A stretch of DNA of 64,000 nucleotides from Candidatus Krumholzibacteriota bacterium (GTDB lineage: Bacteria > Krumholzibacteriota > Krumholzibacteriia > JAJRXK01). Made by a program: the position numbers and the translations under genes. The stretch lies in assembly GCA_963764625.1 (NCBI GenBank), contig CAVXTH010000008.1, forward strand, positions 64,001 to 128,000. The letters are read 5' to 3'. Shown here piece after piece: positions 1 through 64,000 of the stretch. The notes under the pieces were generated by a model. That model was not told the origin of the DNA. It worked only from the letters and a program-made list of their open reading frames with translations, and did no database searches. Within the stretch, counting starts at the first letter, position 1. Every line of letters starts with the position of its first letter.

Positions 1-38
1 TACGGCGGCAACGCATGTCGCAGCGTGGACTTCTTCAT
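1..38 (-). CDS. 5' end of a gene running off the left edge (MKKSTLRHALPP...), possibly a signal peptide
   Basis: ATG at 38-36 on the minus strand, preceded by a GAGGTGA Shine-Dalgarno-like sequence; only 12 codons are visible. Confidence 0.4.
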   Translation of the reverse strand, partial: MKKSTLRHALPP

Positions 39-248
39 TGAGATCACCTCGATGGACTCCAGGCAGGAATGAATGCGGACCGAGATCGATTCTGACTCGA
101 TCTCGCAGTCCAAGGAGGATCGGCCATTCACCGCTCTGGGTCAAGGGAGCGAGGTTCGGTGAACCCCGCGCACTGCTCCTTGAAGCGGGCGGCACGCGCG
201 GCCCGTAGCCAATTGACCCCGAATCACCTCGATGTCACACTCTGTCTC

Positions 249-2339
249 ATGCACACCGCCCTCCCCTTGACCTCCGCCTTGCTGTGGATTCGCTTCGCAC
301 TTGGCGCCGTCGCGCTCGTCTGGCTCCCCGGTCATCTTCTGGCGGGACGGTGGCTGCGCGCGCAGGATGCGCTGAGCCGATGCGTGGTGTCGATCTCGGT
401 CGGCCTCGTCCTACCTTTCGTGTATTTCGCCCTCCTGGGACGCCTCGGGCTTCCCTTCCGGCCGCTCTATTACCTTCCCGTAGTCCTGATCCTCGGCGGG
501 CTCTCCTCCCTCTGGTCCACCTACCGGCTTGCGATCGCGAACTGGTCGGAGAATCTCGGGGCGCTGGGCCGCGTGGAGGTCGTGGCGGCATCGAGCGCCG
601 TGCTCCTTTCCTTTCTGCTTCTTCTCGCCGGATTCTCGCAGATGCCTGCGCCACCCCACATCCTCGATGCTTCGAATCACGCCTGGCTCACGCTGCGGAT
701 CGTGGAGACGGCCAGTCTGGATGCCGCCAGAATCAACGGAGACTTGGCCGGGAGAGTGGAAGTGGGGTATCTGCCGGGGCTCCACGCATCCGCGGCGCTG
801 ATCGCGCGCCTCTGCCGCGTCGCCCCCTACGTTTCGGTATGGATGCTGACGCTGCTCCTGTGCGCCATGATTCCCGCCGCCTGGTCGCTCCTCTGGCGAG
901 GGTGGGGAGTTCCCCCCCTCGCACTTTCCCTGGCACTCCTTCTCTGCGTCGCGAATCCACTGGGGCCGGGCGGCATTCTGGGCTGGGGGGGGTTCGGACA
1001 GATCGCCGGCTTCTTTCTGGTGCCGGTGGGAGCGCTGGCGGTGCGCTCTGTCTGGCGCAAGCCCAGCGTGCCCGCAGGATTGGTGGCGGGGATCTTCCTC
1101 GGGGGTCTGGTCTTCGTACACGCGAGCGAAGTGGGGGTGGCGCTGGGAGCCGCCCTTCTCTGTCTCGACGGCCGCATCCACAAGCATCTTCGCGCCGGGC
1201 TGGTGATGCTGGCAGCGATCCTGGTTGTCTGTGGTCCGGAGGTTTGGCACGTCGCCGCGGACTATCCGCGGACGATCGCGGCCGAGCTCCCGCTGCGCAA
1301 GGAGTTCCTCGATTCGCTCACGCGTCTGTGGCGTGCCGGGGGACACGGTATCGTGTTCCAAGTCCTTTTGCCGGCGGGGTGGATCTTGGGGCTCAGGACC
1401 GCTTGGGCTCGCCGCCTCGCGCTCACCAGTCTCATCCTCGGCGCGTTCTATTTGCTTCTGCAGACCCTGGCCGATCCCTTTACGCGTTTGCTGGCGACTC
1501 CTTTCTACCGCCAGGCCCCTCGCATTCTCTACCTGCAGTTCTACTTTCTGCCTCCCCTTTTGGCCCTACCTCTCACGAAAATCTTGCGCCACGCTCGCGC
1601 GGGTGCGAAGGCAAATGTCGGCTTCATCTTCAAGACTTCGTTCCTGCGCGGTCTGGTCGGCGGCCTGCTTCTGGCTGCGCTCGTCCCCGGACTCACGCGC
1701 GTCCTAGAGAACTATCGTTCCTGCCGTTCGCTCGTTCCCTTCACGGTGGATGACTATCGGCACGCGCAGGCTCTGCATGCCCTGGTGCCCGATGGCGCGA
1801 TGGTGGCCAACCTGTGGGACGACGGGAGCGTGTGGGCCATGCACGTGAGCGAGAGACCTTTCTTGCAACCCTGCGCGTGGCCCCTCATCAGCCCCTCGGG
1901 GAAATCTCTGCACGAGCTGAGCAAGGGTCTAGCGGATGACCCCTGGCCTCAGGAGACGGTGCGTCTGCTGCAACGCCTTCGCATTCACTATCTCTACGTG
2001 AGTGACGGCGTGTGGGGAAAAGGCAGCGGCCTGCGTCGAAAGGATTTCGACGCCGACGCACGCTACCGAATTTTGCTCGCAGGCTCTCAGTTCCACTCTC
2101 TATGCCATTCGTGGCGCGCCGGATCCTCCTTTTTACCCGCCATTCTCCTCTTCCTCGCTCGCCACCGGCGCATTCAGGTTGGCCCGATAACTCTCGTCGA
2201 GGAGCATCGCGACCAGAGCGGCGCCGCCGTTGCTCTCTCCCAATTCCTTGGCCATGGGCACGAAGCGTCGCATGCGCTCCAATTCGAGATTACTGCAGCC
2301 GCGAAGCCTCGACTCGAGCTGCGCGATGAGGCGCTCTGA
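249..2339 (+). CDS. Polytopic membrane protein, DUF6541 / GT-C glycosyltransferase-like; true 3' end uncertain (probable frameshift near 2088)
   Basis: Many hydrophobic segments; loop motif DASNH...YLPGLH; soluble C-terminal domain (VANLWDDGSVW, IHYLYV). The ORF overlaps the convergent helicase by about 200 nt, while another frame gives a more plausible end (SSTLYAIRG). Confidence 0.6.
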   Translation: MHTALPLTSALLWIRFALGAVALVWLPGHLLAGRWLRAQDALSRCVVSISVGLVLPFVYFALLGRLGLPFRPLYYLPVVLILGGLSSLWSTYRLAIANWSENLGALGRVEVVAASSAVLLSFLLLLAGFSQMPAPPHILDASNHAWLTLRIVETASLDAARINGDLAGRVEVGYLPGLHASAALIARLCRVAPYVSVWMLTLLLCAMIPAAWSLLWRGWGVPPLALSLALLLCVANPLGPGGILGWGGFGQIAGFFLVPVGALAVRSVWRKPSVPAGLVAGIFLGGLVFVHASEVGVALGAALLCLDGRIHKHLRAGLVMLAAILVVCGPEVWHVAADYPRTIAAELPLRKEFLDSLTRLWRAGGHGIVFQVLLPAGWILGLRTAWARRLALTSLILGAFYLLLQTLADPFTRLLATPFYRQAPRILYLQFYFLPPLLALPLTKILRHARAGAKANVGFIFKTSFLRGLVGGLLLAALVPGLTRVLENYRSCRSLVPFTVDDYRHAQALHALVPDGAMVANLWDDGSVWAMHVSERPFLQPCAWPLISPSGKSLHELSKGLADDPWPQETVRLLQRLRIHYLYVSDGVWGKGSGLRRKDFDADARYRILLAGSQFHSLCHSWRAGSSFLPAILLFLARHRRIQVGPITLVEEHRDQSGAAVALSQFLGHGHEASHALQFEITAAAKPRLELRDEAL

Positions 2340-3545
2340 CACGACCTTTTCCAGGTCCTCGTCGCTTGGCGCATCTTTTTCTTCGAAATCGATGGAGTAG
2401 AGATCCTTGATCTGGCTCACCCGCATCCTCTCCATGCGATACGCGAGGGTGATGGCCCGTCCGCCCGCTCCGGCGCGTCCGGTGCGTCCCGCGCGATGCA
2501 CGTAAACCTCGGGATCTTCAGGAACCTCGTATTGGAACACGTGGCTGATCTCCTGAATGTCGATTCCACGCGCGGCCACGTCGGTCGCGACCAGAAAGCG
2601 GAGGGTGCCCTTGCGAACCCGGGTGAGAACTTTCTCGCGATCTCGCTGCCGTAGCTCGCTGCTGAGCGCGTCCGCGTCGTAGCCGAAACGCTGTAGAATG
2701 AGCGAAACGTAGTTCACCTCGACCTTGGTGTTACAGAAGATGATCGCGGTGGTCGGATTCTCCAGTTCGATGAGCTTGACCAGCACTCGGTCCTTTTTCA
2801 TGTCGGGAACCGAATAGAGAACGTGGTCGACTTCGGTGACGTGGACTTGATCCCGGCTGAGACTCAACATTCCCGGATGATCCAGAAAATCGCCAGCCAG
2901 TCTCATGACATGGTAGGGAAAGGTCGCGGAGAACATGTAGCCGTTGCGCGGATTCTTCCCCAGAAAACTGCGTACTCGCTTCATGTCTTGATAGAATCCC
3001 ATCGACAACATGCGGTCGGCTTCGTCGAAGACGAGAATTTTGACGCGATCGAGCTTGAGTGTCCCCCGCATGAGATGGTCGAGAATCCGCCCCGGCGTGC
3101 CCACCACGATGTGCGCGCCCTTGTTGAAGGCCTCGATTTGCTTCGCGTACCCAACACCCCCGTAGACGGCGATGGTGCGTACCCCGGGGGTGGCCAGAAT
3201 CTCGGCATGATCGTAGACCTGCTGCGCGAGCTCCCGCGTCGGTACCAAAATGATCGCCTGACACTGGGCGAGATCGGGGTCGATGCTGTGGAAGATGGGC
3301 AAGAGAAAGGCGCCGGTCTTACCACTGCCGGTACGAGACTGGATCATGAGATCGCGATTCGCCAGAACGTAGGGAATCGTCTTCTGCTGTACCGGCATGA
3401 GCTGCTCCCACGAAGCTCGCGCACACGCTCTTTGCATGTCCTTGGGAAGGTCCTTCAGTTGCACCGGCGGAATCGCATTTTCCGGTTCGACGAGTTCGCC
3501 CACTAAATGTTCCTGTGGGTCAGTGGACTTTTCTTCGACTTCCAC
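2133..3545 (-). CDS. DEAD-box ATP-dependent RNA helicase
   Basis: Q motif, GSGKT, PTRELA, TPGR, DEAD, SAT, ARGID and HRAGRTGR motifs. Confidence 0.97.
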   Translation of the reverse strand: MEVEEKSTDPQEHLVGELVEPENAIPPVQLKDLPKDMQRACARASWEQLMPVQQKTIPYVLANRDLMIQSRTGSGKTGAFLLPIFHSIDPDLAQCQAIILVPTRELAQQVYDHAEILATPGVRTIAVYGGVGYAKQIEAFNKGAHIVVGTPGRILDHLMRGTLKLDRVKILVFDEADRMLSMGFYQDMKRVRSFLGKNPRNGYMFSATFPYHVMRLAGDFLDHPGMLSLSRDQVHVTEVDHVLYSVPDMKKDRVLVKLIELENPTTAIIFCNTKVEVNYVSLILQRFGYDADALSSELRQRDREKVLTRVRKGTLRFLVATDVAARGIDIQEISHVFQYEVPEDPEVYVHRAGRTGRAGAGGRAITLAYRMERMRVSQIKDLYSIDFEEKDAPSDEDLEKVVSERLIAQLESRLRGCSNLELERMRRFVPMAKELGESNGGAALVAMLLDESYRANLNAPVASEEEENGG

Positions 3546-3697
3546 TTCGGGGGGTACGCTCGGCGACGGATGGGAACGTCCGTGACGAACGCGGCGGCGG
3601 CGGCGAGGAGGGCTGTGTCACTTCTTTGTACCTCTATGCAAATTGTCCATTCTATTCATTTCCCCTGCATGGTAGCAGCATATGCGCTCTTTCGCCC

Positions 3698-4855
3698 TCA
3701 GTACATCTCGTAGCAGGCAAGGCGACCGTCGAGCGGACCGCTCTTGAGAGCCCGTTTCCAGCTGGGATGCAGGCCTACGCTCTTGAGCAGCTCCTTCTCG
3801 CCCACGTAGATGAGGGCACGTGAGCCGCGGCAATTCCGCTTCAAGAAGTCGCCTAGCTCGCCCAACAGAAGCGCGTGATCGGCCTCGCCTCTCAGGCGAC
3901 GGCCGTAGGGGGGATTACAGACCAGAACCTGATCCTCTCGCTCGGACAACCCCCGAAAGTCTCCCACCCGCCATTCGATTCTGTCCCCGAAAGGAAGGAG
4001 GCGGCTGTTTTCTTTGGCCACCTCGAGATTCTCCGCGGACGCGTCGTTGCCCAGCAGTATTCCATACGGCAATTCACGGATCCGGGCGGCGGCTTCCTCT
4101 TTCACGCGCGCGAAGAGCTTGGTGTCGTGGTCGGGGAGGTTTTGAAACCCGAATCTCTTCCGTAGATGGCCCGCGGGAATCCGGCAGAATTTCATCAGCG
4201 CTTCGCAGAGCAGGGTCCCCGAGCCGCACATCAGATCCACCAGAGAGCGATCTCCTTCCCACCGGCTCAGCTCGATGACGGCGGCGGCCAGGGTCTCCAT
4301 CATCGGAGCCTCCACCGAGCGCGCCCGGTATCCCCGGCGGTGCAACGATCCTCCCGAGCAATCCACGCTCACGGTGGCGTGGTTACGATGCACGTGCAGA
4401 TGGAGCCAGAGCTCCGGGTTCTTGGGGTCGACTCTCGGGCGCTTTCCGGTTCTCTCCCGCCAGAAGTCCACCACCGCGTCCTTCACCACACGAGAGGCGT
4501 ACTGGCTGTGCCGAATCCGGCTTTGGCTGAGATTCGCGGTCACTGCGAAACTCGATTTGAGCCCCAGCACTTGCTCCCATGGCAGTTTGCGAAGCGTCTT
4601 GTACAGATACCGGGAACTGTGGCAGTCGAAGCTAATGAGGGGAGCCAGGACTCTCGTGATGAAGCGCGCCCGGTAATTGACTTCGTACAATGCGCGCTCG
4701 TCGGCATTGAAATACATACCGCGGTAGGCATTCTTGATGTCCGTCGCCCCGAGCTCCTCCAGTTCCCCGCGCGCCAAGTCCTCCAGCCCGTCCGCGAGTT
4801 GCGCGAAGAACCTGCGGCCCAACTGATAGGAGAATATGGGCTCGGGAACCGTCAC
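3698..4855 (-). CDS. THUMP-domain SAM-dependent RNA methyltransferase (RlmL N-terminal half-like)
   Basis: SLHRRGYR, EAPMMETLAAA, DLMCGSGT and NPPYG motifs; start overlaps the PhzF stop. Confidence 0.9.
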   Translation of the reverse strand: MTVPEPIFSYQLGRRFFAQLADGLEDLARGELEELGATDIKNAYRGMYFNADERALYEVNYRARFITRVLAPLISFDCHSSRYLYKTLRKLPWEQVLGLKSSFAVTANLSQSRIRHSQYASRVVKDAVVDFWRERTGKRPRVDPKNPELWLHLHVHRNHATVSVDCSGGSLHRRGYRARSVEAPMMETLAAAVIELSRWEGDRSLVDLMCGSGTLLCEALMKFCRIPAGHLRKRFGFQNLPDHDTKLFARVKEEAAARIRELPYGILLGNDASAENLEVAKENSRLLPFGDRIEWRVGDFRGLSEREDQVLVCNPPYGRRLRGEADHALLLGELGDFLKRNCRGSRALIYVGEKELLKSVGLHPSWKRALKSGPLDGRLACYEMY

Positions 4856-5646
4856 GGGAGGGAGGGCAACATCAATTCTCCTCGGATGGTCTCCACCGCG
4901 TGGCCGCCGATGTGCACCCGATTGCCGTGGATTTCACCAACCACTTCTCCACCTCGTTCAGAGAGTTGCCGCGCTGTGAGGTGGTCTTTTCCCAGGCGCT
5001 TGCCCCAGTACGGGAGGAGCGTGCAAAAAACAGAACCGGTCACCGGATCCTCGGGGACCCCCACTTTGGGCGCGAAGAACCGGCACACGAAATCGACTTC
5101 CTTGCCTGGAGCGGTCGGGCACACCCCCATGACGTCGAGCTGCTTCAGCATCTCCATGTCGGGGCGTAGAGCGCGCACGTCCTCCTCGCTCTGAAGAACC
5201 GCCAGAAGATCGCGCGCTTCTCCGCACCATTCCGGCCGCACTCCCAGGGCTTCGACCAGCCGAGGGTCGATCGGAACTTCCTTGGCCGGTCGCGCCGGAA
5301 AATCCAGCCAATGGCGTCCGTCATGGCGAAGGACGCGCAGCTCGCCGCTGCGTGGGCTATTGAACACGACTTCGCGTCCCTGGGCGCGACCGTCGAGAAA
5401 GAGCGCAAAGGCGGCGGCCAGAGTGGCGTGACCACACAGATCGATCTCGACCGAGGGCGTGAACCACCGCAGTCCCCACGATTTTCCCTGGGGGACCACG
5501 AAAGCGGTCTCCGAGAGGTTCTTTTCCCGCGCGATGGCCTGGAGGACCTTGTCGGGCAACCACTCGTCGAGAATGACCACCGCGGCGGGATTTCCCGCGA
5601 ACGACTGATCCGCGAATGCATTCACTTGGTGAAACGGAAATTTCAT
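4852..5646 (-). CDS. PhzF family isomerase
   Basis: VNAF...GNPAAV, NLSETAF, LRWFTP.EIDLCGHATLA and EDPVTGS; start moved to MKFPF (ATG at 5646). Confidence 0.93.
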   Translation of the reverse strand: MKFPFHQVNAFADQSFAGNPAAVVILDEWLPDKVLQAIAREKNLSETAFVVPQGKSWGLRWFTPSVEIDLCGHATLAAAFALFLDGRAQGREVVFNSPRSGELRVLRHDGRHWLDFPARPAKEVPIDPRLVEALGVRPEWCGEARDLLAVLQSEEDVRALRPDMEMLKQLDVMGVCPTAPGKEVDFVCRFFAPKVGVPEDPVTGSVFCTLLPYWGKRLGKDHLTARQLSERGGEVVGEIHGNRVHIGGHAVETIRGELMLPSLP

Positions 5647-5759
5647 GTCGACAGTCCTTGAGAGGCAATCACGAGTCGCGAGCCGAAGCGGCCGCACGCG
5701 CCAGTCCGGCTGTCAAGATGCTCGGCATTCGCCTCGAAAGTTGCAAGCTCGAAGAAAGG

Positions 5760-6011
5760 TCAGCTCTTTAGATCTTCCTCCCGGCGAGTTTCATCGCCGT
5801 TCTCGTAGGAAGCGAGGAGTTGGCGGGCCGCTTCGGCGAAAGGCTCCGGAACGATGAGTCTCATGCCCTCGCCCAGATGCATTTGCGGATACATGCCGCC
5901 GACGTCGTCGTTGAGCAGTCGGCAGGGGATGCCATTGGCGATCAAGAGCCCCTTAGCGATTTCCGCCTGCGGAACCTCCGTGTAGCGAGCGATCTCGACT
6001 TCAGCACTCAT
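5760..6011 (-). CDS. Small DUF2007-like (putative signal-transducing) protein
   Basis: Pattern AEIAKGLL.ANGIPC...RLIVPE..AEAARQLL. Confidence 0.8.
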   Translation of the reverse strand: MSAEVEIARYTEVPQAEIAKGLLIANGIPCRLLNDDVGGMYPQMHLGEGMRLIVPEPFAEAARQLLASYENGDETRREEDLKS

Positions 6012-6069
6012 GATGACACCTCGAGCCCGTGAATGGTCGATCCGCGAGGGTGATACTCTCGCGGCGGTT

Positions 6070-6297
6070 TCAGTGGATCCGCGCTTTGATCAGGTCGATC
6101 ACTTCGTCGCCCTCGGGAAATCTCTCCACTTCGTACTTGGAGAAGATCAACTCGTCATCGAGCTTCACGTCGAAGATGCCGTTGCGCCCCTCGATGAGCT
6201 CGGGCTTGAGCTTGAATTTCTTCTGGATGCGCTCCGCCAAACTGGCGGCATGAGGGAGGTAGTTTCATTGAACGCAATACTGAATGCTGATTTTCAT
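6070..6297 (-). CDS. Rdx / SelW-SelT-SelH family selenoprotein, 75 aa, CxxU (in-frame UGA read as Sec)
   Basis: Hand translation MKISIQYCVQ(U)NYLPHAASLAERIQKKFKLKPELIEGRNGIFDVKLDDELIFSKYEVERFPEGDEVIDLIKARIH*. UGA at 6267-6265 sits in the IxYCxxU motif; downstream G.FDV, IFSK and RFP are typical of the family; a SECIS-like hairpin follows. Confidence 0.92.
6234..6248 (-). promoter_or_regulatory. Bacterial SECIS-like hairpin
   Basis: CCGCCA-GUU-UGGCGG stem-loop, with the loop G 23 nt downstream of the UGA. Confidence 0.75.
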
Positions 6298-6524
6298 GCC
6301 TTCGACTCCGGAAGCTGAAAGGATGATTCTCTCCTCGCACGATAGGCCGAGGATATCGCTCTCGCAACCAGAGGCGCCAGGGAAGACCCGGGCTGCCCAG
6401 TGCCTCGGCGTAGCGGGGACTGGACGTGATCGCCGAAAGGGTGGAAAGTTAGGGTCGAGCGCTGGCGCCCAGACGAGACGCCGGATTTTCAAGAGTAACC
6501 TTTCATCTCCAGGGCATTCCGTCC

Positions 6525-7421
6525 GTGAGTAGCACCCCTCATTCCGATCCCCCTTCCCCGCCGTCCAGCCAGACGCGGCAGGACACGACACTCTCCTCCG
6601 AGCAGGAGCGTGACGCCTGGCGCAGGGTCTATCCGGTGGGTCGGGAGTTTCTCCCCACCTGGAGCGTGTTGGACGGGCACTACCGCTGTCGTTTCGCGAC
6701 GAATGCCGAGGAACTCGATCGAGTTCTGAGGTTGCGCTACGAAGTCTTCAACCTCGAACTCGGGGAGGGACTGGACGAAAGTCACGCCACCGGGCTCGAC
6801 CGGGATCGCTTCGACGACCACTGCCACCACATGATTGTCGAGGATCTCGACACCATGGCGACCGTGGGAACCTACCGGCTCCAGGTGGCACAGATGGCGA
6901 GCGTGGGGCGCGGTTTCTACACGGCCCAGGAATACGACATGCGATCGTGGCCGGCGGACATCCTGGAGCAAGCAGTGGAGACCGGGCGCGCGTGCATCCA
7001 CAAGGATCATCGCAAGAGCAAAGTCCTCCAGCTTTTGTGGAAGGGACTGGCCGCGTATGCCCTCCACAACCGCCGGCGCTATTTCTTCGGGTGCTGTTCC
7101 CTGACGAGCCAGGATCCGGCCGAAGGCGCTCGGATGCTCGAATACCTGCGTCAACACGGGCATCTGCATCCCGCGATTCGCACCCAAGCCCATCCCGCCT
7201 TTGCCTGTCACGAGGAAAACGAATCGGCGGAGGGCTGGGAGCAGTCGCGGATTCCTCCGCTCTTCCGTACTTATCTGAGGTACGGAGCTCGTATCTGCAG
7301 CCAGCCCGCCCTGGACCGGCAATTCAAGACGATCGATTTTTTGGCCCTGATCGATCTGACCGAGGTGGATCTGGTGAGAGTGCTGCGACTCACTGAAATC
7401 GATCTCGACACCCGGGTATGA
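6525..7421 (+). CDS. GNAT N-acyltransferase, OlsB (ornithine-lipid N-acyltransferase)-like
   Basis: LRLRYEVF, DRDRFDDHCHH, VGTYRL, ETGRACIH.DHR, YFFGCCS, PPLFRTYLRYGA and ALDRQF.TIDF. Confidence 0.88.
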   Translation: MSSTPHSDPPSPPSSQTRQDTTLSSEQERDAWRRVYPVGREFLPTWSVLDGHYRCRFATNAEELDRVLRLRYEVFNLELGEGLDESHATGLDRDRFDDHCHHMIVEDLDTMATVGTYRLQVAQMASVGRGFYTAQEYDMRSWPADILEQAVETGRACIHKDHRKSKVLQLLWKGLAAYALHNRRRYFFGCCSLTSQDPAEGARMLEYLRQHGHLHPAIRTQAHPAFACHEENESAEGWEQSRIPPLFRTYLRYGARICSQPALDRQFKTIDFLALIDLTEVDLVRVLRLTEIDLDTRV

Positions 7422-8188
7422 AGCATCTGCGCGCGATTCTTCGCTTTGTTGGACTCGCTTCGTGGACTCTTTGCGTCTTTGCCGTCTTCTTTGCCTTGCG
7501 CTTCATCTTGATGGCGTGGCAGAGCGCGGTCGTGAAGCTGAAAGTCGTCACTTTCAGAGTCTGGGCCAAGGGAACAGCGGTGATCTGCGGCATGCGGATT
7601 AGCCGGGAGGGCACCCCTCCCAAACCGCCCTTCGTTCTGGTGAGCAACCATCTCAGCTACATGGACATCGTACTCCTGGCCACACAACTGGAAGCCTTTT
7701 TCATATCCAAGGCCGAAGTCGCGCACTGGCCAGGCATTGGTTTTCTCGCCCGCCAGTTGAGCACGATTTTCGTGGATCGCGAGGATCGGGGAGACCTCCA
7801 CCGGGTCCTGGATCTCATCGAGGATGCTCTGCACTCCGGGGTTGGAGTCGTGTTCTTTCCCGAAGGAACGAGCAGCGATGGCTCGGACGTGATGCACTTC
7901 AAGTCCTCACTCTTCGACGTTCCGCTGCGACTGGGATACCCAGTCTATGCCGCCGCCATCCGATACGAAGCCCGCGAGGGCTGGATGCCGGCTTCGCAGT
8001 CCATTTGCTGGTGGGGCGACATGACCTTTCCCGACCATCTCTACCGAATGTTGGGGATGCCCAGCTTCTACGCCCACGTCGTCTTCGGTGAAGGCGTGGC
8101 CCACCGCCAGACCCGGCGAGAGTTCGCCGACGCTCTCCACCTGGCGGTGAAGAAAGGCTTCGCGCCCGCGCAGAGGGTTCGGGGATGA
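7418..8188 (+). CDS. PlsC/OlsA-like lysolipid O-acyltransferase
   Basis: NHLSYMD, FVDR and FFPEGT motifs; ATGA overlap with the upstream gene. Confidence 0.92.
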   Translation: MKHLRAILRFVGLASWTLCVFAVFFALRFILMAWQSAVVKLKVVTFRVWAKGTAVICGMRISREGTPPKPPFVLVSNHLSYMDIVLLATQLEAFFISKAEVAHWPGIGFLARQLSTIFVDREDRGDLHRVLDLIEDALHSGVGVVFFPEGTSSDGSDVMHFKSSLFDVPLRLGYPVYAAAIRYEAREGWMPASQSICWWGDMTFPDHLYRMLGMPSFYAHVVFGEGVAHRQTRREFADALHLAVKKGFAPAQRVRG

Positions 8189-10809
8189 CGTCCTTCCTCC
8201 GGGGTCATCCAAAGCGCTGGCTTCTTTTGGTCTATCTCTTTCTCCTCCTCACCTCTCATGTCTACCAGTGGCTTTCCCACTCTCGCTTACCGATTCCACC
8301 CAACTGCTCGCAATTTTCGGCCCACGCCGTGAGAGACACGACGCGCCGGGCCGATCGCCCAGTGTGGCTGGTGTACAAGGATCTTTCGCCCGAGAATGGG
8401 GCCACATCGAAGATCCCGGTTCTCCTCCTTCATGGTTCGCCGGGGAGCCTGCGAGACTTTGAAGAGCTGGAGAAGCTGCTAGCCAGGGACCGGCGGGTGA
8501 TTGCACCCAGCTTTCCGGGATTTGGGCGCTCGCAACGAGACGTTCCCGACTATTCCACCCGAGCCGATGCCGACTATTGCCTTCAGCTGCTCGATGGGCT
8601 GGGGATACAGCGCGTCCATCTGGTGGCGTTCTCCATGGGGGGAGGAGTCGCGCTCAATTTCTACGATCGCGCCCCCCGGCGCGCGGCCTCGCTTTCGATG
8701 GTGGGATCGATCGGAGTCCAAGAACTCGAGCTCTTGGGAAACTACGAGCTCAATCACATCATCCATGGAATCCAGCTCGTGTTCCTCTGGGGACTGGAGG
8801 AATTGACGCCGCACTTCGGATGGTTCGACGACAACGTGTTGAGCGTGGCCTACGCCAGGAATTTCTTCGACACCGACCAACGTCCGTTCCGCGGGATCCT
8901 TCGCCGCTTTCAGCCCCCGGTTCTCATCATTCACGCCCGGAACGATTCGCTGGTGCCCTTTGCCGCGGCCCGCGAACATCACCGGCTGGTACCGCAGAGC
9001 GAACTCGACGTCTTTCCGTCCGGGAATCACTTCATTCTGTGGAGCGCGGGTCAACGCATTGCCTCCGACCTGGACCGATTCTTCGACGAGGTCGAAGCCG
9101 GCAAGGCCCTCACCCGCAAGCTCGCCACTCCCGAGCGAATCGCGGCCGCCGCAGAGCCCTTCTCGAAAGTGGAAGTGCAGCCGGCAGAGGGGCTGTCGTT
9201 GTTCATCCTTCTCTTGCTCATTGTGATCGGCACGTTCATCACCGAAGACATCACCTGCATTACCACCGGACTCTTGATCGCTCACGGACGACTGCCGCTG
9301 GCGGCCGGGTTCTCGGCCTGCTTTCTGGGCATCTACCTGGGGGATCAGCTTCTCTATCTCGCGGGTCGAGTACTCGGGCGTTCGGCGGTACACCGCGCAC
9401 CCTGGAAGTGGATCGTCCACGAGGAGGATCTACGTCTGGCGGCAAGCTGGTTCGAGCGCCGGGGCATGATGGTGATCCTTTTGAGCCGCTTCATTCCCGG
9501 CACGAGACTCCCCACCTATCTTTTGGCGGGAGCAGTGCGCGCGCGCTACTGGCTCTTCGCTCTCTATTTTTTTGTCGCGGTGGCTCTGTGGACCCCATTG
9601 CTGTTGGGACTCACCCTGGTCATCGGCGAACGGGCCACGCCCCTGTGGGCTCAATTCGAGCACAATGCGTTCTGGGTGCTCGTGTTGACCTTGCTGACCG
9701 TGATGGTGTTCCTGCGGGGAGTCATTCCAGCCTTCACCCACCGCGGCCGGCGACTTCTGCTGGGACGTTGGCGTCGTCTTACTCGATCGGAGTTCTGGCC
9801 TCCGTGGGCCATCTATCCGCCGGTCGCGCTCAAGATTCTCGCGCTCAGCGTCCACAGAGGAGGATTCACGCGCGTCACCGCGGTGAATCCGGCCATCCAC
9901 CTGGGTGGTCTGGTGGGAGAGAGCAAGGGGAAGATTCTGCGTGGGCTCTCCCAAAGCGCCGAGTACGTGGCCACCACGCGCGCTCTTTTCCACTCGCTCA
10001 CTCGCGAGCAATTGCTGGAGCAGGCACGCGCGTTCATGGCGGAGGAGGCACTGGACTTCCCCATCGTTCTCAAGCCCGACCGCGGGCAGCGGGGTCGGCA
10101 CGTGTTCATCGTGCGGTCTTTGGAGGAACTCGATGAGAGGCTCACCGAGGCGAGCGCTTCCTCGAAGAGAGAGGATCTCTTGCTCCAGGAGTACGTGGCC
10201 GGACCGGAATACGGGGTGTTCTACCGGCGCTTCCCGGGACAGGAACACGGGGAAGTCCTCTCGATCACCGAAAAGCGAATGCCACGGTTGGACGGGGACG
10301 GCAAGCGCCGGCTCGAGGAACTCATCCTCGATGACAAGAGAGCGGTGTGCATGGCACGGGCGTATATGACCGGTCTCGCCGACCGGCTCTTCGAGGTCAT
10401 TCCCGCCGGGGAATCGATTCAACTCGTCGAGCTGGGATCGCACTGCCGGGGCGCGATCTTCCTCGATGGAGGGCACTTACTGAGCCGCGAGCTGCAAGAG
10501 CGTATCGATCTCATCGCACGGCGCTTCGAGGGCTTCTACTTCGGGCGTTTCGATCTCCGCGCAGAGAGCGAGGAGGCCCTGCGAGAAGGCCGGGATTTCA
10601 AGATCCTCGAGCTCAACGGACTCACGGGGGAAGCCACCCACTTCTATGATCCCCGGTATTCCGTGCTGGAAGCCTGGCGGGTATTGACGCGTCAGTGGGC
10701 CGATGCCTTCGCCATCGCCGATGCGAACATCGCGCGTGGCGCACGACCGGCCAGCCGCGGCATGGTCATCCGTGAGCTGCTTTGGTTCTTGGCACACCGC
10801 CGCGACTAG
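8185..10809 (+). CDS. Fusion protein: alpha/beta hydrolase + DedA/VTT membrane domain + ATP-grasp-like domain
   Basis: HGSPGS, AFSMGG, NDSLVP and GNH (hydrolase); GTFITED, GDQLLY and SRFIPGTR (DedA); VLKPDRGQRG, LLQEYV, FYFGRFD and ILELNG (ATP-grasp). Confidence 0.85.
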   Translation: MTSFLRGHPKRWLLLVYLFLLLTSHVYQWLSHSRLPIPPNCSQFSAHAVRDTTRRADRPVWLVYKDLSPENGATSKIPVLLLHGSPGSLRDFEELEKLLARDRRVIAPSFPGFGRSQRDVPDYSTRADADYCLQLLDGLGIQRVHLVAFSMGGGVALNFYDRAPRRAASLSMVGSIGVQELELLGNYELNHIIHGIQLVFLWGLEELTPHFGWFDDNVLSVAYARNFFDTDQRPFRGILRRFQPPVLIIHARNDSLVPFAAAREHHRLVPQSELDVFPSGNHFILWSAGQRIASDLDRFFDEVEAGKALTRKLATPERIAAAAEPFSKVEVQPAEGLSLFILLLLIVIGTFITEDITCITTGLLIAHGRLPLAAGFSACFLGIYLGDQLLYLAGRVLGRSAVHRAPWKWIVHEEDLRLAASWFERRGMMVILLSRFIPGTRLPTYLLAGAVRARYWLFALYFFVAVALWTPLLLGLTLVIGERATPLWAQFEHNAFWVLVLTLLTVMVFLRGVIPAFTHRGRRLLLGRWRRLTRSEFWPPWAIYPPVALKILALSVHRGGFTRVTAVNPAIHLGGLVGESKGKILRGLSQSAEYVATTRALFHSLTREQLLEQARAFMAEEALDFPIVLKPDRGQRGRHVFIVRSLEELDERLTEASASSKREDLLLQEYVAGPEYGVFYRRFPGQEHGEVLSITEKRMPRLDGDGKRRLEELILDDKRAVCMARAYMTGLADRLFEVIPAGESIQLVELGSHCRGAIFLDGGHLLSRELQERIDLIARRFEGFYFGRFDLRAESEEALREGRDFKILELNGLTGEATHFYDPRYSVLEAWRVLTRQWADAFAIADANIARGARPASRGMVIRELLWFLAHRRD

Positions 10810-12071
10810 TGATCCGACGCGAGCGAGCGATCAAAGCCCAACAGAATGATTTCGTTGTCGTCCGCTATGCCCTCTCGTTCGTGTCGACCGACGCTTTGGG
10901 GAAAGTTGTTGTCGTTGCACACGGCCAGAGTGTGATCATCGATCTTGGCGATTCCTTCGAGCGTGATGAAGGGCATGGCGAGAGTGCCATCGATCCGACT
11001 CCCCTCGACCCCGGCCGCGATCTCCATGGGGTCGGGAATGCGCAAGAGATCCGCCAGCTCGCTCTTGCGCAGGATGCCACGCGTCTTTTGGTCGAGATGT
11101 ACGAGGTAGATCTTCTTGAACCGCGCGGCCGATCCCTGCTCGTTGTCCCGCTCGAGAACCACCACGATGTTTGGGGCGATCACTGCCAGCGCTCCGATGT
11201 AGTGGCCGTGTTCTGACTGGAGGGGATAGTATTCAAACGGCGGATCCCCCACGAACTTCTCCTCGGCAGGATCGAAGCGGTAGAGTCGTAGAGTTCCCGG
11301 AGGATCATTCGCCGCGGTTTTCTCGAGCAGACCGTAGAGCACCTTGCCATCGGGGGAACCGCCCAATCCTTCGAAGCCTCCACTCGAAGGATGGTTGGCC
11401 GCATCTCCCTTCAAGAATGGGTTCTCCGGAGCTGTCACCCCCGGAGTCGGGACCGGAGCCGAGAGGAGCTCGCCCTTAGCATCCAGGTGCAAAAGAAAAG
11501 GCCCGAACTCATCGCCGACCCAGAAGCTACCGTCGGGTACCGCCACCAGCCCCTCCGGGTCGAAGTCGGCTCCGGTGAGCAAACGTCGAGCTTTGATCCG
11601 CGAATCGACGGGGTCGCTCGTTCCGGGGTAGGTCTCTCTCTCGGCAACCAACTCGAATCCGGCACGGCGGTGGGGATCGCTCAGTTCGATGACTTCCTCC
11701 ACCGAGATCGTGCCGTTCTCAAAATCCGGTCGCACATGGTAGAGCGCCAAGACGAAATCCACCGAATTCTCGCGGGTTCCAAAGCCGTTGTCGCTGAGAG
11801 CCCAGAATCCGCCTTGGGGAGCGATCTCGAGGTCCGAGAAACCCTGGACCGGCTGCTTGTCGACAAAGGGTGTGGTGATTTTGTTCTGGGAGGGGATCTT
11901 TCGCCCGCTCGTCGGGCCATCACGAAATGTGCTCGCATTCAGTACTGCACGCCCGGCCAAATGATAGGGCGGCACTTGGCCGGCGCCTTCCGGCTGGGCC
12001 TCACTCGTAGCTCTACAAAGGCTCAAAGCCGACAGGACAAGCAGAAGAACTGAAGACCGCTGCAACCGCAC
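10806..12071 (-). CDS. Secreted phytase-like esterase family (beta-propeller) protein
   Basis: Signal peptide; QPVQGFS, LSDNGFG, DFDPEG, GDEFGP, GFEG and NDNNFP. Confidence 0.85.
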   Translation of the reverse strand: MRLQRSSVLLLVLSALSLCRATSEAQPEGAGQVPPYHLAGRAVLNASTFRDGPTSGRKIPSQNKITTPFVDKQPVQGFSDLEIAPQGGFWALSDNGFGTRENSVDFVLALYHVRPDFENGTISVEEVIELSDPHRRAGFELVAERETYPGTSDPVDSRIKARRLLTGADFDPEGLVAVPDGSFWVGDEFGPFLLHLDAKGELLSAPVPTPGVTAPENPFLKGDAANHPSSGGFEGLGGSPDGKVLYGLLEKTAANDPPGTLRLYRFDPAEEKFVGDPPFEYYPLQSEHGHYIGALAVIAPNIVVVLERDNEQGSAARFKKIYLVHLDQKTRGILRKSELADLLRIPDPMEIAAGVEGSRIDGTLAMPFITLEGIAKIDDHTLAVCNDNNFPQSVGRHEREGIADDNEIILLGFDRSLASDH

Positions 12072-12221
12072 GTTCGCCTCCCGGACAGAACGCTGCGAGA
12101 GTAAGCAAATTCGCGTAACGCGACAAGACTGCCCGAAACCAGACCCTCGGCCGGATGGAAGCTCGACTCCATGCCATCGGCCTCTTACACTTCTTTGTAA
12201 TCTTCAACGAAAGGCCCGACC

Positions 12222-17650
<5,429 letters not shown>

Positions 17651-17704
17651 CGGCGCGCCAAGAAAACGCGAAGGAACCAAGCCGTTGCTCCGCGCTCGTT
17701 CAAT

Positions 17705-20002
17705 CTAGGGAGTTAGACTGCAACCCTGCCCCAATGCCCCGATCTGCACCGCGCAACTATTGTTGCCCGGCAGAAGGGGCGAGCTCGAGTTCACGGTGTA
17801 GACGTCATTGTCCGGATCACAGAATTGCGGATCTTCCGAGAAGCTTCCCGCGCCAGGATCCGTGCCGGGTCCATATTCGAGCGACCCGTTGGACCAGAAG
17901 TCGTTGCAGGACAACTCGACGAAGTTCAAGTCGTTGCCGGTAAGGCCCGCGGGGGAATTGAACGCGACCACGCTCTCGGTCAGACTCATGACTCCGGAAC
18001 GGTGACCGATCGCGGCCGATCCGCCGCTGTTTTTGGTAATGGTGCATCCCACGAGCGTCAGTGATCCGCCGGGTAGGTCCTGTCGGCTGTACACGGCGGC
18101 AGGCGCGAACTGGGTGGGAGACCTGAGACTATTGTGCGCCATGACACAGTTCTCGATCCTGAGGTTCTTGGTCAGGTCCCGGGCGTAGATAGCTCCGGCC
18201 GAGGAGGATTGGTTTCGCAGGAACGAGCAATCGGAAATCACGAGGTCCTCGGCCAAATCGATCATGTAGAGCGCGCCGGCGAGGACTCCGAAATTGTCCT
18301 GCAAGACGACGCCCTGAAGCTCGAGAGTCGACTCGTTGCAATAGATGGCCCCGGCATCGCCGACGATGCCCGATCCCCCGATGTTCCCACTAAACACGGA
18401 TCCATCGGCGAAGCGCGCATGTCCTTCATAGAGATACAACCCGCCGGCTCCGCTCTGCCCGTTGTTGCCGGCAATGGTGGTATTGGTTCCTTCGAAGCTG
18501 CCGCCGTTACGAATGACCATTCCTCCGCCGGTGAGCAAGGCCAAATTTGTCTGGACCTGAAGATTCACCGCGACCGCGCTGGCGCCATCGAGCAGCAATC
18601 CCGCCCCCACCGAACTCACTTCGTTGTCGTGGATACTCGCTCCATCGACGCTGAGCGAGCTCGCGCCGTCGAACAGGGCCACCCCACCCCCGCTGACCGC
18701 GGTATTGCTACTGATCTCGGTGTCGGAATCGAGCGTCACGCTCGCTCCCATCGACGCCTTCAACCCCCCTCCGTTGGGCTCTTGGGGATCGTTTTCCAAC
18801 TCCCGACTGACCCAGTCCTTCGCATTCTCCGTCACGAGAGTTCCACTCAACTGGAGGTTCAATCCGTCACCCGCCGCGAGGATTCCATTTCTAAAAGAAG
18901 AGGAGACCTCGCACGATTCCATGCGGAAGACGTGGTCCCCGCCGGTGGATTCCGCGAAGATCCCGAACCCGTCAGTGTCGTCCTCGGTGCTGCGTTTCGT
19001 GCTGACGATTTGGCTGGAAACCAGAGAGTCCGTGGAATCGGTGCTCCAAACTCCATAGTGAATGTTGGAACCCACGGTCACGTCTTGCAGGCGAAGGGTT
19101 CCCCCGATGGTTCGGATCCCTCCCAGGCCGTTGCGAAGAACCTGATAGCTTCTGAGTTCGAGGCGACTGTCGTTGACCACCGCCCCCCACTCGGTTCCAT
19201 CTCTGATTTCGGAGAGCGTGGTGATACCTTCTCCAGAAAGTGCGAGATTGCTTCCCGACTCCAGCCAAATGCCCGCCGCGACATTGGTGTAGAATCCCGT
19301 ACGTTGCACGCTCCCGCTCGCGCCATCGGTAAGGGCTAGCCCCACCTGGTTGTCTTCGAAAAATATCGAAGCCGCGCTCAGCACCGACCCCTGGCACCAA
19401 AGACCCGCCGTCATGGCCGCCGGAGTCATTCCGTCCTGACTCAGACCGTTGCGCCGGAAGAAGCACTGCCACAGCACAACCTCGCCACCGGCGGGTACCT
19501 TGGCCGGTCCGCCGCCGACACGCACTCCGAAGCTGGCGTTGTCCATAATATCGCACTTGCGCATCACCAGCGGCACCGCCGAGGTTTCGACGATCATGCC
19601 CTCGCGCGCCCCATTGAAGCCGAAGCCCTCGAAGATCAGACTGTCGGAGGCGCTGAAGCTACCCGAAACCTGGACCACCACCGAGGTCGAGTCGGAACCA
19701 TTGGTGAGGATCGTGTGTTCCTTCCCGGCGCTGGAGAGGAAGTGGAGGGGTTTGTCGATGACGAGGGTTCCGTCGTATTGGCCCGGGAGAACAACGATGA
19801 TGTAACCGGCTTGCGCCTGCGCTACTGCCTGGGACAAAGGAGCCATCGTTCCCATGCTGTCAGGATAAACCGTGAGGTCGCCCTGTGGAATCACGTTCGG
19901 CAACGGATCGGTCGTGCCGCCATCCTGAGATGAGCAGCCAGCAACCGCCATCACGAACGCGAACAGCAAGATGGAAACCCATGATTGTACCGCTGTCTTC
20001 AT
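17705..20002 (-). CDS. Right-handed parallel beta-helix repeat lipoprotein
   Basis: Lipobox VAGC; repeated N.A..GGG / GAIY strands; C-terminal DPQFCD...SPLLPGN..C...IGA.GQGC cap. Confidence 0.82.
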   Translation of the reverse strand: MKTAVQSWVSILLFAFVMAVAGCSSQDGGTTDPLPNVIPQGDLTVYPDSMGTMAPLSQAVAQAQAGYIIVVLPGQYDGTLVIDKPLHFLSSAGKEHTILTNGSDSTSVVVQVSGSFSASDSLIFEGFGFNGAREGMIVETSAVPLVMRKCDIMDNASFGVRVGGGPAKVPAGGEVVLWQCFFRRNGLSQDGMTPAAMTAGLWCQGSVLSAASIFFEDNQVGLALTDGASGSVQRTGFYTNVAAGIWLESGSNLALSGEGITTLSEIRDGTEWGAVVNDSRLELRSYQVLRNGLGGIRTIGGTLRLQDVTVGSNIHYGVWSTDSTDSLVSSQIVSTKRSTEDDTDGFGIFAESTGGDHVFRMESCEVSSSFRNGILAAGDGLNLQLSGTLVTENAKDWVSRELENDPQEPNGGGLKASMGASVTLDSDTEISSNTAVSGGGVALFDGASSLSVDGASIHDNEVSSVGAGLLLDGASAVAVNLQVQTNLALLTGGGMVIRNGGSFEGTNTTIAGNNGQSGAGGLYLYEGHARFADGSVFSGNIGGSGIVGDAGAIYCNESTLELQGVVLQDNFGVLAGALYMIDLAEDLVISDCSFLRNQSSSAGAIYARDLTKNLRIENCVMAHNSLRSPTQFAPAAVYSRQDLPGGSLTLVGCTITKNSGGSAAIGHRSGVMSLTESVVAFNSPAGLTGNDLNFVELSCNDFWSNGSLEYGPGTDPGAGSFSEDPQFCDPDNDVYTVNSSSPLLPGNNSCAVQIGALGQGCSLTP

Positions 20003-20060
20003 CGAACCACTCCTGAATACGATCGTTGACACTTTGGATCGTTCCACTACTTCACCGAAA

Positions 20061-23000
20061 CTACTTCACCAGGACCATCTTGCGTTGGCCTGCGACTTCA
20101 CCATTGACCACCAGGCGATAGAGGTACACGCCGGCTGACACCACTCCCCCGTCATCATCGCGTCCGTTCCATACGGCCCGCTGAGAACCGGGCGGCAGCT
20201 TTTCGTTCACCAACGACGCCACTTTGCGCCCCCGGACATCGAAGACGCTCAACTGAACGGCCCCGCCCACTGGAAGATCGTAACGAATCACCGTCTTGGG
20301 ATTGAACGGATTGGGATAATTCTGAGCGAGAAGCGGAGCGACGGTGGGAGGGATCGAGGGAGCGTCCGTCGCCTGCTGCTTCGCAACCGACCCGTCGCGC
20401 AGGAAGAACACATTCACCAGTGCATTCGTCTGATCGATGATCGCCAGGTCCAACTTCCCGTCGCGGGAAACGTCTCCAATGGCGACGTCGGTGGCGAGAT
20501 CTCCCGCCAGATAGAGCGCCGCGTCGCCGAAGGTGCCATCACCGACACCGTCCCGCACCGATACCCCGCCCCACGCCGAGATCACGGTGATCAGATCGAG
20601 GTGCGTGTCGTTCGTGAGATCCGCCAGATAGACCTTCTTGGGCAGCAAGGGATATCCGGTGACTCGGCGGCCGGCCGCGTAGGTCGAACCCTCTTGAAAA
20701 GTGCCATCTCCGTTGCCAAGGTAGATGACCACGTCCTCCTGGCTTGCGCGCACGATCGCAATATCGTCGAAGTTGTCTTCATTCATGTCGCCACACGCCA
20801 CCGCCACCGGTTGGCCGTCGACCTGGAACACGTTGCTGACCGGCCGATCGGTACTAACGAAACTGTGATTCGGATCGTTGAGGAAGATGTTCACGTCGCC
20901 CGTCGCGCTGTTGATCGAAACCAGATCGGCTTCCCCGTCAGCATTGAAATCGCCCACCGCAATCGCTCCGGCGCCGGGAACACCGCCTCGGCCGCCTTTG
21001 TAGGCAAACGCGCGTCCCGCGCCAACCGCCTGCGTGGAATCATCCGGCGCTCCGACGACCCAGTCGCTATAGCCATCCTGGTTGAGATCCCCGCCTCCGG
21101 CGATCACCGCGCCGAAACTGGCTCCGGGGATCTTCCCCGAGGCGATGGTAACCGTGCCGCTGACGTTGGTCGATCCGCCAGCGAGCAGATAAACGCGCCC
21201 GTACTCGTTGCGTTCTGGACTGCCGACGAGCTGGAACTGATAGCCCGGAGTCCCGATCAGAACATCGTTGCGGTCGCTCTCCTTGGGATGTCCAGCTGCG
21301 GCCACGCTCGTACCGAAGAGAGCGTTCGTCTGGGGGCCGCTGATTTGGATACTCGCGGTGCCAACCGCCGCAGGCCCACCGAAGTAGAAGAGGACAGCCC
21401 CAAAGTTTTGCCCTCCGGGCGAATCGTATCGGGGGGCACCGGCCGCGATGTCATCGATGCCGTCTCCGTTGTAGTCCCCGATTCCCGCCACGGATGCCCC
21501 CAGCCCCGCGGTGGCGGACGGCCCGTCTCCCGCGAGGAACGGAATGTTGCTCGAGCTCCCGCCGGCAAAGACGTAGACCCTGCCGGCTTGGATCTGGGTC
21601 TCCCCGTGGTGCGGAGCCCCGACGACCAGGTCCTCAATACCGTCCGCACTGAAGTCCCCCGCCGCGCCAACACTGGCGCCAAATTGATCTCCGGCCGCCT
21701 CACCATCCAGGACGAGATCGGCGGACCCGTCGAAGCCGCCCCCGTAGAAGAGGTAGCAACGTCCCGCGTCGGCCCCGACTCCGTCGTAACTCGGAGAACC
21801 GGTGACCCAATCGTCGATGCCGTCGTCGTTGTAATCCAATCCCGATGCAAGACTGGATCCCATGGCCTCGCCGTCTTGTGAGCCACCGACGGAGAGATCG
21901 GGAGTGACGTCCTCGTTACCGCGATAGAGATAGACCATACCCCCATTTGGCGCGCCGCTGTTGTTGTCCGGCGCGCCGATGAGAATGTCATCGTTGCCGT
22001 CGTTATCGATATCTCCAAAGGCAACCGCGGCTCCAAACCTCTCGCCGGCCTGAGGACCGACGAAGGTCAGGTCCGCAATCGAATCCAGCACCGCCGCGCC
22101 ATAGTAGAGGCGCACCGTGTTCTCGCCGGGAAAGCCCACGAGCACATCGCTGAAGCCGTCGTTGTTCGCATCACCGATGGCGACCGAACGTCCAGCTTCG
22201 GCCGAAGGGACTCCGTTGGAGTAGCCTGCGTCGCTGTCTCCGTTCACATCTGTTTGATCGATCGCGAGCTGAATGTCCTTCCTGTAGCTTCCGGTAGTGA
22301 CGGTCGGGCCCATCATCATGCGGATGAGGTCCAGCCGTCCGACATCAGAGCTGAAACTGATGATGTCATCCACTCCGTCGCGATCGAAATCAGCCACGAC
22401 GACGTCACGAGGCTTTTGTACCTGAAGACGAACTGGGATGGCGAGAAGCGAATTATTCGCCGGATCGGGACCGAAAATGCTCACGAAATTGCTGGCGGAG
22501 TTCACGGCAACGACCGAAGGAAGCTGGTTCGTCGTGAAGTGACCCAATGCCATCGCTTCGGGCACCACGTTGGTGTTTCCCGAATACGTAGTGTCGTTGA
22601 ACCAGACCGGACCGGGTCGACCCTTGCGTACGGTGACGGCGCTCGCGTTGACGTCCAGGGTCAGGAGGTCCATGTAGCTGTCGCCGTTGAGATCGGCCAG
22701 GAGAGCCCGAATGGGTTTCGGGCCCGTGCTAAAGCGCAAAGGCGAGAAGCCCCCGGCGGCAGCGCCGCTCGTACCCAAGCCGTTGAGAATCACGATGCCG
22801 TGACTCCAGTGCGCGGCCACCGCGATGTCGGCGAACCCGTCGCCGTCGATCTGAGCGGGAACAACCCGCATCGGGCGGAATCCCGCGAAATAGAGCGATT
22901 GGTTGCCGTAGGTTCCCACACTGTTGCCGACACTCACTCCCACCTGATTCTTCGCCTCGAGGGCGTACACGAGATCGAGGTTAGTGTCGGGGGTCATGAT

Positions 23001-23946
23001 TCGCGAAAGCGACCGAACGCGGTGAACCGGCAGCCGCGATCTGGGTCGTGAAGCCGAACAGACTGCCGTTGCCCTGGGCCTGGGCCGTGGTTTCCAGGAT
23101 GGTGATCTTGTTGGCGTAGTAGTTCGCAAAGGCCAGATCGTCGATTCCATCCACAAGCGCGCCCGCCGAGGCGGCAACTGGACGCGGACCGCTGTTCAGA
23201 GTGCCCTTCAGCGTAAAGCCGCCGCCATTTTGACCCAGGTAGAGAGTGGCATTGTCGGAGAGGAAGTTCGCCGTGACCAGATCCACCACGCCGTCGTTGT
23301 TGAAATCACCCGTGACCAGATCGATGGGGCGCGATCCCGCGTCGAGAACCTCGTTTCCCAAGAATCCTCCAGCCCCGTCGCCGTAGAATACGCTCACGTT
23401 GTCCGACCAGTAGTTGGCAGCTGCAATGTCGTCGTGTCCATCGCCATTGAGGTCCTCGAAGAGCACCGCCACCGGGTATTGCCAGACTCCAGGCGCCGGA
23501 CCGGGAAAAAACGTCCCGTCGGGAGTGCCGCCGGGAGTCCCCGCCAACCAAATGGAGACCCGTCCCGCGGCGGCCTCGGTCACCACGAGGTCGGTGGCCG
23601 AATCACCGTTGAAGTTTCCCGTCGCAATGTCCCAGGGTTCTTCGCCTACGGTGAAGGTCGATGCCTCGTGGAAGGTGCCGTCGCCCGCGCCCCCGACGGT
23701 GTTGGCGAGGAGAATGGAAACCGTGTGCTCCGCGTAATTCACGACCGCAAAATCGGAAACTCCGTCGGCGTTGAAATCTCCCACCGCCATTGCATCGGGG
23801 TTGAGTCCGGTCGGGATCAAGGCGCCGGAATACAGAGCACCCGCGCGGAGAGGACGCACGTAAAGGAGAAGGGAAAAGAGGGCGATCAGAAGGAGCAGGG
23901 CGTGAGGGAAGCGGCCCGTTCTCCTTTCACTAGAACTCGCGAACAT
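20061..23946 (-). CDS. Large secreted FG-GAP/VCBS repeat protein with a C-terminal FlgD-Ig / T9SS-CTD-like domain; split by a frameshift at G5 22989-22993
   Basis: Many GDFNxDGxxD and VGAP...GRVY repeats; QNYPNPFNP...AGVYLYRL C-terminus. Deleting one base joins the two ORFs as ANHDPDTNLDLV. Confidence 0.85.
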
Positions 23947-24207
23947 TCTGGCCTCCGAGGCGATCGAGGGCTGCGCTCCATCGCGGGGATTGCGGATGGG
24001 AGAGATCATCGAGATGCCGCACGCTCTGGACCTGAGTCAGCGCCGTTTTCGACGCCGGCCCGGCGCGCCTGCGTTGAATCCTATGAGCGGCGGTCAAAGG
24101 TACACCATCGCACGCCCGGTCTCAACTCGGCAAAGATACGGATCTGCCCCCCCGAAAGGCCAGGACCGGGGCGGGAAAAGCCCTGCGGATTCATTCGGTG
24201 CGGGAGT

Positions 24208-24943
24208 TCAGTGGAGGGGACAACCGTGCGAGTCGACCGGGGTTCCCAGCGGGGTGTCGGGGCACTCGTCGAGGCCCTCGAAGACCCCGTCGCCGTCCAG
24301 GTCGGAGGGGCAGCCGTGTTCGTCGACCACGGCGCCCAGCGGAGTATCCGGACAGACATCCAGACTATCACTCACGCCGTCTCCATCTTGGTCCTCAGTT
24401 GAGCCGAAAATAAAGCGTAAACCAGTAGAAATGAAAACCTGCTGGGAGAGAAATCCGCGGAAGTGCGCGAATTCGTCCTTGAATTCCACGAAGACTCCGG
24501 TGTTTTGGTTCAGGTTATAGAGACCGCCGATGGCCAGTCCTACACCGAGAGAACGCTCCGTCTCGTGCGCCAGAATGAGCGAAGCTAGACCGCTCGAAAC
24601 TGACAAATAAGGCGAAAACTTCTGCATTGGCTGAAGAGAGAAGCTCGCCCCGAGACCCAGGTAGTAGTAGCGGCTGGTCGCACTCAGCCCGAGGCTTTTG
24701 TCCGAGCTGGGAACGTAATCCAACTGGAACTCCAGACCCCACAGGGCCGAGGGATGGTAGCCGGCGCGGCCGACCACGAGCAGGTTGTTCTGGATGCCGA
24801 GCCATTGCTCGAATAAGCCTCCACCCACGCCGCCGGCCACTTCCATGTGCGGGCCATCGAGCTGCGCCCGGGCCGGGACCGCATAGAGTCCCAGGCCCAG
24901 CAAGCAGCAGCCCAGCGCGATCGCTCCCAGCGATCTCGCGCAT
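24208..24943 (-). CDS. Outer-membrane beta-barrel protein with two thrombospondin type-3-like (DxDGDGV...CPDTP) repeats; probable 1-nt indel just after the ATG at 24943
   Basis: Signal-like SLGAIALGCCLLGLGLYAVPARA is in frame with the mature part; amphipathic beta strands end in TGLRFIFG; no OmpA C-terminal domain follows. Confidence 0.7.
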
Positions 24944-25052
24944 CCTGAATTCCTGCAGGGTTTCAGCGCCTAATTCCTTTTCCCGGCGAACCGGTGAGAA
25001 CGAGCTCTCCCCTCTTGGGGCTGATGGGGTGAAAGAAGAATAGTCTGAAGCG

Positions 25053-27773
25053 CTAGAGTCCTGCCACATGCACGAGATACTCCCTCACCGCGGCCCCTTC
25101 CCTCTCGCGCAGGCCGAGGCAATCGCCCACGCCCTCGGCCACCTTGTCCAGCTCCTTTTCCTGACCCGCCTTGTAATGCGGGCCGTCCTGCGCAAAGAAG
25201 GCGCGCGCCGCCTCGATCCGGTCGGCCGAGCAGCCCGCGGCGAAGTACGGCATGTACACCGCGAACATGGGCGGCATCTTCTCCATGAGTTGATCGTAAT
25301 TACTCGTCATCCAGTCCCACAAGATCTTCGCGTGGTCCTCGTTGCCGGTCTGGCCGATGCCCATGGGGATGGTGAAGACTTCCTGGGGCCGCAGGTCTCC
25401 GTGGAGACAGTAGTAGAGAGCGTGCTGGATCATGGCCGGGTCGGTGAACCAACCCAAACCGGCCAGGTAGCGACTCCGGTCGGCAGGGATTTTCGAGGTT
25501 TCGAATCCCTTCTTGTACTTGTTGTAGAGCCGCCATCCGCCGCCTTCCAGGGCCGTGATCTGCATGCACTGCCCCAGAACCGAGGGGTCGGCCGTGCCCT
25601 GCCCATCAAGATAGGCTTCGGTGGTCGATCTGGCGTAGGCGATGACGTCCTTGTCGTGCGCGTACTTGCCCAACCACGCGATGAGATTTGGCCGCAAAAG
25701 CGCCGCCGCTTCGCTCTCCCCTTTTCGCGGAGTCAGCCCGAACCGTTCCCGCGCCGGGCCCAGCATCTTGGATACGTAGACGGCAAAAGCATTCTCGAGA
25801 TCCGGGGTGACGAACGCCATGCGCACTTTCCCCATCGCTCCCGTCATGGCCGCGATCACTTCGGGCCGCGGATCGTCAGCCAGGTTGGCAATGACTTTCA
25901 AGTAGTTGCCCCCATCGATACGGCCGGCGTCCAGAAGAGCGGAAACCTGACCCACGAAGGCCACGCGCTCGCGCGGGTTCATGATGTCCACCGCGTCCTT
26001 CGAGAGACGGTTCAAGGTTGCGGGGTCCACGTCCCAGTGGTAGTAGCCCCGCTCGTCGTCGTTGGGATGGATCCACGCCAACTTGCCGGTGGTGGGCAGG
26101 TCGAGCGTCTCTTGGGGTGAACTCAGGAGAGTGCGGACGGTGCGCACCTGCTTCCCGTCGGAGTAGCGCAGCACGACCGGCAGCTGCCAGGTCTGCGCCA
26201 TTTTGTTCTTGGCGCCATAGTTCGCGAAGCGCTCCTGGTGCAGGGAGATCTTTCCATCTCCCAGATCGCTCACGCTCAACAGCGGCACTCCGGGTTGATC
26301 GAGGAAGGTCGACATCGCGGTCCCGATGTCCACCCCGGAGGCCTCGCTCATCGAAGCCCACAGATCGGCCGCGACCGCATTCCCCCAGGCGTTCTCCTTC
26401 ACGTAGGTCAGGATGGTCTTGCGGAAGAGATCTTCCCCCATCCAGTTCTCGAACATCCCCAGCACCGCCATGCCCTTCTCGTAGGTGAGTCCATCGGCGG
26501 CCTGCAACAGTTGGACTTCATTCGTCACCGGCTGCCGGATCGCGCGGGCGTTCTGCTGCGCGTCGGTTCCCATCGCACCTTCGACTCCGAGTACATTCGT
26601 GACTGCGATGCTGTATTCGGGAAAGACTCTGTCTGTGATCTTGTTGCCCAGCCAGGTGGCGAACGACTCGTTGAGCCAGAGATCGTCCCACCAATCCATC
26701 GTCACCTTGTCACCGAACCACATGTGCGCCATCTCGTGGGTCATGGTCGAGGCCATGCCTCGCTTTGCCCGTACTGTGGTTTCCTTGGGATCCATGAGGA
26801 GAATCGTCTCGCGGAAGGTGATGAAGCCCACGTTCTCCATGGCTCCGGCCCAGAACTCCGGCACCGCGACCAGATCGAGTTTCGCGTAGGGGTAGGGTTC
26901 GCCGAAATACTCCTCGAGCGCCTTCAGCAGGGGCGGCGCCATGCGCACCGCCTCCTTTACCAGATCCGATTTGCCCGCGACGGTGATGACGCGTCCTGGT
27001 ACTCCCAGTCCGGGAATGTCCGTGGTTTCCAAAGGACCCGCGGCCAGAGCGAGCAGGTAGGAAGGCATGGGCTTGGTGACCTTGAAGGCCACCTCACGCC
27101 ACCCGTCCTTCGTGCTCTCCTGTTCGATGGGCGTGTTCGAGTAGACTTTCTGTCCCTCGGGAACCGAGATCGTCATCTGCCAGGGAATCTTGAAACGCGG
27201 TTCGTCATAACAGGGAAAGGCCTGGCGGGCATCGATGGCCTCGAACTGAGTGAAGAGATAGGCCTTGCCGTCAGTGACCAGACGATAGAGACCGCGTGCC
27301 GTGGTATCGAATTCTTGGGAGAACTCGATGCTGAGCGTGTACTCGGCCGTGGGCTCGAGAGCTTTCGCCGCCTTGAAGTTTACTCTCTTGTCGTCTTGCA
27401 TCTTGAAGGTCACGGGGATCATTCCGGTGGGACCCTCCAACTCCACTTTCTGAAACTCCATGTCCTCGGCGTGGAGCTGAAAGTGATCTCTCGTTTCCTT
27501 GGGCTTGAGATGAATGTAAACCACCCCGGTATAGCTCGTCTCTTCGGGATTCAGTCGCAGTTGGATTTCCTCGAAGATGGGGGCAATCGCATCGTCGAGA
27601 CGAATGCTTGCCGTCGGCGCGGACTTCGCCTTAGCGACCGTGGCCTGTGATTCCGCGCCTGAGGTCGCGAGGGAGTCGGCCTTCGAGTCAGTGGCGGAGC
27701 CTTGTCCGAGCGCGGCGTTCGCGCTGAAGCACAGAAGGATTCCCAATCCGAGACGCAGCAGGTGAGTCCGCAT
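25053..27773 (-). CDS. M1 family aminopeptidase with an ERAP1-like C-terminal domain, secreted
   Basis: TQFEAIDARQAFPC, GAMEN, HEMAH...WLNESFA and YEKG. Confidence 0.96.
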   Translation of the reverse strand: MRTHLLRLGLGILLCFSANAALGQGSATDSKADSLATSGAESQATVAKAKSAPTASIRLDDAIAPIFEEIQLRLNPEETSYTGVVYIHLKPKETRDHFQLHAEDMEFQKVELEGPTGMIPVTFKMQDDKRVNFKAAKALEPTAEYTLSIEFSQEFDTTARGLYRLVTDGKAYLFTQFEAIDARQAFPCYDEPRFKIPWQMTISVPEGQKVYSNTPIEQESTKDGWREVAFKVTKPMPSYLLALAAGPLETTDIPGLGVPGRVITVAGKSDLVKEAVRMAPPLLKALEEYFGEPYPYAKLDLVAVPEFWAGAMENVGFITFRETILLMDPKETTVRAKRGMASTMTHEMAHMWFGDKVTMDWWDDLWLNESFATWLGNKITDRVFPEYSIAVTNVLGVEGAMGTDAQQNARAIRQPVTNEVQLLQAADGLTYEKGMAVLGMFENWMGEDLFRKTILTYVKENAWGNAVAADLWASMSEASGVDIGTAMSTFLDQPGVPLLSVSDLGDGKISLHQERFANYGAKNKMAQTWQLPVVLRYSDGKQVRTVRTLLSSPQETLDLPTTGKLAWIHPNDDERGYYHWDVDPATLNRLSKDAVDIMNPRERVAFVGQVSALLDAGRIDGGNYLKVIANLADDPRPEVIAAMTGAMGKVRMAFVTPDLENAFAVYVSKMLGPARERFGLTPRKGESEAAALLRPNLIAWLGKYAHDKDVIAYARSTTEAYLDGQGTADPSVLGQCMQITALEGGGWRLYNKYKKGFETSKIPADRSRYLAGLGWFTDPAMIQHALYYCLHGDLRPQEVFTIPMGIGQTGNEDHAKILWDWMTSNYDQLMEKMPPMFAVYMPYFAAGCSADRIEAARAFFAQDGPHYKAGQEKELDKVAEGVGDCLGLREREGAAVREYLVHVAGL

Positions 27774-27929
27774 GGCGGTGACGCTGAACATCGAACGATC
27801 TCCTTGGAGGAATTCAAGTCAATTGGCGAAAACAGCCCTTTCGCCTACGATGCAAGGGGTGGAAAGAGTTGCACCGATCGCGCGTGATACATTGGGCGTC
27901 TCCGTCCGCAAATGCAAGGACCGAGGTCG

Positions 27930-30002
27930 ATGAAGACAGAAACTCGAGCCTACGGCAGCTGGAAGAGCCCCATCACTCCCTCCTCCCTCGCGGCAGGCTC
28001 TCTGAATCTGTCGCAACTGCGCGTGGCCAACGGCCGCGCGTATTGGGCCGAGATGCGTCCCGCCGAGGAAGGACGCGTGGCCATCGTGTCCTGCCCGCTG
28101 CGGGGTGGGCCGGTGCGCGAAGAAATTCCCGCTGTGATGAGCGCGCGCAACCGCGTCAACGAATACGGCAGCGGCGCCTATTGCGTGAGCGACGATGGCC
28201 TGTGGTTCACCAACCTAAAGGACCAGAGACTCTATCGAATCGGTGTCGACGGGGCCTGCGTTCCCATCACCCCTGCAGCGACCGAAGATCAGCGCTATTG
28301 CGATCCGCAGCTCAGTCCCGACGGACGCTGGATCGTCTGTCAGCGGGAGCGGCATCCCGCGGTGGCGTCAACCCGCGCGGGCGAGGTGCTCAACGAGCTC
28401 GTGCTCGTGCCGGCGGACGGATCGGATGCGCCGAGAGTGATCGCGTCCGGCTGTGACTTCTACGGCCCGGCACGCCTGCGCCCCGACGGCAGGGCCCTGG
28501 CGTGGTTGCAGTGGAATCACCCCCAAATGCCCTGGGATGGTTGCGAGCTCATGGTGGCAAGCTTGGGCGCGGACGGCACGGTGCGCGACCCACGACGCGT
28601 CGCGGGCGGGAAGACGGTCAGCGTCTTTCAACCCTCATGGTCGGCCGAGGGCGTTCTCCATTTTGTGAGCGATCAGAGCGGCTGGTGGAATTTGTATCGT
28701 CTCGAAGACCAGGTGGCGCGCAACCTCTGCCCCATGGAAGCGGAGTTCGGCAGCCCCTACTGGGCGTTCTGGATTTCGATGCACACCCATCTCGAGAGTG
28801 GACGCATCGCCTCTCTCTGCATCGAGAAAGGGCAGGAGCGATTGGGTTTGGTGGATGCCGATCGCGGATGTTTCGAAGCCTTTGCGCTGCCTTTGAGCAA
28901 CTTCGGACAGGGTGGCGAACTCGTGAGCGACGGCGCCGACCGTCTCGTTTTTCTGGGTGGATCTCCCACGCGCGCGACCGCAATCTATTCTCTTTCGCTG
29001 CAAGACCACGCCGCGCGTGAGGGCTTGGGGACCAACCACGCCCTACGCGAACTCCACCGGCCCGGCGCAGAAGAGATCGACCCGCGCTATCTCTCGGAGC
29101 CCCGCGTGATTTCCTTTCCCGCCGCACCCTTCTCCAACCGCTGGAGCGGCAGAACCCCGGGAGAGGTGGAAACGAGAGGCGATGGCGACGCCGTGTCCCA
29201 TACGGCCCATGCCTTTTATTACCCGCCCAAGAACGACGACTACGTGGCGCCCGAAGGAGAGCGACCTCCCCTGGTGGTCATGTGTCACGGCGGCCCGACC
29301 GGCGCCACGAATACCGCGCTCATGCTCAAGGCGCAGTTCTGGACGAGCCGTGGTTTCGCGGTAGTGGACGTGAACTATCGGGGCAGCACCGGGTATGGAC
29401 GCGCGTATCGCGAGGCGATCAACGGCAACAGCGGGCTGGTGGAGCCGCGCGACTGCGAGGCGGCCGCACGCTACCTGGCGAAGGAAGGACTGGTCGATGA
29501 AGCGCGCATGGCGGTGCGCGGGGGCAGCGCCGGCGGGTACGTCGTGCTGTGCTGCGCCGTGTTTCCCTCGGGGGATGACTCCTGCTTCAGCGCCGGTACT
29601 TCACTCTACGGAATCGGCGACCTCGAAGCTCTGGTGCGCGACACCCACAAGTTCGAGTCGCACTACCCCTTCACTCTCATCGCACCCTACCCGGCCGAAC
29701 GGGAAGTCTACCGCGAGCGCTCCCCTCTTTACTTCGTGCAGCGGGCCGCGTTCCCGCTCTTCTTGATGCAGGGTCTGCAGGATCCGGTCGTCCCCCCCAA
29801 TCAGGCCGAGGGCATGGCCAAGGCCCTGCGGGAGGCCCACCTTCCCTTCGCCTACCTTCCCTTTGAGGGGGAAGGGCACGGCTTTAGGCGAGAGGAAAAT
29901 ATCGCCAAGAGCTTCGCCGCGGAGCTCTCGTTCTACGGCCAGGTGTTCGGATTCCGCCCGGATTCGGTCGATTTCGCGCTAAAAATCGAAAATTTGGGGT
30001 GA
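27930..30002 (+). CDS. S9 family (prolyl oligopeptidase / acylaminoacyl peptidase-like) serine peptidase
   Basis: YGSWKSPI N-terminus, HGGPT, NYRGSTGYG, GGSAGG, DPVVPP and EGHGF. Confidence 0.95.
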   Translation: MKTETRAYGSWKSPITPSSLAAGSLNLSQLRVANGRAYWAEMRPAEEGRVAIVSCPLRGGPVREEIPAVMSARNRVNEYGSGAYCVSDDGLWFTNLKDQRLYRIGVDGACVPITPAATEDQRYCDPQLSPDGRWIVCQRERHPAVASTRAGEVLNELVLVPADGSDAPRVIASGCDFYGPARLRPDGRALAWLQWNHPQMPWDGCELMVASLGADGTVRDPRRVAGGKTVSVFQPSWSAEGVLHFVSDQSGWWNLYRLEDQVARNLCPMEAEFGSPYWAFWISMHTHLESGRIASLCIEKGQERLGLVDADRGCFEAFALPLSNFGQGGELVSDGADRLVFLGGSPTRATAIYSLSLQDHAAREGLGTNHALRELHRPGAEEIDPRYLSEPRVISFPAAPFSNRWSGRTPGEVETRGDGDAVSHTAHAFYYPPKNDDYVAPEGERPPLVVMCHGGPTGATNTALMLKAQFWTSRGFAVVDVNYRGSTGYGRAYREAINGNSGLVEPRDCEAAARYLAKEGLVDEARMAVRGGSAGGYVVLCCAVFPSGDDSCFSAGTSLYGIGDLEALVRDTHKFESHYPFTLIAPYPAEREVYRERSPLYFVQRAAFPLFLMQGLQDPVVPPNQAEGMAKALREAHLPFAYLPFEGEGHGFRREENIAKSFAAELSFYGQVFGFRPDSVDFALKIENLG

Positions 30003-30040
30003 GCTGGCTCAAACGCGCCGCGATTCCGTATAATCAATGT

Positions 30041-30190
30041 GAGGCCGGCAACGGTCTCGGATGTTAGCCGAAACTCCGTGCTGAGCGAATCGCTCTGCTG
30101 GGATTCAGGCGCCAGGTCCTGAATCTCGGAGTCTTGTCTGTGAAGCATCGGACACTTCGGGAGGCGGCCCATTGGGCCGCCTTCTCTTTG
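30041..30190 (+). ncRNA. Candidate structured small RNA with its own -10 box and intrinsic terminator
   Basis: TATAAT at 30029-30034; six helices identified by eye; terminator 30162-30182; lies between convergent genes; no known family recognised. Confidence 0.6.
30162..30189 (+). terminator. Rho-independent terminator
   Basis: AGGCGGCCC-ATT-GGGCCGCCT followed by TCTCTTT. Confidence 0.75.
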
Positions 30191-30199
30191 GGTGCTTCT

Positions 30200-31657
30200 C
30201 TAGTCGCGAGGAAAGAAGCGAAAGCAACTCTGGGGACTCCAGCGCGGTCCGCCCCGCGTTTGCGCCAGACGATAGCCCGCCCGCAGGGCCATGCGTAGCT
30301 CGCTCGGCCGGACTCCCAACAGCGCGGCTGGTACGCCTCTTTTCGCAAAGGCTAGCGCACCCGAGTCGAACCAATCCGTATCGTCGTCTCGATTTCGCAC
30401 TCCCAGTTCGTCGAAGCGCGCGGCCTCGCCCAAGTACCTTCCCAGTTCGTTGTCGCGCGTACCCTCGACGACCAAAGTGTCGTGCGGCGCTGCCGTGGTC
30501 TCTTCTCCCTTCAGCACCAGCGCCCCCGCGCATCCGCTGAGATCGAACGGTGCGACGAGTGCGAACTCCTCGGCACCAAGATTTCCCCGTGTGCTGAGCG
30601 TACTTGCCACGAAGGCAACCGTACGCGCCGGTCGCTGCGGTAGCGCAGAGTACGCGGTGGCCAGAGCGAGCAGCCCCGCGGTGGCACGCGCGTTGGCGCT
30701 TCCGCCATCCCACGGCGCGCAGTATACGATGCTCTGCTCCTCGGCGTACCGGCCGGGAATCTCCCCCACCACGTTGAAGGAACGCGACTGGCGCACCTCG
30801 AGGGTAACCTCGCCCTCGACTTTGGGCGAAAGAACCCGCCCGCGAAAACCTTGAGTGTGTGCGGCCCACCGTGCGCGCTTCACCTGGATGCCCGCTTCTT
30901 TCAAGATGCGTGTGCCGGCCTCTTCAGAGATCCAGGCTTGGAAGCGACAGTTCGACGCCAGCTCCTCGCGGCGGAAAAGCGCAAAGCCTTCGAAGCGTTC
31001 CTTCCACCGGGCCCACTCGGCGGCCGAGCGCGTCGAGTCGGGCATGAGCAACACGCCCAACGCTCCACGGCGTTTTGCTTCCGCCACTTGATAGCGCCAG
31101 TGGGAGTACCAGTCACTGGTATCGGGGCGCGGGGGGTCGAAATCGGCGAGAACGAGCACCACTTTACCCACGACGGAAAGACCTTGGTAGTCGTCGCGGC
31201 GGCGCTCGGGGGCCACCACGCCCCGGCCGACGAAGACGAGAGCGCTCGACGGAATGTGAAGGCTGGTACTATCAGCGCGCGCGGAGAGGAGAAGGTTCTC
31301 CCCCTGACCTAATTCGGTGGAGCCCACCTGAAGTTTTGCCGTGCCCACCCGCGTGGCGACGGTCGCAACCGCCTGCAGATACTTCCCCTCGTCGCCCGCC
31401 GGTTGCAGCCCGATTTGAGCGAAGCGTCGCATGAGATGACGCAGGGTTCGACGCTCGGTCTCGCCGAAGGGTGGACGGGGCGCGTGCCCTTCCCCTTCGA
31501 GCGCACGAGAGTCGGCTGCGATGTCAGCTGGCTGCATGGTGGCGACGACCGCGGCCGGCACTTTGGTGGAGAGCCGGTCCCAACCGAAACGCAGGCAGCC
31601 GGAGGCAGCGAGCGCGAATCCCGCGAGCAGAAGGATCAGCCCGCGTCGGCGCATCAT
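30200..31657 (-). CDS. M28 peptidase-like lipoprotein with a PA domain; zinc ligands degenerate
   Basis: Lipobox ASGC; PA-domain LVFVG.GVVAPE..RDDY.GL.V.GKVVLVL; SFNVVGEIPG; catalytic motifs altered. Confidence 0.8.
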   Translation of the reverse strand: MMRRRGLILLLAGFALAASGCLRFGWDRLSTKVPAAVVATMQPADIAADSRALEGEGHAPRPPFGETERRTLRHLMRRFAQIGLQPAGDEGKYLQAVATVATRVGTAKLQVGSTELGQGENLLLSARADSTSLHIPSSALVFVGRGVVAPERRRDDYQGLSVVGKVVLVLADFDPPRPDTSDWYSHWRYQVAEAKRRGALGVLLMPDSTRSAAEWARWKERFEGFALFRREELASNCRFQAWISEEAGTRILKEAGIQVKRARWAAHTQGFRGRVLSPKVEGEVTLEVRQSRSFNVVGEIPGRYAEEQSIVYCAPWDGGSANARATAGLLALATAYSALPQRPARTVAFVASTLSTRGNLGAEEFALVAPFDLSGCAGALVLKGEETTAAPHDTLVVEGTRDNELGRYLGEAARFDELGVRNRDDDTDWFDSGALAFAKRGVPAALLGVRPSELRMALRAGYRLAQTRGGPRWSPQSCFRFFPRD

Positions 31658-32664
31658 GATTTGGCTTTTCTGCGCGATTTTTCGATGAAGCTGTGTCCGA
31701 TTGCGGCGCGGTGGATCTCGCGAATCGTGTCGATGCCCAGCTCCTTGAGAAAGAGCGCACTCTCACGGTTTTGGCTGGTGGCGCTCACCGTGGTGTTGTC
31801 GGTGCACAGCGCGACCGGAATGCCGTACTCGAGAAAAGTGAAGATGGGGTGCCGCTCCCCGCGCGCGACCGCGCCGGTCTGGTAGTTCGAGCTGGGGGCG
31901 CACTCGACCAAAATTTGATCCTTGGCCATTCTCTTCAGCAGCGCTTTGTCCTGCACGGCACTGCAACCGTGACCGATGCGGGTGCAACCCAGCGTGTCGA
32001 TGGACTCCCAGATGTAGGCCGGGCCTTCCGCCTCGCCGGCGTGCGCGGTGAGACCCAGGCCGGCTTGTCCGGCGATCTCGTACGCTTTGTGGAAAAGGTG
32101 CGGTGCGTTGCCTTTTTCCGCACCGGCGATGTCGAAACCGATCACGCCGCAGCGATCGTGCAGATGCTGGGCGTCTCCGGCCGCGCCGCGGGCCAGGATT
32201 TTGGCGATGTGCGGGCCGTGGTGGCGCATGGCGATGACGATGAGTCCGGTTTGAATTCCAAAGTCCTTCTCGGCGTGGTTCAGGGCCGAGAGCACCGCGC
32301 GGATGGATTGGCGAATCGTGAGCCCGCCGTAGATGTGGATGATCGGCGAGTAGCGCAGCTCGAGGGTCTTTACTCCGTTCTTGGCCGCCTCGGCGCAGAT
32401 GGTAGCGGTGACCTGGGTGATGTTCTCGTAGAATTGGGTGATCCACATCGGGTAGTGAAACTTGTCGAGATAGCTCAGCAGCGAGCCCTCTTCCTCGGGC
32501 TGCAGGACCAGAAGCTTTCTCATCTCGCGCAGGCTGTCCACCGGGTTGAGTCCGTAGCGCTTCATGATGCGCCAGGTCACGGCCGCCGGAATCGAACCGT
32601 CGACGTGTTGGTGGAGCTCGGTCTTCGCAAGCTTGCGTATGGACGCGGGGATCGTAGGGTTCAT
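31654..32664 (-). CDS. add: Adenosine/adenine deaminase family protein
   Basis: KTELHQHVDGS, ELRYSP, GFDIAG.E, HAGE, RIGHG and CTDN. Confidence 0.9.
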   Translation of the reverse strand: MNPTIPASIRKLAKTELHQHVDGSIPAAVTWRIMKRYGLNPVDSLREMRKLLVLQPEEEGSLLSYLDKFHYPMWITQFYENITQVTATICAEAAKNGVKTLELRYSPIIHIYGGLTIRQSIRAVLSALNHAEKDFGIQTGLIVIAMRHHGPHIAKILARGAAGDAQHLHDRCGVIGFDIAGAEKGNAPHLFHKAYEIAGQAGLGLTAHAGEAEGPAYIWESIDTLGCTRIGHGCSAVQDKALLKRMAKDQILVECAPSSNYQTGAVARGERHPIFTFLEYGIPVALCTDNTTVSATSQNRESALFLKELGIDTIREIHRAAIGHSFIEKSRRKAKS

Positions 32665-32862
32665 GGGGTCTCCTTGGACTGCGGAAGCGTCTTCTCCGCG
32701 GGGTCTCTCTCTTCGTTCTTGTTGGGCAGTAGTCTAAGCCCGTGCCGCGAGGGCGCCAATGGGGGATCGACCTCGGCACCCTTCGTGCTAGGATGGGTTT
32801 GGAGGCGTTCCCGCATGCATGCATTGATGAACAGGATTCTCTCTGCAGCTCGTGGAGGGCGA

Positions 32863-33897
32863 ATGCTTCCCAGGATCATGGCCTTCGCCGCGCTGATTCT
32901 CGGCGCCACGAGCGCCTTCAGCACCCTCAGTACACCCCGCGCCTTTGCCACGACCTGGCATGTCGAGAAGGATGGCAGCGGGGATTTCACGGTCATTCAG
33001 GATGCGCTGAACAGCTGTGCATCGGGAGATACGGTGCTCGTGGGTCCAGGGCGCTACACGGAACATGCGCCCTTCGACTTCGGGGCGCTCACCGAGGATA
33101 CCTACGTGGTGGTGGATACACCCAACCTCACGCTTCGGGGAACGGACAGGGATGCGGTGATTGTAGGGCCCGAGGTATTTACTAAGATCAACTCGCGGGA
33201 ACCGAACGGGATTGCTACGTCTCTCCAAGCTGCTAGTCCGAAGATAGAGAATCTCACGGTGGAAAATGTAGTGGATGGAGTCACCATCGAGGTTGCGGCA
33301 GATGCCACAGACTGCATTCTACGCAATTGTGAGGACGGATTCATCATTGGCTCAAGTGCGAATCACACCTTCACTCGGTGCGAGGTCTACGATAGCCCGG
33401 GCTGAAGCATGGCCTGCTACCTCCAGTTTCAGTTTGGCACGGACGGCACAATCCAGAGCAACACCTTCGAGGCCGGGAACATTAATGTTTTCGACTCCAG
33501 TGCCAATCTCATCAGCAATGATATTGGACCTAGTCCAGTCGTGAATCTCCAATTCAGTGGAATCGCACTGACTGCAACCCGAAACATCTTCCGCGGAGCT
33601 GGAGATGCTACGGTCTTCTTAAGTGGAAATTCTGTAGAAATGCATGACAACCATATTCTCAACAATGGGGGATATACGGTGCGGATCAACAACTACGACA
33701 GCCCCAACTACACCCTCCACCTGACCAACAACTGGTGGGGTACAGCAGACTCCACCCAGATCGCCGCCTGGATTCGAGACGTGCACGACGACCCCAAGTT
33801 CAACATCGAGGTGAAGTTCGTGCCCTTCGCGGATCAGCCGCTGCCGGCTCGCTCCGCCAGCTTCGGCCAACTGAAGGCGCGGTTCGGCGGGTACTAG
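32863..33897 (+). pseudogene. Secreted beta-helix protein with an FGxLK tail, interrupted by an in-frame TGA at 33403-33405
   Basis: GGAGG RBS, signal peptide and ATTWHVEKDGSGDF.VIQDA; the frame continues after the TGA (SMACYL...NNWWG...PLPARSASFGQLKARF). Confidence 0.75.
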
Positions 33898-34103
33898 CTC
33901 GAGCCACGGCGTGCGCCAACTCGTTCGTACGTCCGCGCAGGTTTCTACCCGGCCATCAAAGTTTTTTGGGAAACTGATGTGGCCGGGTAGACAAATCCGC
34001 GCGCGATCGTATGCCCCCGTGTACGGAAGTACATATATGGTCTTTTGTGCCCGGGTAGACGGAGGCCCTCGCCTCATCGGCTTCGATGACAACGACTTGA
34101 AAT

Positions 34104-34760
34104 TTATAGCCGGCTATAAAATCGTCCGCGGTGATTTCTCCGCCCGGACAGACAAATCTGTCTCCGAACGAGTGTCCCTGGGTACCCTGATTTGGATTCG
34201 CCCTCCGTGCCTCGCCTCTGGTTGGCCGCCTTCAACGCGCCCCAGCTCCTGGATGCCACGCCGATCACATTGCAGGTGAAGGTGAAGTCCTCGTACCCCG
34301 TGAAGTCGAAGAGGGCAAACGCGCAGTTTGTGAGGTCCGATCCGTAGCCTGTTTCGAGCAGACTCAAGGGAAGAGGGGTGGGCAGGGGCACGCACTCCGT
34401 GGATTGCGGAGTCGTGGCACCGGAGATGTACGTGGGGCCCGCTTCAGCCCCACCGGCATAGAAGCACTCTCGGGTTCCAACGCGAACGTCACCTGGGTCC
34501 AACCCAAAATTCAGACCGCTGGAGGGATAGTAGGTGAATGACTTGAAACCCAAGCCGGTCTCGTGGGAGAGAGAAAGGTTGTATTCGTGGCCAAAGAGTT
34601 GGGTGAGCCCGGTCGCGATGACATAGAGTTCGAGCGAGGGGAGAGCGCCGTGCTCCGGGTCGGGATGGCCCCATTCCCTGAGATACGACCGATACATCAA
34701 AATAAATCGATGAATTTTGTTCGTACGCATATTTGCTGGATATCCACTACTTTTTGCCAT
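34104..34760 (-). pseudogene. Remnant of a secreted protein with an SWGALK tail
   Basis: Middle part is GC3-rich and protein-like, ending FTCNVIGVASRSWGALKAA; no signal peptide; the ORF 5' part runs into the AT-rich promoter region. Confidence 0.5.
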
Positions 34761-34776
34761 GGTTGCTGGATATCCA
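34733..34776. promoter_or_regulatory. Tandem palindromic operator / upstream activator sites
   Basis: TTGCTGGATATCCA at 34733-34746 and 34763-34776 (30-bp period), each containing the palindrome TGGATATCCA. Confidence 0.65.
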
Positions 34777-34855
34777 ACGGATTGAGCCGCGGTCCGCGGT
34801 GCGGTAAAACGTCTAACTCCTTACCACACAACAAGGTTCTGTACTTCTTGCGGAC

Positions 34856-34870
34856 TGGCGCCTCTAATGC
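34856..34870 (+). promoter_or_regulatory. Candidate sigma-54 (-24/-12) promoter of the efflux operon
   Basis: TGGCGCCTCTAATGC fits GG-N10-GC and ends 38 nt before the ATG at 34908. Confidence 0.55.
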
Positions 34871-34907
34871 CTCAAACCCGATATTCCCTCCAACCCTGGA
34901 AGCTTCC

Positions 34908-36386
34908 ATGAACTCCGTCCCGATCCCAAGCCGCCCTCCGTGCCGCTCAGGCCCGCCGCGAGCTCTTCGCGCCGCCCTTCTCGCCCTTGCGTGGGGGGTC
35001 CTGGTCTTTCGGGTTGGGCCCGCGAGAGCGGACGAACCGGCGGAACGCCCCCAGACCTGGGAAGCTGATGCCGCGTCCGCCCCGACGGCGCAGCTGCCCG
35101 CCGACCCCCACCTGAAGGACTTCCTCCACCTGGCCGCTTTGAACAATCCCGGTCTGGCCGCGCGCTACGAGAACTGGAGGGCGCAACTGAGCCTGGTGGC
35201 CAAGGCCGGCGGCTGGCCCGACCCCGTCCTCAGCTATGGCTACTATTTGCAGTCGGTGGAGACGGCGGTCGGCCCGCAAGAGCAGCGCCTGGCTCTCACC
35301 CAGGCCATTCCCTGGTTCGGCAAACTTTCCGCCCGAAAAGACGCCGCGGCGCAGAGAGCCAAAGAAGCCCAGGCCATGCTTCGCGCGGCGCAACTCGAAC
35401 TCTTCGCCCGCGTCGCCCAGGCCTACTACGAGTACGCCTACCTCGCGTCGGCCACCGCGGTCACCGAGGAGAACCTGGAACTCATGCGCTACCAGGAGAG
35501 TGTGATGCGCTCACGCTACCAGACCGACTCCGCCTCGTATGCGAACGTCATCAAGGCGCAAGTGGAACTCGGAGTGCTCGAAGACCATCTGCTCACCCTG
35601 AACGATCGCCGCAAACCGCTTGCGTCCCGGCTCAACCAGACGCTCGGGCGCGCCGCCGACGCGCAGCTTCCCTGGCCAGTCCCGCTGGAGCAACCCATTT
35701 TCTCTTTTCCCGCGGGCGATGAATTACGGCGCGAGCTTTTGGCCAACAGTCCTCAGCTGAATGCCATTGACCATCGTCTCGACGCGATTTCTAAGAGCAT
35801 TTCGGCCGCCAAGCGCGACGGCTACCCCGACTTCACGGTGGGGGTGCAGACGATTTTGACCGGCACTTCCGAGCTGACCAGCTTTCCCGGACAGGGGAAA
35901 GACGCCTGGATCGCAACCCTGGCCGTGAAGCTCCCGCTATGGCGCGGGAAATACTCGGGGGAAGTGAACGCCCAGCGCGCGCGCCAACGACAGACCGAGC
36001 ACGAACGGAAGGACCGCGAGCTGACGCTGCTCGCGCAGGTCGATGAAACCCTATTCCAGCTACACGACGCCGAGCGCAAGATCGATCTCTACGGGAAGAG
36101 CCTGGTGCCCAAAGCCAAGCAGGCGTTGGAGGCCAGCACCACCGGATTCCAAACCGGCAAGCTCAGCTACCTCGATTACATCGACGCCCAACGAACTCTG
36201 CTGCAGTTCGAGCTGGAGCACGCGCGCGCCGAGGCGGACCGCGGAGAACGGGTGGTTCAGCTCGCCGCGCTCATCGGAACCTCCCTCGACGAAAGCGGGC
36301 CAGCAACGGCAAGCGAATCGCAGCCGAACGGCGGGAACCAGGGAGAGAGAACTCGTGATCTGGATACTGGAGGAGATTCCCAATGA
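34908..36386 (+). CDS. TolC family outer-membrane efflux protein (CusC/CzcC-like)
   Basis: NNPGL, PDP.LS...QAIPWFGKL, YPDFTVG and KLPLWRGK; signal peptide. Confidence 0.92.
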   Translation: MNSVPIPSRPPCRSGPPRALRAALLALAWGVLVFRVGPARADEPAERPQTWEADAASAPTAQLPADPHLKDFLHLAALNNPGLAARYENWRAQLSLVAKAGGWPDPVLSYGYYLQSVETAVGPQEQRLALTQAIPWFGKLSARKDAAAQRAKEAQAMLRAAQLELFARVAQAYYEYAYLASATAVTEENLELMRYQESVMRSRYQTDSASYANVIKAQVELGVLEDHLLTLNDRRKPLASRLNQTLGRAADAQLPWPVPLEQPIFSFPAGDELRRELLANSPQLNAIDHRLDAISKSISAAKRDGYPDFTVGVQTILTGTSELTSFPGQGKDAWIATLAVKLPLWRGKYSGEVNAQRARQRQTEHERKDRELTLLAQVDETLFQLHDAERKIDLYGKSLVPKAKQALEASTTGFQTGKLSYLDYIDAQRTLLQFELEHARAEADRGERVVQLAALIGTSLDESGPATASESQPNGGNQGERTRDLDTGGDSQ

Positions 36387-37927
36387 CGCGCCGCACTGAC
36401 GTCTTGATCGTCCTCGGACTGGCGATTTTGGTGGCGGGCTTTCTGACCGGCCAACTCTTCAACGACCATGGCGCCAGCGATAGGTCAGCAGCCCAGGAGC
36501 ACGCAGCCCAAGAGAACTCGGCCGACGATGCTTCCGTCCAAGGGGCTAGCTCTCAAGTGACCTTGTGGACCTGCTCCATGCATCCGCAAATCAAACTGCC
36601 GCATCCAGGCAAGTGTCCGATTTGCGGGATGGACCTCATTCCCCTGAAAACCGAGTCAAGTGAATCCGGTGCGTCGCATCAGACGAATGCGGGAGCGAAC
36701 TCTGCGACTCTGACTCTCTCCAAGGATGCGGTCGCCCTGGCCGAAATCGAAACCGCCCCTGTCGCCCGCGGTAATGCGGGAAAAAGCGTTCGCCTGGTGG
36801 GCAAGATCGACTTCGACGAGACCAAGTTGAAGACCATCTCGGCCTGGGTGCCCGGCCGCCTTGATCGACTCTACGTCGACTACACCGGCATCCGCGTGCA
36901 CAAGGGTGATCACATGGTCTCGATCTACAGCCCCGAGCTGGTGAGCACCCAGGAGGAACTCATCCAGGCCTTCACGCACAGAACGCAACTGCAGGGCAGC
37001 TCGGTCGGACTCTTGAAGAGTACCGCCAAGGAAACGGTGAGCGCGGCGCGCGAGAAGCTGCGGCTCTACGGCCTCACGGAAAAGCAGATCGCGGAAATCG
37101 AACAAAGGGGACATGCCGAGGACCACGTGACTATCTACGCTCCCTCGGACGGGGTGGTGGTGAAGAAGAGCGCGATGCAGGGCGACTACGTGAAGACCGG
37201 TCAGATCATTTATGAGATCGCCGATCTCAGCCAACTCTGGGTCAAACTGGACGCCTACGAGAGCGATCTGGTGTGGATTCGCTACGGTCAAGACGTCGAG
37301 TTCACCGCCGAGGCATATCCGGGGAGGAAATTCAAAGGGCGCATTTCCTTCATCGCGCCTGTACTCGACCCCAAGACCCGCACCGCCAAGGTGCGGGTGA
37401 ACGTCAAGAACGAGGATGCGCTGCTCAAGCCGGGCGTCTTTGTGCACGCGGTCGTACGCAGCACCATCGCCGCGCAGGGCCGCGTGATGGACGCGCAACT
37501 CGCGGGCAAGTGGATCTGCCCCATGCATCCCGACGTGGTGAAAGACAAGCCGGGCACCTGCGACATCTGCGGCATGACTCTGGTGACCGCGAAGAGCCTC
37601 GGGTACGCCGTGGCAGCCAAAGACGAGGAACCCCCTCTCCTCATTCCCGCATCAGCCCCCCTCATCACCGGCAAGCGCGCGGTGGTGTACGTTCGGATTC
37701 CCGGAGACGAGCCGCGCTTCGAAGGACGCGAAGTGGTGCTGGGCCCGCGCGCCGGGGACCAATATATCGTCAACCAAGGGCTGCGCGAAGGAGAGCTCGT
37801 CGTGGTGAACGGCGCGTTCAAGATCGACAGCGCCATGCAGATTCAGGCCAAACCCTCGATGATGTCGCCTTCCGGTGAAGGCGCTGCCCCCATGTCCATG
37901 CCCATGCCGAAGGACGGTGGCCAGTGA
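36383..37927 (+). CDS. cusB: CusB-type RND periplasmic adaptor with two CxMHP...CxxCGM metal-binding domains
   Basis: WTCSMHP...CPICGMDL, YSPELVSTQEE, IADLSQLWV and WICPMHP...CDICGM. Confidence 0.88.
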   Translation: MTRRTDVLIVLGLAILVAGFLTGQLFNDHGASDRSAAQEHAAQENSADDASVQGASSQVTLWTCSMHPQIKLPHPGKCPICGMDLIPLKTESSESGASHQTNAGANSATLTLSKDAVALAEIETAPVARGNAGKSVRLVGKIDFDETKLKTISAWVPGRLDRLYVDYTGIRVHKGDHMVSIYSPELVSTQEELIQAFTHRTQLQGSSVGLLKSTAKETVSAAREKLRLYGLTEKQIAEIEQRGHAEDHVTIYAPSDGVVVKKSAMQGDYVKTGQIIYEIADLSQLWVKLDAYESDLVWIRYGQDVEFTAEAYPGRKFKGRISFIAPVLDPKTRTAKVRVNVKNEDALLKPGVFVHAVVRSTIAAQGRVMDAQLAGKWICPMHPDVVKDKPGTCDICGMTLVTAKSLGYAVAAKDEEPPLLIPASAPLITGKRAVVYVRIPGDEPRFEGREVVLGPRAGDQYIVNQGLREGELVVVNGAFKIDSAMQIQAKPSMMSPSGEGAAPMSMPMPKDGGQ

Positions 37928-40900
37928 ACCTGACCGATCGCGTCATCCGTTTTTGCATGGACAACAAGCTGGTGGTCGTGCTCGCCCTCCTCGCGGTCAT
38001 CGCCTGGGGGGTCATGGTAGCTCCCTTCCCCTGGAACACACACGGCTTGCCCCGCGATCCAGTACCCGTCGACGCCATTCCGGACATCGGCGAGAACCAA
38101 CAAATCGTGTTCACCGCCTGGCCGGGACGCAGCCCGCAGGACGTCGAGGATCAAATCGGCTATCCCCTCACCGTTTCGCTTCTGGGCATCCCGGGAGTGA
38201 AGACGGTTCGCAGCTACTCCATGTTTGGCTTTTCGACCATCTACGTGATCTTCAAGGAAAACGTCGAGTTCTACTGGTCGCGTTCCCGCCTGCTGGAAAA
38301 GCTCAGCAGTCTTCCCGCGGGAACTCTGCCCCAGGGAGTGCAGCCCGCCCTGGGACCGGACGCGACGGCTCTGGGACAGGTCTACTGGTACACCCTGGAG
38401 GGACGTGACCCGCAGGGGAACCCGGCCGGCGGTTGGAATCTCGACGAGTTGCGTTCGATTCAGGATTGGTACGTACGCTACGCCCTGCAGGGGGTGGACG
38501 GAGTTTCGGAGGTCGCTTCGGTAGGCGGTTTCGTAAAGGAGTACCAGATCGACGTCGACCCCGACGCCATGCGCGCCTACGGAGTCACTCTCGACCAGGT
38601 GTTTCAGTCGGTGCGCATGTCGAACGTGGACGTGGGGGCGCGCACCATCGAAGTGAACAAGGTGGAGTACGTCATCCGCGGAATCGGCTTCATCAAGAAC
38701 TTGGGAGACATCGAGAAATCCGTCGTCACCGAAGTGAACAACACTCCGGTCACCATCAAGGACATCGCCACCGTGAGTTTGGGGCCGGCGTTGCGGCGCG
38801 GCGCACTGGACAAGGGCGGCGCGGAAGCGGTGGGCGGGGTGGTCGTGGTCCGCTACGGCGAAAATCCCCTGGCCACCATCGATCGCCTCAAGAAGAAGAT
38901 CGCGGAGATCTCCCCCGGACTTCCCTCCAAGACTCTCCCGGACGGCACCGTCTCGAAGGTTACGATCGTTCCCTTCTACGACCGCACCGGGCTTATCCAC
39001 GAAACCCTCGGCACGCTCGAAGAGGCGCTGATCCTGGAAATCCTCGTCACCATCATGGTGATCATCTTCATGGTGAGGCACCTGAGGACGAGCCTGTTGG
39101 TCTCGGGCCTCTTGCCGGTGGCGGTGCTCATGGCCTTCATCGCCATGAAGCTCTTCCACGTCGATGCCAACGTGGTGGCGCTGTCGGGCATCGCGATCGC
39201 GATCGGCACCATGGTGGACATGGGCGTGATTCTGAGCGAGAACATGCTACGGCATCTGGCCGAAGCACACGCCGACGAAAACAAAAAGGAAATCATCTTC
39301 GGCGCCGCGAGCGAAGTGGGAGGAGCGGTGGTAACCGCGGTCGCCACCACCGTGGTGAGCTTTCTGCCCGTCTTCACCATGACCGCGGCCGAGGGCAAGC
39401 TCTTCAAGCCTCTGGCCTACACCAAGACCTTTGCGCTCATCGCCGCGCTCATTGTATCTCTGACCCTCATGCCGGCCTTCGCCCACATGCTCCTGGGCTG
39501 GCGCGTCAAGTTCCGCGGCCCCCGGAGACCGCGCGTGCCCTGGAAATTTCCCGCGCGACTTCGAGAGCGCCTGGTGGCTTCTTCGAGCTGGATCGTATTC
39601 GTGTTGGTCGGACTTCTTCTGACATCCACCTGGTTGCCCTTGGGGCCCGCGAAGGGATTCGCGCGCAATGCCATCTTCCTTTTCGCCATCATTCTCGGTC
39701 TGCTCTTTGTCTTTTCGTTCTTCATCCGCGCCTACGGACGCATCCTGCGTTGGTGTCTTGGGCACAAACTGATTTTCCTCAGCCTTCCCTTAGTTCTGAT
39801 GGTGCTGGGATGGCAGGTGTGGCATGGGCTGGGCAAGGAGTTCATGCCCGATCTGGATGAAGGCAGTTTTCTCTACATGCCCACCACCATGCCGCACGCC
39901 TCGATCGGCGAATCTCTCGACGTCATCGCCAAGCTCGACATGGCGATTGATTCGATCCCCGAGGTGGAGTCGGTTGTGGGCAAGATCGGTCGCGCCGATA
40001 CTCCACTCGATCCCGCGCCCATCTCCATGGTCGAAGCGGTGGTGAACTATCTTCCCGAATATCGCGTCGATCCAAACGGACATCGCCTGCGCTTCAAGTA
40101 CCGCAAGGGCGCATTCGTGCGCGACGATGCGGGCGAGCTCATCCCCGACTCGCACGGGCGTCCCTACCGCCAGTGGCGCGACACCATTCACTCCTCCGAT
40201 GACATCTGGAAGGAGATCGTCAAGATCGCTCAGATCCCCGGCACCACCTCGGCGCCCAAGCTGCAGCCGATCGCGGCGCGCATCGTCATGCTCCAGAGCG
40301 GCATGCGCGCGCCCATGGGAATCAAGGTGAAGGGCCCCGACCTTCAGACCATCGAAGACTTCGGCCTGAAGCTCGAGAGCATCCTCAAGACGGTACCCTC
40401 GGTGCAGCCCTCGGCCGTGTTCGCCGACCGCATCGTGGGCAAACCCTATTTGGAGATCGAGATCGACCGCGACGCCATCGCCCGCTACGGTCTGCACGTC
40501 AAAGATGTCCAGAACGTGATCGAAGTCGCGATCGGGGGGAAACGTATCACCACCACGGTGGAAGGGCGCGAACGCTATCCGGTGCGCGTGCGCTACCAGC
40601 GCGAGCTGCGCGACAGCATTGAAAGCCTGGGCGGCATTCTCGTTCCCTCACCCCAGGGAGCGCAGATCCCCCTCATTCAGCTGGCGAAAATCCGTTACGT
40701 GCGCGGCCCCCAGGTAATCAAGAGCGAGGACACCTTCCTCGTGGGCTACGTGCTCTTCGACAAGAAGCCGGGCCATGCCGAAGTGGAAGTGGTGGATGAC
40801 GCGCGCAAGACAATCCAACAGAAGATCGACTCCGGTGAGCTCGTGCTTCCCAAGGGAGTGAGCTACTCCTTCGCCGGAAGCTACGAAAACCAGGTGCGTA

Positions 40901-41502
40901 GCGAGAAGCGCCTGAAAGTGGTGCTCCCCCTGGCACTCTTTCTCATCTTCCTCATCCTCTATTTCCAGTTCCGCTCGGTCTCGACCACTCTGATGGTCTT
41001 CTCGGGAATCTTCGTGGCCTGGGCCGGAGGATTCCTCATGATCGGACTCTATGGACAGTCCTGGTTTTTGAACTTCTCGGTCTTCGGAACCAATCTGCGC
41101 GACCTTTTCCAGGTGCATCCCATCAATCTAAGCGTGGCCATTTGGGTGGGCTTCATCGCGCTCTTCGGCATCGCCAGCGACAACGGAGTGGTGGTCGCGG
41201 TCTACTTGCAGCAGTCCTTCCGCCAGCACCGCCCAAAGACGGTGGCTGAAATCCGCGAGGCCACCGTGATCGCGGGGACCCGCCGCATCCGTCCCTGCCT
41301 CATGACCACTGCCACCACCGTGCTAGCGCTCTTGCCCGTTCTGAGCTCTACCGGCCGGGGAAGTGACATCATGGTTCCCATGGCCATTCCCTCCTTCGGT
41401 GGTATGGTCTTGGCGCTCATCACCCAATTCATCGTACCTGTGTTGTATTGCTGGAAAGCCGAGTTAGGGCAGAAGTTCACGCGCGCAGAGGAAGTGGCAT
41501 GA
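37924..41502 (+). CDS. cusA: CusA-type heavy-metal RND permease (Cu/Ag)
   Basis: [27 protein letters not shown] and [13 protein letters not shown]; Met-triad contexts LYMP, ISMVE and IVMLQSG. Confidence 0.93.
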
Positions 41503-43856
41503 GCGAGCCATCCGTAGAGACGATGAAGGATCCCGTATGCGGGATGACGGTGAGCCCGAGCCCGGACAACCCCCATTCGGTGTACGAGGGACAACGCTTC
41601 GAATTCTGTTGCGGCGGTTGCAAGAAGCGTTTCGACGAGGACCCCAAGAAATACTTGCTACCGCGCGCGGCGGCAGAGCCCAACTCGGCGAAACCGGACC
41701 GGGCGCAGTCGAAGGCCGCGCCGCCCTCTTCGGCCAAGAAATACACCTGTCCCATGCACCCGGAAGTCGTGAGCAACAAGCCGGGGGCCTGTCCCAAGTG
41801 CGGGATGGCGCTGGAGCCGGTGGAGGTCAGCGAAGAGGAAGACGATTCCAGCCGCGCGGAATACGAGGACATGAGGCGGCGCTTCTGGATAGCGGCGGTT
41901 CTCAGTCTACCGGTCCTTCTGAGTGCGATGGCCGGAGGCTTTGTTTCCAACGCGTTCGGAGGGTTCCTTTCGGAGCGGGTGCGCGTCTTTCTGGAGTTCG
42001 GGTTGAGCGCTCCGGTCGTGCTCTACTGCGGCTGGCCTCTTTTAGTGCGCGCCTGGAACTCGGTCGTCCATTTCTCTTTGAACATGTTCACCCTTATCGG
42101 GTTGGGGGTGGTCGTTTCCTGGAGCTACAGCGTGGTGGCCATGAGCCTCCCCGGTCGCTTTCCCGCCTCGTTCATGAGCGAGGGCGGGACGGTTCCGGTG
42201 TACTTCGAGGCAGCCGCGGTGATCACCACTCTGGTCTTGCTCGGACAAATGCTCGAGCTGCGCGCGCGCAGCCACACCGGGGCCGCCATTCGCAGTCTCT
42301 TGGGGCTCGCCCCCAAAACGGCTCACCGGATTTTGCCCGGCGGAGATGAAGAGGAGGTGCCCCTGGACCGAATCGAGGTGGGAGATCGACTGCGCGTGCA
42401 CCCCGGGGAAAAGATTCCACTCGATGGAAGCGTCGAAGAGGGCAAGAGCTCCGTGGACGAGAGCATGGTCACGGGCGAGCCCATGCCGGTGGAAAAGGGT
42501 CCAGACGATTTCGTCATCGGGGCTACTTTGAACACCACCGGGGCCATGATCATCCGCGCGGAGAAAGTGGGCAGCGAAACCCTCCTTGCCCAGATCGTAC
42601 AGATGGTGGCCGCCGCCCAACGCAGCCGCGCCCCCATTCAGCGCGTCGCTGACCAAGTGGCTAGGTATTTCGTGCCGAGCGTCATCCTGGCCGCGATCGT
42701 GACCTTCGCCGTTTGGGCCGCGGTCGGCCCCGAACCCAGAATGGTCTATGCGCTCGTGAACGCCGTGGCAGTTCTCATCATCGCCTGCCCCTGCGCGCTG
42801 GGACTGGCCACTCCCATGTCGATCATGGTCGCAACGGGAAAGGGCGCCTCGGTGGGTGTTCTCTTCAAGAACGCCGAGGCGATCGAACATCTTCGCAAGG
42901 TCGACACTCTGGTGGTGGACAAGACGGGAACGCTCACCGAAGGCAAGCCACGTCTGGTGGAGATTCAGCCTCAGCCCCGAATCTCCGAAGAAAACCTCCT
43001 GAGGCTGGCCGCAAGCGTAGAGCAAAACAGCGAACATCCTCTGGCGCGGGCCGTGCTCGATGCCGCGCGTGAACGCCATCTCACCTTCGCGGCGGTCGAG
43101 GACTTTCAGAGCCATACTGGCCGCGGGGTGAGCGCGATGGTCGACGGCATGTATCTGGTCCTGGGCAACGAGGGGCTCCTAAAGGAACTGGGGACGAGTG
43201 ACATGCGGGCTGACGTGGGAGTCGACGAGCTGCGTGCTCGCGGGCAGACCGTCATGCTCGTGGCCATCGATCGGGCGTTCGCGGGACTGTTGGTCGTGGC
43301 CGACCCGATCAAGGAAGGCACGGCGGAGACGATTCGGGAGCTGCGGGAAAGCGGGATGCGGATCGTCATGCTGACCGGCGACAATCCGGTGACCGCACGC
43401 GCCGTGGCCTCCAAACTCGGAATCACCGATCTCGAGGCGGGGGTACTTCCCGATCGTAAAGCCGAAGTGGTGCGCGAGTTCCAGGCGAAGCGGGCGGTCG
43501 TGGCCATGGCCGGAGACGGAATCAACGACGCTCCGGCGCTGGCGCAAGCTGACGTGGGCATCGCCATGGGAACCGGCACCGACGTGGCCATGGAGAGCGC
43601 CGCCATCACTCTGGTCAAAGGCGATCTGAGCGCCATCCTGCGGGCACGCCGTCTGAGCGAGCTCACCATGAGTAACATCCGCCAGAATCTCTTCTTTGCC
43701 TTCGCCTACAACTCTCTGGGCATCCCTTTGGCGGCCGGGGTTCTCTACCCCGTTTTCGGGCTGCTTCTCAATCCCATGATCGCGGCCGCCGCCATGAGCT
43801 TCAGCTCCGTGTCTGTGATCACAAACGCTCTACGCCTTCGAGGTCAGGACCTCTGA
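41499..43856 (+). CDS. copA: Cu(I)-translocating P1B ATPase with an N-terminal YHS-like and a CPMHP metal-binding domain
   Basis: KDPVCGM, YTCPMHP, TGEP, CPC, DKTGT, SEHP, GDGIND, YN and MSFSS. Confidence 0.95.
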
Positions 43857-43897
43857 TCGTTTTCCCGGATGAATTTCGCCCTGGCCGAAATTAATCT

Positions 43898-43926
43898 GTA
43901 ACTCTGGGGCCGCACCGGCTTCTCAT
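43898..43926 (+). promoter_or_regulatory. Candidate ECF-sigma promoter (autoregulatory)
   Basis: GTAAC-N17-TTCTCAT; the same architecture recurs at 46754-46782. Confidence 0.6.
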
Positions 43927-43988
43927 TGTCAAAGCCCGCTCGCCGGGCTCACAGGACAAGCGGCATGGTGGTCATGGCGGAGGCGGTA

Positions 43989-44588
43989 ATGAGGCAGAGC
44001 GACGAACAAATCGTCGATGCCGTATGCGGTGGAGACACCGAGGCCTTTCGCTTTTTGGTGGGGCGTCATCAGGACACCGTCTACGGCATGCTGCTCCGCC
44101 TTGTCAGTGATTCCGAGTGCGCGCGTGATTTAGCCCAGGAGACTTTCGTGCGGGCCTATCGATCACTCGGCGGATTCAGAGGCGATTCGCGTTTCAGCAC
44201 CTGGCTGGTACAGATCGCCATCCACGCGGCACGAGATCACCAACGGAGCAAGGGCCGTTCGAAGGTCATCTCCCTGAGCGAGCTGGAGGAACGGCGCAAT
44301 CCAGAGGCAGCGATCCGAGAGACGAGGAGCGCCTTCGACCCCATGCTACAGCTCGAAGAACGTGAACTCTCTCAACGCCTCCAGGAAGGCCTGAAGCGAC
44401 TGCCCGAGGGATATCGAGAGGTCTTCGTGATGAGGCATATGGAAGAGATGAGTTACGAGGATATTTCCACCCTGACCGGCAACAGCGTGGGCTCGCTCAA
44501 GGTACGTTCCCACCGAGCGCGCAAACTTCTGCGGGAATACCTGCGGGATGACCCCAAACCGGGATCCCGCTCGGTTTCGAGTTCTTGA
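43989..44588 (+). CDS. ECF RNA polymerase sigma factor
   Basis: DLAQETFVRAY, FRGDSRFSTWL and LPEGYREVF...SYEDI...GSLKVRSHRAR. Confidence 0.95.
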   Translation: MRQSDEQIVDAVCGGDTEAFRFLVGRHQDTVYGMLLRLVSDSECARDLAQETFVRAYRSLGGFRGDSRFSTWLVQIAIHAARDHQRSKGRSKVISLSELEERRNPEAAIRETRSAFDPMLQLEERELSQRLQEGLKRLPEGYREVFVMRHMEEMSYEDISTLTGNSVGSLKVRSHRARKLLREYLRDDPKPGSRSVSSS

Positions 44589-44609
44589 GCCGAAGTGAAA
44601 AGAGGAGGA

Positions 44610-45359
44610 ATGAGCATGGACACCCTTCTGGCCCGCTACCTCGACGGGGAGCTCGACGATGAAGAGGCCCGCGTCTTTCTTCAACGGCTCGAAACCGATC
44701 CCCATCTCGCGGCGGAGTTGCGCGACTACGAGAGAATTCTCGCCAGCGCCCAACTCTTGCGCGAGGTGAACGCACCTTCCGGTTTCACACAGAGCGTGAT
44801 GGAGCGCGTCGCAGAGGAGGCTCCCCCGCGCCGCAGTGTATCTTTGAGCCCCGGCCGGGCAGCCCGCCCGCGAGCGAAGGGGTGGGCGTGGCGTCCAGCA
44901 TTAGCCATGGCCGCGGTCCTTCTCGTGGCATTCGTCCTGGGCCGCATGACCGTGGGGTCATCGAACTTTGAGATCGACGGCGTAAATTCTCCTCCGCAGC
45001 TCTCTCAGCTCCGGTCCACCCTAAACGTGGGACAACCCCGGACGGAAACGGCGTCGCTCGTCGCCGCGGGGGGCGCTTCGGCTTCGCGCGACTTTCGCAT
45101 CGTGCGCTTGATCTACTCCCCACAACGCGAGGATCTCGAGTCGGTCTCCGTGGCCGGCAGTTTCAACGGCTGGAATGCGCATAGCCTTCCCCTGAAGAAG
45201 ACCGGCGGGGTATGGACGACGACGCTGGTGCTTCCTCCGGGAGCCTACGAATACATGTTCATCGAGAATGGAAATCACTGGGTTACCGATCCGCTGGCTC
45301 CTTACACCCGGGATGACGGTTTCGGAAATCGCAATGCCGTGCTCGAGCTGGGAGCCTGA
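44610..45359 (+). CDS. Anti-sigma factor: N-terminal anti-sigma domain, one TM helix and a C-terminal CBM48/AMPK glycogen-binding-type domain
   Basis: LLARYLDGEL and APSGFTQSVM; TM ALAMAAVLLVAFVLG; VSVAGSFNGW...W...LPPGAYEYMF...WVTDP...DDGFG.RNAVL. Confidence 0.85.
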   Translation: MSMDTLLARYLDGELDDEEARVFLQRLETDPHLAAELRDYERILASAQLLREVNAPSGFTQSVMERVAEEAPPRRSVSLSPGRAARPRAKGWAWRPALAMAAVLLVAFVLGRMTVGSSNFEIDGVNSPPQLSQLRSTLNVGQPRTETASLVAAGGASASRDFRIVRLIYSPQREDLESVSVAGSFNGWNAHSLPLKKTGGVWTTTLVLPPGAYEYMFIENGNHWVTDPLAPYTRDDGFGNRNAVLELGA

Positions 45360-45402
45360 GCCGTTGCGATCAGCAAGAACTCAATTCTGGGGGAGCGAAG
45401 AC

Positions 45403-46734
45403 GTGAAGGGAAGTTTGTTCCGGTTGTCTTGGAATCCGAATTCTGGGGCGCGGCATCGTGGAGCCGGCTCCCGCGCGGCCAGGGCGGGCTCGTTTCTCGC
45501 CGCGTGCGTGCTCCTTTTCGGTGCCGCGCCCACTATGGCGCAGAGTCCCTGGATCCTCTCTCCATCCCTTTCGATCTCGGGAGGGCACGAGAGCAATCTC
45601 CTGCTCGACCCGGCGGGAGCGGCCGTGGTGGTTCCCGGCGGGTCCTTTCTCGAGTTCTCCCCCGGCTTCGAACTTGCGCGCCGGTTATCGCAGAAACTCG
45701 AGCTACGGGTGGGCACGCGGATTTCGGCCGAGCGCTTTTTCAACGACGAAGATCGCACCCTCTACGGCCACGTGGCCTGGGGAGATCTTTTCGTCTCGCT
45801 GTCCACGCGTACCCGCATGCGGTTCTCCCTCTCGGGCGATTACTTCAACGACACGCAGCAGAGCGCGCTGCGGCGTTGGGGGGGCGGGGGAGAGCTCGGC
45901 ATCGACTATCGGACCCGGCGCTTTCGGCTGGAGGGGTTCGTGGGAGGGCGAGGTGTCTCGTATCCACGCGCGGACGCTCTCAACGAAGCCGGTCAGCTCA
46001 CGAGCTACCGCGAGGACCGCTGGAACCTGGGAGCGGCCGCTTCGATCGCCCCCAGCGCTCGTCTTCTCCTACGCGCCTCACTGGTGGCACGTCGTACGGA
46101 TTCCGTGGATCCTCAATACGACGGGGGCGCGCTCCTCAGCGATCTCGCCCTGCGCTTCACCCCACAGCACCGTGTCTTTCTCGATCTCCACTATGGGCGC
46201 CAGAGCCGGGACTTTGATCACCGCCTCCCCTCTTTCGACAGTGATCTCTATACACAGTGGGGAGTGGGGATGAGCTTCGAACTGAATCCGGGCGCCTCGC
46301 TGCGCCTACGCTGGTCGCAAGGCACCTACTCCGACCCGGAAGGGAACGAGCAAGATACCGACCGCCTCGAGCTCTCGTTGAGACTGGGGCCTTCGATCTT
46401 CGGAGCTCGTCTGCGTCCCGCGCTTCCTATGGCTTTGGACTTCAGTGCTGGAGACTCTCCGGGGCCGAAGCAGGGGGCCGAGGGAACCGTATTCCGTCTT
46501 CACGCCCCGGCCGCGGCGACCGTTGAGCTGATGGGTGATTTCAATGGATGGCAACGCGGCCGGGCGACGCTTGAGCCGCAGGACAACGGCTGGTGGCAAG
46601 TGACCCTGAGGATTCCACCGGGGCGCTATCAATATCTCTACATGGTCGACGGCAAAGCCCTGACCCCGCCCGAATCCCTGATTACGGTAGAAGATGGTTT
46701 TGGGGGTCGGAACGGGCTTTTGGAGGTCCGCTAG
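45403..46734 (+). CDS. Putative outer-membrane beta-barrel protein with a C-terminal CBM48-type domain
   Basis: Signal peptide ending TMA-Q; alternating amphipathic strands; C-terminus FRLHAP.A..VELMGDFNGW...PPGRYQY...DGFGG.NGLL. Confidence 0.75.
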   Translation: MKGSLFRLSWNPNSGARHRGAGSRAARAGSFLAACVLLFGAAPTMAQSPWILSPSLSISGGHESNLLLDPAGAAVVVPGGSFLEFSPGFELARRLSQKLELRVGTRISAERFFNDEDRTLYGHVAWGDLFVSLSTRTRMRFSLSGDYFNDTQQSALRRWGGGGELGIDYRTRRFRLEGFVGGRGVSYPRADALNEAGQLTSYREDRWNLGAAASIAPSARLLLRASLVARRTDSVDPQYDGGALLSDLALRFTPQHRVFLDLHYGRQSRDFDHRLPSFDSDLYTQWGVGMSFELNPGASLRLRWSQGTYSDPEGNEQDTDRLELSLRLGPSIFGARLRPALPMALDFSAGDSPGPKQGAEGTVFRLHAPAAATVELMGDFNGWQRGRATLEPQDNGWWQVTLRIPPGRYQYLYMVDGKALTPPESLITVEDGFGGRNGLLEVR

Positions 46735-46753
46735 GAACTCGTCCATTTTTCTC

Positions 46754-46782
46754 GTAACCTGCGCGGCCCACTCTCGTCTCAT
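46754..46782 (+). promoter_or_regulatory. Candidate ECF-sigma promoter
   Basis: GTAAC-N17-GTCTCAT upstream of 46844. Confidence 0.65.
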
Positions 46783-46843
46783 GGTCTGAACGCGGCGAAC
46801 CGGGAGCCCACGGATTCGCCTGTACCAGGAAAGGAACTCCGTC

Positions 46844-47941
46844 ATGAGAATCCGACTTCAGGCAACACTGAGTCTGGCGCTCTTCACTCTGCTGGTGCTC
46901 GCGAGCAGCCCAGCCTGGGCGCAGTCGCCCGGCGATCAACTTCAGACCCGCGACAAGATCCAGGACAAGATCCAGGATCCGCTGCAGACCCGCGATCAGC
47001 TCTACTCCCACTATATGGATCGGGTAAACGAGTATGATTCCACCAGCGATCAACAGCGCGATCGCCTGCGCCAGAACCTGAAGGACTGCCTGGTCCTCGA
47101 TCTTCCGCAGGATCAGCTCGACACTCTCTTTCCCGTACAGCGGGCCCGCTATTCGACGCAGGCTCAGTTGAAGATGCAGAACGCGGTGCTGGCACTTGCA
47201 CGCGAGGGAATGCCGACCGATCTGCTCTGCGGAAAAATCGCCGAGGGCACCATGAAGAATGCCCCCGAGTCCGCGCTCGAAGGCGCAGTTGCCCGCATGG
47301 AGGGCTTCACCAAGCACGCTCATCAGTATTTGAACCAAGCGCGTCAGGAGGGCTTCGAGGGGGCGGGTGATTTTCAGATCCAGCGCCAATTGGAGCGTGG
47401 AGTCGCGCTGAACATGTGGCGTGGTCTGCAAGAGGGTGAGCTGGACCAACTGCGGGACCGGGCCAAAGATCGTCTGCGTGACGGCTCTTGCAGTCTCGTC
47501 GACCTGGCGGCTGCCAGTGAAACCGCTACCGAACTCAAGGAACTGGGTGTGTCCTCTGATCGCGCCCTGGGTCTCTGTGGCGACGCGCTGCAACAAGGCT
47601 ACCGCGGTCAGGAAATGCGGCAGATCGGCCACATGTTCATGGCGGCCCATATGAACGGCGAGAACGACGAACAGCTGTGTGATGCGCTGCAGATGCGTAT
47701 CCGCCAACGCGAGCAGTTAGGCCAGATGATGGAGTACATGCAGGGCCAGGGCTGGATGGGTCCCGAGCAGATGGGACACGACTACGGCGGCGGCAGCCCG
47801 GTAGATGAAGTGATGGGCGGTGGACACCACGGAGACGGCATGAACGGCGATGGTTCCGGTGGCGGTATGGGAGGCGACGGCTCTGGTGGTGGTAGCGGCG
47901 GTGGAATGGGCGGCGGTGGAATGGGCGGCAGCGGCGGCTGA
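46844..47941 (+). CDS. Secreted helical hypothetical protein with QxRD-type repeats and a Gly/Met-rich tail
   Basis: Signal peptide (AWA-Q); AGGAAAGGA RBS; tail GGGHHGDGMNG...GGMGGGGMGGSGG. Confidence 0.8.
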   Translation: MRIRLQATLSLALFTLLVLASSPAWAQSPGDQLQTRDKIQDKIQDPLQTRDQLYSHYMDRVNEYDSTSDQQRDRLRQNLKDCLVLDLPQDQLDTLFPVQRARYSTQAQLKMQNAVLALAREGMPTDLLCGKIAEGTMKNAPESALEGAVARMEGFTKHAHQYLNQARQEGFEGAGDFQIQRQLERGVALNMWRGLQEGELDQLRDRAKDRLRDGSCSLVDLAAASETATELKELGVSSDRALGLCGDALQQGYRGQEMRQIGHMFMAAHMNGENDEQLCDALQMRIRQREQLGQMMEYMQGQGWMGPEQMGHDYGGGSPVDEVMGGGHHGDGMNGDGSGGGMGGDGSGGGSGGGMGGGGMGGSGG

Positions 47942-47970
47942 GCCCGGGCTTTCCCTTGCGAATGCATGAA

Positions 47971-47993
47971 GCCGGCCCCATAGCGGGGCCGGC
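47971..47993. terminator. Terminator hairpin between convergent genes
   Basis: GCCGGCCCC-ATAGC-GGGGCCGGC followed by CTTCTCATTGTT. Confidence 0.7.
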
Positions 47994-48067
47994 CTTCTCA
48001 TTGTTGGGAGCCCTCCACCGGCTGCGTCAGCGGCAGAACATCTCTCGGCCGTGGCGCGGAAGGCTCA

Positions 48068-48694
48068 CTACATCGAGCCTTTGTCTTTCGATCCCAGCAC
48101 ACACACCTGCTTGCCGCAACTCAGCATCTTGGTTCCCAAATACGGGTTCTTCGTATCGCCCTTCTTCTGAATCCAATCCGCTTTTGCCATCGGACAGTTC
48201 ATGACGACCCAGGTGGGGGCCGTGGGGGAATTCTCATAATTCATCTGAGCCAAGGGAACGAACTCTGCGCTCAGACCATTGAAGGCGCTTCTGGCCTGCT
48301 TGAGATCGAGATCCTTGGAACTCAGGGTCTCCAACGCTTTCCGCATCATCATGCTCGCGCTTTCCTTGGCCGTCTTGCCCTCGGCCTCGTGGTGTGCATC
48401 CATCATCTTGCCATGGGCCTCTTCCGCGCCTTCGTGACCCATCATCTTCCCCTGCATGGATTTCATACTTCCGTCATCCATCATCTTCATCATGTCGGCA
48501 TGCTGATCCATGAATTCGAGCATCTCCGTCGCATGCTCTTGGATGCCTTCGGTGGAATCCTCCGACAGTGTTTTTGCCATGGCCGCATAGTGAGCCACTG
48601 CCGCCGATGTCGAGACGCCTCCTTCATGAGCCAGTGCGAACACCGGCAAGAGAATGATCATGATCGCCAGAAGTGCGATTCTTTTGATACTCAT
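48068..48694 (-). CDS. DUF3347-like periplasmic metal-binding protein, Met/His-rich
   Basis: Signal peptide; CPMAKADW...NPYLG.KMLSCG; central Met/His-rich insert. Confidence 0.8.
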   Translation of the reverse strand: MSIKRIALLAIMIILLPVFALAHEGGVSTSAAVAHYAAMAKTLSEDSTEGIQEHATEMLEFMDQHADMMKMMDDGSMKSMQGKMMGHEGAEEAHGKMMDAHHEAEGKTAKESASMMMRKALETLSSKDLDLKQARSAFNGLSAEFVPLAQMNYENSPTAPTWVVMNCPMAKADWIQKKGDTKNPYLGTKMLSCGKQVCVLGSKDKGSM

Positions 48695-48776
48695 GGTAAA
48701 TGCTCCTTCCAATCGTTCCTGCGGCTTCGTAGCCGTCTCTGGGGAATCTTCTCGAACGGGGCGCTGCCCCCGAAAA

Positions 48777-49907
48777 CTAGTCGTCCGCTTCGCCTGAAGC
48801 GGGAGTCGCGCGCAACTCGAAGAGCTCGAGGATGCCTTTTCCCTCGCAAACGAGTCCGGTCTTGCCTACGACATTCGTGGCCGACCTGTGACCGTGGAGG
48901 ATGGTCAAGCCGTCCACGTATCCCATCAGGTGCTTGCCGGCGGCGGATGCGGCGATCTCGCTTCGATCCTGAGGCCAGCTCACCTGCTTGCGATCCAGGA
49001 CTTTGGCCTCACCGTCCGCGACGGACTCCAGGACGGCGCTTCCCCTCTCCGCCAGAGTCACGGACTCATAGGAAGTCGGCGCGCGATAGTGATGAACGAG
49101 TCCCAGCGTTCCTTCGAACCCCGAAGGGTCGACGTCGAGACTCACCACCACGTCTCCCATCTCCTCGGGAAACAGGAGATAGACGCGGCCTGAGATGGTC
49201 AGCTGCAGTCCCTCGGTTTGGCCGGCGATCCTCTCCGCGTGGATCGAAGCATCGGGAGAGGCCTTCACGATTTGAAGCGCTTCTGGTAGCAAGCTCGGGT
49301 CGCTTTCCGTCGGCTTCCACACCACCACGCCTTCCGCATTGGGCTGGAGGGAGGGCTCGGCTGTCGCCGCTTCCGGTGCACTCGGAGTCTGACCTTTCTC
49401 CGACACGCCCTGGTTCGCGGGCGCGGCGACCGCCTTCACCGCCACACCGTAGGTGTAGACCAGACCTCCTCCGCGATCCGCCGTCGCCAGCAGGAGCCAA
49501 AATCCGAAGAGGGCCATCACGAGCAGAAATCCGCGCAGGACACGTCTGCTGACGGGGCTGATTTTCCCGCGGAGCGGCTCGAAGAACCCACGTAGCACGG
49601 CAAGCACCGCGAAGGCCCAGACGGTGCGGAGCGCCATGTCGCTGTGCGCCGCGATCGCCTCCTGGATTTTCGGCGACATCACACCCAGCGAGTTCGCCGC
49701 GCTCCTGCCGCTGAACCAGGTGACCACGGCCGCGGCCGCTGCGAAGAAGTAGAGGGTGACAGCGGCGGTATCGAGCCAGCTGCGGCGCCGCCAGGCAACC
49801 GCCAGCACTTCGGCCGCGAGGGCCAGACAGAAGAGAACGATGGGAAAGTGCAGGACTGCGGGGTGGAGGTTGGGCAAGTTGGAAGCGCCGAGTACTCTCT
49901 GCAGCAT
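48777..49907 (-). CDS. DUF2231-like membrane protein with a C-terminal soluble beta-rich domain
   Basis: NLHPAVLHFPIVL, ..H.. and TADRGGGLVY.YG motifs; about four TM helices. Confidence 0.75.
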   Translation of the reverse strand: MLQRVLGASNLPNLHPAVLHFPIVLFCLALAAEVLAVAWRRRSWLDTAAVTLYFFAAAAAVVTWFSGRSAANSLGVMSPKIQEAIAAHSDMALRTVWAFAVLAVLRGFFEPLRGKISPVSRRVLRGFLLVMALFGFWLLLATADRGGGLVYTYGVAVKAVAAPANQGVSEKGQTPSAPEAATAEPSLQPNAEGVVVWKPTESDPSLLPEALQIVKASPDASIHAERIAGQTEGLQLTISGRVYLLFPEEMGDVVVSLDVDPSGFEGTLGLVHHYRAPTSYESVTLAERGSAVLESVADGEAKVLDRKQVSWPQDRSEIAASAAGKHLMGYVDGLTILHGHRSATNVVGKTGLVCEGKGILELFELRATPASGEADD

Positions 49908-50094
49908 GGCTCTTTCTCCCCGGGCAACGGCGTCGAGCGGTGCACGAAGAGCGGAGCATGGAAGGACCATGCCCCGTTCGCTCTGCGATCCGCCCTCGAA
50001 GACGGTCTCGACGGAAAACGTTGCCACTGCGCCAGTTCCGCACCGCGAACAAGTGTTGAACCCCTGCGGCTCCAAGGAGTTCCAGGAGGGAGAC

Positions 50095-50135
50095 GTGTTG
50101 CAAATCCAGCACCGCCAGTTCGTAACTGGTTGATA
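50095..50135. promoter_or_regulatory. Third activator-site copy plus an IHF consensus site upstream of the DUF302 gene
   Basis: Minus-strand GTGCTGGATTTGCAACAC (50095-50112) resembles the 34763 site; minus-strand TATCAACCAGTTA (50123-50135) matches WATCAANNNNTTR exactly. Confidence 0.6.
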
Positions 50136-50231
50136 TCACGCAAACCTGGCGACTACGTAGCCGGCTTGCCGCGCCATGGCGCCGCCTTAGATTGAGCGGC
50201 AGCGCACCTTCCCTCAGCAGGAGACCCTATC

Positions 50232-50627
50232 GTGAACCCTTCCTATGGCATCACCCGTGAGCTTCCCGACACCGACTTCGCACAGGCAGTGGAGAGAGTC
50301 ACCGCCGCCCTCAAGAAGGAGGGCTTCGGCGTGCTCACCGAGATCGACGTGCAGGCCACCCTCAAGAAGAAGCTCGACGTGGACTTCCCACAGTACCTCA
50401 TCCTCGGCGCCTGCAACCCTCCCTTCGCCCACCAGGCCCTGCTGGCAGAGCCGGGAATCGGCTTGCTCTTGCCCTGCAACGTGATCGTGGCCGCGCGCGC
50501 GGAGGGGGGCACCACGGTCTCCGCCATCGATCCCGTCATGGCCTTCAAGATCGTGAACCGGGAGGGCATGGAGGAGCTGGCGGGGCAGGTGCGTACGAGC
50601 CTTCAGGCGGTCATCGACAGCTTGTAG
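50232..50627 (+). CDS. DUF302 domain protein
   Basis: GFGVLTEIDVQATLKKKL, ILGACNP and GLLLPCNV. Confidence 0.92.
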   Translation: MNPSYGITRELPDTDFAQAVERVTAALKKEGFGVLTEIDVQATLKKKLDVDFPQYLILGACNPPFAHQALLAEPGIGLLLPCNVIVAARAEGGTTVSAIDPVMAFKIVNREGMEELAGQVRTSLQAVIDSL

Positions 50628-50702
50628 CGGCAAATTGAGGGAAGATCCGGTAGGATCGTACTTGGTAATTTACCGATTAGTAGATTTGTATCTATATATA
50701 AT

Positions 50703-52097
50703 TCAATAAGTTAGTCCTTGATGCTCGTGTTTTTCCAGGCGGTAGTTGAGGGTATTGCGGGTGATCCCCAAATAGCGCGCGGTCGCGCTGCGGTTTCCCT
50801 GGCACTTCTTGAGCGCGCGTTGGATGAGTTCCTTTTCCACCGCGGTGAGATCGAGTCCGCCTTCGGGGAGCGAGAGGCCGAACGCGTGGAGGGCTCTCCA
50901 GTGCGAATACCGGCAGGGAAGATCTTCGGGTCCGAGCGGACCCTCGGGGTGCAGCGCCAGCGCCCTCTCCATCACGTTCTCGAGCTCGCGGACGTTCCCT
51001 GGCCAGTCGTGGGCTTGCAGGAGTCGCTCCGCCTCGGAGCTGACCGAAGGGGTGGGCTGGTCGTTCGCGGCGGCGATCCGCGCCGCGAAGTGACGCGCCA
51101 GGGGCAGGATGTCGTCGCGGCGCGCGCGCAGGGGAGGCAGGGTCAAGGTGACCACCGCGAGCCGGTAATACAGGTCCTCGCGGAAACTGCCGTCGGCTAC
51201 CATCGCCTCGAGATCGCGATGCGTGGCCGCGATCACCCGCACATCCACTTTCACCGGCGCGTCCGCTCCCAGCGGATCGACTTCCCGCTCCTGCAACGCC
51301 CGCAGCAATTTCACCTGAACTTCGGGCCGCAATTCACCGATCTCGTCCAGAAAGAGGGTGCCGCCTCCGGCCAACTCGAACTTGCCCTTGCGATCGCGCT
51401 CCGCCCCGGTGAATGCGCCCTTGCGATACCCAAAGAGCTCGCTGTCGATGAGCGTTTCGGGCAGAGAGCCGGCGCCCACCGCCACGAAGGGACCCTCCCG
51501 ACGCTCGCTGGCGTGGTGGATGGCCCGCGCCAATACTTCCTTGCCCGTGCCGCTCTCGCCCAACAGCAGGAGCGTGGTGGTGCGCGGAGCCACCTGTGCC
51601 GCCTGACGCAGGACCTCGTCCATGGCCTGGCTGGAAGCCACCATGTTCTCCAGGCGCAGGCGATCGCCCGCGAGCTCGCGCAGGCGCCGGTTCTCCTTTA
51701 GCAATTCGCTCAGGCGCAGCGACTTGTCCACCGAGAGTCGCAGCGTTTCGTGCTCGAAGGGCTTCAGGAGATAGTCGTGGGCACCGGCGCGCATGGCCGC
51801 GACGGCGTCCTCCACGCTGCCGTGCGCGGTGATCACGATCACTCCCAGCTGCGGCCAACGCTCCTTGAGACGCCGCAAGAGGCTGAGGCCATCCATGCCC
51901 GGCATGCGCACGTCCGTGATGAGAACTTGCGGGAAAGAAGAGGAAGGGAGTCCACGCTCCGCCGCCTCCAGGGCCCGAAAGGCTTCCTCGGCCGAAGCAA
52001 GAGGGGTCACCGAGAACCCTGCCTGGCCGAGGTGATACGAACTCACCCGACGCAGACTCTCGTCGTCGTCGACCAGGAATATGCGGGCGGTAGACAT
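50703..52097 (-). CDS. Sigma-54-dependent response regulator (NtrC/ZraR-like: REC, AAA+, Fis HTH)
   Basis: [47 protein letters not shown] and WPGNVREL; small indels likely near the 3' end. Confidence 0.95.
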
Positions 52098-52252
52098 GAC
52101 CGGGGTAGAATCCTCCGCCCAGCGGAGATGGTCAAGTCCCCCAACCCAAAGTCCCCGCGGTTCCCTCACGGTGCCGGTCCATGGGAATGGGAGTAATTTG
52201 TAAGCATGTGGATTCAGCCCAGACGCCGCGAAGAACCCGGAGCGGAGAGACC

Positions 52253-53152
52253 ATGAACGACAAGAACGCAAGAGGTGGTTGCTGTGGGGGAGCGTCCCCC
52301 GATGCGGCCCGCCCGTCGAATTACCTGCCCGAAACCGAAGTCGAGATCCGCGCCCAGGTGAGCGAAGCCTATGCCCGTGCCGTCGAACTCTCACGCCAGG
52401 GAGGCGGCAGCTGTTGTGGCAACGCCGCTCCCTTGGGCGTGGCCTCCCAGACCGCGGGCTACACCCCCGACGAAATGACCGAGTTTCAGAGCGCGTCCCA
52501 ATCCTCTTTCGGCTGCGGCAATCCCCTCGCGTTCGCCGCACTGAAAGAAGGTCAGACCGTGGTCGACCTGGGAAGCGGCGCCGGCTTCGATCTCCTCATC
52601 GCCAGCAAGAAAGTGGGCGAGAAGGGACACGTGATCGGGGTGGACATGACCGACGCCATGCTCGAAGTCGCGCGCGAGAACCTTCTCCGGGCCAAGGCGA
52701 ACAACGTCGAGCTGCGGAAGGGTACGATCGAGGAACTCCCGCTGGACGACGCTTCGGTGGACTGGGTCATTTCCAACTGCGTGATCAATCTCTCGCCCGA
52801 GAAGAACAAGGTCTTTCGCGAAATCGCCCGCGTGCTTCGCCCTGGTGGACGCTTCTCGGTGAGTGACATCGTAGCGGAAAATCTTCCCGCCGATTTGCTG
52901 GCACAGGCCGCGGCCTACTCCGCCTGTATCGGCGGAGCGATCTCCGAAACCGAATACCTCGCTGGTCTTGAAGCGGCCGGACTTCGAGACCTGACCGTGA
53001 GCGAGCGAAACGTCTACGACGAAGCGCAGCTGCGCGGCATGGTCGGCAATGACCTGGAGGCGCTCGGAGTTCCCCGCGAGCTGCTGGACTCTCAGCTGAA
53101 GCACGCGGCGGGCAAAGTGTGGAGCGCGAAGATCAGCGGCCGTAAACCCTGA
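52253..53152 (+). CDS. arsM: Arsenite S-adenosylmethionine methyltransferase
   Basis: SCC, FGCGNP, DLGSGAGFD, SNCVINL and SACIGGA conserved cysteine contexts. Confidence 0.88.
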   Translation: MNDKNARGGCCGGASPDAARPSNYLPETEVEIRAQVSEAYARAVELSRQGGGSCCGNAAPLGVASQTAGYTPDEMTEFQSASQSSFGCGNPLAFAALKEGQTVVDLGSGAGFDLLIASKKVGEKGHVIGVDMTDAMLEVARENLLRAKANNVELRKGTIEELPLDDASVDWVISNCVINLSPEKNKVFREIARVLRPGGRFSVSDIVAENLPADLLAQAAAYSACIGGAISETEYLAGLEAAGLRDLTVSERNVYDEAQLRGMVGNDLEALGVPRELLDSQLKHAAGKVWSAKISGRKP

Positions 53153-54397
53153 TCAACGAGCCCCCGCGGTCGCATGCGCTTTCATCAGGGCCTGATCGAG
53201 ATCGTCGATGAGGTCCTGCGCGTCCTCCACTCCCACGGACAGCCGTATGCAGCCCGGGTGAATCCCCACCGCCTCGCGCTCTTCTTCGGTGAGCTGGATG
53301 TGCGATGAATTGAAGGGCATGCTGATCAGAGTCTCGACTCCACCCAGGCTCGTCGCCTCTCTTGCCACCCTCGTTTCGTGACAGACCTCGAGTCCGGTCT
53401 CGTCACCACCCTCCACGAAGAAAGTGACCATCCCTCCGGCCATCTTCGCCAGATCGCGACTGGTGCGCTCGTAGTTGGGATGACTCTGCAGGAGTGGATG
53501 GATGACATTGCTCACGTGCGGATGTCCTTCGAGGAAACGCGCGATCTTTAACGCGTTCTCGTGGTGCGCTCGCATGCGCAGATGAAGCGTCTTCAGCCCT
53601 CGCTCGAGCAAGAATGCGGCGTGCGGATCGAGGGAGCCCCCCAGATAGATCATGCGGCCCCAGACTTCATCCACGAGCTGCTTGCTTCCCGCGACCACGC
53701 CGGCACAGAGGTCGCTGTGCCCATTGAGGTACTTGGTGGCCGAGTGAATCACCAGATCGGCGCCCAAGGACAGAGGCCGGATGCCGATGGGGGTGAGGAA
53801 AGTCGCGTCGATCACGAGCTTCAAGCCGTGCCGCTTGGCGATGGCCGCCAGCCCCTTGACGTCCGCATACTTGAGAAGTGGATTCGTCAGGGCCTCGAAA
53901 TAGAGCACCTTGGTCTTGGGCGTGATGGCGGCTTCAACGGCCCCAAGGTCTTCGAGATTCACGTAGCTCGCCTCGAGACCCCACTTGGGAAAATGATTGA
54001 TGAGCAGGCCCGAGGTACCGCCGTAGATGTCGTGCGTGGTCACCATGTGGTCGCCCGACTTCATCAGACTCAGTAGCGTGGTAGAGATGGCCGCCATGCC
54101 CGAAGAAAAGAGGAGACCACTCTCTGCGCCCTCCAGCGCGGCAATCTTTTGCTGCACCGACCACTGGCTGGGATTGCCGTAACGTGTATAGAGGAGGTGA
54201 TCACGCTGCTGGCCAATGCGCATGGCTTCGTAGGTTTCGGCCGTGAAATGGAAAGTGGAAGTCTGATAGATCGGCGTACCGACAGCGCCGGTGTGCGGAT
54301 CGTCTTGCGTGCCGGCCTGGACGCAGAGAGTCGCGGGCGCGAAGCGCGGGCCAGGTTGATCGTTGGAATGCGTGCTCTCGGTGCTGTCGGATGCCAT
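53153..54397 (-). CDS. PLP-dependent Cys/Met metabolism enzyme (cystathionine gamma-synthase/lyase family)
   Basis: PIYQTSTF, YTRYGNP, SSGMAAI, YGGT, HSATKYLNGHSD, SLGGVETL and RLSVGVED. Confidence 0.93.
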   Translation of the reverse strand: MASDSTESTHSNDQPGPRFAPATLCVQAGTQDDPHTGAVGTPIYQTSTFHFTAETYEAMRIGQQRDHLLYTRYGNPSQWSVQQKIAALEGAESGLLFSSGMAAISTTLLSLMKSGDHMVTTHDIYGGTSGLLINHFPKWGLEASYVNLEDLGAVEAAITPKTKVLYFEALTNPLLKYADVKGLAAIAKRHGLKLVIDATFLTPIGIRPLSLGADLVIHSATKYLNGHSDLCAGVVAGSKQLVDEVWGRMIYLGGSLDPHAAFLLERGLKTLHLRMRAHHENALKIARFLEGHPHVSNVIHPLLQSHPNYERTSRDLAKMAGGMVTFFVEGGDETGLEVCHETRVAREATSLGGVETLISMPFNSSHIQLTEEEREAVGIHPGCIRLSVGVEDAQDLIDDLDQALMKAHATAGAR

Positions 54398-54478
54398 CGT
54401 GCTCTCCCGGGGTTATGAGGAATCTCTCAGCAACGATAGAAAACGGGGGGAGCGGATTCCAGGAATTTGGAATGAGGG

Positions 54479-55633
54479 CTAGAATCCGGCCGGTTCTTCC
54501 TTGGAAAGTAGTGGAAGTTTCAAGATGAAGCGTGCGCCGCCCTCAGGTGCGTCGTCCACTTCGATGCTCCCCTTGTGAAGCTCTATCGCCTGATACACCA
54601 CGGCCAATCCCAGGCCGGTGCCCTTCTCCTTCGTGCTCACGAAGGGCTCGAAGAGATGCGCGCGCAGCTCGGGCGCGATGCCCGGACCGGCGTCCTCGAC
54701 CACCAGCACCACCGCGCCGGCGGCAGTCTCCACCGGCGAATCCCCGGCGCGCCCCAGAGTCGAGCTTTGCGGCGGCGCTTCGGGTCGGGTCGTAAAGCGC
54801 AGTATGCCACCCTCCGGCATGGCCTCGATGGAGTTGAGGGCCAGATTGAGAACCACCTGACGCATGCGCGAGGAGTCCATGCGAGTGAACGGCAGCTGAT
54901 CGGCCAAACCGGTTTCGATCCTCACCCCGTGCCGCTGCGCCTGCCGCTCCACGAGTTGCACCACCCCCTTGACCACCGCGTTCAGGTCGTCCTGGGCCCA
55001 GGAGGGGCTGGGGGGTTTGGCGTAGTTCAAGAATTGCCCCGTGAGCTCCTCCAGGCGCTGAAGCTCCTTGTGGACGATTTCCACGAATTCCTGCCTCGGA
55101 TCGCCCTCATCTATGTCCCTGGTCAGGATGGGCAAGCTCCCCTTGAGGCTCGCCAGGGGGTTTCTGATCTCGTGGGCCAGAGACGCGGAGAGCTGGCCCA
55201 TCGCGGCCAATCGCTCCGCCTCCTTCGTCCGCTCGAAGCTGGCCGCCAATCGTTCGTAGGCGATCCTCGACTCCTCTCGCTTGCGGCGCAGTTCACCGGC
55301 CAGACTTCCCGTCACCAAACCGATCACGTTGAACATGATGATTTCCAGGTATTGATTCCCGCCGGCCATGCCACCCCACTGGAAGAGCACGTGGGGAAGG
55401 TAGAGAAGCGTCGCCGCGAGCGCGGTCAACACTCCTCCCTTCAATCCGTAATGAAACGCGCCCAGCACGATGGGAACGTAGTAGAGACGTCGCCAGACAT
55501 CGTGCAGTGCGTGATAGGAGTGCGCCCGCGGAGTTCCGTAGTGCAGCGCCGACACCAACAACAGAGCAAACGCCACGAGAAGGATGGGAGTGCGTGACAA
55601 AGAGGCGCTTTCGCGCGGTGGTCTGGAGTCCAT
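54479..55633 (-). CDS. Sensor histidine kinase with a His-rich membrane sensor domain
   Basis: AHEIRNPL H-box, N box, DAGPGI and FEPF.STK.KGTGLGL; four N-terminal TM helices. Confidence 0.93.
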   Translation of the reverse strand: MDSRPPRESASLSRTPILLVAFALLLVSALHYGTPRAHSYHALHDVWRRLYYVPIVLGAFHYGLKGGVLTALAATLLYLPHVLFQWGGMAGGNQYLEIIMFNVIGLVTGSLAGELRRKREESRIAYERLAASFERTKEAERLAAMGQLSASLAHEIRNPLASLKGSLPILTRDIDEGDPRQEFVEIVHKELQRLEELTGQFLNYAKPPSPSWAQDDLNAVVKGVVQLVERQAQRHGVRIETGLADQLPFTRMDSSRMRQVVLNLALNSIEAMPEGGILRFTTRPEAPPQSSTLGRAGDSPVETAAGAVVLVVEDAGPGIAPELRAHLFEPFVSTKEKGTGLGLAVVYQAIELHKGSIEVDDAPEGGARFILKLPLLSKEEPAGF

Positions 55634-55990
55634 GTGCAGAGCTTAGATCCCCCGGGTCTGGGCGACAAGAGAGAGCACCGTCCTTATATTACACCGGGTG
55701 GAATCGCTCGATCCGGCGCCTGGTTTCGCCGCCGCTCTCATTGCCTCGAATCGGCGGCAAATCCGCTACTATCGCGGGGGAAACGGGGCGATTCCGCCCC
55801 ACGATTTCTCGTGCTTTCCTTCTTTCCCCAAGAATTTTCTGGCGGAGGCGAAACTTCGTGCATGGATTGTGGACGCTCCCTTGACTTGCGCCCCCTGAAT
55901 GGTTCAAGCTTTTCAAGAGGGGAAGTCCCCTCTCACCTAAATTCGTTTCTTCGCGAAGCCCCCCTGTTCCTCTTTCCAAGTCACGGTTGT

Positions 55991-57535
55991 ATGACTCCAC
56001 GCCAACGGCAGGACCATTTGCTCGCTCAATGGATGCTACGCATCATGGGCGGAGGCGTTCTCTTTTCCGTGGCGATGCTCGGGCTGTTGTCTTCGTGTGG
56101 AACGCAGGCCGCCCAGCCGGGTCATGACGAACCCGATCCCAGTATCGCGGTGAGCGAGCCGATGGTCGATCGAGACCTCGACGCCATTCGCGCGTCGGGG
56201 GTACTGCGCATTCTCACCCGCAACAACAGCAGCTCGTATCTCATTCTGCGCGGTGAGGAGCTGGGCTTCGAATACGAATTGGCCAGCGATCTGGCCAAGG
56301 AGCTGGACGTGAAGCTCGAGGTCGTCGTGGCCGACAGCCAGAGCAGCATGCTCAGTATGCTCAACCGAGGCCTGGGCGATCTCGTCGCCGCTCCCATCGT
56401 GCCCACCGAGTCGCTGCGCAAGGCCGCCTCGTTCAGCCGCCCCTACAACGAGATCCAGCCGGTTCTGGTGGTCCCCCACGACTACCTTCACTTCTACCGC
56501 AGTGAGAAGGACCTCCAGGGCCGCGTGGTCGCCGTCCAGCGCTATTCCAACGAGCAGGAGCTTCTGACCCAGCTCCGCGTGCGCGGAATCGACGTGGGAA
56601 TCGTCTATCTCCCGCCCGATGTCTCGACCGAGGACATCCTGGACATGGTGGCCGACGGAACCTACGGCGCCGCCATCGCGAGCAGCCGGGTGGCCCGTGC
56701 CGCCATGACCGTGCGTCCCGAACTCTCGATCGCGTTTGCGCTGGGCGAGATGCAGAGCGTGAGTTGGGCCACGCGTTCGAACAGTCCCCAACTTCTCGCG
56801 GCTGTCAACCGGTTCCTCTCGCGCAACTATTCCATCAAGGAGAGCGGTGAGGTCGCTGGTTCGAAGTTGTACAACATTCTCGTCGACAAATACTTCAAGG
56901 ACGAGCGACAGATTTTGCGTCGCGCCGAGAATCCGTTTCACGTGGCACGCACCGGCAGAATTTCTCCTTACGACGACCTTCTCCAGACGGCGGCGGATGA
57001 ACACGAGCTCGACTGGCGACTTCTGGCCAGCGTGTGTTTTCAAGAGAGTCATTTCGATCCGAACCGCACTTCGTGGGCGGGCGCGGTCGGCCTCATGCAA
57101 GTCATGCCGGCCGCTCACGGTGTTTCCGCCGACAGTCTGAAGATTCCCGAGGTGAACCTCGACATCGGCGCAGCATTTCTGCGTAAACTCTACGACCTGT
57201 ACAGCTACCTGCCTGAACGCCAGCGGCTGAAGTTCACCCTTGCTGCCTACAACGCCGGAATGGGACACGTGGACGACGCCCGCATCCTCTCGGTCATGCG
57301 AGAGAAGGATCCCAACCAATGGGAGGGGTCGGTCGAAGAGAGCTTGCTGCTGCTACGCAAGCCCGAGTATCATCGCCAGGTGCGCTACGGGTATGTCCGT
57401 GGCAGCGAGACCGTGGCGTACGTCCGGCAGGTTTTGCGGCGCTACCAACTCTTCAAAGACCTGACGAGACGCGAGGTAGCCCGCCGAAACGTCAATTCCC
57501 GGCCGGCGGAGACCGTCGTTTCCTCCATGCGCTGA
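55991..57535 (+). CDS. mltF: MltF-like lytic transglycosylase (substrate-binding domain + SLT domain), possible lipoprotein
   Basis: GFEYEL, ISPYD, QESHFDP, GAVGLMQVMP, AAYNAG.GHV and GYVRG.ET..YV; start uncertain. Confidence 0.85.
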   Translation: MTPRQRQDHLLAQWMLRIMGGGVLFSVAMLGLLSSCGTQAAQPGHDEPDPSIAVSEPMVDRDLDAIRASGVLRILTRNNSSSYLILRGEELGFEYELASDLAKELDVKLEVVVADSQSSMLSMLNRGLGDLVAAPIVPTESLRKAASFSRPYNEIQPVLVVPHDYLHFYRSEKDLQGRVVAVQRYSNEQELLTQLRVRGIDVGIVYLPPDVSTEDILDMVADGTYGAAIASSRVARAAMTVRPELSIAFALGEMQSVSWATRSNSPQLLAAVNRFLSRNYSIKESGEVAGSKLYNILVDKYFKDERQILRRAENPFHVARTGRISPYDDLLQTAADEHELDWRLLASVCFQESHFDPNRTSWAGAVGLMQVMPAAHGVSADSLKIPEVNLDIGAAFLRKLYDLYSYLPERQRLKFTLAAYNAGMGHVDDARILSVMREKDPNQWEGSVEESLLLLRKPEYHRQVRYGYVRGSETVAYVRQVLRRYQLFKDLTRREVARRNVNSRPAETVVSSMR

Positions 57536-57588
57536 GTTCCCCGGCGGCTGTTAGCTTCCCTCGGTTCCCCAGATCGAATCGCGAGCCC

Positions 57589-60357
<2,769 letters not shown>

Positions 60358-63018
60358 TCAGGCGCCGGCAGCCCCTTCGTCCTGCTTGTTCGCTTCCCGG
60401 AGGAAAATCTCCGCTTCAATTTCCTCGCGTAGAGGATGCGCGTGAAGTTGCATTGAGATCGTTCGCGCTCGTTCGAGCCCGGCCAGCGCCTCTTTGGGTC
60501 GCTCACCTTGAGCCAGGGCCCGAGCCAGTCCCAAGAGACCTCGCGCTTCCTCCAGCGGCAGCTTCAACTCGCTAAATCCCCGTACCGCTTTTCGAAAATG
60601 CTGGGACGCCTCCGCTGCGCGTCCGGCGTGGAACGACTGTTCCGCCAGGACGTAGGCCAGGGTCGCGCCGCACTCCGCGTTCTCGCCCGCCCGATACATC
60701 GTCGAGACCGCGTCCACGCAGCGTGCGAGTTGCAGAAGGTCGCCTTGCGCGGCGAAGAACCTGGCCGCGGCACAGATCCCCGGCACCAGATCGTGCCGGT
60801 CCTCGGATTTCTGCCACAGGCCCAGCATGCGCCGGTAATTTTCCGCCGTGTCGGGCAAGCTGCCCTCGTGCTCGAAGTGCACCGCCAATCCCCAAAAGTC
60901 GAGTAGCTCCACCAGCACCGCGTGGTGACGGCGAGCGTAACGCAAACTCTCTTTCAGATGGGCCCGCGCGGCGACGCTTCCGCGGTGCGCCGCGACCAAG
61001 CCCAGAACCCCCTCGAAGATGCCGCGAAAGCGTTCGGCGTGGAGGGGATCGCGCAGGGCGGCGCGATCGAGGTCTGAGGCTTCCTCCCATTCGCCCAGCC
61101 GGAAGAGAACCCAGGAGAGGCGACCCGAGCACAATTGCGCCGTGCCCGGCATCTGACGCCGTTCGCATTCTTCCATCGCCACGCGGTAGAGAGACTTGGC
61201 CCGGGAGTACTCCGAAGCATACTCCGCCACGGTCGCCAGCCGGTGACTTGCCTCGCAAATGGCCTGATCGCTTTCGCGCTCCCGGGCCGCGGCAAGCGCG
61301 GCTTCGAGTTTGGACTGTCCTCGCTTCCAATCGCCCTGCATCGCGAGCACCTGTCCCCGCAGAAGCTCGGCCCGTATCTTCTGGAGCCACGCGGCGGGGG
61401 AGGAGGCGCAGGCAAGCGCGCGCGACGCGGCCGATTCCGCTTCCTTTTGCCGCAGGCACGCGATGAGATAGGTCGCCATGGAAAGGAATTCCTCGGCCGC
61501 CTCGAGCTCTTCGCCCGCCGCGAGGAAGGACTCGGCCGCGCTCTCCCGCGTCGAGAGCGCGCGTTCGTGCAATCCCTGTTCGTATTCGATTTCCGAGAGT
61601 GTGCGCAACACGCGCGCGCGTCGTTCCGGTTGGCGGTGGAGACGGCGCGCGTTCGCCACCTCGCGCAGCGCCCGTGCCGCGTCTTTGAGGTGTCCGCTCT
61701 CGCGGGCGCAGTGACTGAGCTGCTGGAGAACGTCCAGGCGATGCTCCTCTTCCACCTCCTCCGGCCACAGCTCGAGCGCCTGGTTACCCCAATCCATGGC
61801 ATCGTGGTAGGCACGCAGGTTACATGCGGCCTGCGCCGCCTCGATGAAGGTGCGCCGGGCCTGGGCGGTTTGCCCCGAGGCCAAGAGATGAATGGCCAAA
61901 AATTCCGGTTCCGCCTGGCGCGACTGCAAAACTTCCGCGTAACGCTTGTGAAGCAAGCGCGCTCGCGACCAGGAGATCTGGCTGAAGATCGCCTCGCGGG
62001 TGAGGGAATGGCGGAGAGTGACGATCCCCGGTGCCGTTTCGAGCAAAAGCCCCGCCTCGAAGAGCTCGCCGCTCCCCTCGGAACTTCCCGCTACCGCAAA
62101 CACGAGTTCGAGCTCGCGGTTCTCGCCCACCACCGCGGCGGCCTCGAGGAGTTCGCGTGCCGCGACGGAAAGTCGATCGAGCCCGCTGAGAATGGCGTCT
62201 TGCAGATTCCCCAGACGAAACGAGGACGGTTCGGAAACCAGAACGAGTTCGTCCCTCTCTTCACGAAGTCGGCCGCTCTGGTGCAGAGCGTGAGAGATCT
62301 CCTCCAGATGAAGAGGGATTCCATGACTGCTCTGCAGGAGCAAGTTCAAAAGTTCGGAAGAGGGAGGAGCCCCGAGTTTCCTGCGAACGATTTCCGACGC
62401 ATCCTTCGCGCCCAGTGGTTTCAAGGTGATCTCCTGCAGCTGGTCCGTTCCGCGCAATTCATCTCTCAGACCCCGTAGCGGGTGTTCGCCGCGAACCTCC
62501 TGCTCGCGGTAGGTGGCCAAAAAGAGAATCGATTCGCCGCGCAGAATGGGGGTCACGGCCCGCAACATCTCCACGCTCGCGTGATCGGCCCAGTGTAGGT
62601 CGTCGAGAAAAACGCACATGGGGTACTTGTGCGAGAGGAGTCGCAGAACCTCCGAGACCGCTTCGACGAGATGCGCGAATTCGAATTCCTCGGGGGCTGG
62701 TCCCCGCTCGGGCAGCAGCACGTTGAGATAGCGGGCCGCGGGAAGCTGGCTGATTTCCGGATCGCTCAGACGGGAGAGCGCCTGCCGCAAGAGAGTCCGG
62801 AAGAGTCCGTAAGAGGGGGCGCAGTCTTCCCTCGCGCGCGCGATCAGGGGAGCGAGATCGCCGTGTCCCAGGAACTGCTCTGCGAGAAGGGTGGCGCCCA
62901 TTCCCGCCTCGCCGCAGAGCAAAACGACGCCTCCGCCGCCGGACAGCGCATCGGCGGCGGCGGATTCCAAGCTGGCGCGCTCACGATGGCGGCCGAGGAT
63001 TTCGGGCACTTCGGACAT
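60358..63018 (-). CDS. MalT/LuxR-family-like STAND NTPase domain + TPR repeats; Walker A degenerate, no effector HTH
   Basis: GR..E...L, GEAGMGAT (K replaced by A), LDDLHWAD, GIPL.LEE and H.L.REA; Ala-rich helical repeats continue to the C-terminus. Confidence 0.8.
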   Translation of the reverse strand: MSEVPEILGRHRERASLESAAADALSGGGGVVLLCGEAGMGATLLAEQFLGHGDLAPLIARAREDCAPSYGLFRTLLRQALSRLSDPEISQLPAARYLNVLLPERGPAPEEFEFAHLVEAVSEVLRLLSHKYPMCVFLDDLHWADHASVEMLRAVTPILRGESILFLATYREQEVRGEHPLRGLRDELRGTDQLQEITLKPLGAKDASEIVRRKLGAPPSSELLNLLLQSSHGIPLHLEEISHALHQSGRLREERDELVLVSEPSSFRLGNLQDAILSGLDRLSVAARELLEAAAVVGENRELELVFAVAGSSEGSGELFEAGLLLETAPGIVTLRHSLTREAIFSQISWSRARLLHKRYAEVLQSRQAEPEFLAIHLLASGQTAQARRTFIEAAQAACNLRAYHDAMDWGNQALELWPEEVEEEHRLDVLQQLSHCARESGHLKDAARALREVANARRLHRQPERRARVLRTLSEIEYEQGLHERALSTRESAAESFLAAGEELEAAEEFLSMATYLIACLRQKEAESAASRALACASSPAAWLQKIRAELLRGQVLAMQGDWKRGQSKLEAALAAARERESDQAICEASHRLATVAEYASEYSRAKSLYRVAMEECERRQMPGTAQLCSGRLSWVLFRLGEWEEASDLDRAALRDPLHAERFRGIFEGVLGLVAAHRGSVAARAHLKESLRYARRHHAVLVELLDFWGLAVHFEHEGSLPDTAENYRRMLGLWQKSEDRHDLVPGICAAARFFAAQGDLLQLARCVDAVSTMYRAGENAECGATLAYVLAEQSFHAGRAAEASQHFRKAVRGFSELKLPLEEARGLLGLARALAQGERPKEALAGLERARTISMQLHAHPLREEIEAEIFLREANKQDEGAAGA

Positions 63019-63104
63019 GGGCGTGTCCTGGAACGAGAGACCTCTTCATAATTTACTGCGCTTGAGGAAAATGCGATACGGAGGAAGAAGGTGAGACCGG
63101 TCCC

Positions 63105-63758
63105 CTACTTGATGAAACCCTCGATGTAGGGCCGCAAACCGTTGAGAATGAACTGTACCGCAATAACGGTCAGCAGGAGTCCCATGAGCTTTTCGACGAT
63201 TTTGATGCCCGTGTGCCCCACGCGGCGCAGCACCAGATCGGCCCCGATGAGAATTCCCCCCGTAAGCAGGAGAATCAACACGGTGGCGGCTGCGACCACT
63301 CCCTTGCTTAGGAGACTGTGGCCGCCCTCGGCACAGAGCACCATGACGGTGGTGATCGATCCGGGGCCGGCGATCAGAGGGACGGCAAGGGGAGTGATCG
63401 AAGGATCGTCTTCCTCGTGCAGGCCGCCTTCGATGTGATCGCGACTCGCGGCCGCGCCGATGCCGGTGCGCCAGCGCCGCTCTCGTGACTGCAACATGTC
63501 CAGCCCGATGCCGAAGAAGATCACCCCTCCCGCGATACGAAACGCGCCGAGGGTGATCCCGAACACCGCCAGCAGGCTTTGACCGATCAAAATGAAGACG
63601 AGAAGAACCAAGAAAGCGGTGAGGAGGGCCTTGCGTAACACGTGCTTCCGCGCCCGTTCGTCCATGCGCGCGGTGAGCCCGCTGAAGAAAGGAATGCAGC
63701 CAGGGGGGTCGATGACCGCAAAAAGCGAGCTGAATGCGAGTACGGCAAAGGCAAACAT
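63105..63758 (-). CDS. MarC family integral membrane protein
   Basis: DPPGCIPFF, FRIAGG, PLAVPLIAGPGSITTV and KLMGLLL. Confidence 0.93.
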   Translation of the reverse strand: MFAFAVLAFSSLFAVIDPPGCIPFFSGLTARMDERARKHVLRKALLTAFLVLLVFILIGQSLLAVFGITLGAFRIAGGVIFFGIGLDMLQSRERRWRTGIGAAASRDHIEGGLHEEDDPSITPLAVPLIAGPGSITTVMVLCAEGGHSLLSKGVVAAATVLILLLTGGILIGADLVLRRVGHTGIKIVEKLMGLLLTVIAVQFILNGLRPYIEGFIK

Positions 63759-63927
63759 GCCGTGATCATGGTCGCCGACGGCCTTCGGTCAAGGCCATTC
63801 TTTCGGCCCGGGAGTGTGGAACTGACGCATGAGAATGGGTAGTATCTTTTTGGATCTCTCCCCCGTAGGGAGAGCTTGACCACCTGTCTTATTTCCCTTC
63901 GCCGCGGGCGGCGACCGCCCAGTCTCT

Positions 63928-64000
63928 TTGGATCTACTCGCGAAGCTCACCCGCGTCGAAAGGAAGGAGCTGGGCAACGTCCTGCTCGCGGCAGCGCTCT
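63928..64000 (+). CDS. Possible 5' end of a membrane transporter gene (LDLLAKLTRVERKELGNVLLAAAL...)
   Basis: Open frame from TTG 63928 to the window edge; resembles the N-terminus of Npt/TLC-type MFS transporters; too short to be sure. Confidence 0.35.
   Translation, partial: MDLLAKLTRVERKELGNVLLAAAL

Follow-up and report, generated by a model that had tools for sequence, protein, structure and literature searches.

A three-gene locus ending in a hydrolase-DedA-ATP-grasp fusion as a candidate pathway for a tailored aminolipid

MprF is an aminoacyl-phosphatidylglycerol synthase and flippase, and its product is trimmed by the periplasmic hydrolase AcvB/VirJ (PA0919). Among aminolipids, ornithine lipid can be made by OlsB and OlsA alone in known systems, relatives of OlsB use glutamine, glycine or lysine, and cerilipin arises by ATP-dependent transfer of taurine onto the ornithine carboxylate, a step with no known gene (excerpts of PMC12971839). 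OlsI, the O-acyltransferase of the OlsH/OlsI pathway, has an alpha/beta-hydrolase fold and works on an aminolipid (excerpts of PMC12493201). Within the DedA proteins, an acidic pair and two arginines are associated with undecaprenyl-phosphate flippases of the COG0586 subfamily (Todor et al., excerpts of PMC10127716). For the related TMEM41B, an experimentally tested topology comprises four transmembrane helices and two re-entrant loops, the N- and C-terminus both lying in the cytosol (excerpts of preprint 10.1101/2020.12.18.423352).

The locus described here lies in a stretch of 64,000 nucleotides from a Candidatus Krumholzibacteriota bacterium (GCA_963764625.1 CAVXTH010000008.1:64001-128000), referred to below as the window. 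It resembles the OlsB/OlsA pathway and its relatives (GluB/OlsA, GlsB/GlsA and OlsF) in having adjacent, translationally coupled genes for a GNAT and a PlsC-type enzyme, and these are followed by a gene for a large fusion protein. Our best reading, held with about even confidence, is that these genes are a single operon whose product is a tailored acyloxyacyl aminolipid. ATP-dependent extension of the head group, for which no gene is known so far, would be followed by flipping and then by periplasmic editing. The fusion protein is unstudied: a literature search yielded no description of it and none of an Ols operon with a hydrolase-DedA-ATP-grasp gene, the excerpts of PMC12971839 and PMC12493201 included; in PMC11631085, ATP-grasp came up only as an item of the reference list.

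Operon layout and the acyltransferase genes

The features of the locus, with the evidence for each, are as follows.

5698..6524, + strand, long intergenic region between a divergent PhzF-like gene and gene 1, presumed promoter region (ORF map)
6525..7421, + strand, gene 1, OlsB-like N-acyl amino acid synthase (Pfam, NCBIfam, related loci)
7418..8188, + strand, gene 2, OlsA-like PlsC-type O-acyltransferase (Pfam, NCBIfam, motifs)
8185..10809, + strand, gene 3, hydrolase-DedA-ATP-grasp fusion with an N-terminal membrane anchor (Pfam, NCBIfam, alignment, model)
8209..8277, + strand, N-terminal membrane helix of the fusion, residues 9-31, predicted signal anchor with its N-terminus inside (whole-protein model)
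8308..9096, + strand, alpha/beta-hydrolase domain, residues ~42-304, predicted periplasmic (Pfam, alignment, Foldseek)
9184..9732, + strand, DedA/VTT membrane domain, residues ~334-516 (Pfam VTT, NCBIfam, alignment, loop charges)
9766..10806, + strand, ATP-grasp ligase domain, residues 528-874, predicted cytoplasmic (model, Foldseek, PDB profile, alignment)

The ORF map and the junction sequences placed three plus-strand genes at exactly the positions given by the initial annotation, 6525..10809: 6525-7421 (298 aa, GTG start), 7418-8188 (256 aa) and 8185-10809 (874 aa), with the ATGA overlap it had reported at both the gene 1/gene 2 and the gene 2/gene 3 junctions. A search of positions 5600-12300 found no sigma-70-like site (0 versus 1.2 expected) and no clear promoter or terminator, and a scan of positions 5500-12500 gave no Rfam match.

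Gene 1 encodes an Acetyltransf_5 GNAT (PF13444; 105.4 bits versus a cut-off of 22.4) and gene 2 a PF01553 acyltransferase (85.5 bits versus 23). HX4D and PEG motifs define the PlsC-type acyltransferase family, and the gene 2 product carries both, at His78 and at residue 148, respectively. The best NCBIfam models were those of OlsB for gene 1 (131.4 and 131.1 bits) and of OlsA for gene 2 (142.5 and 130.9 bits). The OlsB-like and OlsA-like labels of the initial annotation thus stand as far as the Pfam domains go, but both proteins fall far under the NCBIfam equivalog cut-offs (350 and 320 for OlsB, 300 for OlsA); ornithine is therefore only a candidate for the lipid's amino acid.

Domains and predicted topology of the fusion protein

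The fusion was examined in an alignment of 29 homologues of 45-78% identity. Its hydrolase domain matched Abhydrolase_1 with 97.8 bits (residues 78-293), and the Ser-Asp-His contexts noticed earlier proved to be a triad, Ser150 (8632-8634), Asp254 (8944-8946) and His282 (9028-9030), that is invariant across the alignment. Foldseek matched the domain to small esterases (8pi1, 1va4, 4uhd) with E values of about 1e-12 and target TM-scores of about 0.7. The domain could instead be a transferase, by analogy with OlsI, which has the same fold and an aminolipid substrate (excerpts of PMC12493201) and was compared here by description. None of the 22 NCBIfam families that the domain matched at E <= 1e-5 is named for OlsI. 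The present locus also differs from the OlsI case in already having a PlsC-type, OlsA-like enzyme for the O-acylation step, and in a hydrolase whose predicted location is the periplasm.

The membrane domain scored 59.8 bits against Pfam VTT/DedA (cut-off 33.9; residues 361-475). Glu354-Asp355 in predicted re-entrant loop 1 and Arg435 and Arg441 in predicted re-entrant loop 2 are invariant in the 29 homologues. These residues, and UptA as the best NCBIfam match of the DedA part, raise the possibility that the domain carries a phosphate lipid. In that case the fusion as a whole would handle undecaprenyl phosphate or a phospholipid and lie beside the aminolipid genes through a common envelope or phosphate-stress response. 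The acidic pair and the arginines do match the COG0586 signature (excerpts of PMC10127716), and UptA transports undecaprenyl phosphate, but its score of 52.6 bits is far under the equivalog cut-off of 250.

For the C-terminal domain, Pfam ATP-grasp matches were weak and below cut-off (RimK, 16.3 bits versus 21; TTL, 15.6 bits versus 20.1). The predicted structure of residues 528-874 (pLDDT 93.1) gave GshF 3ln6 as the best Foldseek match in the PDB (E 1.5e-11, probability 1.00), followed, also at probability 1.00, by cyanophycin synthetases (7ta5, 7wac, 7lg5) and D-Ala-D-Ala ligases; the E values range from 1.5e-11 to 1e-8. A profile of the domain searched against PDB sequences reached 7ta5 at E 3.2e-9. 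The nearest solved relatives (GshF, CphA1/CphA2 and Ddl) are all carboxylate-amine ligases, and from the model we confidently predict an amide-forming ATP-grasp ligase fold, nearest to CphA, GshF and Ddl. Lys630, Arg788, Asp790, Glu809 and Asn811 are invariant in the alignment, the last two within the ELN motif (Glu809-Leu-Asn811). The fold and the Lys, Arg-x-Asp and Glu-x-Asn residues are thus common to the fusion and to the CphA1/CphA2 G domain, GshF, D-Ala-D-Ala ligase and RimK, and we take these residues to be equivalent to those of Ddl. What sets the domain apart from the solved ATP-grasp structures is an identity of only 10-19%, a conserved hydrophobic helix at its start and a DedA domain fused to it or encoded alongside. 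It belongs to a separate subfamily (1704 representatives at E <= 1e-30). A membrane-lipid substrate would, to our knowledge, be new for the ATP-grasp superfamily. All three domains that the initial annotation had read in the fusion were borne out, two by Pfam and the ATP-grasp domain by predicted structure and Foldseek, and judged by their conserved residues all three look catalytically competent.

The whole-protein model has a pTM of only 0.60, and the topology prediction stands on charges and homology. The modeled DedA helices (336-352/354-366 and 441-450) are compatible with two re-entrant loops, and the loop charges fit. Helix 9-31 is preceded by a positively charged tail (mean net charge +3.5 in the 29 homologues), loop 393-430 and segment 515-538 have mean net charges of +5.1 and +5.9, and predicted outside segments are about neutral or negative, a pattern consistent with the topology of TMEM41B (excerpts of preprint 10.1101/2020.12.18.423352). 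The loop-1 motif is present in 53 of 55 relatives of DedA-ATP-grasp length. Ahead of the predicted re-entrant loop 1, 20 of these 53 two-domain proteins have a charged, signal-like N-terminal segment, five with a lipobox-like motif; in a further 23 the N-terminal tail is at most 12 residues long and has no Lys or Arg. Taken together, the charges, the published DedA topology and the signal or lipoprotein N-termini of the two-domain relatives predict a periplasmic hydrolase and a cytoplasmic ligase, which backs the earlier proposal that the hydrolase acts on the far side of the membrane.

Conservation of gene linkage and of the fusion's core

A survey of gene neighborhoods, which the initial annotation had called for, showed that the three genes do co-occur. 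In family f1 (eight sampled genomes), each of the six fusion-bearing relatives has an OlsB-like and an OlsA-like gene immediately ahead of the fusion, in the same order and on its strand; in the eighth genome the contig ends 1.2 kb past the OlsA-like gene. Among 101 genomes of the phylum, a near-full-length fusion was found in seven and an OlsB-like match (E <= 1e-10) in eight, all of family f1, and the fusion is confined to genomes with an OlsB-like gene. Of 80 metagenome loci, 34 had at least 3600 bp upstream and could be counted: both acyltransferase genes lie upstream in 23, only the OlsB-like gene in one, only the OlsA-like gene in two and neither in eight, "neither" meaning that both genes are missing upstream on the fusion's strand. 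Within this last group, one locus encodes a divergent OlsF-like bifunctional synthase of full length (L050; 396 bits over positions 20-569 of the 570 in the model), two have an OlsB-like (L076) or an OlsA-like (L120) gene on the opposite strand, and at least one (L082) shows no acyltransferase in the DNA available around it. The C-terminal domain is complete in 28 of the 34 loci. At 70% identity these 28 group into 24 clusters, of which 18 include a locus carrying the OlsB-like as well as the OlsA-like gene. An arrangement that turns up in many divergent lineages is far from anything that chance would give. Linkage to aminolipid synthases in 18 of 24 clusters, with two non-orthologous types (OlsB/OlsA and OlsF), the restriction of the fusion to genomes with an OlsB-like gene in the phylum, and the absence of recurring polyprenyl or glycosyl genes from the fusion's neighborhood all argue against a phosphate-bearing lipid as the substrate, an explanation we regard as quite unlikely.

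No element of the family is more constant than the ATP-grasp domain, which is found by itself, together with DedA or in the triple fusion. Among the 150 best representatives, 55 are 470-699 aa long, and eight of ten scanned relatives of 524-711 aa have VTT without the hydrolase domain. Many relatives therefore do without the hydrolase, which is not essential to the core. These observations bear on a carrier cycle, in which the aminolipid or another lipid would serve only as a carrier, loaded in the cytoplasm with an amino acid or a small group by the ATP-grasp domain and flipped by DedA, and the periplasmic hydrolase-fold domain would pass the load on to an acceptor in the envelope (for instance LPS, peptidoglycan or protein). 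The Dlt route of D-alanylation resembles such a cycle. A ligase inside, a flippase and a serine enzyme outside are the layout expected for vectorial transfer, and alpha/beta-hydrolases can be acyltransferases, as OlsI is (excerpts of PMC12493201). Such a cycle needs the hydrolase domain, yet many relatives lack it, and no acceptor-related genes recur in the neighborhood; we consider it unlikely.

The constancy of the ATP-grasp domain also argues for an essential catalytic role and thus against a plain aminolipid as the end product. In that case DedA would export the lipid, the hydrolase would turn it over as a lipase or deacylase, and the ATP-grasp domain would serve regulation or re-synthesis, for example re-ligation of what has been hydrolysed. 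The hydrolase does resemble small carboxyl-esterases, and OlsB and OlsA are enough for ornithine lipid in known systems (excerpts of PMC12971839), but the ATP/Mg and catalytic residues of the ATP-grasp domain are all invariant, and we hold this explanation to be very unlikely.

Proposed pathway and comparison with known systems

In the head-group extension pathway that we favor, gene 1 would N-acylate an amino acid, presumably with a 3-hydroxy fatty acid (the nearest model is of the ornithine type), and gene 2 would esterify a second fatty acid. Gene 3 would combine three stations in one membrane protein. In the cytoplasm its ATP-grasp domain, which a hydrophobic helix of its own would keep at the membrane, would phosphorylate the free head-group carboxylate and form an amide bond between it and an amine or amino acid, as its structural relatives do. 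DedA would bring the product across the inner membrane to the outer leaflet, where the periplasmic serine hydrolase may cleave off or transfer either an acyl chain or the added group, and so set the level of product. It is the gene linkage that suggests the aminolipid as the ATP-grasp substrate; we infer likewise the chemistry of every step, which amino acid and which added group take part, and the aminolipid as DedA cargo. Somewhat more tentatively, we propose a class of membrane-lipid head-group ligases of which the fusion's ATP-grasp domain would be the first member, linked in one polypeptide to a DedA flippase and to a periplasmic hydrolase for editing.

The taurine transferase that forms cerilipin is comparable in reaction type only, which matches ATP-grasp ligase chemistry (excerpts of PMC12971839). 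With UptA and the scramblases TMEM41B and VMP1 the fusion shares the VTT domain, its acidic pair and two arginines lying at the positions described for COG0586 (excerpts of PMC10127716). In contrast to the DedA transporters, the domain is here flanked by enzymes on both sides, and the fusions listed in the excerpts of Todor et al. are with rhodanese, PAP2 and pyridine-nucleotide oxidoreductases, hydrolase and ATP-grasp not being among them (PMC10127716).

The proposed functional layout is that of MprF with AcvB: a head group is aminoacylated on the side of the cytoplasm, the flippase is built in, and an alpha/beta-fold hydrolase in the periplasm trims the product. Among the best families listed for the three proteins, neither Pfam nor NCBIfam gave a tRNA-dependent aminoacyl transferase or MprF flippase domain (for the fusion, the best 25 of 57 NCBIfam families), Pfam gave no VirJ type, and the parts are not homologous, an ATP-grasp domain standing in place of the tRNA-dependent transferase, DedA in place of the MprF membrane domain, and Abhydrolase_1 in place of the VirJ type. 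The presumed substrate also differs, being a phosphorus-free aminolipid rather than phosphatidylglycerol. If the proposed pathway is correct, the fusion would be a non-homologous counterpart of MprF and AcvB in which DedA flips a lipid that contains no phosphorus.

The operon and the domains of its fusion protein

The initial annotation had described three genes joined by ATGA overlaps, and both junctions (gene 1/2 and gene 2/3) proved to have this form.

Genes of the operon (window coordinates)
6525-7421, plus strand: gene 1, OlsB-like GNAT, 298 aa, GTG start
7418-8188, plus strand: gene 2, OlsA-like acyltransferase, 256 aa
8185-10809, plus strand: gene 3, the fusion, 874 aa

Gene 1 matches the Pfam GNAT model Acetyltransf_5 (105 bits), and its top NCBIfam models are two OlsB equivalogs (131 bits, under their cut-offs of 350 and 320). 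The product of gene 2 is a PlsC-type acyltransferase by Pfam (85.5 bits) with an HX4D motif at His78 and a PEG motif; OlsA equivalogs are its top NCBIfam models (142.5 bits, under the cut-off of 300). Within the fusion, Pfam recognized Abhydrolase_1 at residues 78-293 (97.8 bits) and VTT/DedA at residues 361-475 (59.8 bits). The ATP-grasp matches were all sub-threshold (RimK, 16.3 bits with a cut-off of 21).

Minus-strand genes for PhzF-like, RlmL-like methyltransferase and DEAD helicase proteins lie 5' of the operon, and a phytase-like gene is convergent with its 3' end. Among the loci compared, only the two from the same genus (L035 and L036) share the phytase-like gene and the M16 peptidase gene downstream of it with the window. 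The flanking genes have no obvious functional tie to the operon. An 827-bp gap (window 5698-6524) with short ORFs only separates the divergent PhzF-like gene from gene 1; it was scanned for a sigma-70-like promoter and an Rfam match, and neither was found. Scans of the operon region for promoters, terminators and Rfam families gave nothing useful. Elsewhere in the window, the first gene (159-2339, plus strand) encodes a 726-aa DUF6541 protein with a near end-to-end match (model positions 1-611 of 646). Two large adjoining genes on the minus strand (17705-23177) probably specify secreted surface proteins: one product, of 780 aa, is a right-handed beta-helix protein, and the other, of 1038 aa, combines FG-GAP repeats with a FlgD-Ig-like C-terminus.

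The C-terminal domain of the fusion had been called ATP-grasp-like, and structure prediction upheld this. An AlphaFold2 model of the domain (pLDDT 93.1, pTM 0.90) gave as its top Foldseek match in the PDB the ATP-grasp domain of GshF (3ln6, E 1.5e-11, probability 1.00), with the cyanophycin synthetases CphA2/CphA1 (7ta5, 7wac, 7lg5) and many D-Ala-D-Ala ligases also at probability 1.00. A profile built from an alignment of residues 528-874 and 65 homologues, translated from the retrieved loci, matched 7ta5 (E 3.2e-9), CphA1 (E 6e-8) and Ddl (E 2e-6) among PDB sequences. Lys630, Arg788, Asp790, Glu809 and Asn811 are invariant in that alignment and in an alignment of 29 full-length fusion homologues (45-78% identity). 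From its fold and profile matches, the domain is predicted to be a real ATP-grasp ligase. GshF, CphA and Ddl all convert a carboxylate to an acyl phosphate and then join it to an amine; in these three enzymes and in RimK, the carboxylate comes from the larger partner.

The hydrolase and DedA domains also look active, judging by their conserved residues. The Ser-Asp-His contexts noticed at the outset correspond to Ser150, Asp254 and His282, which are invariant across the 29 full-length homologues, and Ser150 sits in a small-x-Ser-x-Gly elbow. Top matches to the whole-protein model (pLDDT 85.0, pTM 0.60) were small carboxyl-esterases and related alpha/beta-hydrolases (8pi1, 1va4, 4uhd, HsaD; E about 1e-12), and these esterase-type matches carry no specific substrate information. 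The DedA domain has UptA as its top NCBIfam match (52.6 bits against 250). Its Glu354-Asp355 pair and Arg435/Arg441 are invariant in the same alignment, and it thereby shares the acidic pair and two arginines given as the signature of the COG0586 subfamily in the relevant passage of Todor et al. (PMC10127716).

Predicted membrane topology

The initial annotation had placed editing of the lipid on the far side of the membrane. Mean net charge was calculated over the 29 full-length homologues: it is positive in the N-tail (+3.5), in the loop at 393-430 (+5.1) and at 515-538 (+5.9), and low after the first helix (-1.3), just before residue 334 (+0.2) and at 481-495 (0.0). By cysteine accessibility, Okawa et al. 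(preprint 10.1101/2020.12.18.423352) established that TMEM41B has four transmembrane helices, two re-entrant loops and both termini in the cytosol, and that its first re-entrant loop enters from the side opposite the N-terminus. This pattern was mapped onto the fusion.

Predicted topology of the fusion (residue positions)
N-terminus: inside
Helix 9-31: membrane crossing
Hydrolase: outside
Re-entrant loop 1, 336-366: entered from the outer face
Helix 372-392: inward crossing, then a cytoplasmic loop
Re-entrant loop 2, about 431-450: entered from the inner face
Two more crossings after re-entrant loop 2, then ATP-grasp: inside

The loop-1 motif is present in 53 of 55 relatives of 470-699 aa. Before loop 1, 20 of the 53 have a K/R-led hydrophobic N-terminal segment, which in five includes a lipobox-like motif; in 23 the tail is at most 12 residues long and free of Lys and Arg; and the other 10 are of other types, a few being fragments of triple fusions. 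These N-termini agree with a predicted outside-facing N-flank of loop 1. If helix 334-352 spanned the membrane completely, the hydrolase would be left in the cytoplasm. This reading was rejected because of the TMEM41B topology, the strongly positive N-tail and the N-termini of signal-peptide or lipobox type in the two-domain relatives; the segment is instead taken to form the opening half of re-entrant loop 1, with periplasmic entry. The charges, the homology to TMEM41B and the relatives' N-termini thus fit a hydrolase on the far (periplasmic) side, and we consider an arrangement with the hydrolase outside and the ATP-grasp domain inside quite probable.

Distribution, architecture and gene neighbourhoods

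In a word-indexed search with the fusion, 808 of the 8000 candidates scored reached E <= 0.001; the 120 matches listed were 740-916 aa long and 46-95% identical, and the source names were only Acidobacteriota, Pyrinomonadaceae, Blastocatellia and Gemmatimonadales. The Atlas has clusters in which the most frequent phylum is Acidobacteriota, Verrucomicrobiota, Balneolota, Gemmatimonadota or Planctomycetota, including a 781-aa DedA+RimK cluster (Balneolota) and a 581-aa hydrolase+DedA cluster (Gemmatimonadota). When a profile of the ATP-grasp domain was searched exhaustively, 5344 representatives matched at E <= 1e-3, 2894 at E <= 1e-10 and 1704 at E <= 1e-30, and the subfamily was reported in those five phyla and in the window's Krumholzibacteriota-like family. 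By length, the best 150 representatives comprised 72 of at least 780 aa, five of 700-779 aa, 55 of 470-699 aa and 18 below 470 aa. In a Pfam scan, eight of 10 proteins of 524-711 aa had a VTT domain and no hydrolase. The ATP-grasp domain is also common as a stand-alone protein of about 373 aa (1043 matches among shorter proteins, some of which may be fragments), and a conserved hydrophobic helix opens the domain in the 65 locus-derived sequences. The constant element of the family is therefore a membrane-tethered ATP-grasp domain, mostly fused to DedA, to which a hydrolase is often added but can be dispensed with.

Within a phylum sample of 101 genomes, 62 had some fusion match at E <= 0.001, mostly to a single domain. 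Near-full-length matches (E <= 2e-185) were found in seven, all from the window organism's family (f1, eight genomes sampled), and OlsB-like matches at E <= 1e-10 in eight, again in f1 only. In the sole f1 genome without the fusion, the contig stops 1.2 kb past the OlsA-like gene. A quick tree clustered the seven f1 sequences (SH-aLRT 88, under the 95 mark), which is compatible with one origin. A search of genome contigs with the fusion alone returned only two loci, and L001 and L035 are one and the same contig. L002 (whole locus, 1882 bases), a short contig assigned to an Actinomycetes MAG, codes for a C-terminal fragment with 69% identity to the fusion; the contig was probably mis-binned and comes from a relative of the window organism.

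The grouping of the three genes in the initial annotation was borne out by their neighbourhoods: OlsB-like and OlsA-like genes lie immediately 5' on the same strand in 6/6 f1 relatives with the fusion, and upstream on the same strand in 23 of 34 countable metagenome loci. The metagenome search gave 646 pattern matches, 615 of which encode a relative. Of the best 80 loci, 34 have 3600 bp or more of upstream DNA and were counted; the remaining 46 are too short, although seven of these nevertheless show both acyltransferase genes. OlsB-like alone was seen in one of the 34, OlsA-like alone in two and neither in eight. The C-terminal domain is complete in 28 of the 34. Clustering these 28 at 70% identity gave 24 clusters, 18 of them with a locus that has both genes.

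The exceptions are varied. In L050, an OlsF-like bifunctional synthase divergent from the fusion (5039-6952, minus strand; 396 bits, model positions 20-569 of 570, cut-off 620) replaces the separate OlsB-like and OlsA-like genes, and its sister L068, among the 46 uncounted loci, has a similar match (371-1093, minus strand). L076 and L120 carry an OlsB-like and an OlsA-like gene, respectively, on the opposite strand. A protein of roughly 1580 aa, with an N-terminal fatty-acyl-AMP/CoA-ligase-like (AMP-binding) domain, about 780 residues without domain assignment and a C-terminal GNAT, lies upstream of the fusion without OlsB or OlsA in L053 (42-4808, plus strand) and L069 (2479-7218, plus strand), with which L064 (52-1890, plus strand) is grouped; this protein may serve as an alternative N-acyl amino acid synthase. 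L091 and L119 have only a DinB-like neighbour, and no lipid-related gene was seen at L082. A serine-acetyltransferase-like (hexapeptide/SATase_N) gene adjoins the fusion in two related loci, L082 (1115-1951, minus strand) and L091 (6330-7292, minus strand), where the Pfam scan was of the L091 protein only; this could be chance or a pointer to the added group.

Crude ORF clustering of 86 loci and the first 20 kb of the window revealed recurrent proteins between or around the operon genes: DinB-like (170-190 aa, 23 loci), TANGO2/NRDE (240-260 aa, 22 loci), ferric-reductase-TM plus Rieske (12 loci), DoxX (seven loci) and a downstream 243-aa protein (10 loci).

Examples of accessory genes within L037-L118
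L075: 7266-7781
L116: 7102-7839
L047: 4458-5555
L044: 7456-7881

One idea is that they carry out redox or thiol chemistry on the lipid. A family search of the window organism's genome (96.4% complete) did not find TANGO2, nor did a query with the single L075 protein, which is weak evidence, find a DinB-like protein there. The window organism has the bare three-gene operon without the DinB, TANGO2 or redox accessories found in other lineages, and this is therefore the simplest version for expression testing.

A candidate route for aminolipid extension

Since the fusion is linked to two different synthase types, it would appear to work on aminolipids; this linkage is the strongest argument for that assignment. 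A phosphate-lipid substrate is the rival explanation as regards the lipid. On the aminolipid reading, which we favour, genes 1 and 2 would build an aminolipid at the cytoplasmic face, the ATP-grasp domain would add an amine or amino acid to the free head-group carboxylate, the DedA domain would flip the extended lipid, and the periplasmic serine hydrolase would trim or transfer. Rivals to this order of events are a carrier cycle and a scheme of export plus turnover only. The aminolipid reading would give a DedA protein a cargo other than polyprenyl phosphate.

To our knowledge, the known tailoring genes for aminolipids serve hydroxylation and N-methylation only. As stated in passages of a 2026 review (PMC12971839), about half of sequenced bacterial species are estimated to encode aminolipids, which substitute for phospholipids in phosphate limitation and stress. 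Cerilipin involves an ATP-dependent transfer of taurine to the ornithine carboxylate, the gene for which has been missing for decades, and the passages on extension of glycine lipid to serine-glycine or ornithine-serine-glycine lipid give no gene (PMC12971839). The operon is a concrete, widespread candidate for such missing head-group extension genes. A full-text literature search found no description of the hydrolase-DedA-ATP-grasp fusion or its operon; the window contributes its minimal version, of three genes, and an example of a phylum where the complete unit is restricted to one family. In function, the proposed layout resembles that of MprF with AcvB/PA0919, although the fusion shares no homologous part with the MprF system.

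Follow-up and report, generated by a model that had tools for sequence, protein, structure and literature searches.

A candidate small RNA gene of no known family between convergent peptidase genes of a Krumholzibacteriota bacterium

Introduction

DapZ and MicL of enterobacteria are small RNAs (sRNAs) that are embedded in the 3′ untranslated region (3′UTR) of a protein gene and have their own promoter near the end of that upstream gene. Another described arrangement is an antisense RNA under the control of a riboswitch, as exemplified by the B12 riboswitch and AspocR in Listeria and by the S-box antisense RNA in Clostridium acetobutylicum. Many orphan sRNA candidates are known that occur in one genus only. 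For the uncultured phylum Krumholzibacteriota, no description of a non-coding RNA was found in full-text literature searches, whose records consisted partly of titles and the beginnings of abstracts, and no paper on a riboswitch of this phylum came up in a full-text search. Passages of PMC13443453, a paper that came up for small RNA, concern CsrA homologues.

Here I report a stretch of roughly 150 nt that, as judged from sequence comparison, looks like a real and selectively conserved sRNA gene of no known family. It belongs to a Krumholzibacteriota genome (G000; 3.57 Mb in nine contigs, 96% complete, 62% GC) and lies in what is called the window below, that is, the whole 64-kb stretch of DNA that was analysed. 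Once validated, such an sRNA would offer a first handle on post-transcriptional control in a lineage that seemingly lacks Hfq.

Results

Genomic Context and Parts of the Element

The candidate RNA element fills most of a gap of 197 nt (30003-30199) between a plus-strand S9 peptidase gene and the convergent M28 and add genes on the minus strand. The genes and the parts of the element are as follows.

25053-27791, minus strand: M1 aminopeptidase gene, further left
27912-30002, plus strand: S9 prolyl-oligopeptidase-family peptidase gene, 696 aa (ORF; Pfam PF00326, E 2.6e-45)
30003-30040, plus strand: conserved leader or promoter region, with TATAAT at 30029-30034 and a weak -35
30041-30058, plus strand: P1, a 7-bp 5′ hairpin with a GNRA tetraloop (GAGGCCG-GCAA-CGGTCTC; pair probability 0.99-1.00 in 3/3 copies)
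30059-30158, plus strand: central domain, nearly invariant in sequence, with two near-isoenergetic folds (A and B)
30100-30126, plus strand: Pc, a central hairpin common to folds A and B, with a variable loop (pair probability 0.77-0.95)
30159-30189, plus strand: intrinsic terminator; 12-bp stem whose GC core measures 9 bp, AUU loop, UUCUCUUU tail (pair probability 1.00)
30200-31657, minus strand: convergent gene of an M28-family peptidase, 485 aa (Pfam PF04389, E 9.5e-05)
31654-32664, minus strand: adenosine deaminase gene (add), upstream of the M28 gene (Pfam PF00962, E 7.4e-70)

The stop codon of the S9 gene was read directly as TGA at 30000-30002, and the stop codon of the M28 gene lies 10 nt from the element. 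The original prediction had placed the element between two convergent stop codons with no downstream sense gene, and the ORF map agrees: the neighbour is convergent, no same-strand gene follows the element, and the nearest plus-strand ORF is 1658 nt off in a crude ORF map. In the region 25053-32664, three peptidase genes (M1, S9 and M28) stand beside the adenosine deaminase gene, and this cluster suggests a peptide and purine salvage neighbourhood.

The complementary segments on which the original prediction was built are all present, as was seen by direct reading: CCGAA/TTCGG at 30068-30072 and 30156-30160, ACTCCG/CGGAGT at 30073-30078 and 30127-30132, GAGCG/CGCTC at 30083-30095, GATTCAGG/CCTGAATC at 30102-30125, and TGTCTG/CGGACA at 30135-30154. 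The architecture that had been drawn from them, two nested three-way junctions, is not supported (see below). The observation was confirmed in part and its interpretation is supported in part.

Known Families, Repeats, and Coding Potential

The element belongs to no known family. No model of Rfam 15 (4227 models) matched the whole 64-kb window at the gathering score and no tRNA or tmRNA gene was detected in the window by ARAGORN, in line with the original prediction, which saw no match to the cores of tRNA, SRP, 6S, tmRNA or riboswitches. At E ≤ 10, the region 29900-30300 gave six weak matches, the best of which was STnc70 (RF02069; 18.5 bits, E 0.17; gathering threshold 40). STnc70 shares with the element a GC-rich terminator hairpin and a U tail at its end, but only this terminator part aligns with confidence, and the element is not a member of the family. 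Sigma-54 and hammerhead cores, compared by eye with the consensus, did not fit, and there was no match to a ribozyme in Rfam.

BLAST against the own genome returned the element itself and fragments of at most 31 nt, so that there is a single full-length copy rather than the many genomic copies that the original prediction had named as a sign of a repeat. REP/MITE-like repeats are likewise intergenic and hairpin-rich, and here the element too lies between convergent genes; with one copy in a 3.57-Mb genome, a repeat of this kind is ruled out. The second match of the covariance model R1 in the same genome (C6:546181, 28.7 bits) is a false positive because it consists of the final 95 nt of an ORF of 530 aa and the terminator behind it. 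Nothing similar was found in plasmid and phage collections by BLAST or in viral contigs by a pattern scan. A small protein gene was also considered; in the six-frame translation of the three known copies, no frame is open in all of them, and the copy of the second species carries two 1-nt indels. This comparison of sequences shows the element to be non-coding.

Distribution

Is the element common among related bacteria? BLAST against 61 relatives revealed a full-length copy in another species of the same genus (G002; 84% over 171 nt, E 1e-46), and all further matches were fragments no longer than 54 nt (E ≥ 0.001). The covariance model R1 found the element only in G000 and G002 among 10 genomes of the family, and among 151 genomes of the class it matched at full length only in these two, while four others matched in the terminator part only. 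A 19-base pattern, scanned against bacteria and archaea with each species represented by one genome, hit the G002 record only. A search of metagenome contigs that was anchored on the M28 protein gave one contig (L050) whose M28 is 96% identical and in which the element scores 186.8 bits; this strain variant was also seen in a DNA run. The known copies thus come from two species plus one additional strain, and the element was not found in the other three genomes of the genus, the other five of the family, or the rest of the 151 class genomes.

At the corresponding loci of the relatives, G004 has an S9 orthologue (58% identical) followed by a 32-nt gap and then a different convergent ORF, and G001 has an M28 orthologue (47% identical) without such a neighbour. 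With filters off, R1 gave at most 6.3 bits at the syntenic loci of G001, G003, G004, and G006. The S9 contig of G003 breaks off at residue 651, with 45 codons still to go to the stop, and the site is not assembled in that genome; a BLAST fragment from G003 (22 nt, 95%) is a chance match because it lies within a long ORF.

The assemblies of G002 and G003 both break in the S9 gene at about residue 651 (window 29860-29885), near CCTTCCCTTTGAGGGGGAAGGGCACGG. Contigs C1 and C4 of G002 abut at this break, and the end of L046 is also there. A conserved motif common to S9 paralogues may tangle the assembly graph at this point. Short contigs from other S9-like genes are numerous in run X2, where they accumulate at 29606-29667. 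In G002, the S9 orthologue (C4:3-1981, L048) is read in two frames, covering query residues 6-353 and 345-651, which results either from a frameshift or from an assembly error.

Conservation of the Gap

Synteny between G000 and G002 extends over at least 20 kb, from the S9 tail at 29867 rightward through the M28 and add genes. In the RNA, there are 22 substitutions in 149 aligned columns plus two indel columns, which corresponds to about 84-85% identity. In the flanking genes, synonymous or third codon positions are overall 49-54% identical between the two species. The M28 proteins share 75% of their amino acids and 48.9% of the four-fold degenerate sites (233 sites), and the third codon positions of S9 residues 6-651 are 51-52% identical. 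Among 11 intergenic regions in the 20-kb stretch, the gap holding the element is the best conserved (0.83 versus 0.07-0.78 in a crude ORF map). These comparisons show the element to be conserved well above the synonymous rate, and they support purifying selection on it. The intergenic regions 45124-45267 and 46735-46843 are also conserved between G000 and G002 (0.78 and 0.75, with third positions of about 0.5), and they are possible regulatory leaders.

At the borders of the gap, third-position identity is 71% in the last 45 S9 codons (32/45; binomial p 0.02 against 0.55) and 49% in the first 100 M28 codons. Thus, either a constraint or a recombination tract enters the end of the S9 gene and stops at the M28 stop codon. 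This bears on an improbable explanation in which there is no functional RNA at all, only a terminator and chance structure, and the similarity to G002 stems from an old recombination tract. The raised identity in the S9 tail could mark such a tract, the element occurs in two species only, and the central fold of G002 is no better than those of shuffled sequences. However, with third positions at 49% directly beside the element, the end of the tract would have to coincide exactly with the M28 stop codon, and within the element the substitution rate is 3.5-fold lower in paired columns, where no change breaks the pair.

Pairing Pattern and Strand

Between G000 and G002, substitutions hit 7 of the 92 paired columns and 15 of the 57 unpaired columns of the consensus fold (Fisher p 0.0035). 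All seven substitutions in paired columns keep a standard pair on the plus strand, one pair is changed on both sides, and 138 of 138 cells are paired. In P1 of G002, three one-sided changes (G-C to G-U, G-U to G-C, and C-G to U-G) leave the plus-strand pairing intact, and the loop is GAAA instead of the GCAA of the window, so that the GNRA type is kept. Pc of G002 has one change from G-U to G-C and one compensatory change from U-A to C-G, while five of the eight loop positions differ. The terminator of G002 shows one change from G-C to G-U, and its pairs are complete on the plus strand (12/12) in all copies. When the minus strand is read, P1 forms only 5-6 of 7 pairs (5/7 in G002) and the terminator 9-10 of 12. 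Since the G-U pairs become A-C mismatches on the minus strand, the RNA of the element should be read from the plus strand, and the substitution pattern was shown, at the level of the aligned sequences, to fit RNA pairing on that strand. Formally, the covariation lacks significance: the observed values were reached by 161 of 500 shuffles, a control that is uninformative with only three sequences (two species plus a strain).

The original prediction had drawn Pc as a GAUUCAGG/CCUGAAUC hairpin. In that register, 8, 7, and 6 of the 8 pairs form in the three copies, a loss of one and two pairs, whereas the register shifted by one, in which G30102 pairs with U30124 and A30103 is bulged, holds 8/8 in 3/3 copies. 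Thus, the hairpin stands, although not as drawn.

Another explanation concerns the minus strand. Transcripts of the M28-add operon might run through the element and pair perfectly with the plus-strand RNA, so that the two control the stability of each other. The M28 stop codon is only 10 nt away, and behind the GC stem the minus strand reads UCCCGAAG, with no U-tract that could end such transcripts. I consider a cis-antisense partnership of this kind quite improbable, since the argument for it is purely positional and leaves the selection for plus-strand pairing in P1 unexplained.

Folding of the Element

The 160 nt from 30036 on the plus strand fold at -79.7 kcal/mol (z -4.56), and none of 200 shuffles is as good; for the minus strand of the same stretch, the values are -62.6 kcal/mol, z -3.68, and 1 of 200. 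P1 and the terminator account for much of the overall z-score. Taken alone, the central 100 nt have a z-score of -2.48 in the window (2/200 shuffles as good) and of -1.15 in G002 (25/200). The near-invariance of the center despite this modest stability points to a sequence-specific function and not to stability alone.

The two nested three-way junctions lie 9-19 kcal/mol above the minimum free energy (MFE). The energy of that structure is -66.0 kcal/mol versus an MFE of -75.1 in the window (0/46 pairs lost), -57.3 versus -71.8 in the strain copy of L050 (2/46 lost), and -48.6 versus -67.4 in G002 (5/46 lost). Its UGUCUG/CGGACA hairpin loses one pair in the strain copy and two in G002, and its CCGAA/UUCGG helix loses the outer pair in G002. 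Only P1, Pc, and the terminator are robust, with a high pair probability in all three copies. For the remainder of the center, two folds were found.

Fold A, plus strand: three-way junction of GAUGUU 30060-30065 with AGCAUC 30144-30149 and ACUCCG 30073-30078 with CGGAGU 30127-30132, enclosing hairpins at 30080-30098 and 30100-30126
Fold B, plus strand: extended hairpin of CCGA 30068-30071 with UCGG 30157-30160, UCCG 30075-30078 with CGGA 30149-30152, and GCUCUG 30092-30097 with CGGAGU 30127-30132

When constrained, folds A and B have energies of -73.9 and -73.2 kcal/mol in the window, -71.2 and -71.8 in the strain copy, and -65.0 and -67.4 in G002; in these three diverged copies, the two differ by 0.6-2.4 kcal/mol. 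ACUCCG and GCUCUG are competing partners of one CGGAGU, and the second CGGA (30149-30152) captures UCCG in the other fold. RNAalifold picks fold A, and fold B has 6 unpaired cells out of 144. The helices that tell A and B apart never vary, so the data do not choose between them.

It might be asked whether the invariant center would be a bistable RNA, modelled as a new class of switch that senses a ligand, a protein, or temperature. I rate this as very doubtful, and the same low rating covers the part of the proposal in which the switch would act in trans or on the convergent add/peptidase operon. In its riboswitch-like form, termination versus read-through at 30159-30189 would control antisense transcription into the M28-add operon, as had been suggested originally. 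The setting is suitable in that there is no sense gene downstream and adenosine deaminase is part of the convergent operon, and the two near-isoenergetic central folds arise from invariant segments in all three copies. However, the alternative helices reach into no more than 2 of the 12 pairs of the terminator, so that no anti-terminator is visible, and the pair probability of the terminator core is 1.00 in every copy. No aptamer family was matched, and the element occurs in two species whereas riboswitch classes are normally widespread. Thus, a sensor of this form is a far-fetched reading. A conventional riboswitch was rejected on the same ground, as aptamer helix and terminator are not mutually exclusive, and for the lack of a same-strand gene directly downstream.

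Putative Promoter Region

A perfect TATAAT at 30029-30034 ends 7 nt before P1. Together with the nine bases that precede it, it is invariant in 3/3 copies (GCGATTCCGTATAAT). P1, which starts at this distance from the box, is the predicted 5′ end of the RNA. The best -35 is CTGGCT at 30004-30009, with a 3/6 match and a 19-nt spacer; the hexamer and the weakness of its -35 are as originally described. No sigma-70 promoter was called at the element by a simple consensus scan. In the whole genome, TATAAT occurs 64 times on both strands (7.1 Mb), and 23 of these are intergenic, a 3.4-fold enrichment given that 10.5% of the genome is intergenic in a crude ORF map.

By eye, 13 of the 48 listed tRNA upstream regions of G000 show TTGAC, and several have a -10 of the type TAGCTT, TAGATT, or TAnnnT about 17-18 nt after it; a strong TTGACA is present in several of the listed regions. 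This pattern suggests that classical promoters of the sigma-70 type, with a dominant -35, are used in this genome. There are more intergenic TATAAT boxes without a same-strand ORF within 1.7-6.6 kb downstream (crude ORF map), namely at 50697 of the window (C8:114697, plus strand) and at C1:365, C5:329903, C5:427753, C6:215381, C6:824218, and C7:188555. These orphan boxes are candidate promoters of further non-coding RNAs.

Terminator and S9 Read-Through

The strong terminator that had been noticed at the end of the element is borne out by the 12-bp stem and the UUCUCUUU tail, which are kept in 3/3 copies. A simple scan did not list the 30159-30185 stem as a terminator because its rule leaves 4 T in 8 bases past the fully extended stem. 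Intrinsic terminators of like build are found elsewhere in G000. The terminator is one-directional, since on the minus strand the stem is followed by UCCCGAAG and not by a U-tract. There is no terminator between the S9 stop codon (30002) and 30159. Thus, 30159-30189 must also end the transcription of the S9 gene, and S9 transcripts contain the element as a 3′UTR.

This leads to the main rival explanation, which I regard as possible but on balance unlikely: the element would be a structured 3′UTR of the S9 gene without its own promoter, its hairpins would stabilise or end the S9 mRNA, and any sRNA would arise from processing only. That S9 transcripts must cross the element speaks for it, as do the weak -35 and the absence of a called sigma-70 promoter, and the 71% third-position identity of the last 45 S9 codons may mean that the constraint reaches into the gene. 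On the other hand, a UTR of 150 nt that only stabilises a transcript is not usually kept at 85% identity, the S9 orthologue of G004 has no such UTR in the 32 nt before the next gene, and this explanation does not account for an invariant perfect TATAAT, one of 64 in the genome, placed 7 nt before P1.

Expression and RNA Chaperones

Among the sequencing runs that share words with 29400-30800, one of 20 is an RNA library (share 0.05). On 29600-30600, this library gave a single contig (29600-29698) inside the S9 gene, and the uncovered part says nothing either way. Hfq (PF17209) had no match in the 96% complete G000, while control genomes did match. No convincing CsrA was found in G000 either; PF02599 gave only a sub-threshold match of 19.8 bits inside a 643-aa frame. 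The usual chaperone routes thus do not seem to be available. Accordingly, an Hfq-dependent sRNA was rejected as a class for the element, no Hfq being found in G000, and a decoy of the CsrB/RsmZ type was rejected for the lack of a convincing CsrA and of an array of GGA hairpin loops in the element.

Discussion

The stand-alone non-coding RNA of the original prediction is the best reading because the element is non-coding, present in a single copy, selected, and of no known family, with a conserved -10 and a terminator. What holds up is a structured plus-strand element under selection; its own promoter is putative and its exact fold predicted, and the element is called a candidate. In its specific form, the proposal is that of a genus-restricted regulatory sRNA of about 150 nt (approximately 30041-30189, plus strand) with its own promoter dominated by the -10, which would act independently of Hfq through its invariant central stretches; within S9 transcripts, the same RNA occurs as the 3′UTR in any event. 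I put this forward tentatively, as a proposal that has a good chance of being right but somewhat short of an even one.

In the proposed mechanism, RNA polymerase would start about 7 nt past TATAAT, at the base of the GNRA-capped P1, and the RNA would end at the one-directional intrinsic terminator. P1 and the terminator hairpin may protect the ends of the RNA. The product would be a regulatory RNA that acts in trans and depends on neither Hfq nor CsrA. The near-invariant stretches 30060-30072, 30133-30138, and 30144-30154 may be kept for sequence-specific contacts with target RNAs or a protein; alternatively, they may serve the switching between the two folds.

How does the element compare with the described systems? 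It is of an ordinary kind, an orphan bacterial sRNA candidate. It shares with the riboswitch-controlled antisense RNAs a structured RNA and a terminator that are convergent to an operon, with no downstream sense gene. It is unlike them in that it has no aptamer match, no competition between terminator and anti-terminator, and a very narrow distribution. DapZ and MicL differ from the element in being Hfq-dependent, whereas no Hfq was found in the genome that carries the element, and there is no relation in sequence or in Rfam; the promoter and the transcript are, in the present case, predicted. In layout, the element resembles DapZ and MicL: it lies on the same strand directly after a protein gene, shares the intrinsic terminator of that gene, has a -10 box at the very end of the gene region, and falls in the same size range of about 100-150 nt.
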